DNA of 64,000 nucleotides from Oikopleura dioica (Eukaryota; Animalia; Chordata), in assembly GCA_907165135.1 (NCBI GenBank), contig OU015566.1, positions 3,534,001 to 3,598,000 of the forward strand, read 5' to 3'. The position numbers and the translations under genes were made by a program. Shown piece by piece: positions 1 through 64,000 of this stretch. The notes under the pieces are model-generated. The model did not search any database. It was not told the origin of the DNA and was given only the letters and a program-made list of their open reading frames with translations. Numbering within the stretch: the stretch's first letter is position 1; every line of letters begins with the position of its first letter.

Positions 1-931
1 TGGCTCTAGAAAAATCTCAGCTTCTTCGAGGATCCCTTTCGCCAAAAGAGCAAAAAGACCTCATCACCGGAACCACTTCCCTCGAGGAATGCATCAAAGA
101 CGCGTTTTTCATCCAAAGCGCGATTCCAGAAAACCCCGATTTGAAGAAAAAGGTCTTCAAGAACATCGCTGAATTGGTGGAAAAAGATGATGTTATCATT
201 TCTTCTTCAACTTCTTGTTTGATGCCAGATATAATTTTCAGCGACAGCGCTAGAAAAAGCCAGTCGATCATTTGCCACCCGGTCAATCCTCCTTATTACG
301 CTCCGATGGTCGAGATTATTCCTCACGATGAAACTACACAGGTCAGAAAACTGGGTCCGAAGCCCGATTACATTTGATTTCAGGATATCAGAAAACGTAC
401 TCGAGAAATCATGGCCGAAGTTGGTCAAAAACCCGTCCTCCTGAATCGAGCCATTGATGGCTTTGCCCTGAATAGAATCCAGTACTCCGTGATCAACGAA
501 AGCTGGAGACTCGTTCAGGATGGAATCATGTCTCCTGAAGATGTCGATACTGTTCTTACAGGTTTCTTTCTCTGAAAAAATTTTGGTGTTAAAATTTTTG
601 ATCAGCCGGTCTTGGAATGAGATACGCAACAATTGGACCTTTCGAGACAATTCATCTCAATGCCGAAGGAGTCAGGTAACCAAATCAGGCTCTAGAAACG
701 AATAAATCACGGTTTTCAAGGGAGTACATGGAGAAATTCGCGAGTTCAATAAAACGAGTCTCTGCCACTTTTGGCCCGACCCCTGATTACAGTGGAGAAG
801 CGCTGGAAAAAATCTGCGACATGATTGAGGCGAAAATTCCGCTCGACCAAATGGCAAAACGAAGGGCAAGAAGAGACAAACTTCTCGCCGGAATGGCGAA
901 ACTGCTCAAAGAACTTGATTCTGAAGAATAA
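1..931 (+). CDS. CRYL1: Lambda-crystallin / L-gulonate 3-dehydrogenase homolog, 5'-partial
   Basis: Spliced frame gives ..SAIPENPDLKKKVF..ISSSTSCL..CHPVNPPYYAPMVEIIP..LNRAIDGFALNRIQYSVINESWRLV..GLGMRYATIGPFETIHLNAEG. GT-AG introns 342-383, 562-605, 676-720; TAA 929-931. Confidence 0.9.
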
Positions 932-1159
932 AATTTCAAAAAAAAAAATGCAAAATGAATGAATTTCGAAAACATCGGTTCCAAAAAGATTGCAGCAGTC
1001 TCTAGAACTTGATTTACTTTTTACTTGTTATGCAACCATTACTATCAGTTTCAGTTTTTAAAGAAAAAGAACGCCCCGCACCCTCAAAAAACGGGGAAAA
1101 TGCAGGGTGTGCGCCCAAATTGGAACCAAGAAATTCCACAGTATTGGTTAGACAAAGGA

Positions 1160-3413
1160 ATGGATGCAGAAACTATTGAAAAATGGTACATTGTCGTCAG
1201 AATCAGTAAGTTTGTCGAAGAAAAGATAAGACAAATGCCTTTTAGTTGCACTTTGCTTAATTGCGATTTCGGTTTTCAATTATGTTTTCACATGGTGGAT
1301 TCGAAAGAACCTCTCTCCTCTGAAGAAAATCGGAGATGAACCCCTAACAAGAATCGAAAGATATGCTCAAGCTTGTAAGCTTGGCCAAGAACCTGCGATG
1401 AATTTCATCTCTTCCACCCTTATAACGAACGATAGAGTTTACATTATTCTTCGGATGATTCTCGCCCTTTGGTCATTATTTTTGACAGCTGCTGCTCCTG
1501 AAGGCTTGCGGACGCCATTTTTTGCTACGTATTATCCAACTGGTACAGTTTTTTTCTTCTTTTGTGGACCCTATTTTTGTGGACATTTTCTTCATTTTAA
1601 GGGGTTTTCGTGGGACACTTTTGCAAGGATAATGTTCCACTTTTGTGGACATTTGTCCAGCCGAAAAAAATTAAGAGGAAAAAATAGGGTGATTTTTTCA
1701 AAAATTAGAATTTTTTTGATAAGAAATCAATGGCTTTTACTGTTTAATTGACCAAAAATGGTAAAAAAAAGGCAAAAAAATGCGTTTCGATGATGAAATT
1801 TGCCAATTTTCGAAGAAAAATTTATCGAAGAAAAAATTTTAAGCCCCTATGGCGGGACATTTTTTGGAATACTGTTGCCCACTTTTGTGGACATTTTTAT
1901 GAAAATTTGGGACAAAAAATTTCCACAAAAAAGGAAAATAACTGTATATTTTTTGAATGTTTTTTTTAAAAATATTTAGCGACAATCATCACAATCTACG
2001 TCAATTTCAACCGCGAACTCATTGTCGAAGGATTCGGTTCTAAAGTTCAAACTGTCAACAAAATCATCTCATGGCTATTCAACTGCACGGTAAATTCTAT
2101 TGTAAATACCCTGATTCTGTCAATTCATTAAGGCCCCACTAAGACTCTTCATTGCAATTAGTTGGTGGACAAAATGGTTCGGAATCGCTAGATATCGAGA
2201 AATGTCTAGACCAGGGTTCTAAATCTGAGCTGAAAATCAGAAGTCGAGTCGAGTCGAGTCGAAAGGCTATCTGAAAATCCCAAGTCGAGTCGAGTCGAAA
2301 GCGTTTTTGAAAATCGCTAGTCGAGTCGAGTCGAGTCGAGTCGACTTAATCGACTTATTAGTCGAAAAGTCGAAAACTGGAAAAATATATAAATTTAGTC
2401 GAAAAAGTCGAAAATAAGTCGAAAAGTCGAAATTTAGTCGAAAGTCGAAAGAAAAGTCGAAAAGTCGAAAGCAAAATAGTGATTATTTTCGACTTTTTCG
2501 ACTAGATTTTCGACTTATTCGACTAGATTTTCGACTTATTCGACTAGATTTTTCGACTTTCTCCTTAACATTGCTCTCGACTTTTTCGACTAGTCGACAA
2601 TCTAGTTGACTCCTAGGGTCAAGTCGAGTCGAGTCGAGTCGACTTATTTTCCCAACCAGTCTAGTCGAGTCGAGCTAGTCTTTTCGACTTAGACTCGACT
2701 CGACTTCGACTTTAGTCGAAACTCGACTAGTCGATTTAGAACCCTGGTCTAGACCCGCGGATTTGCCAGTTTTTGTTCTTTTCAATAAAGAATTTGCACC
2801 GACCGTTTTCATGCTTACCGAGTTGCTTTGGTTCGATACTATGGGTAAATAAGAAAAATGTACAGTCATGATTAAATTTCAGTAACATTTTGCGGCGCTT
2901 GGGCAGCAACAATTACTGGCAATCTTGTCGTTCATGGAATTCTCAATGATATGGTCGACGAACCTCCTCAAGCTCTCGCGTAAGATCTCATTCTTCAACT
3001 CTTTCAGATATTTTTAGTGTCCCGATTGAACATCCGGCCGCACATCTCCATGTTTTCTATTTTTTCGTCTTTGGAATGCCGCTCATTCAATGGGTCTTGG
3101 CGACTTTTTGCTTGGTGAAAGTTTGGATCTTCAAGAAACTTCCTGTTATTGGTGAAAGATTACGCTTGCGCCAGGAATGGTTTATGAAATAATTCTAACA
3201 AAAATATTATATTAATCTTTGTTATTTTCAAGCGAAAACCAATCAAAGAAATGCATTGCAAATTTCCGAAAACGACAGGCTTTCAATGCTTACTTCAAAG
3301 AGAAAAGCGATGCTGATGAATTAAAACGAAGAGAAACAACAAAAAGTGTCTTTAAAGATCTTGGTCGATATTCAACTAGAAAATCTGTTGCGCCAAGAAG
3401 AATCAAAGCATAG
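1160..3413 (+). CDS. Multi-pass membrane protein of unknown family; one exon interrupted by a hAT-type MITE
   Basis: ATG 1160 (MDAETIEKWYIVVRI/IALCLIAISVFNYVFTWWI..), several hydrophobic segments, in-phase GT-AG junctions (e.g. 1543-1979), stop 3411-3413. Confidence 0.65.
1546..1944. mobile_element. Tc1/mariner-type MITE (TA target duplication), intronic
   Basis: TA|CAGTT..AACTG|TA, imperfect ~24-bp TIRs, internal TTTGTGGACATTTT subrepeats shared with the 7437-7846 element. Confidence 0.8.
2212..2746. mobile_element. hAT-type non-autonomous element with internal (GTCGA)n/(TCGAC)n foldback repeats
   Basis: Perfect 14-bp TIR CAGGGTTCTAAATC / GATTTAGAACCCTG; identical 8-bp flanks GTCTAGAC at 2204-2211 and 2747-2754, matching the NTCTAGAN target preference of Charlie-type hAT elements. 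Confidence 0.9.
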
Positions 3414-3668
3414 AAACTCAGAGCGTTTTCTTCAAAAATACAATATTAATAAATTTATTCTTCAGAAATAATAATCAAAATACCGGATATCAGAGGCTGA
3501 TGAAATGAAGTCCCGGGGTTTTAATTCTCTCCAAATAAAACTCATCGTCTTTTTTATCAAAAATCAGTTTGAAGGAGTCCATTTCTGAATTTGCATAAAT
3601 AAATATCTCGCCATAGTTTTCTTTTCTCGAGTTTTTAAAGCATTATACGCTTCATTGTGAGATCGCTC

Positions 3669-5760
3669 TTAAAAACCCGAGACAAAGACATTTATATCCT
3701 TGAAAAAGGGGTGAGATAAATATCCCCCGTGATTAAAATTCGTTTCCATTTGACCAATACGAAGAAATCGCCCGCTATAATACCTATAAAGAATGATAAA
3801 ATACTCCGATTTTGTATAAATGTTTCGTTCTTCTGGTCTTTGAAATTCTCGCCAGCGAAATGTTGCGATAAAAAGGACCCCTTTTCTGTCCGGAAAAGGG
3901 CAAAAATCGTTGATTTGGGTGTCATAAGGAACTGTTATTCCAAGAAAATCGTCAGAAACATGAGAAGAATTCGTAAAGTTTCTGCTCCAAAAAGGATCTT
4001 CATAAATAAGCTCGGTCCATTCGCGATTTTTGTCTCGAAGAGTTTGAATTTTTATGTCATGTGAAGTGTACGCATTCACATTTACAACACTCAGTTCTCC
4101 ATTGAACACAAAAGCGTGCCGGCGACTGTCTAATTCAGACGTTTTCAATCGAGCTGGAATCTCAAGAACGCTTTTGCGCCCATTTTTCAGCGGATTGAAA
4201 AAGAAACAGTGTTCAAAATATTTCATCGTCGAGCAAAAGTAAAACAAGCCATTGTAAACAGCAGCAATGCTAAAATGTCCTGAAAACAGGAAAATGTTAT
4301 TTCGCCCGTATCTTGAAAGCATCAACTCTGATTCGACTCCAATATCCGTTATCTCAGCAGTTTGTTCGTCGAGAAGATAAGTTTTGAGATGAGAATCGAC
4401 CAAATAATGCCTTCCTTCGAGAAAAAGCGGCGCCAGTGGAAGCTCGTCATCTTGAAAAAAATGAAGTTTCTTTAAAAATAAATTGCTCTTACAGTATTTG
4501 ATAAAATCGGAACGATAGCTCTTCAAAGTCCTCAGTTTTCTGTCCTCGCCGAATTTCAGATAAACTAGAAAAGGGCCATATAATATGGCCCATATTGAAG
4601 TGAAGAAAAGATTAAAAACTTGCCTATTCTGTCAAATATTTCTTTCTTTTTGAAATTTTTTGGGTCGACTGTGGCAAGGCGGGAGAAAAGATCATTGATT
4701 TTGGGCGCTGGAGCATGTTCGATATAATAATCAAAATAATAGACTGATCTTTTTGTGATCTTTTTCGTAAAAAGAGGATGCCCTTTTTCATAGAACCAGG
4801 CAAGAGGGGCGTTTTTTGGATCAATATGTTCGCATTGATAATAAACGCACGGGCATCCGGAGGAACAGAGCGGTTCAAACGGGCAAATATCGTCGGCTTC
4901 TCCTTTTTCGCTCAAATGAGATTTGCAGATTTGCTTACAAACTACAGCATCAGCGCTGTCGATCTTCGAGCAGAGTTTTTCGCACATTTTCAAATCTAAA
5001 AAGGGCTGAAAACGGCGTTTTACTGCATAAAGGTACCGTAGAAATTTAGCCGCTTGCATCTTTTTAGGTTGATTTCTTGTTCTTCTTCAGTAAAATTATC
5101 AGCTCGAACCGTTTGTGCAGATTTCGCCACAGTCAAAATTGGGCGAGGGTAGATAAACTCTTCATTTTCTCTCATGCAAGTCGAAAAACTCGAATAGCAA
5201 TCTTCGTATGGAAAGTTTGAAAGGCAGTTCTTGAAATTTCTCCCGCAATTGAGAGTTTTGAAGGTATATTTTGGCGCGAGATTTTTGACGCTAGCAAAGT
5301 TTGTACCAAGAATAATGCTTTGCCAGAAAAGAAAACCGCATATAACATAGGCCCATTTTTGTTTATCAGTAGAAGAACCGCTAAGAAATGATTATTTTAT
5401 AATTTAAGTTTTGATACAAACTGAGATCTCAGACCAAAGGACCGATCCGTTTTGAAATCATGGAGGTGTTTCCATTGCCTTGGTACCAGAACAACTTTAT
5501 CTTTCACCTTTCTTACCAACCCAACGCAATGGCATTCCAAGCACTAGAATTTTCAATCTCTAATCAAGCTAGTTTTACGCACCTCTACTGGAACTTGAGC
5601 GGAATTCATTTTTTCCGGTTTCAGTTTTGAAAAATTTTAAGAGGAGACGTTACTTTATTGCTGAAAATAATGCCAAGCGGAGACATCCCATCAAAATGTC
5701 AGCCAAAATTTGTGCTGGTGTGAATAGTATTTAGCGCAACGGTCTGAACTTTCAGAGCGA
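3669..5760 (-). CDS. Cys-rich (CxxGCPC-type) protein with a C-terminal beta-rich region; 5' structure unresolved
   Basis: ORF 4565-5059 has ICPFEPLCSSGCPCVYYQC; ORF 3669-4526 is a 285-aa terminal exon; no clean start codon was found. Confidence 0.5.
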
Positions 5761-5887
5761 CAGACAGGTGTGAAACGGTTTCATCAGCAGAATCTGATCA
5801 GCTGGTAAGATAAAATAATAGTAGAGTAATTTTCATGAATCATTTATTTACATTTTCCTCAAACGAGCAGTTTTCTCAAAGAAAAAA

Positions 5888-8315
5888 TCAGTTATTCGCG
5901 GCGCAGGAAGGAAAGTCCCCACAATCCGACCACCACTCTACTCCGCACTCGCCATAGTAGTCCATCACATCGTGGATTATATTGTAAGAAGTTTTGAAAA
6001 TGTGGTGATTCGAGCACGTGATTTCCAGCTGGCTCTCGCCAACTAGCTCGTCCGCAAGGTGATACCCGTCCTTGCACTTGATTCGGCACTAGAATTTCAA
6101 TTTAAAATTCACCGCGGACTCGTGTTTAGAATTTACCTTGGATCCATATTTCACCTTGCCCCGGACTCGCTCATCTTCGTGGTCTTCTGGCCAGTATTCG
6201 TCGCAATCCAGCTCCTGGAATTCCGCCTCTGGGTTGCCATCGATCCAGTTAGGATCTTCAAAGCCTTCGGAAAATGTTCCGATCAAGTCATCAATATTCG
6301 GCGAGCAAGCAGCGACCTCGCATCGTTGGATTTTATTCTCGCTGAAAACGCATCGTCCAAGCTCATTGCACTCACAGGTCGAAGTTTTCGAAAACCACGT
6401 GCCGTAAATTTCTGTTTCCTGGCATTTAGCTTGACAAACTGCTCCCTGAGGAAAGCCATCGACCATGGCTTGGGCGTAGTCGATTTGGACGCCATCAGCT
6501 GTCTTGCAGTCCATTTCGTTCCCGTCCAAGTTATCGGGCCAGTATCGCTCGGGATTCGGGAAGCAAATAGCTGGCTCGCAGTTGGCCAGGTTTGTCTTCC
6601 ACTGACATCGTGTTGCGTTTCGGCAGTCGCAATTCTTTGTCGTCTTTCTTCCTCGGATGACGAAGCCAGGTGGACAGGATTTTTCGCAAAGAGATTGGTC
6701 GGCGTTGGAATCGGTGCAATCCCAGAGCATGTCGGAGGGAGAGATGCCGAGGGCGATTTCGTAGTCGGAAATTGGGATGACGGAGGGGCAGTGCCAATCG
6801 GCTGGGGGAGCAGGAGTGGTGCTCGTTGTTGTGGTCGTGGTTGTGGTGGTGGTGGAGGTCGTGGTGGAAGTGGTGGTGGTGGAGGTTGTTGTAGAAGATG
6901 CGGTTGAAGAAGTTGTAGAAGGCGTGGTCGTGATTGGAGTAGTTGTTGATGTCGTTGTCGACGTTGTTGTTGTAGCAACATCACACGGGGTTACATAAGG
7001 AACCCCATTCCATTTGGTATGGTTGATGCTTTAATTTGTTTTATCAAAAATACACGTCCTGCTGGAGCGATCATTTAGTTTAACGAGTTTATCTCCATGT
7101 TTTTAACTAAACGCAGGAAGCTAGATTAGATGATATTTTGGGATCGAGATTGTAGATTCTATAATGATTCCAACAATGATGCAACATTTTCCTTGCGATG
7201 CTTCCTCGGAAATTGAAAAAGTAGTTGCAGTTGCTGCCATCACACACGCATTTGAGTTTTTTGTTCGATGTGAGTTTTGTTCCATTCGGCTTAAAAAATG
7301 ATTTTAAAAGCTGTCGTCAAAAATCGACGAAAAACGTGGTCATTTTCTTTAACGACGGGATACCCTTAAATTACCACAGACCTGATTGCATTCTCTGAAG
7401 CAGACGTTGTTCTCTGCCTCAAGCCCGCTTGCTGTACAGTTTTTTATGGAATTTGTGGACATCAAATTTGTGGACATTTTTCAGATTATAAGGGGTTTTC
7501 TTGGGACACATTCTAAAAAAGAGGGTATCAAATTTGTGGACATTTTTTGTCAATTGATATCTTTTACTTCTAAATTTATAGTCGTACTTTCGTAATTGAA
7601 GCCAATTTTATCTGCAAAGAACTGTTTTTCGTCAAAAATCTTAATTTTTGTTTAGATTTACGTCTTTAGATTCAATCTTGTATTCTTTTTCTCATTATTT
7701 TTTGAGAAAAATCATCAAATTTTCTTTCTAGGAAAAAATTTAAACAAGTTCGTTGGGACATTTTTTTCGAGGCTCTGTATCAAATTTGTGGACATTTTTC
7801 AGAAAACTAGGGGACAAAAAATGTCCACAAATTCCATAAAAAACTGTATATCCTCTTTTGCAACCATCAGATCTCGTGTACGTCTTCGTATTCCAAATTC
7901 CCAAGTCAGCCGGATTGCATCCTTTTTCGATACATTCTGGGACGTCTTCGACCAAACTGCCATCAGAGTAGCACTTGATCGTACCAAATTGCTTCTTGTC
8001 GGCCGAGCAGCTGACGAACCAATCGGAGAAGGTTCCAGATTCATGGAGGAGGATTTGAGCTTGCTTTCGGATCTTGCCCTTGTTGGTCAAGGTTTGGCCC
8101 TTTATAGCTCCGCGGAGGAGGAGGGTGGAATTGGAGAGGAGGTGCGAGATGTCGCATCCTAAGAATGATCTTCAGAAAAATGATATTTCAGGGGAGGTTT
8201 TTATGAAAAGAATCTCTTTGTTATCTTCTGAAAAATTTTGAAAAAAAATCTCTCTTTTCTTACCGACAGTAGACGCAGCCGCCTGAGAAATCAAAAATGC
8301 CGACGAAAGTTTCAT
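5888..8315 (-). CDS. Secreted Cys-rich protein with sushi/CCP-like modules and a Thr/Pro-rich linker; one exon interrupted by a Tc1-type MITE
   Basis: Signal-like MKLSSAFLISQAAASTV at ATG 8315; CCP-like blocks (C..VCQAKCQET..C, CRIKCKDGY); TTT/P tract ~6820-6980; last exon ..WWSDCGDFPSCAANN*. Confidence 0.75.
7437..7846. mobile_element. Tc1/mariner-type MITE (TA target duplication) inside a coding exon
   Basis: Perfect 26-bp TIR CAGTTTTTTATGGAATTTGTGGACAT; TA at 7435-7436 and 7847-7848. Confidence 0.9.
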
Positions 8316-8541
8316 TTTTTCTCTCGTGCACTTGAAAAAAGTATGCTTGACAAGCGTCGACGCTCGTTTATTACCTTTTCGTGAACGCTCAGGTGGCGCC
8401 CGCGAGCGAGATCGAGTTCGCTAGAATTCGTCAAAGTGTGTCTTTTTAGAGACCTGGGTGGTTCTAAACCTGCTGTTTTGTTACGAAATAATTATTGATT
8501 CAAGCTTTTTTATTACTTTTTTTATACAGAAAGTTTATTTT

Positions 8542-11500
8542 TTAGTGAAATCTTCTGTGAACAGGCAATTTTCTTCGTTGGAAAAATCCGCATCTCCACA
8601 AAATGATCAGCATCGTGAAAAAACTGATGAAAATAGCGGCAACGATCAAGGCAATCAGCCACCATTCCATACTCGGTCCGTATGCTTGCACCAAAATTTC
8701 CTAAAACGAAAAAATTGGGGAAAATTTTTTTCTGAAGAATCAAACCTGATCGACTCTGAAAACATTTTTACTGGCAAGTTCTCCCTTGAGCATCGAGTTT
8801 TCAGAGTTGATTTCAGCATTCCACTCGATATCGAAAATATTCGAACCTAAATTTTGAATGAAAAAAATTTTCTTCGTTGAAATTTAACCTTCAAAATGTT
8901 TTTGAAGAGCTCGATGAGAAATCGCAGTTTGGATTCGAATCCAAGCGTTGTCATTTGCATTCAAGGATTCGATGTTGCAGACGACTTCGGAGCACTCGAT
9001 CAAGTCTGAGTCGCAATTAAGGGTGTGGCTCTAGAAAAAGATTGATAAGATTTCGGGGAGTAGTTTCTTCGAACCTGAAGTTTGATCATTCGATGAGTTT
9101 CGTCTTCTACAAAATCAAGGACGCTGGATCTTTTTGATCTTTGAGGAATCAGCTCCTAAGGAAGGAAAATTCTAGAGCTGGAAATTTGTCATGTGTCTTA
9201 CCTTGTAAGTATTGACGAAATCAAACTTGTCAGGATTAAATCCCTCGGCCAGGTGGCATCGGCTCTTGAGGTCGATGTCTTTGATAACCACTGAATCCAT
9301 CGGATACATTAGAAAATCTCCGTTTTTCAGTTTCTAGAGCAACTTTTTAAATAGCCACTAAAATGAGTTTACCAAAGGAATCTTGACAGAAACAACCAAA
9401 TCATTCGCCGGTGTCGCTCCTCGATTCTTGACAACCAAAACAGACTCGACTCGATCGCCAAAATCGCCGATGTTACCAGTGCTCGCCCCTCTATCTCTAA
9501 ATTGATCTCATCAATGAGAAATTTAAGATCTTGTTACCTTCGAATCTGACTGGGGGAATACTTGATTGGGATGAATTCAGGACGAGTAGCGGTGACAAGT
9601 TCAACATCAGCCTCGAATTTCAAGTCGCCGAAAGTGTGGATGGTAGCTTCATCGGATCCGCCGTATCCCCAGCTCTAGAATTATTGTATAAATCTGCATT
9701 CACACTCATTTTAACGTTGATGATAATATTGTTTATCTAATTTCGATATGATAAAAAGCATAAAAGTTTAATTCTTTTCGAAACTATCATCAACATGGTC
9801 TTTTACCAAAACCTACCGAAGGTCCTCTAGAAGATCTAGAAAGCTCATCCCTCCTCGGATTCTTCGTCTTGTGGCTCCAAACCTCCATTTTCAAGTCGAA
9901 GCTCGGGCTCACATTTTCGCGAACATAGATAATGTCCAAATCCAACTCGACTTTCGCTTTGCTTCCAGTCAAAAATGGATTTCCGACTTTGCAGGTGATT
10001 TTATTGAATTTGACGGTGATTTCTTCGAAGCAGGAAAACTCGGACTCTGATTTTTTGCCCGAAAGAAATTTGATAGAGAAGTCGGCCAATTTGATGAAGG
10101 ATCGGAAATATGCGGTGAAACCGGCTTGGTGGGCGTCTTCCCCGTCATTTGTCAGGACAACCGACCATCTGAAAAAATAAGGGTTCCCTCTTTTTTTGAG
10201 TAAAAAAACAACCTTGCTTTGGGCAAATTCGATGATCCAAAGACAACTTCCTTGCCACTTCCGGCCGTCATCTTTTGCCAGTTTCCTTTAGCATCTTGCA
10301 CCTCTAGAATTTGCTCGGCCGCCTTCAAATTATCTTGGCAAAAATGAGGATCAGCGCAGTTGTTCTTGATCTGAAGGAATTTCGACTCTCGATCTTGACC
10401 ATTTGTTCGGATAATTGGGTACTCGTTGATATCCGCCAAGTCGCTAGAAAAATGGGTGAAGAAAAAGCCGAAGAAAAGCGATAAACCTCCTGGTGAGCTC
10501 AGTATCTTCAAGCGAAAATTCAAGGCTTATGTCGATCGGACTCAGTTTGTCACTCATCTCTCCTTGCAAAAAGACCTTGAGCTCATCAAAACACTCCAGC
10601 TTATCAGCTTCAATTTCAATCTGAGTTTTCGCCTTGACAGAATTCGTGAAATCCTTCCATCCTCCGATTCTTCCCCGAGGAGTTTTATTTTCTAAACGAA
10701 TTTTCAACCTCGAAAATTTTGAAAAAGCTCACCTTCTTCGGAAAGAGAATCGATGATGACTCGATAGTTGAGCATTTTATTTCCTTGGATTTTGTCGATC
10801 GAAGCGTGGTCGAATTTGTAGCAGACTTTGACATTGAAGCAGGTGTATTTTTCGCCGTTTTCGTCGCATTGTTTTGGTTCTGAATCAAATACCATAAAAT
10901 TCAATCTCAATGAAGCAACTGCTCTCTTTTAATCGTCGGTTTGTTTGACTATTAATAAAGAGCAGCAATAATGGTACTTAAGTTCTTCTGGACTCTTACC
11001 ATCTAGATCAATCGACTGAATCTCCTCTCCATCAAAATCCGTCATTGAAATCAAGGAAGAGATCGAAATCACCGGTCTCGTCGGAATTGCCACAATCGCA
11101 TCTTTTCCTCCAACGAGCAAGTCAGGATGTCCATTCTTGTCGAAATCTTGCCCACCAGAAACCGACATTCCAAAAGCATCGATGTCAAAATCTTCTCCAG
11201 AAAGCACTTGAGTCGGATTTTTTGAAAGACTTTTTCCTCCATTGTAAATAAAGACTTTTCCTGCTGCTGGAGCGCCGATGATGAGTTCTTCGAAACCATC
11301 GATATTCGCGTCTTTTCCATTCGTCAAGCTTTTGCCAAAGCTGCTGCCTGCGGAGCCGACGAGAACAGAAGCCTTTTCGAAGGGTTTTTGATCAGAATTC
11401 TGGGAGGAGAGGAAAACAAAAACAGCGCCACCGATGTCGTTTCCGTCCGATCCTTTGTCGAAAAATTGAGGAGCGCCAATGACGAGATCGTCGAATCCGT

Positions 11501-12706
11501 CTCCATCAAAGTCCAAGCTCGTCATACTATAAGAAGGCTCTATTTTCAAGCTTTTTTTAAGGTCCCGAGTGAAATTCTAGAGCCCAGCCTGTAGCCAAAA
11601 GAACTCGTCAAACCAGTCGGTCGTTTGAAAAAATCAAGAAAATGTTCTCTTCCATCAATGAACAATTCCTCAATTTCTCGAAGATTTCGCCCATCATTTC
11701 GATAAAATCTCACGGCGCCATAGTAATTCTCTCCTGGAAGGCCAGTAACATACAGTGCTTCTCCAGGAAAGCCCCGGACATTCCGAAGAATGAGAACAGA
11801 AGAGCCAGAGTAAGAATCTTTCGGTTGATTGAGTTCTCTGCACCAGTGATTTTTGCCTGCCTTTCCAACTTCTTCTTGACAAAGTTCTGAAAAAACAAGC
11901 GAATCTTCTCGGGAAAGATCAGCTGCGGCGACGAGTCCGGACCAGGCAAAAGCACCAGGAGCGCCTAGAATCAGATTTTCGCGGTCGACAAAGGCGGAAG
12001 AGCCGATTTGCGATTTGGCGTACCAGAATGTATGTTTTCGGATTCTAAAAGAGTAAGAGAGTTTTTCCGCGATTTTCTTACTTGTATTTCTTGCCAAGTT
12101 CATTGACTGGATTCTTGAGGTCGCTTCTCAGCCGCCAGTTGACGCTCTTGCTCGCTAGGCAACTTCCAGTCAATGATTGAATCGGATTTTCAATTCTTTC
12201 TCCATTGAGATTTGTAAAACTGGGAAATTCCTTGTAAAATTTTGGCGCGCAAGAAACCAAGAATCCATTGTCGGAAGAAAGGGTCATTCCGAACATCGAG
12301 TTGTTGTACTCTTTAGTTAGCTGATCATCAAAGAGCGGGGCACAAGAAGTCGATTCTTTCTCGAAAGAACATTTGAAGACTCCGCCGGTTTTGCCATTCT
12401 TTTTCGATTCTAGAGTTGGCGCCCCGACGAAGATTGAATCCTCATCGAAGTCAAGAGAGTAGCCGAAGTTGGAGCCCGAGGGCCCGCGCTCAGTAATTGC
12501 CCAGTCTTTTTCGTAATTGAAAGCGGCGGAGAAATGACTGTAATGAGTTGAAAAAAGGGATGAATTTACAAAGAAGAAATATTCTTTATAAAGAAAAATT
12601 CTTTCCAGAAATTATAGAAAGAATCCATTAGAAACCATAGTTGAAAATTTAATTCAGAATTTTTTCAAACTTTCCTGTTTAAAATCAAAAATCCAGCAAG
12701 CTTCAT
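8542..12706 (-). CDS. Integrin alpha subunit
   Basis: FG-GAP repeats (FGYSLDF..FVGAP, DFDGDGFDDLVIGAP, DANIDGFEELIIGAP, DFDKNGHPDLLVG), C-terminal TM WWLIALIVAAISSVFFTMLIILW followed by CGFFQR (GFFKR-type motif); TAA 8542-8544. Confidence 0.93.
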
Positions 12707-13107
12707 CCTTCTTCTTCTTCTTTCTCTCTTTCTCGTACCTTCTTATCAAATCTCTTGTCGTTCCTTTACTCCATGTTATTATCTCTTCAAAAACTGAGGG
12801 CTCAAAATCGAAAGTGATTTTTGGCTGAAAAAAGGGAGGATGATAATGGCCGAGGTGAGTAGCTGGAGCTAATCAGCGCGCTCGAACTCGTCTCAGCTTT
12901 TCGCGGCGCAAAAAAGGGCCACACAAGCCAAGGCCAATTGTTTCACGCTGCGAGGTGATAACCACTTGCATCCGCATTGCCAAAACTGTAGTGAGACGAC
13001 GCGGTTCATCAGGAATTTTATTTTTTATTTTACAAGCAATTTAATAAAAATAGAGAAAGTGCACTTCAGAACTGTTTATTTTTCTTGGCGATATCTTCCG
13101 AGTCGTT

Positions 13108-13803
13108 TTAGTAGATCGGGATTATAACGTATTCGTAGTTGTTTTCGTCATCTTCATCATTATTGTTGTTGTTGTTGTTGTTATTGTTGATTTCTTTGAT
13201 CTTGGACTGAAGAACATCCGATCGGCAGACTGAAAAGTATGAAAAGCAAACGAAAGAACTCCCAAAAATTCTTACTTGGACAAGTTCGACGCTTTTTGAG
13301 CCAAGGTCGAATGCAGTTCCTGTGAAAGTCGTGCTTGCAAATCGGGAGTCGGAAAATCTGAACATGATTAACTCCCTTTTTTTTCTCTTTTTAAAAATTC
13401 ACCTCGTCTCCAGACTTGAATTCTTCCAAGCAGATCGGGCACTTGCTTTCTTTGTTCGATCTCAAAACTCTGAAGATTTTTTTCTCCAGCTGGTTGATCT
13501 CCTCTCTACGTAAACTAAAAAAGCCTAAGATAGAAGTTCTACAGTAGTGCAAGTTTTACCCGGTAAGTCGAGGCGATCGCCGCTGCCGTCTGATAATCAT
13601 TCGTCGAGCCATCTCATCAAATTCGAAAAAAATGAGAGTAGGAATAAAACGAAGAAAAACGCTGTTTGTTGGCGCTTTTGACGCTCTTCTTGAGAAATTG
13701 AGATCCAAGCTGAAAAATCCTGGAAGCGGATCTTGTCAAAAGGCATAATTTCCGCATGTTTCTTGGAGTTTGAAAAGTCTTGATCAGTTATGATTTGAGA
13801 CAT
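13108..13803 (-). CDS. Transmembrane RING-H2 E3 ligase-like protein with a poly-Asn tail (one apparent frameshift)
   Basis: Spliced [40 protein letters not shown]/VCR; hydrophobic AFFFVLFLLSF upstream and a GLRREEINQL motif; (AAC)n at ~13150-13190. Confidence 0.85.
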
Positions 13804-13986
13804 TTTACTCAGAATTTTACTGAGCAGGAAAAAATGTGACGTATTTTCAGTCTCAGCATTTCTCATTGGCGTAAGACTTAGACGATTATTTCAGCGAATT
13901 TCAAGAATTTCAATCGATAGCGCTCAATTTTCTCGCCATTTTGGGCACTTGGTCCTAGCGAGGGCTAGACTTAATTCAATGGTGAA

Positions 13987-14755
13987 ATGAATGGGGGTGC
14001 TCAATCAAATGGACTAGAAAACGAATTGAGAAAAGAAATTTTAGAGAAAGAAAAGAGGTCATTAACACCATTATTCGGAATCGGTAATTCAAATTATCAG
14101 AATCAATATTTCTTTATAATGATCTGACGCAGGAGTCGGCAATCTGTGTCGAAAGCCTGAGTCAGGGTCCTGAAAAAATATTAATAAAATTTCCATTTCC
14201 ACAAAAAAAGTGATTTTCCAAGACCCTGACTCAGGTTTTCTGCAAAGCTTTCCGAGCCCAGATCTGACTGTAACTTCTAACTTAGGTCATTACTTCGGTC
14301 CAGACAAAGCAAAAGGCTACGGGGGACCAAGAAGTGCACATAAAGCTGCTGAAGTTGAAAGAATATTGAAGCTAGCTTCATTTGGGCAGCGCGAAGTCAA
14401 TCTGAAATTCTTCTCCAGTGAGAACGTAACAGCTGAATTTGAGGAATGGAAATTGAAGCATCAAACATGGCGGTCGGCTTCGTATTTGCACGAAAATTTG
14501 GGAGGAGATGATGTTCATTGGATCTTGTCTATCAAAAGCCCAGGTAAGTTTGAACGGAGAGTCGAATTCATCTGAAAATAAGTTGTGCCTGGAAGATTTA
14601 GAGCAGATGTCGATGAAATAGGCTCTGGCAGCGGAACTGTCTATGCATCCGCAAGAGGCCTGGAAAGTGTCCGCGATGGAGATTGGCACAAGGTCAAATT
14701 CAGAAAAACCGGAAAAGGAAGCTACATTCGCTGGAATATCACTTTTCTTACCTAA
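13987..14755 (+). CDS. Hypothetical ~170-aa protein, 3 exons
   Basis: MNGGAQSNGLENELRK..FGI/GHYFGPDK..WILSIKSP/VVPGRFRADVDE..WNITFLT*; both GT-AG junctions are in phase. Confidence 0.6.
14129..14260. mobile_element. Short hairpin element (CCTGAGTCAGGGTC..GACCCTGACTCAGG family), intronic
   Basis: Inverted arms as in the 27470-27845 array; flanked by the direct repeat GATCTGAC (14121-14128, 14261-14268), a possible target duplication. Confidence 0.6.
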
Positions 14756-14895
14756 ATCTACCTTCATTATTAGATTACTGTAAAATACAATACTGGGAAA
14801 AACGTCATATGTCAACTTTTTGTCTTGGGAAAAAGCCTTCTGCTAGCAGGCAGGAAAATTTTAATTGAAAAAAGAGCGACAGTTCAATTTTTCTA

Positions 14896-15945
14896 ATGTT
14901 GCGACTCGGACTTTTTGCACTCGCCGCCGCTGAGGAGCCTTCCGTCAGAGCCGGCTGGCAAGATGGATTCAAGGTAAGCGACTTCGCAAGAGAAATCGAT
15001 TAAAAAAATTCAAGGCCTATGCCACCACTGTTATGAAGGACACCACTGGTCTTTGCGACACCTTGACCAAGTGCGTCGGATCGATGGAAAACTACTTCCG
15101 AAAGTACATCCAGGACGATTACACCAACACTTACGTCACTGTGGGCTGGTGCGCTGAGCCAGAGGACAACAAGCCCGACATCAACGGCAACGTCTGGTGG
15201 TACGATGGATGGGATGATCCAGCCAACGGCGGCTCTGACAAGCCTTACTACGTCGTCGACGCCAACTGGGGCAACGTCAAGGCCTGCAACGGCAAGGGTA
15301 TGATCATGCGAGGAATCGAGGTCGACAACTCCATTTCGATCTACGCCAACCCCGACTACTACCATACAAAGTGGGACATCTCCCACGAGCAGCCCATGTT
15401 CGACTACTCTCCCCACCCAGGATGCTGCAACCCAAGCGAGAACCGATGCTGCAGCGGCAAGCAGTCTTGCAACTCTTGCAACGGCTCCACTTGCAACTGG
15501 AACGGTCAGCTCGTTACCGACTTCACCAGCTATTGCCAGAAGGGCAACCCATGTGGAAAGGCCGATGTCATGCAACAGATGTGGTACAGAGACGTCAAGG
15601 ACCAGCTCAAGCAGAACCCACACATTGCGATGACCATGTGCGACAAGGTCGGCGGTAACGGACTTGGATGGAACGACTACCCAACCATGCACGATCCAGC
15701 CTTCGATCCCTCTGTTGATGGACTCATTGCCGCTGCTCTTTTCGAGCCCTTGGACAACGCCAACAACATCCGAGAGCATGTTGAATGGGACAAGGTACTA
15801 TTTTCTTATCCTCATTCAAACCCAAACCCTCTCTTTTCAGGCCCCCAAGGAAGGACCCGGCTCCGACCTCGGCGATGGAGATGGCTGGGAACCATTCAAG
15901 TTCTCCCAGTGCTGCTCTACTGTCGTTATCGCTCCCGCCATCTAA
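14896..15945 (+). CDS. Secreted Cys/Trp/Asp-rich protein, family not recognised (possible house/matrix protein)
   Basis: Signal-like MLRLGLFALAAA; long exon ~15013-15793 strongly biased to C/G-ending codons; CCNPSENRCCSGKQSCNSC cluster; last exon ..QCCSTVVIAPAI*. Confidence 0.8.
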
Positions 15946-16504
15946 GTCGACCACCCGTCGATTTTGACTTTTTCTCTTCAAGAGTATCGTCAGGTCTTTT
16001 TGGCTCTTTATAAAAGCCCTGACTTCACTCGTTGAAAACCACACTGCTCAAGAATTAATTCTCTAATTCTTGTGTTCTGTAAATATGTGTACATCAGCAA
16101 AACTCCTTTTATTTCCTGTCAGTCAGTCAATTCTTTCAATAAATTTTCTTGCATATCAAACTCAATCAAACTGAAAGTCGTAATACAGACATATGAAAAT
16201 TAGCGCCAGAAGCGACATTTAATGTTCCCCACAACATGTCACTTCGTCATGCTGCGGTGGTCTTGACATTTCCTGACCATCTTGCAAGGTTCCTTCAGCC
16301 AGCAACGTTCATTTTAAACGTTTTTTTCTTCATTTTTTGGGTTTTTTAAGAGAAAAATGAAGAAAATTATAAAAGAATTTTTTCGATAAGAGAGAATAGA
16401 ATCGAAGAAAAAATGGCCTCGAGGCTTGAAGGTAGCAAAATTTTTCACCCTGAAAATTTCATCTTTTAGCTCGGTTGGAGGAAATAAGGGAAATAGGGCT
16501 GAAA

Positions 16505-17051
16505 ATGTCGGAAAGATTGCGGCTTCAAGAGAGAGCTTTGGATCAGAGGAATTCAGGTCTTCTGAAATTTGCGAAAGTAAATCGGTCGAATACGATAGCA
16601 ACGAGGACTGACAAAGGTAGGAGAGATAATTTGATGTTTTTAGATTTGAAGAAGAAAGGAAAGTTGGAGAGCTTCGAGTCTGGGTTTTTTGAAGACATAG
16701 AAGAGAATAGGGAATTGGTTTTCAAACAGCATATGAAGTAAACTCGAAACTACCTTAATTTTAATCGCCAAAGCAAAAATTCATACAGATACTACAACTT
16801 GGTATCATTTTTTTCAAACTTATGGTCCTGAGATTTCTTTCACAAAAGCAGAAAACTATGAGAATTCTCATTGATTCTACAGAACCCATTTTGAAATAGA
16901 TATTTCTGCTTCTTTAAAACGAATACGAGTTAAACCAGTTAAAAAGCCTCCGAACATCAATCCGAAAATGCCTGACACAACTCAATTTCGATCAAAACCT
17001 CAAGCCCAAACGAAGAAAAACACTCGCCCCAAAACCTTTATTTACCCTTGA
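16505..17051 (+). CDS. Possible small basic/low-complexity protein
   Basis: ORF MSERLRLQERALDQ..FKQHMK can be spliced in phase to THFEIDIS..KPVKKPP..FIYP*; no recognisable motif. Confidence 0.35.
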
Positions 17052-17609
17052 AATATAACGACACTCTGACATAACAGCATTTTCTTACCGGAAGGCGACT
17101 CAATCTGACCGGTTGGGATTTCCGGCTTCTGGTCGCCTTTAGCGACAAATATTTACTTTCCCGACAAGCGGCGCAAATTCCATCACGTCGTCAGTCCAAA
17201 TTGCGTTCCAGATGCTCTTTCAAGAATTATTCAAGAACGCAAAAAATTAAGGATTTTTTCCCACGACCGGTCTTTTTTAAATTGAACAGCGAAGATAATT
17301 TTCGCTCTGGAAATTTCGCCTTTGATTGGAACATGAACGTGCGGTTGTCGAGGCGATCGAGCGCAAAAAATTTGCATCACGAGATCATCTTTTCATCGAT
17401 TTTTTCTCATAAAACTTTATTAAAATTTTTGATCAATAATTTTTCAAAACAATCAAGATCGGATTTTCTGCCTGGAAAGAAGGCGAAGTTCCCAAAGATT
17501 TGTTCCTGAAGACCAAGACTTGTCACAAACATAAAGAACTCCTGCTCCTATTCATTCTAAAAAGCCACCATTTTCTGAGAAAACATCAAACCTCTTGTGC
17601 CGGTCGCGA

Positions 17610-18610
17610 TTATGGAAGAGAAAATTCGGATTCGAAGCAAGATGAACTCGCGTCGCTTCCATTGTCCATCCCAATCGCCGATTTCACCGCATCAAGTCTT
17701 CGTTTTAACTCTTCTTTTTCTTTGACTTCCTTCTCCGACTTTTGCTTTTCCAGTTCCAGCTGATTCTCCTTCTCGGCCAGCTCCTTCATCAGCGCCGTTA
17801 TTTTCTTTGACTTTTCGTCTGGCTCCATCAAATACTAGAAAACGGAAAAGAGAAAGAAGCGCTTACTGTCATTGAGTCAACAAGGTGAAGATTCAGCATT
17901 TGCTCCAGATCGATGATTCGCCCAGACTGTGTTTTATGTTGCTTAAGGACCCCCCGTCAACAATTTTCCTCAATAAATCGAAAATTTCAAAACAGCCATA
18001 TTCTGGCTTTTGAGTGTGCCTGGAAGCTTAATTTATCATAAAAACTTGTAAGGACCACTTTTTGGCCAATAAAAATCTAAAATTTAAGGTAAAATTGGGA
18101 CTTTTTCGTCATTTTTCGTCAAAAAGTCCAATTTTCAAACGCGATTTTGAGGGTGAAGGAGTCGAGATAGACCCCCAAAACATGAGGGGGTCAAAATTTT
18201 GAAATTCTGAAAATAGATTTTTCGAAAATTGTTGACGGGGGGGGGGTCCTTAAGATTCTTTTTTTGCTAATTGTCAAAAGAACCGTACCTTTGCCATATC
18301 GTGGATCAGCTTTTTATTTTCCGTAGCGAACTTTTCAGATTTTTTCTCCTCGTGCCTCAGCATTTCTTGCGCCATTTGGCTTTTCGACTGAATATTCGAC
18401 GAAATATTAAAAGTGCTCAAGCTTATTTACCTGAGCTGCTCTGCCTTGTCGGATGATTTGCTGGCTGGAAACCACAAGATCTCGGTTACTTTTCTTGTAC
18501 TCTTCAATTGTTTGTTTTTGAATCTTGTTTTCATGGCTTAATCGGTTGTTTTGCTTCACAAGCTCTAAATTAATCCGGAGAAGTTCCTCCTTCGACAATT
18601 CATCGCTCAT
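17610..18610 (-). CDS. Coiled-coil protein
   Basis: Exons MSDELSKEELLRINLELVKQNNRL.., ..EKKSEKFATENKKLIHDMAK, SGRIIDLEQML.., ..ELAEKENQLELEKQKSEKEVKEKEELKRRL..; GT-AG junctions. Confidence 0.7.
17947..18249. mobile_element. TTAA-target MITE (GG..CC termini), intronic
   Basis: TTAA|GGACCCCCCGTCAACAATTTTC..GAAAATTGTTGACGGGGGGGGGGTCC|TTAA. Confidence 0.85.
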
Positions 18611-18911
18611 TGTCTCTCTGCAGCCATAAATCTTTTCTCTGCCTTATGGCAAGTACTTTCCCTTATCAAACAAATAAAGAACACGATCATTGCCATGTTA
18701 TTTGTAAAGCCGGTTTTCCCTTTTCTCTCATGAAAATTCCTGACCTTTTACTAGTTCCTAGGAAAAAGACTGAGTGAATGTCGGAAACTAACAGTTTTCC
18801 CTTTATTTTTACATTTAAGAAGAGTTCAAATTTCGGGAATATCTCGCATTCGCTTGTGAAACGAATCCAGATCATTTGGTTGTTGATCTTGATGCTCTTA
18901 AAGATAATTAA

Positions 18912-19411
18912 GGACCCCCCCGTCATGTTTGACGATTTTTAGGAATTGATTCTCTGAGTTCTGAGGATCATTTTTCTCTATTGTCGTAAAATTCTATTTC
19001 GACTTTTTGACCCTCAAAATCGACTTTGAAAATCATGATTTTCGGGCTTTTTTAGCTAAATTTGCCCATTTTACGGCCGATCACCAACCTTCAAACACTT
19101 TTTCTTTAGTGAAACCCTTAAGATATCATCATAAACTTGATGCGGTGCCCTCAACAAGGGTCTCAGCTAAATTTTTAACATAAAAAAATTTTGATCAGTT
19201 AAGGTGATCACAATGATATCACTGTTTGAAAAATATTTTCACTTTAACTTATCGTTGCGACACCCTTAAGAGGCCTATAAGCTTGTTTTCCTTCTGGTGC
19301 CCTAGAGCAACTATCGGGCTACAAAATAATTCAAAAATATTTCAAAAATCTTAAGGGGATCAACCCGAAAACCGTGTTTGAAAAAGTCATTATCAGATGA
19401 CGGAGGGGTCC
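18912..19411. mobile_element. TTAA-target MITE, same terminal family as 17947-18249, with probable nested fragments
   Basis: TTAA|GGACCCCCCCGTCAT..ATGACGGAGGGGTCC|TTAA; internal CCCTTAAG motifs. Confidence 0.8.
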
Positions 19412-21052
19412 TTAAGCCCAAAACTCTCGATATTTTAAATTTTACCAAGGCGGCCGAGCATTTGGAGAAGCTTCTTATCAGCGCTGATGGCGGACGTTTC
19501 TGCGAAAAAGGCGAAAAATAAGGGCAAAAGATTCATTCTCTAAGAAGTGCGCTCGATTTTAAACAAATGCGATATATATAAAGCTCGAATTGACATCTTA
19601 CCGATATAGAAGGATTTAACAGCCGATATGAATAATCAGTGTTAATGCAAAAGTGCATCCAAGTCTGTCTGACAGAACGAACAGTACTGTGCGATAATAA
19701 TACTGTTTCTGTTGGAGAAAAAATGTGAGAACTTGTTTCAACTTTTTTATATTCAAGAAAATGTAAAAAAAGAGAAAAAATTTGAAATATAAAATTTACA
19801 TAAGTTTTCATTTCTGTAATTGTTTTCATAAAAAAGTCGTTCGGAAGCTGCAGTGGAAGGAAGTGAGCAAATGGTAAGCACCGCAGTGATCCGCTGCCGC
19901 AGCCGCGCAGAGGCCACCCTTCTCAAAATGTTGTTCTTTCTGAACGAGCTCAGCCGCCGTAGATCTCCCGGCTTGCTATCCTAGAATCATAATATTTTCA
20001 ATTTTTTTTAACAATTTTCAGGGCTTTCAAAAGAATAAAAAATATTGAAAAAAAATTTTCGGCTCAAAAATAGCAAACTTATAAGTTTTTTAAAACTTCT
20101 ATTTCAAAGCGTGTTTTGATTGAAAACATAAATCACCTGTAAAGTAAGAAAATGTGTGGTACCCGACGTGAGCTGTTTGCGGCTTGTCTTGTGGAGAAAG
20201 AGGAGACGAGCTGAGGACAGCCGCATCCAAAGCTTCAAACTCTCAGGTTCCCACTTTGAACGCGGCCCAATCTTTTTTTCCAAATGGCGGGTGATATTCA
20301 TAACTGCTAATTATTTTGGATTTCATTGATAATTTTCGACTGAAAAATAGATTTTTAGCTGAAAAATTGAATTTCTCTCGGTAAAAACAATTTATGGAAG
20401 TGATTTTATGAATCAGGGTTTTGATTGGCCGGTAGGCCAAATAGAGCAATCTTATTGGTTATCCGAAATTGCACTTCAATAAATTGGTTTTCACCCTTTT
20501 TCTCCGGATTTCGACCTGAAAAACAGTGTTTTTGTCAAAATTTTTTGAGTTTCGAAAAATTTTTGTAAGATCAAAATAAATAATTGTCGATAATAAATTG
20601 ACTGTAAGATATATTTACAGCTATTCAAATTGCTCATCAAAAAGCCCGAAACTGAGGATTCTGCGGCAATGCGCACATCAAGGGTCTCAAAAGCGCGTCA
20701 AAAAATCCAGCTTAGCTGAGCGCACTGGCGTTTGAAGCTCTCCTCCCGCAGAGGTGAAAATAAAACGAAACTAAAAATCCGCCTGAATTAGCGCGCATCT
20801 GACCGAGCAACGTCCTAAATTGCGCTAAGAGCGGTGGCTAATCTCGTTGACTTGTGGAGTGTCAATTTTGGGAAGTGCAATCATACTGTTTTTAAATAAT
20901 ATTCAAACTGTTAGAAATAGCAATTTTTGTTTGAACATGTTTTCGGCATGTTTTCACGATGTTCACGTTTTTATTAATTATTAAAACGATTTTCTTGTTT
21001 GTTTTTGATAGTGAGCCGATTACGATTGATCATAGTGAAATCATCTTCAGAG

Positions 21053-21183
21053 TTAGGGTTAGGGTTGAAGTTAGGGCTGGGCGAGATAGGGTTAACCCTA
21101 AAATATTTTTAGGGTTAGGGTTTGACGAGTTTTTGAACCAGATTAACGAAGTCTTGGGTTTGGGTTGAGGTTATGGTTAGGGT
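21053..21183. repeat. Degenerate interstitial telomere-like (TTAGGG) tract
   Basis: TTAGGGTTAGGG..TTAGGG..TAGGGTTAACCCTAAAATATTTTTAGGGTTAGGG..TTAGGG. Confidence 0.75.
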
Positions 21184-21963
21184 AAGAAAATTAGACGAAA
21201 ATTCATCGTTTTCTGAATTGATTGTTTTTGAAAATTCGTTAAATCCTTTTCCTTAGATTTATTTATTTGGAAATCTCGGCAGGACTAGGCTACGAGAATC
21301 TTGAAAACTTGACAAATAAGATGAATTTTTCTTCGAAAAATCTCAACTCTATGAACATTCAGATTGCAACTGGCGGAAATTCAAGCCGAAGTTAACATAT
21401 TGACACCCTTAATTGAAATTGCCAAAAGAAAATTCAAACCTTTATTCAAGGCTTGGTTTGACTTTCCATTGGGAATATCAAATAAGGGCATCAGTATGTT
21501 CACCACGGTCCATGGTGGAAAAATCCTGATCCTAAGGATCAGATCATTATCCCCTGTCTAAACTGCTAAATCTCATCCTTTCGCTCTAAGAGATGATCGA
21601 TTCCTAGATACAAATGCCTTTTTTGAAAACGAATTGAATGACAATTATTTGTAATCAATATTTCCTTTCGCTTGACCCCAGTTTACCCGTACTCTTCAAC
21701 CCTCTTTTCCGCTTTTCCCACGGCTCAATCCGCGCGGCGCTGAAAGAAAAGCGCGCGCTCAGAGTCTTCGAACGATGGCGCGCCTGAGCTGCCGAGGTTC
21801 AGCGCTTCTTTGCGGACTCCTCCGCGACGAGAAAATTGAAGGAAAATTTGAAAAATCTGTAATTGTAGTTATTAATTAAAACAAGAGAAACTTTTGTTAA
21901 TAAAATTATTTCGGAAAAACCAGAGAGATCGTTAAAAACGAAGAAAAAAAAGAAGAATATCAA

Positions 21964-24900
21964 ATGAAGATTTCGCTGCTTTTTGGAGTCGTCTTTGGCT
22001 CAGTGCAAATTGAGCCTCTTTATTGGAATACGACTAATCCAGTGTAAGTTTTTCAAGATGAAATTTTGATTTTTTTTTATTGCAAAAATTATATTTATTA
22101 TCAATTCAGAAGGCTTTTCCCTTATTTTTTGTAAAATTTTAAATTAAAAATTGCTTTTTAAAAATTTTTTTTCAATAAAATTTATGATTTTTATGCAAAA
22201 TGTTGAAGTCTGAACGAAATAATATGCTGCAAAAAAGTTCTAGCGCTCCCGTTTCCTTTGTAAAAATCGTTTATTTTTGCTTTCGCCCATACACTGTGCC
22301 CTTCCCTTAACAAAAATACTTCATTTTTTCTTTCGTAATTTATTTTCATTCTTCACTAGAATATTAAGGGACCTGGGCGAGCAGCGCGGAGCCAAACTTC
22401 ACGGGCTCGTAGCTTATCTTAGAAGTAAGATTTTTAAGAATTTCTTTTTGCAAATCATATCTACAAACATTCAGCTTTCTCTACCTTTTTTCAGAATTTC
22501 TCTATCATTACCGGTTGATGAACTAGAGAGAAAAAGAGAAGAGCAACTTCAAAAGGCATCAAGTCCTGCAAACTAAATTTTATCTTCCTGAAACTAGCAC
22601 CATTGAAAAGCCCGTTTAATTCTGCACAGATTCCACCTAATGCGCAAATACGGGACAGTACCTATTGGCGATAGAGGCTTGATAAACAAGATAACTGAGC
22701 GCGCACTCAGCGGGAATCATGTCCCGGAAGGCCAAAATAGCTTCATCAGAGCGTCCTACTGCGCCGCGACCAGCTGAGCGCGCTAAGTAACTTTGTTTAT
22801 TTGGCGTTACTTGGCGATAAGTACGTATTTAGCTTTGCGCATTAGGTGGAATCTGTGCAGAATTAAACGGGCTTTTTAATGGTGCTAGTTTCAGGAAGAT
22901 AAAATTTAGTTTGCAGGACTTGATGCCTTTTGAAGTTGCTCTTCTCTTTTTCTCTCTAGTTCATCAACCGGTAATGATAGAAAAATTCTGAAAATAGGTA
23001 GAGAAAGCTGAATGTTTGCAGATATGATTTGCAAAAAGAAATTCTTAAAAATCTCACTTCTAAGATAAGCTGCGAGCCCGTGAAGTTCGGCTCCGCGCTG
23101 CTCGCCCAGGTCCCTTAAAGAAGCTCCCTTTTCTTCCATTTTCTCCAATTTCCGCTTGAGCAAAACCAAACAAGCAGGAAAAAAGGGGATGAAACAGCCG
23201 CCCCATGTCACTTTTTCCACATGATTACCCTCGATTCTAGCGCTTGAAAGATGTGAGTGTGTGTAAGCGCCTTAATTTATTTTCTTTTTCTTTTGTGAAA
23301 AAAGGAGGAACATGTTTCCATTTGGCCGGCTGCAGGAGGCGCTTTAGTGGTGTTTGTTTTGAAGATAACATAAACTTCCGACTTATCGCTGTGCCGGACA
23401 TCCACTTGCACCAAATGAAAAATGATTCGTTATGGGAAGGAAAGAAAGAAGGTTTGGCCATTTTAGAAGCAATCGAAAATTGTGGCAGAAAAGCTTTTCT
23501 AAATGTTCAATCAGAGCTTTTGATTGGCTAAGAGTGATTTCTACAGATAGATCATGATATGGGGTCTTGGAAGGTGAGGAGTCCAAATATGCAGGTGGTA
23601 TCACCTCGTTGTCTCGGGACCGTGCAGATGCGAGCAAGTGCGGCGGATCAATAGCGTAAACTGCCCTGTATCTCAGATAAAATCAACATCCGGTACCCCC
23701 CTTAGAGAGATAATTTGACGTAAACTGGACATTTGGATAATTTATTTCGACGATGAAATACAAAAATGTACGAGATTTTGATAAATACACAATGATAGAT
23801 GAAAATGACTTTTGCGGAGCAAAATCGGGACCTCAATATTTTTTGTGCTCATCTTGTAGCGCAGGTTCTGAGGAGTCGAATGGTACGATTTTTATGGTCC
23901 AAAGCTTTGAAAAATATCCGATTCTAGCGCTTCAAGAACCTGAAAATGGCAAGTTTTGACGCCCTGTATCTCCAAAAATCTTCGGAAAAAGTATGGAGAT
24001 ATGGGTATCATTCGAAAGCCCAGCCAAAATTGTGGTTGCGCAGTTGGTGCGCAAGAGAAAACGACGAAAAAAAATTTTTACTAAAAAGTTCACGCTTAAA
24101 AATATATTCTTTTGCTTCGAATTTTCGGCTGCAAAACGAGTGCGCAACCACAGTTTGAGCTGGGCTTTCGAATGGTACCATAATCTCCAAACTTTTTTCG
24201 AAAATTTTCGGAGATAGAGGGCGTCAAAGGATTTTTTCTTTAGGGGAGCCTATGACGTCATTTATGATGACTCAGACCGTCAAAACTATATGAATCGACT
24301 CCTCAGGAGTCGCTCTTTCAGATGAGCACAAGAAACATGGGGGGTAGAATTTTGTTCCGAAAAACTCATTTTCATGTATCCAATGAATATGAATTTGTAC
24401 AAATTATAATCCGCAATAAGACTGATTCAAACTGGACGATTGGCTCATCTGGAGAGCCTAATTGATGGCAAATTTCTCGGATATTTCTAGGAGATCATTA
24501 TAAAAAGGATCTTTTAAATTGAATTGACCTTCGTTGGCAATCTTCAGGCTGATTCGAAATTTCCTCAAACCAACAACAAAGTGCGCATTGATCCGCAGAG
24601 CCTTTCTAATGCCCGACAAGTATTTGTATACAAGCCAATAAAAAGCCCTTTCGAACAAATTCGTTATATCTTGATCCATCTGTATAAATCCTTTTCGCCA
24701 AAACTTGATTTTTGGCAGCGAAAATGTCGCGAATCTTTGATTTTCGAGGTCGAAATTCGGACAAACGCCACTCAAGAACTTTTGACTCTAATCCCTCTTC
24801 TCTTCCCCTCCCTAAAGTCACTTCTTCGCGTGACATTTTTTCTTCGAAAGAAATCACAAAAATTGATTATAAGACAATAAAGATTTAGTGGCTAAAAATG

Positions 24901-27900
24901 GCACCTGTCTAATTATTATACAAGGATGATCAATCTCGCTCAAAATGGCGATTAATTTTGATTAGCTCGTGAAGGTCGCCATTCTCATCCCTCTGCTGGG
25001 AATTGCGACACAGCTGACCTTTTTTGGCCACGCGTCTTACAGTCTTGATCTTACAGTAAGTCTGTCAATATCCACTTCAGAAGATGGCTGAATTAGTAAT
25101 GAACGAGTGTCTTTCCGGGCGATGAATTATTAGCGCAAACTCGTGTCTCAAATCATTTTTCTTTTGCGAACAATTTGCGACAACTCCTTATTTTGCTGTC
25201 CAAATCAGTCATTTTTGGGTCTCCTGAAAACACGGTTTTTGGTTATTTTTGATTGAAGAAACATCTGCTCCTTTCCGCTCTATTTTAAGGGTGTTAGGTA
25301 TGTTAGAAACTTTCTATGATCTTTCAAGATTAATTTTTTACTGAGTGACACCCTTAATTTTTATCAAAAGAGGGTATTATTCTATTGAGTTTATCATGAT
25401 GAGAGCCTTAATTTTAGGGATTTCACCCTTATTTGATTAAAAATAAGGGTGTCAATCAATGGAAAATTCACCCTTAAAATTAAGGCTCTCATCGTGATAA
25501 ACTCGAAAAATCACATCTTCCACTAAGATAATAAAAGAGGGGAATAATTGTTTACATTTAACCCAAAACAACCGGTTCCTATAATTCTCGGTTGTATAAT
25601 TTTTACCACTTTCGTATTCCTCCTCATTCATTTCCCAGGCTTTTCCTTTTCAGCCACCATAAAATTCGCCCTAAAAAGATGCCCACGTGAGACAATAAAA
25701 AAAAGGGTTTCCGCTCGATTGCGCTGAACGGAATTGATTCCTCCAGCTAAGAATAACATTTCCGGAAGAAGAGTGAGTGTTAAGCCACTCTTGGCCGCGA
25801 AAAGAAGAGTTTTCCCAGCTTTTGAAAGGAAAGAAAAAAGACAATGGGGTTGAAATGGAGCTTGAAAAGGGGGATTTGGACGACAGATGGGAGGGATTAG
25901 GATCAATTTCTTGCTCTTTTCGGAAGAATTTTTGATAGAAAATAATATATTTTTATTGGCTGTAAGTTTTTTTCGAGCATTTGAAGAAGATTTTCAACAT
26001 TTTGTCATCTAATAAAATCCTTAAAAATCATTGAAAAACTAAAATTCTGGTGTTTCGAATCAAAAAATAAAAACATTGAAAAATGCACTGGAAATTTTAA
26101 GCAGGAAGGAAATATTCCGTTTAACCCCTTTTCTGCATATTTAACCGGTTATGCGAAAAAAAGAGCCAGAATCTCTTACCCCGTTTACTGTTTGACTAAG
26201 TGCGCGAGGCTTACTTTTGCTCACATAACCACTCTTTTTTCGCTGAAACTCCGAAATTCAGAAAATCACGTGAAAAAAAGCGCCGTGAATATATTTTTTT
26301 TCGAAAGACCATCCCCAGCTGGGTGATCGATTGAAAACTCGGTGGGAGAGGATACTTGAATCGAATTTTGTCGAAATTTAAATGCGCCTAAGCCGAAGGC
26401 CCACGACAGGGGCAATCGCCAGGGGATGATCCAGTGTCATCAGAGGATTACTCAATTTCAATTTCAACCCTTCTTTTTTTGCTAATTTTATTGATTTGCC
26501 CTTTTCTTTGCCTATTCAAATTGAGTTTTTCTCAAGGTCAAGTCTTGACAGAAAAACATTTCTATTTATTAATTGGTCCTAAGGGTGTCATCGTCAATTT
26601 TGATAAATCTTTAAAGGAGTTGATACCCTTAAGAAAGATCCAAAGCAGTTTTAAAGTCAAAAGTCATATTTTCTTCATTCATGAATTTAAGGGCGTCACT
26701 ATCATATTCGATCAAATTTTTAATGATGTGATACCCTTAATCGAAGTGTAAGAGTTTTAAAAGAACAGGATTATTAATGATTTAGAGAGAAAAAAAGCAT
26801 TGTTTTCCGGATTTTTTTGATTAAAATTTCGAACCGCGAAATCGTTGTTCTCGTCGAATACATATCAGCTCATCCCATTTCTCTCGAATCGGCGGGCGAC
26901 CGCAAACTTTTGTACGCGGGGCAGGAATCTATCACCTGCTGTCTTGAACGGGCTCAGCCCCGGTACACATGTTTAACTTTCTCCGCTAAGAGCATTTACA
27001 TTTATTGAGCGGGCTTCTTATTTCCAGATAAAAGATAAAGAAAACGAGTTCAACTATCTCATTTTCCCTTTCTTTTCAATCTCAAATCGCCTTTCAAAAA
27101 ACACAACGGGAAGGAATTTCTCTAGAATTTCCTCCTTCCCTTTTTTCTTCCCAAAATCTTCCCATGGCCATCTCAAAAATTCCGCCTTCTCCTTCCCTTC
27201 TGTACCTATACATTGAGCTTCTTACCAGTAGTCCAAAAAAAGCAAGTCAAAAATCAAGCCACTCGAAAAACGAGATCTTCTTCTTGATCCAGTAATCGGT
27301 ACCTCTGGCGCTTTCCGCCTTTCATCCCCCCAATTGAAGGGCTTCGAGGAAGCTGGAAACTAAGAGGCGCGAAATTCTTTTTTTGGACGAGCGAGAAATT
27401 CTTGTATTTTCATGCATTTCCGTACTAAGAGGTAGTTTTTGAAAGAGTTCAACAAAGTCATGTTATCCTGACTCTCGGCTCGGCAACCTGTGTAGAAAAC
27501 CTGAGTCAGGGTCTGAAAAATCTTTTATCAAAAGCTGCTTCGGAGACCCTGACTCAGGTTTTCTACACAGGTTGTCGAACCAAGCTATAAATCTGGTATC
27601 CTTAACCTGGGCTCAGAAATCTGTGTAGAAAACCTGAGTCAGAGTCTCCAAAGCAGCTTTTGATAAATGATTTTTCAGACCCTGACTCAGGTTTTCTACA
27701 CAGGTTGCCGAGCACGCCCTAAACATGGTATCCTAAACCTGGGCTCAGAAACCTGTCTAAGAAACATGAGTCAGGGTCTTAAAAATCGTTTATCAAAAGC
27801 CATTTCGAAGACCCTGACTCAGGTTTCCTACGCAGGTTCTCGAGCCCCGCTCTTACCCGCTGAATCAGGAGGGCTAACCCTAACCCTAGAAGTACAGTCA

Positions 27901-30900
27901 ACTGCTAGCAATGATAGCCTACTATCATTTACAGTCATTCGCCGTTTTTGTTGTCTATTTTGAGTTCTGGTTTGAGCTTGTGCCAAGGATCGAAAGCCGT
28001 TCATTTTGCGGTCAATTAGGACCTATTTGACCGCGGTTGTGATCTTATATAAAAGAGAGAGAAGCGCTGCCTTGTTGTCTATATACAGTATGCTTGAATA
28101 TGTAAAACGTGAGCTAAAATGCGGCGAGGCGCGTGTTGACAAATTTTTGGGAAAATTGTTTTGAGTAGTGTGAGATATTCACGAGCAAAATGCTTTACAA
28201 AGGTGCTAATTTACGCGAAACACCGAGCTGTCTTCACGCTTGTCGCAAGAATTCAACACCGGAGGAAGATGTTTCTCCTCTTACTGTATTTTAGAAGGGT
28301 CATTAGATCGGTTAGAAATTCTAGTGACAATTGCCCTTCTTTTGATGGTGCTATTGATGGACTTTCCGGAAAACTGATTGCGCTTGAATTCCTCCAAAGA
28401 AAAGACAATTAATTCGGAAATGTAGTGGGAGATTTGTTTAGCGTAAATAGCGTCCCAATTGAGTGAATTCAGCGTAGATGACGAGAGCTGGGTTTGTTTC
28501 AAAACAGTTCCAATTTTTCGCGTTATCTGGGCGCTTTGCGGCGGCGACCAGACCTAGCCCTAAAAAGAAAAATTGATGATAACACTTTGCAGGGCACTTA
28601 GGGGAGATATTTCAAATGTATATTTTTTCAAGGCGGTTTCCTGGTAACTCCAGGAATCGAGCCAAATTATCCAAATAATTCGTAGCAATTGACTGAAGAA
28701 TCTTTTTAATTTTTATTAAAAAAACGACGAAATAGATGTTTATGCTTTTTTATCTTTTTTGATTCTTCTTTCCGTTTTTAAAATAAACAGGTTAAAACAA
28801 AAAACGAAACAGTACTTTGAAATTCATCTCAAAATATTGCTTCTTCTTCTGCTTAGCAGCTTCATTTTATGACTGTATTTCAGAATGATCAATTTCTCTC
28901 CCCATCCTACTTTTATATCCAGTTTCTTAATTGCTTCCAGCTGAGAGATTCCGAAAACCTTCCGCTTTTTTAATCATGAAATCTGCAGATGAAGCGGTTC
29001 TTCTTCTGATGCTTATCTTTTGCCCCATCAAAAGGCTCTGAAATATAGCCGCGTAGCGGCTTTTCTTCAACCAAAGCCGCGGAGCAGCTTCGCCTCAATA
29101 TCATACTGAGACAATCAAATAAGTTCTACTGAACCAACTTTTAAAATAACGATTATTGGAGCCTGACTCAGGTTTTTAACACTTGTTTACAAACAAGGAT
29201 CAAAAAATTAAGGGTGTCACAATGAAAAATTTGTAAAAAAAAATCATTAAAAAAAATTCTTTATTGATCCTCTAGAAATTGAGAAGCTGTAGTTACTTCT
29301 TCTTGCATAAACTTTTCGAGCCGAAAATAATTACTGAAAATAATCATCGCTTATTTTTGTTATTCCCCGCCGAGATGATTATTTAATGATAATCCTCCGT
29401 TTCCGTCAATTTTACGTTACGTGCGCTGGGAGAAAAAGATTTGTTGTCGGTTGAATCAGGGCGGCTCATAAATCATCGCAAATCGCATTACGCTTTTTGC
29501 ATCATTCCAAATGACGCCCGAATTTTAGAAACGGCATTTTTGACCTCACAGGTGGAAAATTACAAATTGGGATCGAAATCAAGGAGATATAAATTTCATC
29601 GAGTTGCGTTGGTCAAAATAGGGCAAAAAAAAAGTTCAAATATCAAATATTTCCAGGGAAAAATCCCTTTTTTCATTTCATGATTCATTTTCGCTAGAAT
29701 ATTGATTGAAATGGCGGCTGAAAATCAAGAAGCCGCTTGCGGCTTCGAGACTAAAAAAAGTTCTAGCCGCGCGAAGCGCGGCTATTTCTTGTAAATTGAC
29801 TCGAAGCCGCAAGCGGCTTCTCGATTTTAAGCCGCCATTTGGATCAAAATTCTAGCGAACATAGATTTTTAAAATGAAAATCGTGATAATCAATAAAATA
29901 GCATTTCCTCTCAGCAGAAAGAGAGCGCTTTGAAGATGCTCAAATCTGAATAAAACAAAAATATTAAGAAGAGAGCTCAATCAAAATTGATTCAAGTCAA
30001 TTTGATTAGAGAGTGAGTCCTTAAAAATCCTCAACATGTGACGGAGAGCATAAGTGGTTCAGGGACGCGATATCAATTTTTAAAGACAACTTTTTGACTG
30101 ATTTGATTATTAAAGTTAAAAGCACAAAGAGGGGCCGCGGAATAAAAATATATATTTTTCGCGGCCTGAAGAAAAGTGGCCAAAAAAGGGCTCTTGGCTT
30201 TTTTGCTGCTCGTTTTAATGATAAGAGTTTGATAAGTACTGGTCGATTTTCGTTTTAGAAGTGTGTCTAAAGTCAGAAAATTGAAATTATGCGCCCGTTG
30301 GTTATCGCACTCAAGTGACCACAATCAGTTGTAAAATCACAGGAAGCAGGCAATTTGCGGCATCAGCGTACTCCTATATAGATCCACCATTTTACGAAAA
30401 AGGAGACCGCTACGAATTTTTTTCTTATCAAAAAATGGGCAATAATGAAAGCGAAAAATTAACCTCTTGACCTCAACTTTTGATTTATCCAATCCGCTTC
30501 TGGAAAGCCAAGCTTAGCTCAAAAAAGCTAATGTGAATTTGAGACGGCTCAGATCATGAGCCAGGGCGGTTAATTTTTAGCTCGCTCAATTCAATTTGAG
30601 CCAGCTCAAAAAACTTTTCCAGAGCGGGCTCAACTTTAGCTGAACGGGCTCGAAATCAATCTGAGCCAGCTCAAATCATTTTTAAGACCAAGTTGAGCCG
30701 GCTCAGATCAATTTTGAGCCCGCTCAGCTGAATTTGAGCCCGCTTTAGTAAAGTTTTTTTGAGCTCAAGTATATTTGAGTCGGCTGTCAATAATCTGAGC
30801 AAGCTCAAATCATTTTGAGCCGTCTCAGAGTATTTGAGCTTCATTTTTCGTTCTCTTTTGAACATGAATTTTTCGAGTCGAGGCGAAAAATATCGGTAAA

Positions 30901-33900
30901 TTCTTTGGAAGGGATTAGGGGATGATTTGTAAGTGGACATATCATTTTCCAGAGTCTTAACGAGTGGCCGTCCACTCGAGTTCACTTCAAAGGAAAGTTT
31001 GTTTTTGCTCGAGCATCGTTCATCCCTTCTTCGAGGGGCGAAACTTTATCGCACGTCGAGTACCCGATCTAGTGCTCACTAATGGCCAAAAATCCGGCCC
31101 AAATAGAAATTTTAATTTTTTGAAATTTAATTTTCGAAATTTCTTGCAAGGAAAACAACCGAAAACAGCAAGAGCAGCTCAGCAGTTGTGATCTTACTGT
31201 AAATAATTAACACTGTTTGAAAAGCTTAGAGATTACAATGCATAATTGATCGAACTGTCGGACCAGGGTCGACCATTTAGTCAGATTAAAAGCATTACTG
31301 TAGTTAAATATTCACAACTGAATACTAAACTTTTCATCAATTTTTCAACTTGTGACGCGCTGGTCTTACTGTAATTATTTTCCTACTACAATCATTCTAG
31401 CTATTACTGTCAAATAAGCTTGTTTTTTGGACAAAAACACAAAAAAATCAATGGTTTTTACAATTTTAAAACAAGAATTTTGCCATTTTCTTCGATTTTT
31501 CTTCATAAAATTTAAAAAAATTAAAAAATTAAAATAAATATTGAAATTAAATCGCCTTTATACAGTAATTTTGAGAATTTCGGATTTTTCTTTCATAAAA
31601 ATACAAGATTTATCGAATTTTTTTTCTTAAAAAAATATTTTTTTATGGTTTTTTTTTGTTAAATCGCTGAATAAAGATTGATTTGGTGAATTATCAACAT
31701 ATTTTTTATATTTTTATTAATCCAATATTTCAGCTTCGACAATGCGTCGTCATCAAAATCCGGCCTCTCGGTCCGCGTCGGCGAGAAAATGGACATCTAC
31801 TGTCCCCTGGCGCAGCACGCCGAAGTTAACGATCTGCTCTTCATGAAAGTAAGAAAGAAAAATTAATAACGCTCGAGACGAAGTTTTGAAAGAACATTTA
31901 TAATGAAATTAACAGGACAGAAAATCAATGATTGACTTGGCAATTATTGAAAAAGCGCCATATGGGGTCGGTCGTTTTTTGCTATGACGAGTTGGATAGT
32001 TGTGGAGAGGAGATTATTTTGAGATGATCTGTAATAACACTTGTAAAAGAAAGTGGCGAGTTCTCACCAGAAACGCGCTTGGATCATCCCTCCGACTAAG
32101 TGCCACCTTCTACAAGTGAAATTACAATCCAACACCTTCAACTCGAAAATTACAGAAGCGCTTTTTCGTAACGTAGCAGTTTTTTTCACGTTTTTCTCAC
32201 AATATCTAACGTGGAATACAATCATTTTACTGATTGGCGTGAGGAAATGTCCTTTTATCAGCCCTGCCAGTCATTTTTATGTCAAAAAAATATGGTCCGA
32301 GAAAGATTCGATTGAACATAAATACCAGGTAGCAAAAAAAGGATGATTTGTCGCTGTTTACGAATAATTATTTCGTGTTTTTAGGCTCACCATATATCTA
32401 ACTGTATGCATTCTGTCAAGAGAATACTGGTTCTTCTAATTGAGAAAATAAGAGCAAGAAAAATACTAATGAAAATCAACTATTTTTTCAAAAAAATATA
32501 AAAAGTATGATTGAATACCGACCAAAAGCGCTTTTTTGATCAAATATTTTCTAGAAAAAAAACAAGCAAACACCAGAAGCTCCAATGAAAACATACACGT
32601 AGATCATAAAAAATTTGATGACTATTCGGAAAGTAGCCTAAAATAAGCAGCAACTTATATATGCCTAAGATAGCTATATGCCTAACATATTATATATTTT
32701 AAATAAACTTTTAAACTAACCGAAAACCACTGATTCAAAAAAAAATGCAAACGTGAAAAACGGGCGATGCCTGTTTTCCGGCGTAAAAAGGGGATTATTC
32801 ATCAGGGTGGAACATGCACCTGTCCCCTGATTTGGCTTTTGCTGCATGTCGAACGAAAATGCAAACCGAGTTACGCCGCCTCGGAACTACCAACTCAATT
32901 TATTTTTCTTTGAGCGGAATTCAGAATTCGCGAGTTGAATACTAACAACAGCCGCAAAAATTTGCTTTTCTTGTTATTAAGTTTTCGCGAAAAGTAAAAA
33001 AAAGCTTTTTTTACTGTCAAATTTGGACATTTGAAAATTTGCAAAATCGAAAAAATGCAAGTGTTTCTAAAAAGGAGGGATGACCCGCCGAGGGCTTATC
33101 CGGTCGGCGGCACGTTTTTCTGTGTCGTAGACAAACACTCCTTTCCGCAAAACGCTAAATTATGCGCACAGATTAAGGGGGTACAGTTCACGCGTTGATC
33201 GCCTTTTCAAATTTTCAAGAGGTCAAAAGCTTTTTCTTGACATATTCTTTTTCCTTAAGGGGTTAGCCTCTTAAAAAGCTATAAAGTCGACCCTCATTTC
33301 TTTAGAGAAAAACATAGTGACACCCTTATTTTTCCTCTAAAAGTGGTTTGAATCATTTTTAGCATTCTTACAGGAGAAAATAAGGGTATCACCATGATAA
33401 TTTTTTTCATAAATATGCTTTATTTAATGAACTTTTTGATGAGTCTCTTTCAGTAATTATAACAGTAAAAATTCATAAAACGCATAACAAAGCCCAAAAA
33501 GCTCATTCGTTTAAAAATACTTACAAGATGTAGAAATTGATGTCCCGCTATTATTAGAAAAATCTAATTACCCCTCCTCTCGCTCCACCCACGTCACCAT
33601 CTTTTTTTTCAGGTTTTTCTCGTCTCCGCCGAAGATGTCAAATACTGCCGCCAAGTGACCTCTTCTAGCCGCTTGTTTTCCTGTCTGACTCCTGAGCGAG
33701 AACGAAAGCACACGCTACTGTTTCAAGAAATCAACCCGAACCCCTTTTCGCCCGTGTTTTCGCGGGGAAGCGATTACTTCCTTATTTGTAAGTACTTTTC
33801 AAGTGTCTTGTTTGAAAGTTATGCGGGAAGCAGTTGCGCGACTTAGGCAGATCTGGCTAGAGTTTAAGGGTGTTTGGAGGGCTAAGGATATACATTTCAT

Positions 33901-36900
33901 ACATCATATACTCATGGCTTTTGTTGCAAATATTCGAATCAAAAATATCTCTATTATTTGATCAAACTAAGACCGTACTCTCGCAACATAAAACGACTTC
34001 CATGATATTTCATCAAATTATTTTGCCAACTACATAATCGAATAAAAAATGTCTAAAGAGTGTATTTATACGAGCGAGCACGATTTAGAACAGTTGCCTT
34101 TTTCCGAGCAAATAAATCCACCTAGCCGCGCTCAATTACTCGTCCTTTTCTATTCAATTTGGACGGCACAACAGCTCTAGAAAAGGTTACTTTCCCAAAC
34201 GAATTACACGTCGAATTTTGAGCACCTGGGCTTGTTCCGACTGTAAATAAGGGTTTCGAATTTTATTTTCAGTAAAGACGGAGAATGCTTGCAGCTGTAA
34301 ACTCTTTGTTACAGTTAGGGCATTTTCCATACATAGCACGAGAACCTACGCGATATCCAAGGGTTTTTTCTATGCAATTCTTTCCAAATCTGTGTCCGCA
34401 TACTTTCAAACAGCTCTGAATATGGTCGTTTGTATTGTATTCTTCCATGCAAATTGGACAGACGTCTAACTCATGGATTGAAAATGAATTAAGTTTTCCA
34501 CACTTCATTTTCCGAATATCCTCAACTTCTTTCTTCAAATTGATTATTTCGATGCTCAAATTCTTCAATCGTGTCTTTTGTTCTTTCATAACAAGCTCTT
34601 TCATTTTTATTCTTTGAACAAGAGCTTCGTATTTTGACTTCAAAGGTCGCATTTCTTCCTCACACTGTTGCCTTTCTTCTTCTAGCGACACTAGATCTTT
34701 TTGGATCGACTCTATTTCTCGCTCAACGAGGGGCATCTCGCTGTTCTTCGCTTCCACTGCAGTCAATTTATAACTTATTTTTTCTTCTGTTTCCTTTTTA
34801 AAATTTTGAAAATCTTGGTTGATTTTTTCAAAAGTTTTTTCATAAATATCTCCCATCTTTCTCTCAAGAAGGTGCGATTTAAAGAGTGGCCTGCAAAAAA
34901 AAGACTCTAAAATGTAAAAGTTATTGCTTTAAAATGCTTTTGCAAATATATTTTTCACAGTTTTTTTGACTAAAAAACCCGATTTTGACACCTGATTTTA
35001 TATTCTCTGTAATTAACCCTCTGCTACGTAAGGTTCACAAAAAATCCCGCCCGTTTAACCAGTCATTAACCCCTCATGACGCAGCCGCGGGTCTCCCCCG
35101 AAAAAAAGCGCTAGAAGTTGAACTGTGCCTCTCCTCGGAGATGTCATTAGTGAATCCATTTGGGATTCCTCGGAAGTGTCTAAACGACCTTCTCGCGCTC
35201 GGCGATGCTAGAATCGCCAAAACGGAGATTACACGACGCTCGGCAAAGGTCGCGCCCGGATCAGCCGACTCGCCGAGAGCTGTGGCCACAAGCTGCGCGA
35301 ACTTTTGTGTTGGAACACTCTTTCGACTCGAAAAGTACTTTTTTGGGTAACTCGATTTCTGACTCATAATCAAATGCAGCACCAATTTTTGGGAGGTGTC
35401 TGGAACCGACAAAAAATTTCGTCAGATTTTGCGTGGTAATTTTTAACCAATCAGAAGCCTGGACTCAACAAACCGGCCAATCAGAAGCCGAGTAGCCGCC
35501 AACGCAAAATTTGTCGAAATTTTTTGTCGGTTCCAGACACCAACCCCCAATTTTGGGGTTTTCGAGCCTCTTAAAACCTTATTTTGGACCGAATTTTTAT
35601 TTGATTAAAATCAAGATCGAACATCACTCTCACTAAAAAAAATATGCCCCGCGCATGCGTGTAATTATGTTACGCACGTTACAAGAACTTCTCAAGCTCT
35701 ATATCTTGCAAGACGCAAATGAGCAAGCTATTTACCAGCAAGCATGAATATCTCTCGTTTTTCTATATCCACAACAATCGCTGTATTGTGCAAATATCTT
35801 TCGAAATGTAAAGTTAGAAAGTTTTGTCGAAAAATGAAACGATTCTAGCGAAGCGTAATTTCGAATTCGACTGATTTGAGTTGTTTCATCAACAAAGATA
35901 AAAAAAGTAGAAAAAGAAAAAAACTAAAATGATAATTTTTCAATTCTGCATTTTCAATTCATTTGCTATTTGCTATTTGAGTTCATTTGGACATGAGAAC
36001 TCGAAGATAGCGGCAAGGAATGTTCTCAATCAGGGATAAGATAAACAGGGGAAATGAAGAGGGAGGAGGTGTCAATACTCGAGTTGAGCACTTGATGGAA
36101 TTGATCGAGACAAGTGCTCGAGCGGAAATGACAGTTCCGAATCAAGTGCGCGAGTTGCATCGATGACGAGATCTTCTCTCGAAAAAGGGCTGTTGCTTAA
36201 CTTTTTCAATTACAAAATTTTCTCCCTCGCCATTTTTTCCGAAATATTAGTTGGTCATTTCTATTTCGGCGAAATCAATCGCCCTGAATTGTCGTGAATG
36301 CGCGATAGTGCCACCGGGCGGATGGGAAAGACAAATTCGTTTAGCTGCGAGACAAACAAGACCATGTCAAAGATAGCCTTTTAGTTTGACAGTTGCCTCT
36401 TGATCGGCAATTTTACAGCGCTTCCGTGAGCCCCGGTTATGCTCCTTTTTCGTTGAAAAATCGAGGATTCTGATTGGCCAAGAGCCTTTTTTGAGCAATT
36501 TGATTCGTCCGAAAAAAATCATAATAATTTCATTGAATCAAAATTTATTCAATTTTCTAGCGCTATCTGGCTACTCAAAAGAAGACCTGGAGCGGCAATC
36601 CCTCTCATCGTGCGACTCAAAACAGCTCCGGATGAAAATCTCAGTCGGCCTCGACTCAGCAGGTAAGGAACAGCCTGATAAGAAAACCTGCTCCTGCTGT
36701 GCTAAATATTTTTTATCGCTCAACAAGCAGGCGCGATTAAGCCACATCAACTCGTTCAACTAACCGAAGGAGTTGTGTTGATGGTTTTTGAAAATAACGC
36801 ATAACGCGACTGTTGCTCACGTTTTTTCGAAAAAAATTTTCCAAAATCATGAAATCTCATTATTTCGAAATTCAACCAAAAAAGCATTTTTTCGATTCTT

Positions 36901-37976
36901 GTGTATTGAAAACTATTCCGAATCCGTCGGAACCAACTCACTCAGTTCAAAATGCCACATTCTCTCCAAAAAGCGCATTTCAGGTCACATGTTCGATCCA
37001 ACCTTTTGGTCCGACCTTTCGAGTCGCAAATTCGATTTATTCCTTTTACTTCCGGCCCGTTCCGTATTTCGAGACGCGACTGCGAAATTTTGATGTCGAT
37101 TTTTGATAAGAAGAAACTTGAGTCAGGTTTTGAAGAAAATTTATGAAATTTTCATAAAGCCGCGTAGCGGCTTTTTTATAAACGAATTTACGCTTGAAAA
37201 TGGATCAGATAAGATTTTTACGTTTCTTTTAGAAGAAGAGACAGTGCGCATGGAGAGCAGCCGCAGTCGCGTCAGATCACTTTCCAAATCTCAAGTGGCC
37301 TCCATAGGTAAGCAGATTTTTCTCTCAAGAAACCAAAACTCTGACGTTTCTTTTTAGATGAATTGATTGAGTTGGAAAAAGATGAAGTTGAACTCGTCAA
37401 AACAACAGGTAAAAAATCGAAAATAAGGAGAAAAAAACAACTCGAAAATCGAGTAAAAATTAAAAATCAGCATAATTTTGGCACTTTTTGAGCCGAAATC
37501 GACATTTTCCCTCCGAAAGAAGTTTTTTGATCATGACAATCATCGAAAACTCTTCAGGTTTTACTATTGGAATCGTCATCGGCGCCCTGACCGTCATCCT
37601 CCTCATCATCCTCTTCATCTTCGGCTATCGCTGGCACTCCCGCCGCGGCGACATCACCAAGGCCCTCTACATCCCCAAACCCCGCCCCGCCTCCTCCCAA
37701 GTCCATTTGACCCTCGTCCCGGCCGGCTCTCACTATCCTTACGAAAACGGCCGCCTCGCTTCGAACCAGCCCCGACCGCTTTCGACGCTTTATCAACCTG
37801 GTCTTGGACAATCAGTTTTGCACCCAATCGGCACTCCCATTGGAAAAGTACCAATCACGAAGGAGAGTCAAGAAGGAACTTACAGTAGCACTGGCGATGG
37901 CAGTCTTGGCGAAACTTCTTGCGGATCCGATTTGACCTATTTGGAGCCGGCTCATGGCGGAGTTGTTGAAGTGTAG
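21964..37976 (+). CDS. Ephrin, class-B architecture (TM plus cytoplasmic tail); exons 21964-22043, 31734-31848, 33613-33787, 36561-36662, 37358-37408, 37558-37976
   Basis: All junctions GT-AG and in phase: signal peptide, LYWNTTNPVF, VRVGEKMDIYCP, LFSCLTPERERKHTLLFQEINPNPFSPVFSRGSDYFLIS, SCDSKQLRMKISV, TM IGIVIGALTVILLIILFIFGY, tail ending GVVEV*. Confidence 0.92.
22368..23114. mobile_element. Foldback MITE with ~281-bp TIRs and TTAA target duplication
   Basis: Arms 22368-22648 and 22834-23114 are near-perfect reverse complements; TTAA at 22364-22367 and 23115-23118. Confidence 0.92.
23955..24228. mobile_element. Inverted-repeat element (~87-bp imperfect arms), probably part of a larger MITE at ~23650-24400
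   Basis: TTTGACGCCCT..CATTCGAAAGCCCAGC..GTGGTTGCGCA versus TGCGCAACCAC..GCTGGGCTTTCGAATG..AGGGCGTCAAA. Confidence 0.75.
25387..25505. repeat. Nested inverted repeat
   Basis: GAGTTTATCATGATGAGAGCCTTAATTTTAGGG pairs with CCCTTAAAATTAAGGCTCTCATCGTGATAAACTC; inner CACCCTTATTT..AAATAAGGGTG. Confidence 0.7.
27470..27845. repeat. Tandem array of three ~120-bp hairpin units carrying TGAGTCA/TGACTCA
   Basis: Three copies of CCTGTGTAGAAAACCTGAGTCAGGGTCT-spacer-AGACCCTGACTCAGGTTTTCTACACAGG; the spacer of unit 2 is the reverse complement of that in unit 1. Confidence 0.85.
29690..29859. mobile_element. 170-bp foldback element built from AAGCCGC-n-GCGGCTT palindromes
   Basis: ~60-bp arms TTCGCTAGAAT..GAAGCCGCTTGCGGCTTCGAG / CTCGAAGCCGCAAGCGGCTTC..ATTCTAGCGAA; central TAGCCGCGCGAAGCGCGGCTA. 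Confidence 0.8.
30500..30842. repeat. Degenerate short-unit array (TTTGAGCC/GCTCAAA) in both orientations
   Basis: Many copies of GAGCC(A/G)GCTCA and TTTGAGC. Confidence 0.7.
34269..34856 (-). CDS. Intronless coiled-coil + RING finger protein (RFWD3-like RING signature), nested antisense in ephrin intron 3
   Basis: 195-aa ORF; CPICMEEY..CLKVCGHRFGKNCIEKTL..CPNCNK preceded by heptad repeats. Confidence 0.8.
   Translation of the reverse strand: MGDIYEKTFEKINQDFQNFKKETEEKISYKLTAVEAKNSEMPLVEREIESIQKDLVSLEEERQQCEEEMRPLKSKYEALVQRIKMKELVMKEQKTRLKNLSIEIINLKKEVEDIRKMKCGKLNSFSIHELDVCPICMEEYNTNDHIQSCLKVCGHRFGKNCIEKTLGYRVGSRAMYGKCPNCNKEFTAASILRLY
35395..35541. repeat. 40-bp inverted repeat enclosing two CCAATCAGAAGCC motifs
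   Basis: GGTGTCTGGAACCGACAAAAAATTTCGTCAGATTTTGCGT versus ACGCAAAATTTGTCGAAATTTTTTGTCGGTTCCAGACACC (2 mismatches). Confidence 0.8.
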
Positions 37977-38162
37977 ATTCGAATGAATTTAATGAAGAAT
38001 CGACTTTTTTATTTTATTATTAAAAAAATCTTCAAATCTACCTCAACTTCTTCCCAAAAAACCCGAAGCTTCTCTAATAAAAAAAATTGGAAGATCGTCA
38101 AAATGCTGCCTTTACTACTATCACTATTTACCAATTTAAAATGTAAATAAATATCAGAAAAC

Positions 38163-38417
38163 ACTATTTTTCGTGATCTTCGTCGTGATTTCCTTCTTTC
38201 CAGTGCAGTTTCCAAGCCATTTCGACAAGGGCCATGTGTTGCTGAGCTTTTAAATGCTGCTCGTGGACTAGTTTTTCTCGGTAGAGAAATGACTTAATTT
38301 TTGATCGACGGGATTACAGTCAAAACTTACAAGAACAATAGCAATTAGAACGAAAATAACAAGAACAGCTCTCTGAAGTTGCCTGATTCCCTCGGGGTAG
38401 ACATGAAAATCTTCCAT
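38163..38417 (-). CDS. Possible small single-TM protein
   Basis: MEDFHVYPEGIRQLQRAVLVIFVLIAIVLV then a probable intron, then HEQHLKAQQHM..DEDHEK*; the donor needed is weak. Confidence 0.3.
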
Positions 38418-38731
38418 TTTTTTTCTCAAGAAAAATATTTTCAACGATAAATGCAATCCTTGATACAGTATTCTCAATTTTCAAGATCATCGATGATCGT
38501 CGATGAATTATAAATTATAATCGAAAGTGCCTGCAAAACGGTAATTTATCTTTGTTCGTATATTCTTCGTCTGTTGAATCTGAAAAAGCCGTGCTCGACA
38601 GATTTTAATTTGAGCTCAATTGAATGTGATCTTGTTTGAATTTGCTGGAAACAATGAATTTAATGATCCATAATAAGCCGGTAGAATTGGGACAGTCTCA
38701 GGAATCAAGAGCTAGAGAATCTCTAGTAGAG

Positions 38732-39142
38732 ATGTTTGAAATAATCGAAACTTTTGAAGAGTGGGAGAACTTTTTGAAGAATGTCAGATAATAGCATTTT
38801 ATTCTAAAGGAAAACAGACGTTAAGAGTATTGAATATACTGTGGCATTGTTTACTGTTCCATGGTGTGGTTCCTGCAAAATGATGGCCAAGAAACTGAAG
38901 GCATTTTCGGAAGAAAACAAGGAAGAGAACGTCCAATACACAGTAATTGACGCTGATCAAATCGTGGAAGGTAGTATTTTCCACTTCGAAAATCTTGAAG
39001 TCCTTTTTTAGTAAAATCTCTTTACGGCATCTCGCAATATCCGTGCTTCATTTTCTTCAAAAACGGCGAAAAGAAGCACAAATTCGCAACTTCAAGATTT
39101 GAACATTTCACTGACGAGTTCACTCTCAATCTTTACCAATAA
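38732..39142 (+). CDS. Thioredoxin-family protein with WCGSC active site
   Basis: MFEIIETFEEWENFL/..VALFTVPWCGSCKMMAKKL..YTVIDAD/..YGISQYPCFIFFKNGEK. Confidence 0.85.
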
Positions 39143-39229
39143 AAAATTGCTCCAAGCGTCGAATCTCCCTTGACCTTTTCACTTGCATAACTCACCGGGA
39201 ATGTGAGAAAACAAAAGCAATCGAAAAAA

Positions 39230-40471
39230 ATGAGGATAATAAATAGAGAAACAAAATTTATTTTGAGAACAAGAATATTCCAGCTGTTTTTATTGTTTTT
39301 GATTATCAAAATCTTGAGGCGTCGGATCACAGAAAAATCATAAGGATGAATTGAGCTAATTTTTAATTATCCGACTTGAAGACATAGAAGAGACAGAAAA
39401 TTAGAAGATCAATCAGCAGTTGATGAATTCTATCATGGAAAAAGACTGTCAGCGGAGCAACAGGGGATTGTACTACTAGGATTTTCCCATAGAATAGGTT
39501 TTTACCGATTACTCTTTTCCGATAGCAAAGTTTGAAAACCAAAATAAGCGAACTAAGACCAATAGTCGACATCTTGCGCCTCGAAGGATGTCATTATTTC
39601 CACGAGCCACTTAGATTTTCGCCCTATGGAAAAAGCGACCTTCGAGAGATTCAAAAATACATCATCGAACTTCTTTCCTGCCGATTCAAATACATTTATC
39701 GCGTCTTTAGGTGAGCTTTCAAGTTGATGAATCTTACTTTGCTCAAGTATTTCGCCGAAATTCGAGCGATTTTTTGATGCTCTTTCAAAAGAAAATGAAG
39801 CGATATCTGGAGGAGCAGTTACTGAGCGACGATCTTGCGCAGAAAAATCATGCCGGGTTGTGACTCAAAGTTTTGACGAGTACTTTGGATCGCTAGCGGA
39901 TGTCAGATGGCTCAAATTTGTTCAAAATGGGATCGGTGCTAGTTTTCGGGTAATTCTCGAGAATCAAAATTTCTCCTAAATTTTCCTAGTCGCTGATAGT
40001 CGTCCGAGATCCCCGAGTCCTCCTTCTTCAAAAATACAAAGACCAGAAAAACGACATCATGGAATACGCCGACGAAATCGTCAAGTACTGCGATTCAATG
40101 GTCGACAACTGGTCGCGACTCTACGATCTGACGCAGGAAAGCTTCTCAAAAAGCATCAAAATCATCAAATACGAAGATCTTCAGATGAATTATCAAAATG
40201 AAATCAAGGACGCGCTTTTGTTTTTGAAACTCGACAGCGCTAAATTTGACCCTTTTCCGATTTTTGAAGACTCGCTGAGTTTGACCTTGAGAAGGAATAT
40301 TTACAAAGTAGGTTCTCTGATCACTTTTTCATCAAGAAAAAAATTAAGGCCTTCAACGCCGTTCAAAACGACTGCGGCAAATTCATGAAAATGTTTCATT
40401 ACAATCAGCTCCTTTTCGAAGATTTCCTCAACTCTCTCGAGTATTTGTCGATAACTGTAACTCATGATTAA
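39230..40471 (+). CDS. Carbohydrate sulfotransferase (CHST1-7-like)
   Basis: Type II TM N-terminus; motifs HYFHEPL, LIVVRDPR, IIKYEDL, AVQNDCGKFMKMFHY. Confidence 0.75.
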
Positions 40472-40578
40472 CAATCAATATATTACGATTATGATGATTC
40501 ATTTTTTAATACTGCTTCCTTTCTTGAAATAAATAAAGTCAACAAGAAAGTCTTTTGTCACAGGAAAAAGAGAAAAAA

Positions 40579-42206
40579 ATGCCGGGAAGAAAAAGGCTTG
40601 AATTTACATTTTTAACTTCTTTGGTTACGATTTTTCACTACATATCGCAGCTCACACTGCCATTTACAATTACAGTCATATCTACTGCTCAAGATGGCGA
40701 AAATGTCCAGTCTATCTGTATTTTAAATCAATCAGCAGCTGAAACAAATGTCGAGCAGACCGGAAAGAGCGAGCTAGCCTGGACAAACGAGCAATATGGA
40801 AATATTCTTGGAGCGTATTTCATCGGCTATTCTATTTCTACAGCAGCGTCTGCTTTTGCCGTGCAAAAATTTGGATTTTACCCGCTTATTAAGATTTTAT
40901 GCTTCGGGAGCGCAACCACAACACTTTTCTTTCCTTACGTCATCAGGAGATCTTTTAACTTGGGATTTCTTTTGAGAGTTCTCCAGGGAGTTTTTTCTGG
41001 TCCCTATGTTCCCGCTTTGCAAGGATCGTGGTACTGGTGGGGCATTCCCAGCGAAATAACGACGAATATAGCGATTCAAACGGGAGGTGTGACGATCGGA
41101 AATGTTCTGGGCTCGGTTGGAAATGGAATGGTGATAAATTCATTTGGCTGGGAATATTGCTATTACATCGCCGGAACTTGCCAGATATTGGTTGGTATTC
41201 TTTGGGCGATTCTGGTAGATCCAAAGCCGGAGATAGAAAGGGGTGAATTTGGTTTTTGTGGAATTCAAAAACTGAAGATTTCTAGCAGAATGTCGAAAGA
41301 AGAAAAAACTCGGGAACGGAAAGAGAAAATAGAGTAAGGCTTTTCTAAGTTCATTTTCTTGTCCAAAAACAGATTACATCTGCGCGCCCTCCCTCGATAA
41401 CGACGACAAAACTCCGAAATGTTCCATTCAAATCAATTCTGACCGACCCTCAAGTTCTTCTCGCTGTCTGGGGCGTTTTTTCGGTCGACTTAATTCTGCT
41501 GAGCAGCATGACTAACACCCCTACTTATTTGAAACGGGCATTTGGGTTGCCGATTCGGACAATAACGTACGTTTTTGGAGCCGTTGCTCTTGGATGCTTG
41601 ATTGCGAATGTTTCTTGTGCTCTTATCGGTAAGAAAACAGTCGGTCTATCAATTAATATGACCTGAAGTTGACAAACTAAGAAGAAAGTTCAGCACGACT
41701 TTTGTTAGAAAATCGCTAGTTCTGTTCTTGTGTTTGTTGATGCTCCCGTCTGTCTGTTCGATGGAATTCTTTGGCTGTAATTACGTAGTAGTTTGCATCC
41801 TTTTTGCTATTTTTACCATTTCTGCAAGTGCTAGTGCAAGTATGTTCATAATTTTTGACCTCGAAAACTGTTATTGTAAAAGTATCTGGGATCATCCCTA
41901 TCGCCGCAGAGCTATCTGCAAATTATGGCCCGATCGTGACTGGTTTTGCTGGTGCTTTTGGCAATTTTGCTGGATTTGCTACCACTTCACTCATGGTTTA
42001 CCTGCTCAAGGATAAAAATCAAGGTAGAAATTATGATAAACATTAAAATATTCTCTTAAAAAGGCGATCCTGCAAACTGGAACCGGGTTTTTGCGATCCC
42101 GGTTGGTCTGTTCACCATTTTTCTTGGTTTTTTCCTTGCTTTTGGAAAAATAGAAGTGCGACCATGGGCCAGAGAGAAGAAAAATAAAAATCACCTTCTC
42201 AAATGA
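40579..42206 (+). CDS. SLC17-family MFS anion transporter (sialin-like)
   Basis: WTNEQYGNILGAYFIGY, LRVLQGVFSGPYVPALQGSWYWW, FGWEYCYYIAG, C-terminal GKIEVRPWA; many TM segments. Confidence 0.88.
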
Positions 42207-42501
42207 GCGCAAAAAATATATTATTAAAGTTTATTTCTTCAAGAAATTCAATAGCAAATTGGTAAATGAAAAATAAGTGCAGCCAATAATTGCTCTCCAC
42301 CCCAGTTCCTTCCTAATTCCAAACGAGCGTAAGACGATGTAAAATCGCGAACAAAATTGTAAAATAGTCAAAACTTTGAATAAAGAAATTGCGGCTTTCC
42401 GAGCTCCTGATCGCTCCAGAAAATATAGTAAAAGAGAGAAAAAATGCCGTTGAAAAGAGGAATTCTTGAGGTGGAGGGTTTTTCTTTGGTCAAATAACTT
42501 T

Positions 42502-44822
42502 TTAGTAGTAATCTTCTACGTCACTTCCTTCTGAGTAATCTTCCTGTTCCATCAACAAGAGCGCTTCTTGCAGCTCTATTTGCTCCTTCGTTAATGCTTT
42601 CGGTTGTTCTTTCGGGGTCGGGTCGGGTTCAGCGGGTTCTGGAAGCTCTTCGGGCTCTTCTTTGACCTCGACTTCATCCTTGATTTCACTTTCGTCGATC
42701 ATGAGTCGTGGGGACTCTGATCCAGGATCTATGAAGATGTTAATAAATGCTCAAAGAGTGAGAAAAACCTGGTGTCTCGATCTCTTCCGCCGCTTTTCTT
42801 GTGTCGAAGCCAACATATTCAACATCCTTCTGTTTCTCATCCTCGTTTTTCGTGTCTTAGATCGGGTTTTCTTTTTCGACTCAGGAATTGAAAGAGGGAG
42901 GAAAAGATAAACCTTTCCTTCACTAAAATTCCAATGCGTCAAGGGCTCGTTCCATTGCTCTCCATAAGAGCTGGATATTTCCCGTTGCTCGGTTTTGTTG
43001 AAAGATTTCGCATAAGGATGATGCCGCGTATGATTCGCAGGTTTGGAAGCCTTTCGAGCTGATTTGGTGTGCGCGGGTTTCTCCTGTTTCTTTGGCGATG
43101 TACCAAGTAACGATTGGAAGCCTGAGATAGAATAGAAAGGGAAGAAAGGCGTGTCTGGTACCTGGGTGGAGCGAATTGACTTGCACCGGCTGTTCCTTGA
43201 TCTGGACTCGTGAGGACGACTGATGAGCTGGTTTGGAACTTTGCGGAGCGGAGAGAATGAACGGAGCAGACCTCGGCATGTCGTATGGATTCGGATTGTC
43301 GCGGTTCACCAACTGATCCAAAACAGGATGAGAAGTCTGGGCATTTCCAGTTGGGGCGCCATATTTTGCTTCGCTGAAAACAGGTTAGGATCTCAAAATC
43401 AAGGAGGATTTTTTTACCTTTTCTCTTGGTTTGGTGGTTGTTCCTTTTCCTTCCTAGGTCGCTTGGCTTCCTTTCTTTTTGAGGCTTGGTGGAGAGGTTG
43501 CGGTGGAGGCTGGCCTTTGACGTAATCATGATGGGCAGTCCCTCGGTCTTTGAAGTACTGAAAAGGGATAAGGAAAAGAAAGAGATGATAATTATCAAGC
43601 ATTTGCTTTACCTGGGCTTTCTCCGTCGTTGTGACAATAAACTCCGGGAATTCTAGCAAAATCTTCCCTTTCAAATTCTCAAGGAGCGTCTTTTCTTTGT
43701 CGAGATGATAGTAAAGCTCTTGCCCGACAATTCTTCGCATGAACACTTCGTAGTTGTACTTTTTCTCCGCCATTTCCAGCGGTCGTTCCATTTCAGCACT
43801 CTTCTTTCCTGGCAGGCGGTGACATTCGATAGAGGAGGCGGTTTCGTCGGATTCGATTGTTTCTGGCTCTTCTTCGAAGGGTTCCTCTTTGACTTCGACT
43901 TTAATCTACGAAAAAATTGATGAGAAAATGGGTTGCAAGAAAACAGCCTTACATCAGATCCGGAAAATTCAGAAGCAGCTTCGGAGTCGATCTTTTTACG
44001 AGTTGAATTTAATTGAAACTATTTTCTTTGCAAAAAATGAAATTCTTCATCTGAAAACTTCAATTTAAACTACTCAAACTCGCTCCTTATCAATGACTCC
44101 TTGAACAATGCGGCCTAAATTCCAAATCTCATATATATCAGTCTCATCCCTTGATATCTTTCTATCAGAAAGATGAAAAGTCCACCGTACATGAAATTTG
44201 AAACACTTCTTGGCTCTTAATTTTGATTTCGTCATTTTGTCTGTTGTGCTATCAGCAACGTACTTTCCTGGTCCTTTGCGTTCCCCGTACTCGGAGTAGA
44301 CCGTCCGGTTGATTGAGGCGCGGGAGAAGCCGGCTGGTTGTTGCCAGATTACGAAGCCTTTCGAGATGGCCTAGAATCACATTTAGAACCTGAGAACAGC
44401 GTTGAAATACTCACATATCTTGTAAGCGCCTCTCTTCCTTCATAACCTGGCGATTTCATCCCTTCTGGCCCGTAGTCCCGGAGAATTCGCTCCCAAGTAA
44501 AGGTTCGTCGACTTGCATCCTCGAGAAAACGATAGTCTCGGAGAAGAAGTCGGTTGTTCATCGTTTTCTTGAAGACGAACTCGGTTGGGTCTCGTTTTCC
44601 AGAGCAGTTTAGCTCCTCTTTATGTTGCTGGACGCACTGCAGAGAACAGGTCTAACAGAAAAGTTGAGAAACGGTCGAAAAGGGGGTTCTTACTCTGTTC
44701 TGACATCCTGGACACTTGTATCGTGGGTTCTTGCTTAGGCAGACGTAGCATCTTGGAACATCCTGATCAGGGATAGACTCTTTTTCAGGTTCCTGAGCTT
44801 CTTCAGCTGCTACGGCCGACAT
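42502..44822 (-). CDS. ZNHIT6: Box C/D snoRNA protein 1 (zf-HIT protein) with a long low-complexity C-terminus
   Basis: CYVCLSKNPRYKCPGCQNR/TCSLQCVQQHKEELNCSGKRDPTEFV..LLRDYRFLED; TLLENLKGKILLEFPEFIV. Confidence 0.88.
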
Positions 44823-45053
44823 TCCGAGACAATTCCGGAAATCACAAAATTCCGATCCAACGAGCGGTACCGGACACCGACTGCTCGATTCGTCTATTTA
44901 ATTGATTAAAATAAGGGTTGAGAAAATAAATATTATGTTTATTCTTTGTCTGTAAAGGCATTTTCAGTGATTTGAAGATAAATGAAGAAAGAAAAATAGT
45001 AACACTACATCTACTTGGACGAATAATGAATGATAGGAATCAGAAAATAGATT

Positions 45054-48000
45054 CTAAGCAGCTTGAAGAAATTGGTCGACAATGCTTTTAGACATTTCCT
45101 TGAAGAATTCGATGTCTTTCGAATCGTCAACCCAGTCGGTTTCGCGGAGAGTTTGAGTTACGGAATTCGGGATGTCGCGAGTGATTGACAGGATTTCGTA
45201 GTTTTGAAGCAGTTTTTCAGCCGTCTTAATAAACAGTAGCATTTAATAAAAGCAGAAACTGATAGACATTTTACCTGGTATCGGATAAACGGCTTCTTAT
45301 TGTACAAAAGTTGTCTGAATCTCGCGAATGCTCGTTCGTAGAAAACATCCATCCTGGCAAGTCCATTCAAGCAGCTGATCGCGTTGATTGCGTTTTGACT
45401 GTCCTTTGCTTTTGTATACTTGATGCAAAGCTCGAATACTTTCTCGAGTTTTTTGCTCTCTTCGATGTCTTCAAAGTATTCTCGGGAAAGAAATTCTTCG
45501 AGGACTTTCAAAACTGGCTTTCCTGATGTTTGGTTGAAGATCTGGTCGATTATAGGAAGTTAATTACAGTAATAAAGCTGTAAAAGCTTGGGAGTAGGTA
45601 GACAGATCTTCAACCGTCCTAGCAGCGTCGGTTTTTCATTCCACAAGTAGCAAATATGCTCTAGAACCTCTTCCAGCTCCTCTTCTTGACAATCATCCAT
45701 GAAGTAATTAGCCGCTTTGAAGGCATTTTGCGACAAGGACTGCGTCAGATCACCAGCAGAAACGATCAGTCCCTGTAAAATTTGGCGCTGAAAGGATTTG
45801 ATTTTCAGCAATTTTGAATAAAGAGAAAACATCTTTTCTGCGCCCCAGAATGAGACCCAGATTTGATTGAATTTGCCGAGTCCGTTGTTCTTTGAAATCA
45901 TGATTTTAAAGAGCTCCTCAATGTCAGGATGAAGCTTGGAATGAGGCTGGAGAGCGATGAGAGTCTTTGCCGCTTCTTCTCGAACTCGAAGGATCTTTTC
46001 CGCGCCCTGTTGGAGCGTCTTTCCGACAAGCAGCAAAACAGTTTCCATCTTTAGCTGGGGGAAGGAATCGACCAGTTGTTGGATGCCTTTGAGAGCAGCG
46101 AGACGCACGTGACTGCCGATATCACCTCTCTGATTTCGAGTGTAATCGTCGAGCGATAAAACGAGCGTATTCCCGATTTTGTCGAGTGTTTCTTGCGTAG
46201 GGTTTTGGAGAAGAATGTCGAGGGAGTACTGCATCAGCTCAGCACGAAGATCGACAAAGTAATGACGCGTTGGATTTTTCTTCGCATCTGAGACCGGTTT
46301 CTACATGAGATATCCTCATAACTTAGGGCCGGGGATGAGTCATAAGAGATAGAAAGAGGGTCTTTGGCTATACAAAAACCGGTTCCTAATCGAACTCCTT
46401 CAGTTACAAGGTGGAATAGCTCGAAAATTTGAGACTGCTTCACGACATTGTATGATTTCAGAAGATAGCAAGCGCAGATTCTAGCGCTTTCCAAGATTGT
46501 CGCTTTGTTTGAGATGATTTGGGAGATCAGTCTCTCGCAAATCGCCCTAATAATATCAATTAAATAGGCTCGATAGAAATTTCTCTTTAAAAGCAACAAC
46601 TTAAGGGAATGTCTCCGAATGTCTCCGAAATTTGGAAAATAAACATGTTCTAGAGATTTTTTCGAAAATACGCAAAAAATAAAAATAAGCTAAAAAATAA
46701 TGTCAGATACTGTAAAAATGATTTTCTTTTTGAAAATCTGGTAGAATTAAGCGCTCCGCGCAATTTGTGGTAGAAAACTCATTGATCGGGTAGGTTACAC
46801 TTTCATTTACACGCCTCCTATCGTCCGGACAAAATTCGGATATTCGTAGTTTCTAGAACATTTTTGTTATTTTTGGAGACATTCGGAGACATTCCCAGGG
46901 CGCCCCCAACTTAAGAGTACCACTAGACGTCCTAAAGAAGTATTTACTTACACTTGTTCCTTCTCCGGAAGCGCGCAAATCAAAACTTCAATCGCCGGCG
47001 TAATACTCTGACAGAGACCCCTCAATCCCAGCTCAACAAGCGCATCAGGAAGCTGTCCCATTTTCATAACGCTATCTTGAATCGAGTCAATCCACTCGAC
47101 AAACTTGTCGTAATTCTGTGTCTTCTTGGATTCCGCTGCATAAACTTTAAGTAAATCGAGAATGGAAGGTCGGAGGATGTAGCTAAAGCTCGCTGGATCG
47201 GAGAAATGCCGGGAATGGATAAGATTGTCGAGGATTTTTTGAATCTTGAGCATCGAATCCGGCTCGTGGGAGATGAAAAAGTCGAAGGTTGTGGAGAGGG
47301 TCATAACAGCGCCGTGGAGGATGAAATCGTTGTTCTTCGTCAGCCCCTGTTCCAGAAGCTGTGGAAGATGCTTCCTGAAAAGGTTCAGGCAATCAGGATG
47401 GTTAAGAGTAGTCGCGATGCTCTTCGCGGCAGCTTGGCGAACTTCTAGCTCCCAGTGAACAGCTCTGTTTGTCGCGAGATACTCGATAATACCCGCTCTA
47501 TATTCTGGGAAATCAATCGCAATTTGCGCTCCCACTTGAGCGGCGGAAGCCAATTGCGCGATCGTTTGAAAGTTCAGGAGTTGATTCAAATCCAGAGCGT
47601 TGGGGATAAAATCGAGCGGCAACCGGCCGATGTTTTCTTGTAGCGCTGCTTGAGCCGCTTTTCTACAACTCACTTCTTTGTCGAAACATGCTGTGGTTAT
47701 CAAAGTCTTGACGGAATCTTGAATGAAGTCTTTCAGATGCGCCGGATGGAAGCCACGAGCAAAGGTCCAAGAAGCGTAACAAGCCGCGTCTCGGACATTC
47801 GAACCAACAGATCCTTCTCCTCTTCGCTTATCGTAGCAAAGCCCTTCTTTGATCTTCGTGATGCTGATTTCTATGTGTTCTTGCGTGATCATATTTCGTC
47901 GAGAAAACTCCGCAAGCGCCGAGCAGCCGCCATGCCAGCTTGCTTCCGCGTTTGTTTCGTCCAACAAGTTGATGATTTCACCGAGGATGATGGAGGCATT

Positions 48001-49322
48001 ATCAGCATCGAGGCGTTCTGTAACTCGGCCGAGGTGCTTTGCAGCGTTCCAGCGAACCATTGTTGAGCTGTCTGAGAGGCAATTGATCAGTAGAGACAGA
48101 ACGGCTTCGACTGTTTCGGAGATTTCATTATCTTCTTCTTCCTCTTCCTTGATTTCCACATCCTGAATGTCTTCAAGTGCTTGAACTCGTTGAACTCCTA
48201 GTATCCGACTTCCACGGTTGTACTTCCACTTTGCCTGGCGAGCTTTCAGTTCTGTCAGCGCTATTCTCCCTGCTAGTTTCGAAAGAAAACGTTGGACCGT
48301 CGAATCTTTCAGCTTCTCGTCATAAATTCCTTCGTAAATCTCGGCGACTTTTTGCACGACCTCGAAAACCTGCTCGTTCAAGCTTCGGAGTTTTTCTTTC
48401 GGCCCAACTTTGTACAAATAACAGAGGAATTTCAAGCTTCCGACGACTGTGTAGACCCGTTTGACAGCGTATTCTCCGTCGTCGATGGAAGAGGAGATGT
48501 TTTCGAGGATTTCGTTGATGTGTCCGTCGCTGAGGTCACTATCAGAGCGACTGTAGTACCGGGCAAGACACATACAGGCCATATCTCCAGTCGTGCCAGT
48601 ATGAGTGATGAATTCCTTGCAGATATCGATCACTTTTCCTCTGAAACCCGGGCTGATCTTTTCGAACGAAAACGGAATTCGCATCAGAGACGAGAGCCAA
48701 GCAACAATGACAAGATACGAATCGTGAATTCCTTTTCTCGTAAAATCTGGCGATTGCTCTCTTGTATATTCAGCGTCAGCGACAAATTTGGTGAATTTCT
48801 TCTCGAACTTCTTTAGGGCGTCAAAGTGGGAGAGGATGAGGCGAAGATGGTGAACCTCGTGCGGGAAGTACTTGTCGACTTTCTTGCATTTTCGCGTGTG
48901 CATTAGGTAGACAACATATCGCGCTAGAATTTATATGTAAGGAAAGGATTTAATGATGCGGAGTCAGGGTCCTGGCACGATAAGAAAGATTTATGTACCT
49001 TGCAAAAGATACCCATCGACATTTACAAATTCCCCTTCTTCATCCATTTTAAAACTCGTCAAATTCGTAAATAGCGTTTCGAAAATCGCTGGCAAAACTG
49101 GATCCAAGAGAACTGGATTTTCTTGAAACTTGAAAAGCCCCGATCGAAACCAGAACTTTCGGAAGAATTCTTCTCTGTGGGCATTTGTAATTTCGGGCTG
49201 TGGGGCGGCTAGACTGACGGTTTTGACGAGCTCAGTGAGTTTTTGTTGGTGAATTGGATTTGCGGAGTGGCGAGGAATGACTTTGTGTTCTCATAATTTA
49301 CGGGCTGGTTATCTGTGCCCAT
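45054..49322 (-). CDS. TBCD: Tubulin-specific chaperone D
   Basis: FQENPVLLDP, VRWNAAKHLGRVTERL, WHGGCSALAEFSRR, GSNVRDAACYASWTFAR, FDKEVSCRKAAQAALQENIGR, DDYTRNQRGDIGSHVR. Confidence 0.93.
46605..46896. mobile_element. MITE-like element in TBCD intron 46547-46951
   Basis: 22-bp TIR GGGAATGTCTCCGAATGTCTCC / GGAGACATTCGGAGACATTCCC. Confidence 0.75.
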
Positions 49323-49578
49323 TTTCGATCTAAACATATTAATAGACATTATTAGATGTTTCAAAACATCAGCAATATCTACAGACATCTAAAGACATGC
49401 ATAAATATCTTCGACATCTCCAGCGATGACCGAAACCCTGTAAGATCATCATTTCAGATCAAAACGAAAATTAAAATTTGAAGAATATTTTATGTTCCTG
49501 TGTAACAATAGCAGAATCAAAAATAGAGAATGAACTTTTGATGAATATGAATCAAACATTGCTTTGAACAGTGATTTA

Positions 49579-51064
49579 CTAATTGGCAACTTTCGTGATG
49601 ACTTTCTTGCGCGTCAGGAGATCTCTTCTGAATACGAAGTATTCTAGAGTAGAAACGAAAGTCGTCGAGAACGTCAGGTAGCAAAACGGCATCGTTAAAA
49701 AGTCGTAGCTTGATAGGAAGCCGGAAGATTGGGTGAGAAGCCAGACAGGAAGGAGAAATTGAAGAACTGTATTTGTCTGAAAACAGATCGTAAGGGAAAG
49801 AAAGAGAGGAAGGGGGTTTGGGCAAGGGAAAATGTGAAAAAACTTACTTTTGAGATCCAAGTCGGATTCAATTTGACCGAAACGAGTCCGAAATCGAAGT
49901 ATCTTTTCAGCGTTTTTGGCGGCGGCAGCGTTTGGTAGCGAATAACGGAAGTGCCTAAAACAAGAGCCACATCTCGTCCAATAATCGTTCCAAAGAGCCA
50001 GAGAGGAATATCCCCTGCGATAGCAAATGCCGAGTAGACTGCCAGCATCGTTATTTTATCAGCTAGACGAGGAGTTTTACGAGAACGAGAAGTTGCAAAG
50101 AGCATTACCGAGAGGATCGAGCGCTGTTCCGAGAGTGCTAGCTTGAGAGGGCCAAGTTCGAGCGATTTTCCCATCGAGAAAATCAGAAATCATCGAAACA
50201 ACATTCAAATAAAGAGCCGCTTCGTAATGACCGTGCGTGATACAGTAGCCAGTCACAGGGGCTAGAATTGACATTCATCATCATTCCCCACTCATTTTCT
50301 TACCAATAACAATTCTCCCAAAACTAATGGCATTCGGAATCGTGTACCAATTTTCTCTCACTGCTCGTTCGCGTATCTCCCTCCTTTTTTCTCTCAATTT
50401 TTCCTGCTGCTCCAGCGATTTTTCGCGAAGTTTCTCTCGTTGCTCGATTGACTTCTCCCTCAATTTTTCGCGCTGCTCAATAGACTTTTCCCGGAACTTC
50501 TCTCGTTGTTCCAGAGATTTTTCTCGGAGCTTATCGCGCTGCTCTATTCACTTGTCAAGAATCAGTATTCATAATAAAAGTTCATTATTGAAAATATTCT
50601 ATTGATAGTTCTGGACAATTTCCTAAAGTCTTCTCCTTGATTTTTTCCCTGTAAACTTCCTTTCTATCTTGAATATCATGCCTAAATAAGCCTTTTTTGA
50701 AACTCACCAATTCTGATTCTCGTCAACAAATTTTACCTCAAAAGGTCGACTCTTTGCCGCTGTTTTTCCCGAAATTCTTCCTGAATTCTGTTGAAAGTTT
50801 CCCTCGCCTTTTGATCTTTTAAATTTTTTAGTTTAAATTCTAGCTCTTCTTTTTTGAGCGCTTCGAATATTTCATCTTTTGTGTCATTTATTTTTCTCGC
50901 AACATCGCTCTTTTCGAAATATTTATCTTCAAGAAACTTTCAGAATGTATCTGTGAGCATTGAAGGTTACCTTTTTGACAAACGTTTAGGTTAGATGAAA
51001 GAGTACGATTTCCATATTTTAACCTGCTCGGGAACAGACAGAAACAGGCCCTACGCCTGAGCAT
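49579..51064 (-). CDS. CRLS1: Cardiolipin synthase with an N-terminal charged repeat expansion
   Basis: TIPNAISFGRI, CDP-alcohol phosphotransferase motif DFLDGKIAR..LGTALDPLADK, IIGRDVALV, TWISK/TNTVLQ; Arg-rich transit-like start MLRRRACFC. Confidence 0.9.
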
Positions 51065-51304
51065 ATCTGAAAAAGATCTGTTTTAGTTAAATTAGAAATA
51101 AGCCGCGTGCGGCTTTTTCATGAAAACACGAAGGAAGAAAGACGACAGACACTAATGCGGATTATTCAAACGAAAATAATGGCGAAAACTTGCTTTTTAG
51201 ATAACAATTAAATTGAATAAATAATTGAATGGGTGTAAATCATGCGCCTGCGTAAGTTTTCTTGAACATTGAAATCACTTGCGGATTTTGAGTAATTTTT
51301 AAAA

Positions 51305-51759
51305 TTTATTGTTTTCATAGGTGAAGGAGAAAATGTAAAACAGGTGTTCTGGTAGTGTAAAGGTTGCCTTGGAGTTTTCACTCATCAAATTGCGAATCAG
51401 GAGGAGCTTATGCTCTCCACTTTATCCAGATGCGATGCTCGCTCCTCGTCCAGACGTCCTCAGGCAGTCGGCCATTTAGCTAAGAAAAATTAGTAAAAAG
51501 GGATTCAAAAATGTTCAGTTTACCTCGATCTCCTGTTGTCGGCTCTAGTTGATCTTCTTGAGAATCCTCGTCTCGAGACTATCGCTAGGATTCTCACTCG
51601 TTGATGGATGGTCTTCCTAATCCCATCCATCCGCAACGCATTTCTCATTCTTCATCAGCCACCCCAATTTGAATCAGCCCTGGTGGACGATATCCCGCGT
51701 CCACCAACACTCATTACAGGAAAATACGATTGGTGGCCGATGATTGAGCTCAAATTTTT
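51305..51759 (-). ncRNA. Candidate spliced, structured non-coding transcript
   Basis: Acceptor at 51760, 44-nt GT-AG intron 51480-51523, AATAAA at 51305-51310, longest ORF 42 codons, several 7-13 bp stems. Confidence 0.5.
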
Positions 51760-52063
51760 CTAAAAAAACGAAATTGTTAAATTTTAACTCTTATATTTGG
51801 GGCAAAGCAACCAAGGAAATATCCGAAGTAATAGACATTGCCGCTTTGCAACTCTCGCCTGTATAAAGCCGCTTCGCGGCTTTTCATTCAACCCTCTTTG
51901 GAACACTTACCCAGATTGCTTTGCCCATAATTTTAAGAATTTGAATAAAAGTCGAGAAGTACATATAAGCGAGTTTTAGTCAATCTTTCTTTTATTAACT
52001 TTTTCTAAGCAAAATTAGAAGGGCAGTATTTCAAAAGATCAGATCGACAATTTTTTCCCGAAT

Positions 52064-52596
52064 TTACTCGGCCTTGGCGGCACCGGCCTGGTGGGTCTTG
52101 ATGATGTCGGAATCTCCAGGGTCGGTGACGGTGAGGCAGCCAACTCGGAAGTATTTACCTGAATGGAAAAGGTGAGCGCTAGAACTACTAGTCATCTTTG
52201 CGTGGGACTTTGCTCCGACTAGAGGGTTCTTTTCGCCCTACCTGGGTGAAAGGAGGGTTTGAAACTTAGTGTGGAAGCCGCTCAGCGGCTTCGTTTATGA
52301 AAGAGCCGCAAGCGCCTCAAGTTTTCAGAATGAAATCAATTTCTTACCACAGGCAGTTCCAAGTTCGATGTTGGAGCCGTTGTAGTGGTGGACACCGGTC
52401 TTGGCCAACATGGCGTAGTACTCGATCTCGGATCGTCGAAGATGGGGGTGTTGTTAGCGAGGATGACCAACTTGGCCTTGCCGCCTCGGAGCTGCTTGAT
52501 GGTCTCCTTGTAGCCCATGTTGTACTTGCCGGACTTGATGACAAGGGCGAGTCGGCTGTTGATCGAAGATCCGTCCTTCTTCGACTTTTTGGCCAT
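52064..52596 (-). CDS. RPL30: 60S ribosomal protein L30 (one-base frameshift in a G run)
   Basis: [82 protein letters not shown]. Confidence 0.95.
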
Positions 52597-52616
52597 TTTT
52601 ACAAGTCCGTTAAGGT

Positions 52617-52632
52617 CTGAAATGGAAAAACG
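52617..52632 (-). promoter_or_regulatory. Putative SL trans-splice acceptor of RPL30
   Basis: TTTTTCCATTTCAG about 20 nt upstream of the ATG, no obvious upstream exon in the ~200-bp gap to RPS25. Confidence 0.55.
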
Positions 52633-52793
52633 TTAATAACGAACGCCCAAGGCGCATTATCCGGTCTCAGCCAATCAGAAATGATAAAGAGGCTCGCAGA
52701 TAAGGGCCCGGGTTGAGATTAGACACAAACCCAGCTAGTTACAGTTTCATCCTCGTGTTCTAGGTTTTCAGAAGAAGGCAGAGAATGGGGAAG

Positions 52794-53217
52794 TTACTCC
52801 TCGGGGTTGATGGCCCGGGTGTAGACCATCTGGGAACCGTGCTGGATCAGGCACTTGATCTTGCCAGCGGCGAAGAGGTTCTGAAAGGATAGGGTTAGAA
52901 AATGGAAGAAGAAGGGTTGTTTAGTCACCTTGATGGCAGTTCGGGCGAGGGAGCCACGGATCTTCATTCGATCGGAGACGATGGAGGGGGTGATGACCTT
53001 GTAGTTGGGCACTTCCTTCATGACCTTGTCGTAGGTGGCCTGATCGAAGACGCAAGCGTTGGCGAGCTTATCTCGGACCTGGAAATGAATTGGTGAAAAT
53101 GAGTCTCGGTGGTTTCGATCTTACCTTTCCCTTAGACCACTTCTTCTTGGACTTCTTTCCTCCTCCGGAGGCAGCCTTCGCCTTGGCTTCCTTCGACTTC
53201 TGTGGTGCTTTGGCCAT
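52794..53217 (-). CDS. RPS25: 40S ribosomal protein S25
   Basis: [64 protein letters not shown]/..QMVYTRA. Confidence 0.96.
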
Positions 53218-53238
53218 TTTTCAAAGCCGATTCAAAGT

Positions 53239-53250
53239 CTGAAGAAACGG
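53239..53250 (-). promoter_or_regulatory. Putative splice acceptor (trans or cis) upstream of the RPS25 ATG
   Basis: CCGTTTCTTCAG about 21 nt upstream of the ATG. Confidence 0.5.
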
Positions 53251-53843
53251 GTTGATAGAAAAGTGCTCTTGATTAGACTAAAAGACAGAATAGAGCTTTG
53301 TCAAAGATTGAAATCAGGAAAACACAAGACACGAGGAAAAGCCGCGTGACGGCTTTTTCGAGTGCGAAGCCGCAGAGCGGCTCCATTAAGATCACATTTT
53401 ATAAAGATTCGACATAATTGATTCTATATTTTTGAATACAATCTTCATTTATAATTATAAAGGAGACAAAAAAAGTGATTCTGGCTAAAATTTCAAATTG
53501 ACTATTTCTCTAGAAGAGTTCTCTGTTGTGAAATTGTTAAAAAAGCAGAGGATAAGTGAAGAAATTGAAGAAATAAAATTCTTCTGCGAGAGTAGCGCGA
53601 GTCAGGAACTTTTCAGCCAATGAGCGGCGTGTTTCTTGCAGCGCCGTGACGCGTGGGCGTTGGAGCGGAGGAGCAGCGCGAAATAAGAAATCCAGAAAAA
53701 CTTTCACTTCTCTTTCCCGGAGGACTTCTTATCTTTCTTGCTGGAAGAGAAAAAATTCAATTGAACTGATAATCAGTAATTTACTCATCTTTCATGAACT
53801 GTTTATTTTAATTCATTTAAATTCTTTACGTTTTAATCAAAGA

Positions 53844-55598
53844 ATGGGTCGAAGCTATTCTCGCAGTCGTTCTCGATCTGGATCGAGAAGTTCTAGAGGT
53901 CGAAGTGCTTCAAAGGATCGATCCAGGTAAAACAAGAAAATTTGAGTCTTCACGGAGTAAATTCTTTTGAATTTTCATTATATAAATTCTTGAATTCAAA
54001 TTAACTCTTAGCCGAAGTCGCAGCCGATCCCGTCGAGATTCTCGATCTCGCTCTAGATCCGTCCTTGGCCACATCGACGGCTACGATCCTGCTTTCCGGG
54101 TACGTGTAGCAACAGTAGGAAAAGCTGTGATATTGACAATCAATTTAGGGTTATCGAGTGAAAGTTGCCGATTTGAACACTCGCATTTCGAAGTATGAGC
54201 TGGAAAAAGAATTCGACCGCTACGGCAAAATCATCGATTTGATTCTCATTCGACGGCAGCCGACTATTTGCTTCATTGTCTACAAATACAGGTACTGAAG
54301 GACGGTAGTTCCAAAAAATACACTAAAAAGGGCCCCTTTTCGAGCGGTAAAGAAGGAAATCGGACCTGTTTACATAAGAGATCAATCAGACCCTGTGTCA
54401 GGTTTTCTACACAGGGTCCCGATTCAAGGCAGAAGCTACAGGCTCTTTTCTACATTAATGTAACCCTCTTTCTTCAGTCAAGATGCCCGCTACGCTGCAC
54501 GAAAACTGAACAACTTGTCGATCTGGTCCACTCGTCTTCGCGCAGAACTGGCCAAACCCAGCGGCAAAGCAAGGTAAGATCAAGTCGCCTAGGCTTTAAG
54601 TAGTGAAATGGAACGCACAAGACATTTGATGCGAAATGGAAAACTTTCAAAACTTTCAATTGAAAGCGAAATATTAAGAAAGCGAGTTTACGATTACGCG
54701 ATCCTACGATTAGCCCTTACGAGAGCGATACTGTTACAGTCACAGTAGTTCTAAATTTGCGCTTTCCCGACTCGAAAAAAACGAGCGAAACGATAAACAA
54801 GCCAGTTATTATTTCGGCTTACGATTCTTGACACCCCTTAACCGCACGAAACGAGCGATCGAAAAAGCGCGAATGAAAAAAATGAGATGCGGAACTCTAA
54901 AAGAGTGTCAAAGTCCCCCTTTTACAGCGATTCCTTCATTTAACCGTGAATTTAGACGGCGTTCTCGCTCACCACGACGAAGACGATCGCGTTCTCCTCG
55001 ACGACGATCGGATTCTCGAGATCGATCTCGTCGAAATAGATCCCGATCTGGCTCTCGAAGACGAGCGGATAGACGAAGCCGCTCTAGGAACGGTTCAAAT
55101 GCGATTTCTTTGTCTATTTATACCGATTGCCAACTGCGGTAGATTATCGAAGGCGAGAAGCTGAGATCTACCGCAAGAATTCCCCTAAAGAGGTCCAAGA
55201 TAGTCGCTAAAGCTTCGAAGGTCAAGTCGAAAATAGTCGATAAATTGATGGGCGTGACCCTCTCGGTCGCTTTTTCAATAAAATCGACGACTTCGGGCTC
55301 AATTTTCGAACCTTTAGCGACTTTCTTGGGCCTTTTTACTGGAATACAATCGGGATACCGTAGATTTATATCTTATAGTAGCTTTTGGACATTTCTTTTC
55401 GCAGTCCTTTTTACCCGAAATTATCCAAATTCGAACCTGAGAAGACGATCTGACTCCCGTCGACGCTCGAGATCCAACAAGCGTAGCCGCTCTCGCTCTG
55501 AAAGACGATCAAGATCCAATTCCAGGTAATTTACCACTCAAAATCGAGCTCAACTCCTCAACCATCCCTTTTTCAGACGCCGCTCACGATCGCGTTAG
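53844..55598 (+). CDS. SR splicing-factor-like protein (N-terminal RS, one RRM, C-terminal RS; SRSF3/7-like RRM)
   Basis: RS dipeptide exons flank GYRVKVADLNTRISKYELEKEFDRYGKII..CFIVYKY/SQDARYAARKLNNL..LRAELA. Confidence 0.85.
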
Positions 55599-55788
55599 AT
55601 AATCAAGACTCAAATCAATCAATTGGAAAAAAAGAAATTGAGCTCTAGGAATTTTTTTAGTAATCATGCTGTCATTTACTGTCATCAACTGTACTCACTG
55701 GGCAGAATAAAAATTCTCATACGATTTTATCAAAAAAGCGGTGTTCTTTTTATTGATTAATTTTGTACAGGTAGCAAAGAAATAACTT

Positions 55789-58700
55789 CTAGCAGCCAGG
55801 TCCTTTTGAGCATTCACCAGCGCAGACTTCCACCTAAAAAATTATTGAGAATCGCGGAATTTTTTTCGGAAGATTTTTCCTACCGAGCAAGATAATTGCT
55901 GAGTTGTCAAATCATCTTCTTGAGCCCTAAACTGGAAGCTCGTGTAGCTAAAGTTGATCTTCTCTTGTCTTTCCCGGAAAATTTCAGTCTTGACGAACGA
56001 GTCTGGGCAGGTGTTTTCGATCACATTGAATTGCAGCCCAAGTGCTGTATCGGAAACAGTACAGTTGGTGATTTTGAAATCGAGGGTCGAAATTGGGTCG
56101 ATCATTTCCAAGCCGACAAAGACCCGGTCGCCGATCGCCACGACGTCGTTTTCAGTGGCTTCTTCTGTGAATTTTTCATCTTGATAAGTTGTCAAGGAGA
56201 ATTCCAGCTCTCCCTCTCCGTTGGCTCCAGCATCAAAGTCGCTAAACAAAATCATTAATTTAATGACATTAAAATGGAAAAGGTGGCGAGGGCCGTTTTT
56301 TCTCTCTTACGGATCATGAACTGTTGTTTTGGCATGAATGTCGTCGACAAATCTGGGGAATTTGCATTCGAAGCTGTGTTCAAAATTAGGCGCGATTTGA
56401 ATGAAACCATTTCTTCTTCCCTCAGCACGCAGTTTATTGCTGAAATAATGATGATTCTCCTGTGTTTTTTCGGTTGAAAAGTACCTAAAGACAAGGTCGT
56501 TCCCTTCCGAAGCCACTTGCGTTTCGCATCCATCAAGTTTAAAAGCAAAAGAAAAGGTATCTCCATCCTCATCAGCTTCAGCCGAGGCGCAAGAGCTGAT
56601 TTTCGGAGCTTCTTGGTTGGTAAACAAGCATTTTGGTGCCCGAAGTCCGATTTGGTGTGGAGAACATGTCAGTTCGATAAGATAAAAGTTTGGGAAACAG
56701 CTTCCATCTGAAATATATTCTTTCTTCTTTCCTGTCTCTGAATTTGTATTTACCGTCATTTTCAAGAAAACAATCAGGGCATTTCTTCTCGCCCAATTTA
56801 TGCTCCCCAGAGTCATTTATTTCTGCTCTGGAAGTCGTCACTGTAGATGTCGAAGAAGTTGTTATTGTTGAACTCATAGTTGTTGATGATGTTGATGTCA
56901 TCGTTGTTGATGTGAATGTGGAAGTGAAGGTTGTTGGGGTAGTCATTTCTTCCGTTGTTCTTTCAACACAGCTATAGAACGGGAAGGACTCCGAAAGGAC
57001 ACATTCACCAGCTTCGCCGCAAAAGTCAATGTCCTTCCTTGTGTAGAAACCAATGTCGGTGTCAACATCGTCGCAATCAATATCTGGCAGCTTGCAAATA
57101 AATTGCTCCTGCATTAAACAGTCCTGTTCCCTCCACAATCCATTCTCCCACTTCACGCAAGTGCGGTCTTGAACTACAAGAATGGTTAAGTACGTCGAAA
57201 TAGGATATTCAATATTGATATCATTCCAGATGCTTTATAAACAGTGACCTTCGTTCAGAAATTTTCAAAGAAAAAAACAAGATGAAATTTACGAACGTTT
57301 TGGTAGCTCATTTGGCCGGATGGTCCATGTTCGAAACTGAACCAGAGACACAGCAAAAGCTTCAGAAGCTTCAAAACCTTGCTGATAAGGAACGGGCGGA
57401 ATTTGACAGAAAAAATTGTTAAAAATCTTTTTCTTTCGTTAAAAGTAATCATTCCTCCCAAAAAAGCTTAATTCTTATCATCAAAGACCCGTTTTTTTCT
57501 CTGCAAAATAATTGATTATTCATCTTTCTTCAATAAAATCAGATAAAATCTATCTTCAAGCCTTTTTGTTTTTAGAGAAACTTTTTGACAGGGATACATA
57601 GACAATTATCGTTTCAATATTTTCGTTTTGGCGAGAAGACGAGTTATTTACAGCTAGTATGGTCCTTTCATTCAGCGCCTTTTTTCAAACCGCATGAAGG
57701 CTCGCATTATTATTGCAAGTAATCAGGGAGTCGGTAATAATGAATCTTTTGTCAAATTACTAATGCGCTTTTAATATTTACACCATGAAAGCTTAAAAGA
57801 TGCTCATTTGCCACATTTTAGAAATAAAATGAACATGAAAATCGGTTTGATTTTTGTACAATTTGCCGCAGCCTGGTCTTTCTTCGAAACGACCCCAGAA
57901 GATCAAATGAAGATTTTGAGACTTCGAAATCTTCAAAAACAGGACCGGGCCATCAACGAAAAAATAAGGTCTACCAGAGCTTTTCTTGAAAATTTTCGAC
58001 AAGACTTTCTATCTTTTATGTTATTTATGGGCCCCATAAAGATGAATGAAGTAAAATACCATCGAAGACCAGGATTTTTCACTATTCTTTAGAATCGCTT
58101 CGTTTTTCCTTTCAAATAAAACCGTACCTCTGTTGAAATTTTCTGACTTCTCGCCAATTCTTCTGAATTTCTTTCTCAGTGTCGGTGGTCTTCCATACAC
58201 CCACATTTCATCCTTTTCTTCCGGCACTTCATCTTTTTCATCAGAAAATCGCCACGCTTCATTTGTGAATTCCACTCCTATCCAACCGCTTGATCCCAAA
58301 TTCTCCCGGAGAAATAATTCGTCTTCTGCGTCCTTTGGAGAAAATAAGCTTCCACCTAACTGTGAGCAGTAGCTTATCGAAGGATCACAAAAAGCTGCTG
58401 ATTTCAAATAGGTGTTAAAATAAGAGGATAAAAAAGGTCTTTTGATCCGGACTTTGAGCTTCGTACCACGTTCCTTTCTGTTCCGAGCGGCTGCAGATTC
58501 CGTCGGTGGGGATTTGACCGGAGCAGACATCAAGATATCGCTCTTGAAAGAGTGTTAGGTTTTCGTCAAACTGGCTATTCTAGTACATTTTTATCAATGT
58601 AATGAAGGGTTTTGTTTAAGGGGCTAGACATCGTGAATGGTAGTTTTCAAGATGATTTTTGTACGAAATTTTATATATTGACTCCCTTATTTTATTTTTT

Positions 58701-58903
58701 CTACGGAAACTTTGAACCCTTTTTTAGAATCTGTGGGAGTCGAAATTCGAAGTTTCGAAGAAAAAATTCACTGAATTTTATTGCATACTTGAGCATCTAT
58801 CGCTTCCTGTTCGTCCAAAAACCATCTTCTCGTGCATCTGATTGATCGGACAAATTGCATTTACGCTACTTGCGATCAATATATTTTGGAAAAACTTCTT
58901 CAT
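55789..58903 (-). CDS. Secreted C-type-lectin-domain + Thr-rich + ZP-domain protein
   Basis: Signal-like MKKFFQNILIASSVNA; CTL pieces (YCSQLGGSL..WIGV; CVKWENGLWREQDC..FICK); ZP-N (FAFKLDGCET..HSFECKF) and ZP-C (IGDRVFVGL..ITNCTVS..IENTCP..FSYTSFQF..LSCSVEVC). Confidence 0.85.
57835..58092 (+). CDS. Possible 85-aa secreted peptide nested antisense in the lectin-ZP intron
   Basis: Signal-like MKIGLIFVQFAAA; TTTTAG acceptor at ~57821; AATAAA at ~58114. Confidence 0.55.
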   Translation: MKIGLIFVQFAAAWSFFETTPEDQMKILRLRNLQKQDRAINEKIRSTRAFLENFRQDFLSFMLFMGPIKMNEVKYHRRPGFFTIL

Positions 58904-59152
58904 AATTCTCTTTTTCTTTTGAAAGATTTCGATTTGTGAACACGAGGTCGAGGCGCAAGATTAAAAAAGCTTCTTTTCTAAATCGAAATCGAACACCACC
59001 GCCACGGAGGGCTGGATATCCAGGCGATTACGCGACTGTCAGAGGTTACTTTTCTGCTTTCCTTGACACTTTTTATGCATTTTTCTTGCATTTTATCCTT
59101 TTCGTTGTCTTTTTATTTCAATAAATTATGTACAGGAATCTTTAAAAACGCC

Positions 59153-60358
59153 TCATTCTAGCTGTTGAGACGCTAGAATGAGTGTTTCTTTGATGAATCT
59201 GAATCTTGGTCGATCTTTTCTTTCTAGCGATCTGCATTGCTTCATCAATTTTAGCAGTATTGGTTCTGGATCAACCATTTCTCCGATTGAAATTTTTGGG
59301 TTTCGAAGCGCGGCAACGTAGTCAGTAACCGATCGAAACTGCTGCTTTTTGTACGGAAGCATACCTCGATTGGAGTTGAGACAGGGTCAAATCCAGGGTT
59401 CTTACCTTTTGAAAGAACTTCGTAAATCAGAACGCCGAAGCTCCAAACATCAGTCAATTCGTCGAAAAAGTGCATGTCTACTGATTCTTTTGGCATCCAT
59501 CTCATCGGGATGGGAATTTGGCGGATGAAGGATTTTTTGCGGGAGAAATGGCCATTCCTGAATTTTATTACTCATCTACCAAAGAATTTACTATTTGTCT
59601 CACCTCGTTGAATTAACCCTCGATAGCCCAAAATCTGCAATCTTCACCGTTCCATTTCCGTCTAGCAGACAGTTCCTCGCCGCCAAGTCTCGGTGAACAA
59701 TATTCTGTCTCGTCAAATGATGCATTCCTTTGGCAGCATCGCAGAGCACTTCAATCTGTCGCTTCTGAGAAAGATCGTTTTTCAAAAGTAGATTTTTCAA
59801 GGAGCCACCATCCATCCACTCCAAAACGATGGCGAAGTTGTTTTGAATGAAAGAGACGCCATATGTTTTTACGATGTTGGAGTGGTCGATGTCCATCATA
59901 CTTTCCGCTTCGATGTGCAGCAGATCTGAATACGGGTTTTACCTTGGATCGATGCGAAAGGTCCATAAAAACGTCACAAAGAAACGTACTTTCATGAATT
60001 GCCGAGTCTCTTCGCTTATTTGAATCTTCGCAGTAGGAAATCTTTAGGGCGACGGAAATGTTCTTAGGAGAGACTGTTCCTTTGTAGATTTTACCAAAAC
60101 TGCCGGATGCGGTTTCCCTCTGAACGGTGATCCTTAAAATTTTAATGAAAAATGATAAAAAAATTCCTTTGTCTGCTAGACACTGTCTCGTAGACAATCA
60201 CCTATCGTTTAATTAACATCGTTCAATGATGGAGTCCAGGTCCCTTACCTGCTTGAGTCTACAATTGATCTGGTCGAGTATTGTCTGAAGAAATCCTTTT
60301 CTCTCATTGTTCTCTTATTTGTTGGGGTCCATCCAAAGCATTTGTAGACAACCTCCAT
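59153..60358 (-). CDS. Protein tyrosine kinase (kinase domain only)
   Basis: [59 protein letters not shown]. Confidence 0.92.
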
Positions 60359-60779
60359 TTTCTCTCTCTTTTTCTTTCAGTTGCAAAAGTGATTTCGTTG
60401 CTCTTAACTTTTAAAATCCAGAAACGTCTGTCAGAAGACAAAGGATAAGTGTAAATAAAAATTCTTGATTTAATTGACCTCAGAGAAAGTCTTTTGTTGC
60501 TCGAGCGTGAAAAGCGTTGAGTTTATATTCTAAAGACAAAAATGGCCCGAAGGCGGGAAAATATGAAAATTCACGCTCCAACACAAGCGAAAGGGAAGTG
60601 GATAGTATCGATTCACCGACGCGTTCTGCTCTCATTTATATAAACAATGAGTCAATTACGGAAATTTTCCGTCGTTAATTCATAGCAAAATAGTTGACGC
60701 TAGGAATCAGGGTTTTTTCCTGTCAAATACTCATTTATTTTCATGTTATTGTATGACAAGAAAAGGGAGCAGTGGAAAG

Positions 60780-63334
60780 TTAGCATCCGACGAATTCGCC
60801 GATTGTATCGAAAGACTTGGTAAGGTACTTCTTGATCAATCGCTCGACGAAACTGTTGTTGTCCTTTTCGCAGTGTTTGCCAAAAGCTCGGGCCCAGGAA
60901 GCAAGGTTGGTTTCAGAGCTCGAGAGACCATCGCAAGCATCGCTTTAAACAATTGAAAATCTCGAAAATATTATTCAAAACTTACCCAACTGGGACAAGA
61001 TCGGGAGCCTCAAAGGTGCAGCCATTTTTGCTGGCTAATTTCTCACTGTGCTGTGTGATTTTCTTGACGAGTTTCTTGAGGTTCTTGTTAGACTTGGAAA
61101 CGTTCTTTGGAACATCAGTGATGTTGGCGGAAATCAAGAGATCATCGATGATGTCAATAACGTCCTCGACAGCGTCTTCGCCGAAAGTGAGGTCGGCTTC
61201 GGTGGTGGTTGTTGTAGTGGTTGTGGTGGTTGTTGTGGAAGTTGTAGTTGTGGTCGAGTAATCAGTTGAAGTTGTACTTTCTTCAGTTGTGGTTGAGGTT
61301 TGTTCAGATGTAGAGCTTGTGTAGAACGATGTCGTAGTTGGCTCTGGTGTGGTTGGCTCTTCTGTCGTGGTTGGTTGTTCTGTCGTGGTCGTAGTCGTAG
61401 TTGTTGTTGTAGTGGTTGTGGTCGTGGTCGTGGTTGTCGTGGTTGTTGTTTTCGTTGTAGTGGTGGTGGTAGTGGTGGTGGTAGTGGTGGTGGTGGTGGT
61501 AGTGGTGCTGGTGGTAGTAGTTGTGGTTGTGGTAGTTGTAGTAGTAGTTGTTGTTGTAGTTGTTGTCGTCGTCGTGGTTGTCGTAGTAGTAGTAGTCGTT
61601 GTGGTTGTGGTTGTAGTTGTAGTTGTAGTTGTGGTTGTTGAAGTAGTGGTAGTAGTTGTTGTTGTTGGATTTACCGCAGGGCAGCAGAATCTGTACTTGA
61701 ACTTAGTACATCGACTTACACCAGCACCATCTGTCTGTCGAGAAGCGCACTTGACGTCAACATAATCAGGGATAAGGCCTTCGCTTGCTTCTTTTCCGAG
61801 GATGAGAGCGGTGTCACAGACCTCAGCTCTTCTGTCTGTGCTGAAATCTTCAAAGACAGGTTGATGGTCGACGTGGTCCATGGCAAACCAGCTCGATTTG
61901 AATTCTCTGAACTCGGTCGGAATGGACGAGTCGGAATCGCAGACGGATTCGACAGGGGTGTTCCATCGGGGGTCGAGTTCTTCACCAGCATGATTCGTGA
62001 GCATTTTCTAAAAAGAGTTTGAAGGGAGAAAAACTTGAGGCTTGCTTACTCTTGGCTCGCAGCAGTAGTTTGTGTATTTTGTTCCGTCAGGTCCGGTTTG
62101 GATTCCAAACCAGCTTGGAGGAGAAGATCGAGCCACGGTGAATCTGTTCTCTTCTGCATCCAAAGACTGACAGATTGACGTTCTTGTTTCGCTTAATTTT
62201 AAATAAAAAAAAATAAAATTGCAAAAATATCTTACTCAGTTGCAAGCATAAGATTGACGTTAGTACCATCGTTACTCTGAAAAGGGGTGAAGTAAGCTTC
62301 CCAGACAGTGACAGGGAAATTGACAGCATCGATAAAAGTCGTGGCACGATCAAGAACGAACGCTGATTCGCAAACTGCGTCCTTGTCGACATCATATGGA
62401 TCGATTGGCGCCTCAGTGGTAGGTTCCATAGTTGTGGGCACTTCAGGAGTGGTCGTAACAAAAAGTGAGGCGTCACAGCAGTAGCTTGTCTAAAGATCAT
62501 TTTAAGATGGCTTTTTTGGATAGAATGAACGAACCTTGAATTTGACGCAGAAATTCTCATCATCTTCAGCATATTCATGACATTCAATCGTCACATATCC
62601 TGGGAGGACCAAATCGTCATCTGTTGGCCCAGAAGCAGCGGCCTGCTTCTTTCGTCTTCTCGCGTTGATTCCGTCCATTTGGAAGAAGCACTCGTCGCGC
62701 ATAGCATCTTCGCTGATGACATCCTGATCTGGCATACCATTGACTCCATCGCTGATAATCCAACCTGTCACAAATCCGTCGGTGCTGGGTTCACGGCTGT
62801 CCGTGGAACAGACCATTTGGCTTCCTCCCTTCCAGTTGGTGTTGACGAGGTTATTCTCTCCGTCGAAAATAAAGTGCTGGCTCTCGCAGCAAATTGTCAA
62901 TTCCCACTCGTTACAGCCAGTAATTGTGTCGTTGGCACCAAATTCGTAATCGTTGCACTGCACGCCAGCCCAGTCAGGAACGGTCTCAGAGGCACTTCGT
63001 TTTGCGGCAATGTCGGAGAATTCGCCAGCCCAGTGATCGTTGCACATGCTGGTTCGGGAGCTGCTGTTGAGGACGAATGGGATGATGGTGTTTGGGACCA
63101 AGGTTGAAGTTTTGTACTTCTGCCAGGGGGAGAAGTCCGAAGCGTCGTTGACTCGGAGTTGAGGGGAGGCACTAAAAATTGGAAAATTTATTTTTCCCTC
63201 CGTCAGTTTTTCGGTCTGTTTCGATTCATAGCGTCAAAAATTTTCTCAACTTACGCGCACATATTCATCTCCTTTCCCAACTCTGGGTCGACAATCGCCG
63301 TTGAGAGGCCAAAAAATCCGATGGAAAGTTTCAT
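60780..63334 (-). CDS. Secreted mucin-like protein with WxxW-like Cys repeats, a poly-Thr tract and a C-terminal Cys/helical domain
   Basis: Signal-like MKLSIGFFGLSTA; repeats ending CNEWELTICC, CVKFKVR.., CTKFKYRFCC; long Thr tract; last exon ..FDTIGEFVGC*. Confidence 0.8.
61200..61672 (-). repeat. Coding (ACN)n poly-threonine tract
   Basis: Mixed GTT/GTG/GTA/GTC triplets on the + strand; roughly 95 near-consecutive Thr in ORF 60982-62004. Confidence 0.95.
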
Positions 63335-64000
63335 CTTCAAAAGTATTTGATAACTCTTCGATCTGCACACGAAATTCGGTACAAGATCTCAGGATGAAGT
63401 CAACGCACCGTGGAGCCTCGTTTTTATGGCGGTGGTGGCGGCGCTGCGAGCTCCGATTTTCGGATTAACGAAATCAACCGAAGCGAATTCGATTTATATA
63501 GTGTGCTTTTGAAATTGTCGGCTGAAAAGCGAAAACCTGCGATGATCGTCATAATTGGAGAGTGGAATAAATTCGTATTTTTCGTCAACCATGAAATTCA
63601 GGTTTTCTTGATTTAAAATTTACGCCGCTGTAAAATCAAAGTCACGTTTCTGCCGACCTCTCTTCTTCTTCTTCTTCTTCTTCTTCTTATTTTCTTTAAG
63701 GGATCACCCCCCGATTTTTCAAACCTTTGGCGCGGATCATTATCGCCTATAATTAGATTCCTCGTGTTCTAAGGATCATTTTGATATATTATACTACTCT
63801 TTTACATGAATGCATCCCCAAAATTTCGCCTTGCAAAGTTCGGGAAAATGCATGTAAATTGTACTTAGCGTAAAAATCGCTAATTTTTTCTATTTTTCAA
63901 TGTCATCAAAAGAGGACAGATAAGGGGTTTATCGAAAGCTTAGAATCTGTAGATTAAGAATATAAGAACCGCATTAGAATTTTTGGCCATTTGCTGGCGC

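What the first reader, a model, noticed from the sequence alone, without database searches (positions are those of the whole stretch)
2204..2754. Introner-like event: hAT MITE in a coding exon whose target duplication supplies in-frame splice sites
Seen: the exon reads ..TAT CGA GAA ATG TCT AGA [element] TCT AGA CCC GCG GAT TTG... Removing the element plus one GTCTAGAC copy restores an open frame (YREMSRPADLPVFVLFNK). The left copy starts with GT (2204) and the right copy contains CTAG (AG ends 2752). Splicing 2204-2752 (549 nt) gives GAA AT/A CCC = EIPAD, in frame, losing only 6 nt. A second GT in the TIR (2216) is also in frame. Inference: any insertion of this family at a GTCTAGAN site in sense orientation creates a frame-preserving GT-AG intron regardless of element length. 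DNA transposons co-opting target duplications as splice sites is an established route of intron gain; this looks like an instance.
Basis: partly seen in the sequence, partly recalled or inferred. Interest (0 to 1): 0.8.

Follow-up and report, generated by a model that had tools for sequence, protein, structure and literature searches.

The report
Young hAT transposon inside coding exon
A small, recently inserted "cut-and-paste" transposon sits in the middle of a protein-coding exon of a gene from an Oikopleura-type marine tunicate; it could in principle be spliced out in frame, but nothing here shows that it is, and the proposed splice signals are weak.

Summary
A 535-nt non-autonomous hAT-type element lies at 2212-2746. 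It has perfect 14-nt inverted ends (CAGGGTTCTAAATC) and a perfect 8-bp target duplication (GTCTAGAC). It interrupts exon 4 of an otherwise intact seven-exon gene (1100-3413, + strand).

The gene belongs to a ~360-aa membrane-protein family whose only named members are from Oikopleura dioica. In six paralogues from two O. dioica genomes this exon is uninterrupted. Removing the element plus one duplication restores the conserved RYR[D/E]M[S]R motif.

Splicing 2204-2752 loses 6 nt and 2216-2752 adds 6 nt; both stay in frame.

The interpretation, intron birth, is untested. The three raw-read RNA runs came from a different lineage. The one same-lineage metatranscriptome shows that the gene is expressed and spliced elsewhere, but it has no contig across the element.

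In silico the proposed donors score -4.4 and -1.9 bits; 39 real family introns score at least 2.3. Both proposed sites also lie in a 22-bp perfect stem.

My best reading is a young, probably polymorphic insertion allele that truncates the protein or is rescued only inefficiently. It is raw material for an intron, not a shown intron.

First readers of this scan noted many similar hAT elements in exons elsewhere in this genome; none has been checked.

The parts
2204..2211 (.). Left copy of the 8-bp target-site duplication, GTCTAGAC (palindromic).
   Evidence: D15. The flanks of other copies differ from here outward.
2212..2746 (.). Non-autonomous hAT-type element (MITE), 535 nt. It is built of AGTCGA/TCGACT repeats, has no open reading frame, and folds into one long hairpin.
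   Evidence: Element ends are confirmed by loose ends at 2212 and 2746 and by contigs L002-L006.
2212..2225 (+). Left terminal inverted repeat, CAGGGTTCTAAATC. It holds the second GT (2216).
   Evidence: exact match.
2733..2746 (-). Right terminal inverted repeat. On the + strand it reads GATTTAGAACCCTG and carries a TTTAG (AG at 2738-2739).
   Evidence: exact match. Acceptor score 1.5 bits. Paired with the 2204 donor it would give a frameshift and a TAG stop (my reading).
2747..2754 (.). Right copy of the target-site duplication.
   Evidence: Acceptor score 2.4 bits, 7th percentile of 39 family introns.
1100..1205 (+). Exon 1 (starts at ATG 1100).
   Evidence: Intron position and phase match six paralogues.
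1246..1542 (+). Exon 2.
   Evidence: A metatranscriptome contig covers 1258-1468 with one difference (table 8). 63-66% identical to O. dioica family proteins.
1980..2089 (+). Exon 3.
2133..2211 (+). Exon 4, part upstream of the element (...WWTKWFGIARYREMSR).
2755..2844 (+). Exon 4, part downstream of the element (PADLPVFVLFNKEFAP...).
2883..2979 (+). Exon 5.
   Evidence: The 2979|3018 junction is seen in a transcript contig (tables 5 and 8).
3018..3174 (+). Exon 6.
   Evidence: table 8 (record 4, no differences).
3175..3248 (+). Intron 6, non-canonical GA-AG, 74 nt.
   Evidence: table 5 (joint 3172|3247, ambiguous by 2 nt, so GA..AG). Same position and GA-AG ends in paralogues P0002, P0018 and P0020.
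3249..3413 (+). Exon 7, ending with the TAG stop at 3411-3413.

Best explanation
A non-autonomous hAT-superfamily transposon recently inserted into the fourth coding exon of an expressed, otherwise intact gene. The gene belongs to an Oikopleura-type larvacean and encodes a lineage-restricted multi-pass membrane protein; a FAR-17a/AIG1/Rost-like fold is a lead only.

Shown: the element, its ends, its 8-bp duplication, its exonic position and the truncation caused by read-through.

Inferred: the insertion is young and probably still polymorphic. As it stands it mainly gives a truncated or mis-spliced message, that is, a null or weak allele in a gene family with several paralogues. The GT and AG carried by the duplicated target could give an in-frame product, but they are weak and base-paired to each other. 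I therefore expect at most inefficient rescue. This is raw material for intron gain, not an established intron.
For: - Structure and boundaries.
- Exonic position: six paralogues from two O. dioica assemblies have no intron anywhere in this exon and read RY[R/K]DM[S/A/P/T]R at the site (R-V-R-D-I-S-R in P0018), with the same length as the empty-site reading.
- Read-through stops after residue 200.
- Donor scores are -4.4 bits (2204) and -1.9 bits (2216), against a minimum of 2.3 and a median of 7.4 for 39 family introns. The 2752 acceptor scores 2.4 (7th percentile).
- No G*-AG pair around the element exceeds 9.1 bits, while the median real donor and acceptor add up to about 14. The best pair is out of frame.
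- Both proposed sites lie in a 22-bp perfect stem of a hairpin of -254.9 kcal/mol (z = -14.5).
- Perfect inverted ends and duplication indicate a recent event.
- The family has at least six paralogues in one genome, so loss of one copy is plausible.
- Skipping exon 4 is not an escape, because 169 nt is not a multiple of 3.
Against: - No RNA from an animal carrying this insertion was seen, so weak rescue is a prediction from a small position-weight matrix (39 introns) and a folding calculation.
- O. dioica is reported to use about 11-12% non-GT/AG introns (PMC8008620), so its spliceosome is permissive.
- Non-GT introns of this same gene family carry terminal stems and in-register direct repeats at both junctions. 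They look like old insertions now spliced in the register of a duplication.
- Unverified notes of this scan list many hAT elements in exons of this genome, some in genes that should be essential. If true, many such insertions must be tolerated.
- The gene is expressed in a wild sample.
Confidence: 0.5

Rival explanations
1. The element is removed as a canonical GT-AG intron, using the GT at the start of the left duplication (2204) or in the inverted repeat (2216) and the AG in the right duplication (2752). This gives an in-frame, functional message: a newborn intron.
For: The sites exist and are in frame, with net changes of -6 or +6 nt. All three GT dinucleotides between 2177 and 2216 are in frame with AG 2752 (my count). 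CTAG-type acceptors are used elsewhere in the family. Target duplications that supply splice sites are an established route to introns (PMC11282704). The host is permissive.
Against: The donors score below every one of 39 real family donors, and positions +3 to +5 do not match the AAG shared by both GT and non-GT family donors. The sites are paired in a 22-bp stem. The 2204-2752 product loses the conserved M and invariant R. No junction of this kind was found in 241 million metagenome and metatranscriptome records.
Confidence: 0.2
2. The element is removed by non-canonical or cryptic splicing at other boundaries, helped by pairing of its ends. The models are the GA/GC-AG introns of this family and the MITE-derived introns of Fritillaria borealis. 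The products would be partly functional and imprecise.
For: Family non-GT introns have longer end-pairing stems than GT introns (mean 6.4 vs 4.5 nt, Mann-Whitney p = 0.007). Four of eight have in-register junction repeats of at least 5 nt, against none of 31 GT introns. [quoted passage not shown] In-frame GA-AG pairs exist, for example 2182-2715 and 2182-2730.
Against: Exact removal in the register of the duplication would need an AC-AG intron (2210-2752), whereas all eight family precedents start with G. The in-frame GA pairs replace 8-12 conserved residues. There is no RNA evidence.
Confidence: 0.15
3. The locus is irrelevant: a dead or silent gene, or an assembly artefact that placed a repeat copy in the exon.
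For: The DNA runs of the same lineage hold only 0.49-0.62 of the sampled words of 2000-3000, so the element could not be confirmed in independent reads. The gene's product is not in the protein database.
Against: Exons 2 and 5-7 are transcribed and correctly spliced in a wild sample, with at most one difference. All seven exons are open, with conserved intron positions. A perfect 8-bp duplication at the exact element ends is the signature of real transposition, not of misassembly.
Confidence: 0.05

Closest known systems
Introners: intron-generating DNA transposons (Micromonas, Aureococcus and others; review PMC11282704; surveys PMC9860276 and PMC12130899)
   Same: A short element with inverted ends and a target duplication sits in coding sequence, and the duplication could supply splice-site dinucleotides. 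An Oikopleura sp. genome from Tara Oceans is already listed with 33 introner copies in Dataset S01 of PMC9860276.
   Different: Splicing is not shown here. The element brings no good splice site of its own. The only canonical route is imprecise (-6 or +6 nt). This window holds one copy, and no enrichment in genes was tested.
MITE-derived non-canonical introns of the larvacean Fritillaria borealis (Henriet et al. 2019, as described in bioRxiv 10.1101/2025.08.15.670264 and PMC11282704)
   Same: Same animal class. Non-autonomous DNA transposons lie in genes, their inverted ends sit at the intron borders, and the major spliceosome is permissive.
   Different: In F. borealis most introns are non-GT/AG (AG-AC, AG-AT) and removal is documented. 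In this gene five of six introns are GT-AG, and removal of this element is undocumented.
Splicing of the maize hAT element Ds from waxy and adh1 pre-mRNA, and of Tc1 from C. elegans pre-mRNAs (Wessler 1987; Rushforth and Anderson 1996; from my own knowledge, not checked here)
   Same: An exonic insertion of a DNA transposon, in the Ds case from the same superfamily, can be removed imprecisely through cryptic sites in or next to its ends. This gives leaky alleles.
   Different: Those cases are mutant alleles shown by cDNA. Here there is no cDNA, and the host has much shorter typical introns (about 40-50 nt) than the 537-549 nt needed.
GA-AG and GC-AG introns of the same gene family in O. dioica
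   Same: Terminal stems and in-register direct repeats at both junctions suggest old insertions now spliced in the register of a duplication.
   Different: All begin with G followed by A-A/T-G at +3 to +5, and they are short (42-77 nt; two are 218 and 555 nt). The new element offers AC at the exact register, or GTCTAG and GTTCTA at the shifted ones.

Membership tests
hAT-superfamily non-autonomous element (MITE) | 8-bp target-site duplication | tested here: met
   GTCTAGAC lies on both sides. The element ends are fixed independently by other copies.
hAT-superfamily non-autonomous element (MITE) | Short terminal inverted repeats beginning CAG/TAG | tested here: met
   14 of 14 nt, CAGGGTTCTAAATC.
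hAT-superfamily non-autonomous element (MITE) | Target preference nTnnnnAn (consensus recalled from the literature) | tested here: met
   In six flanks (this copy plus L002-L006), T at position 2 in 5 of 6 and A at position 7 in 5 of 6. The sample is small.
hAT-superfamily non-autonomous element (MITE) | Small, non-coding, multicopy | tested here: met
   535 nt with stops in all frames. Reads from several other loci, and five metagenome contigs, carry the same end.
hAT-superfamily non-autonomous element (MITE) | A partner element with the same ends that encodes a hAT transposase | not tested
   None in the window (one search found no second copy).
Introner / transposon-born spliceosomal intron | Lies where relatives have uninterrupted coding sequence | tested here: met
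   Six paralogues have no intron in this exon, and the conserved motif spans the site.
Introner / transposon-born spliceosomal intron | Removed from mature mRNA by the spliceosome | tested here: inconclusive
   The three raw-read RNA runs were of another lineage (reads 90-95% alike, only element-family reads). The same-lineage metatranscriptome has no contig over 2041-2880. A junction pattern had no hits in metagenome contigs.
Introner / transposon-born spliceosomal intron | Usable splice sites supplied by the element or its duplication | tested here: inconclusive
   GT and AG are present and in frame. The donors score -4.4 and -1.9 bits against at least 2.3 for 39 real introns, and the sites are base-paired. 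The matrix is small and the host is permissive.
Introner / transposon-born spliceosomal intron | Many copies of the family form introns across the genome | not tested
   Only unverified first-reader notes on other windows.
Fritillaria-type MITE-derived non-canonical intron | Splice junctions at the inverted-repeat ends with non-GT/AG dinucleotides, shown by RNA | not testable with these tools

The most novel reading that the evidence does not exclude
This Oikopleura lineage may be in an ongoing burst in which hAT elements land in coding exons and are removed by a permissive spliceosome, using dinucleotides in the target duplication or the inverted ends. This copy would then be a newborn, still imprecise intron (-6 or +6 nt) in an animal. 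The family's GA/GC-AG introns, with terminal stems and junction repeats, would be the aged products of the same process.
Probability: 0.25. Interest if true: 0.7.

Novelty: new member of a known kind. Interest (0 to 1): 0.38.

Why it matters
How new introns arise in animals is rarely seen directly. Larvaceans are the animals with the fastest known intron turnover, and in Fritillaria most introns trace to transposons.

A perfectly fresh element in an exon of an expressed gene, with its empty site visible in paralogues, is a clean test case. One RT-PCR on genotyped carriers would show whether an Oikopleura spliceosome can rescue such an insertion at once, or whether the insertion is simply a broken allele awaiting selection.

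On present evidence it is an ordinary young transposon insertion with an untested potential.

Tried and rejected
1. Reads laid on 1-3600 from three raw-read RNA runs carrying the species label, plus one metatranscriptome. The raw-read runs were another lineage: all reads fitted only partly, most were 90-95% alike, and nearly all came from other copies of the element.

2. Metagenome scan for any spliced or empty-site form, using anchors at 2161-2175 and 2791-2804 with a 50-80 nt gap: no hits.

3. Metagenome scan with the last 24 nt of the element: five contigs, all truncated or at contig ends. Only right flanks could be tabulated, so no full target-site census was possible.

4. Search for the gene's own annotated product, to see how annotators treated the element. 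It is not in the databases; the best relative is 61% identical.

5. A first attempt at a splice-site matrix from open-reading-frame-joined GT..AG candidates in the window drifted into noise and was discarded. It was replaced by 39 introns mapped exactly from annotated paralogues plus this gene.

6. Nematode origin, my first impression from the TTTCAG acceptors, was rejected. All named relatives are O. dioica, and the other holders are marine plankton samples.

7. A 22-nt inverted repeat with no duplication was rejected. Other copies end at ...CCCTG.

8. The long introns of paralogues (735, 555 and 218 nt) show no similarity to this element.

9. The Denoeud 2010 paper could not be read.

Full report
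**What is there**

Positions 2204-2754 hold a transposon insertion with textbook anatomy. An 8-bp direct repeat, GTCTAGAC (2204-2211 and 2747-2754), flanks a 535-nt element (2212-2746). The element's ends are a perfect 14-nt inverted repeat, CAGGGTTCTAAATC.

The inverted-repeat sequence occurs nowhere else in the 64-kb window; 0.41 matches at up to two mismatches are expected by chance. Because the duplicated octamer is a palindrome, the perfect inverted repeat extends to 22 nt (I6).

This raised the question of whether the octamer belongs to the element. It does not. Reads from other copies of the family diverge from the window exactly at 2212 and 2746 (loose ends). Five metagenome contigs that share the last 24 nt of the element carry unrelated sequence directly after ...CCCTG.

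The six flanks known (this one plus ATTGTTAT, GCCGGGAT, GTTGAGAC, CTCACATT and GTCATAAT) have T at position 2 in five cases and A at position 7 in five cases. That is the nTnnnnAn preference I recall for hAT elements.

The interior is made of AGTCGA and TCGACT repeats and has stops in every frame. As RNA it folds into one hairpin of -254.9 kcal/mol, 14 standard deviations below shuffled controls. It is a non-autonomous hAT-type MITE. The partner transposase was not sought.

**The host gene and organism**

The flanking frames belong to a seven-exon gene on the + strand:
- exon 1: 1100-1205
- exon 2: 1246-1542
- exon 3: 1980-2089
- exon 4: 2133-2844, which holds the element
- exon 5: 2883-2979
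- exon 6: 3018-3174
- exon 7: 3249-3413

All frames join. Exon 2 alone finds 14 cluster representatives in a library of 1.84 billion proteins. The full-length relatives that carry a name are Oikopleura dioica proteins, from the Bergen assembly GCA_000209535.1 and the Okinawa assembly GCA_907165135.1. The unnamed ones come from metagenome and other public assemblies.

The family has no Pfam domain. A feature and fold search points to FAR-17a/AIG1/Rost-like membrane proteins, as a lead only.

The window's protein is at most 61% identical to any database member, and its own product is not in the databases. The other holders of the DNA are marine plankton and marine metagenome samples. I take the organism to be a member of the O. 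dioica species complex other than the Bergen and Okinawa reference lineages. My first impression of a nematode was wrong.

**The insertion is in ancestral coding sequence**

I mapped the exons of six paralogues exactly onto their genomic loci. Their intron positions and phases match the window's gene. None has an intron anywhere in the exon that carries the element.

At the site itself, five of the six read R-Y-R-D-M-[S/A/P/T]-R; P0018 reads R-V-R-D-I-S-R. Removing the element plus one octamer from the window gives R-Y-R-E-M-S-R-P-A-D-L with no gap. This is as good an empty site as can be had without a second allele.

Left in place, the element ends the protein after residue 200. Skipping exon 4 would shift the frame, because the exon is 169 nt.

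**Is the gene alive?**

Yes, at least in the wild. A marine-plankton metatranscriptome (X1) has contigs identical or nearly identical to the window:
- over exon 2 (1258-1468, one difference);
- over exons 5-6-7, with the junctions 2979|3018 (GT-AG) and 3172|3247.

The second joint is ambiguous by two bases. The only reading with a terminal AG is a 74-nt GA-AG intron at 3175-3248. The same non-canonical intron, at the same position, is present in paralogues P0002, P0018 and P0020.

X1 has no contig between 2041 and 2880, so it says nothing about the element.

**The test that failed**

The decisive experiment was to lay RNA reads across the element. The three raw-read RNA runs available under the species label turned out to be another lineage. 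Every laid read fitted only partly. Most were 90-95% alike and came from other copies of the element. The neighbouring housekeeping exon (481-600) showed five fixed differences.

A scan of 241 million metagenome and metatranscriptome records for any form in which exon 4 is rejoined (50-80 nt between two exonic anchors) found nothing. Whether the element is spliced out therefore remains untested.

**What the sequence predicts**

Splicing from the first base of the left octamer to the sixth base of the right octamer removes L+14 nt of an L+8 nt insertion, a net loss of 6 nt whatever L is. The 2216 donor gives a net gain of 6 nt. Several points weigh against efficient use of these sites.

- *Donor strength.* I built a position-weight matrix from 39 introns (33 mapped in paralogues, 6 in this gene). 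Real donors score 2.3 to 10.8 bits (median 7.4) and real acceptors 0.4 to 10.6 bits (median 7.0). The proposed donors score -4.4 bits (2204, GTCTAG) and -1.9 bits (2216, GTTCTA). The 2752 acceptor scores 2.4 bits, the 7th percentile.
- *What real donors share.* Both the GT and the non-GT donors of the family have A-A/T-G at +3 to +5 (GTAAGT, GAAAGG, GAATGG, GCAAGA). The proposed donors have none of it.
The best pair reaches 9.1 bits and is out of frame. The median real donor and acceptor add up to about 14 bits.
- *A competing acceptor.* The TTTAG built into the right inverted repeat (AG at 2739) looks acceptor-like but scores only 1.5 bits. Combined with the 2204 donor it would produce a frameshift and an immediate TAG.
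- *Structure.* Both proposed sites lie in the 22-bp perfect terminal stem.
- *Product.* The 2204-2752 product replaces M-S-R by I, deleting the invariant R. The 2216-2752 product keeps the motif and adds P-G.

**What speaks for rescue**

O. dioica is reported to have 11-12% non-GT/AG introns (PMC8008620). [quoted passage not shown]

Within this very gene family, the eight non-GT introns differ from the 31 GT introns in two ways:
- Their first bases pair with a stretch ending 5-10 nt before the 3' end. The mean best stem is 6.4 nt against 4.5 nt (p = 0.007), and the arm sequences differ between paralogues at the same intron position.
- Four of the eight have in-register direct repeats of 5-7 nt across the two junctions (TCAG|GC, AG|GAATG, CTCAG|, TCAG|GA). 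No GT intron exceeds 3 nt.

That is what an old insertion spliced in the register of its own duplication would look like. The analogous exact removal here would be an AC-AG intron (2210-2752), whereas all eight precedents start with G.

First readers of this scan also flagged many other hAT elements in exons of this genome, some in genes such as CDC23. These notes are unchecked and I could not reach those windows.

**Verdict**

The perfect ends and duplication mean that the insertion is too young for the intact state of the rest of the gene to say anything about tolerance. In a genome this compact, a random insertion often hits an exon.

My best reading (0.5) is a young, probably polymorphic insertion allele. 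It truncates the protein or is rescued only inefficiently, in a family with several paralogues. Removal by other, non-canonical or cryptic sites gets 0.15. An artefact or a dead locus gets 0.05.

**Novelty**

Transposon-born introns, including the use of target duplications as splice sites, are established. An Oikopleura genome already appears in an introner survey with 33 copies (PMC9860276, Dataset S01). Larvacean MITE-derived introns are described for Fritillaria. At most this is a new member of a known kind.

Its value is as a clean test case, because one RT-PCR on genotyped carriers would settle it.

Noticed in passing
window 3175-3248: A 74-nt non-canonical GA-AG intron is confirmed by a metatranscriptome contig (joint 3172|3247, ambiguous by 2 nt). 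It sits at the same position, with GA-AG ends, in paralogues P0002, P0018 and P0020. P0021 has a GT-AG intron at this position, and the Okinawa paralogues P0019 and P0017 have none.
   Followed up: partly
L007-L011 and window: the eight non-GT introns of the gene family: The GA-AG and GC-AG introns have terminal stems (mean 6.4 vs 4.5 nt in GT introns, p = 0.007), with different arm sequences in paralogues at the same position. Four of the eight also have in-register direct repeats of 5-7 nt at both junctions, against none of 31 GT introns. This suggests that Oikopleura non-canonical introns are old insertions spliced in the register of a duplication, and perhaps that end-pairing is needed for their removal.
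   Followed up: partly
window 1546-1944: A 399-nt Tc1/mariner-type MITE (ends CAGTTTTTT...TTTGTGGAC, TA duplication) sits inside intron 2, starting three bases after the 5' splice site. It turns an ancestral ~36-nt intron into a 437-nt one and changes the donor from GTATAT to GTACAG.
   Followed up: partly
window 7437-7846: A second copy of the same Tc1-type MITE family, with long perfect inverted ends and a TA duplication. This is the element that another first-reader note places in a Cys-rich coding exon. I checked the element but not the exon claim.
   Followed up: partly
window 481-600 and 2212-2746 (runs X5, X6, X2): RNA runs filed under the same species label are a different lineage. They show five fixed differences in about 60 nt of a neighbouring exon, and the target gene is not covered. 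They still carry and transcribe the same hAT MITE family, with structural variants (a 356-nt internal replacement, a 42-nt replacement, rearranged copies).
   Followed up: no
L002 474-530 (JGI contig Ga0314699_10002023): The right flank of this metagenome copy is identical to the commonest loose end in run X5 (28 reads). One particular copy of the element is therefore retained in abundant polyadenylated RNA of the other lineage, about 200 nt upstream of a 292-codon open reading frame.
   Followed up: no
window 22367-23115: A roughly 750-nt stretch gives a nested series of perfect inverted 10-mers, that is, a long near-perfect palindrome of unknown nature.
   Followed up: no
L001, L007, L008 (Okinawa paralogues): Intron presence and absence vary among paralogues at otherwise conserved positions. 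P0017 lacks intron 3 and has a 735-nt intron 5, P0018 lacks intron 4, and P0019 and P0017 lack the GA-AG intron.
   Followed up: no
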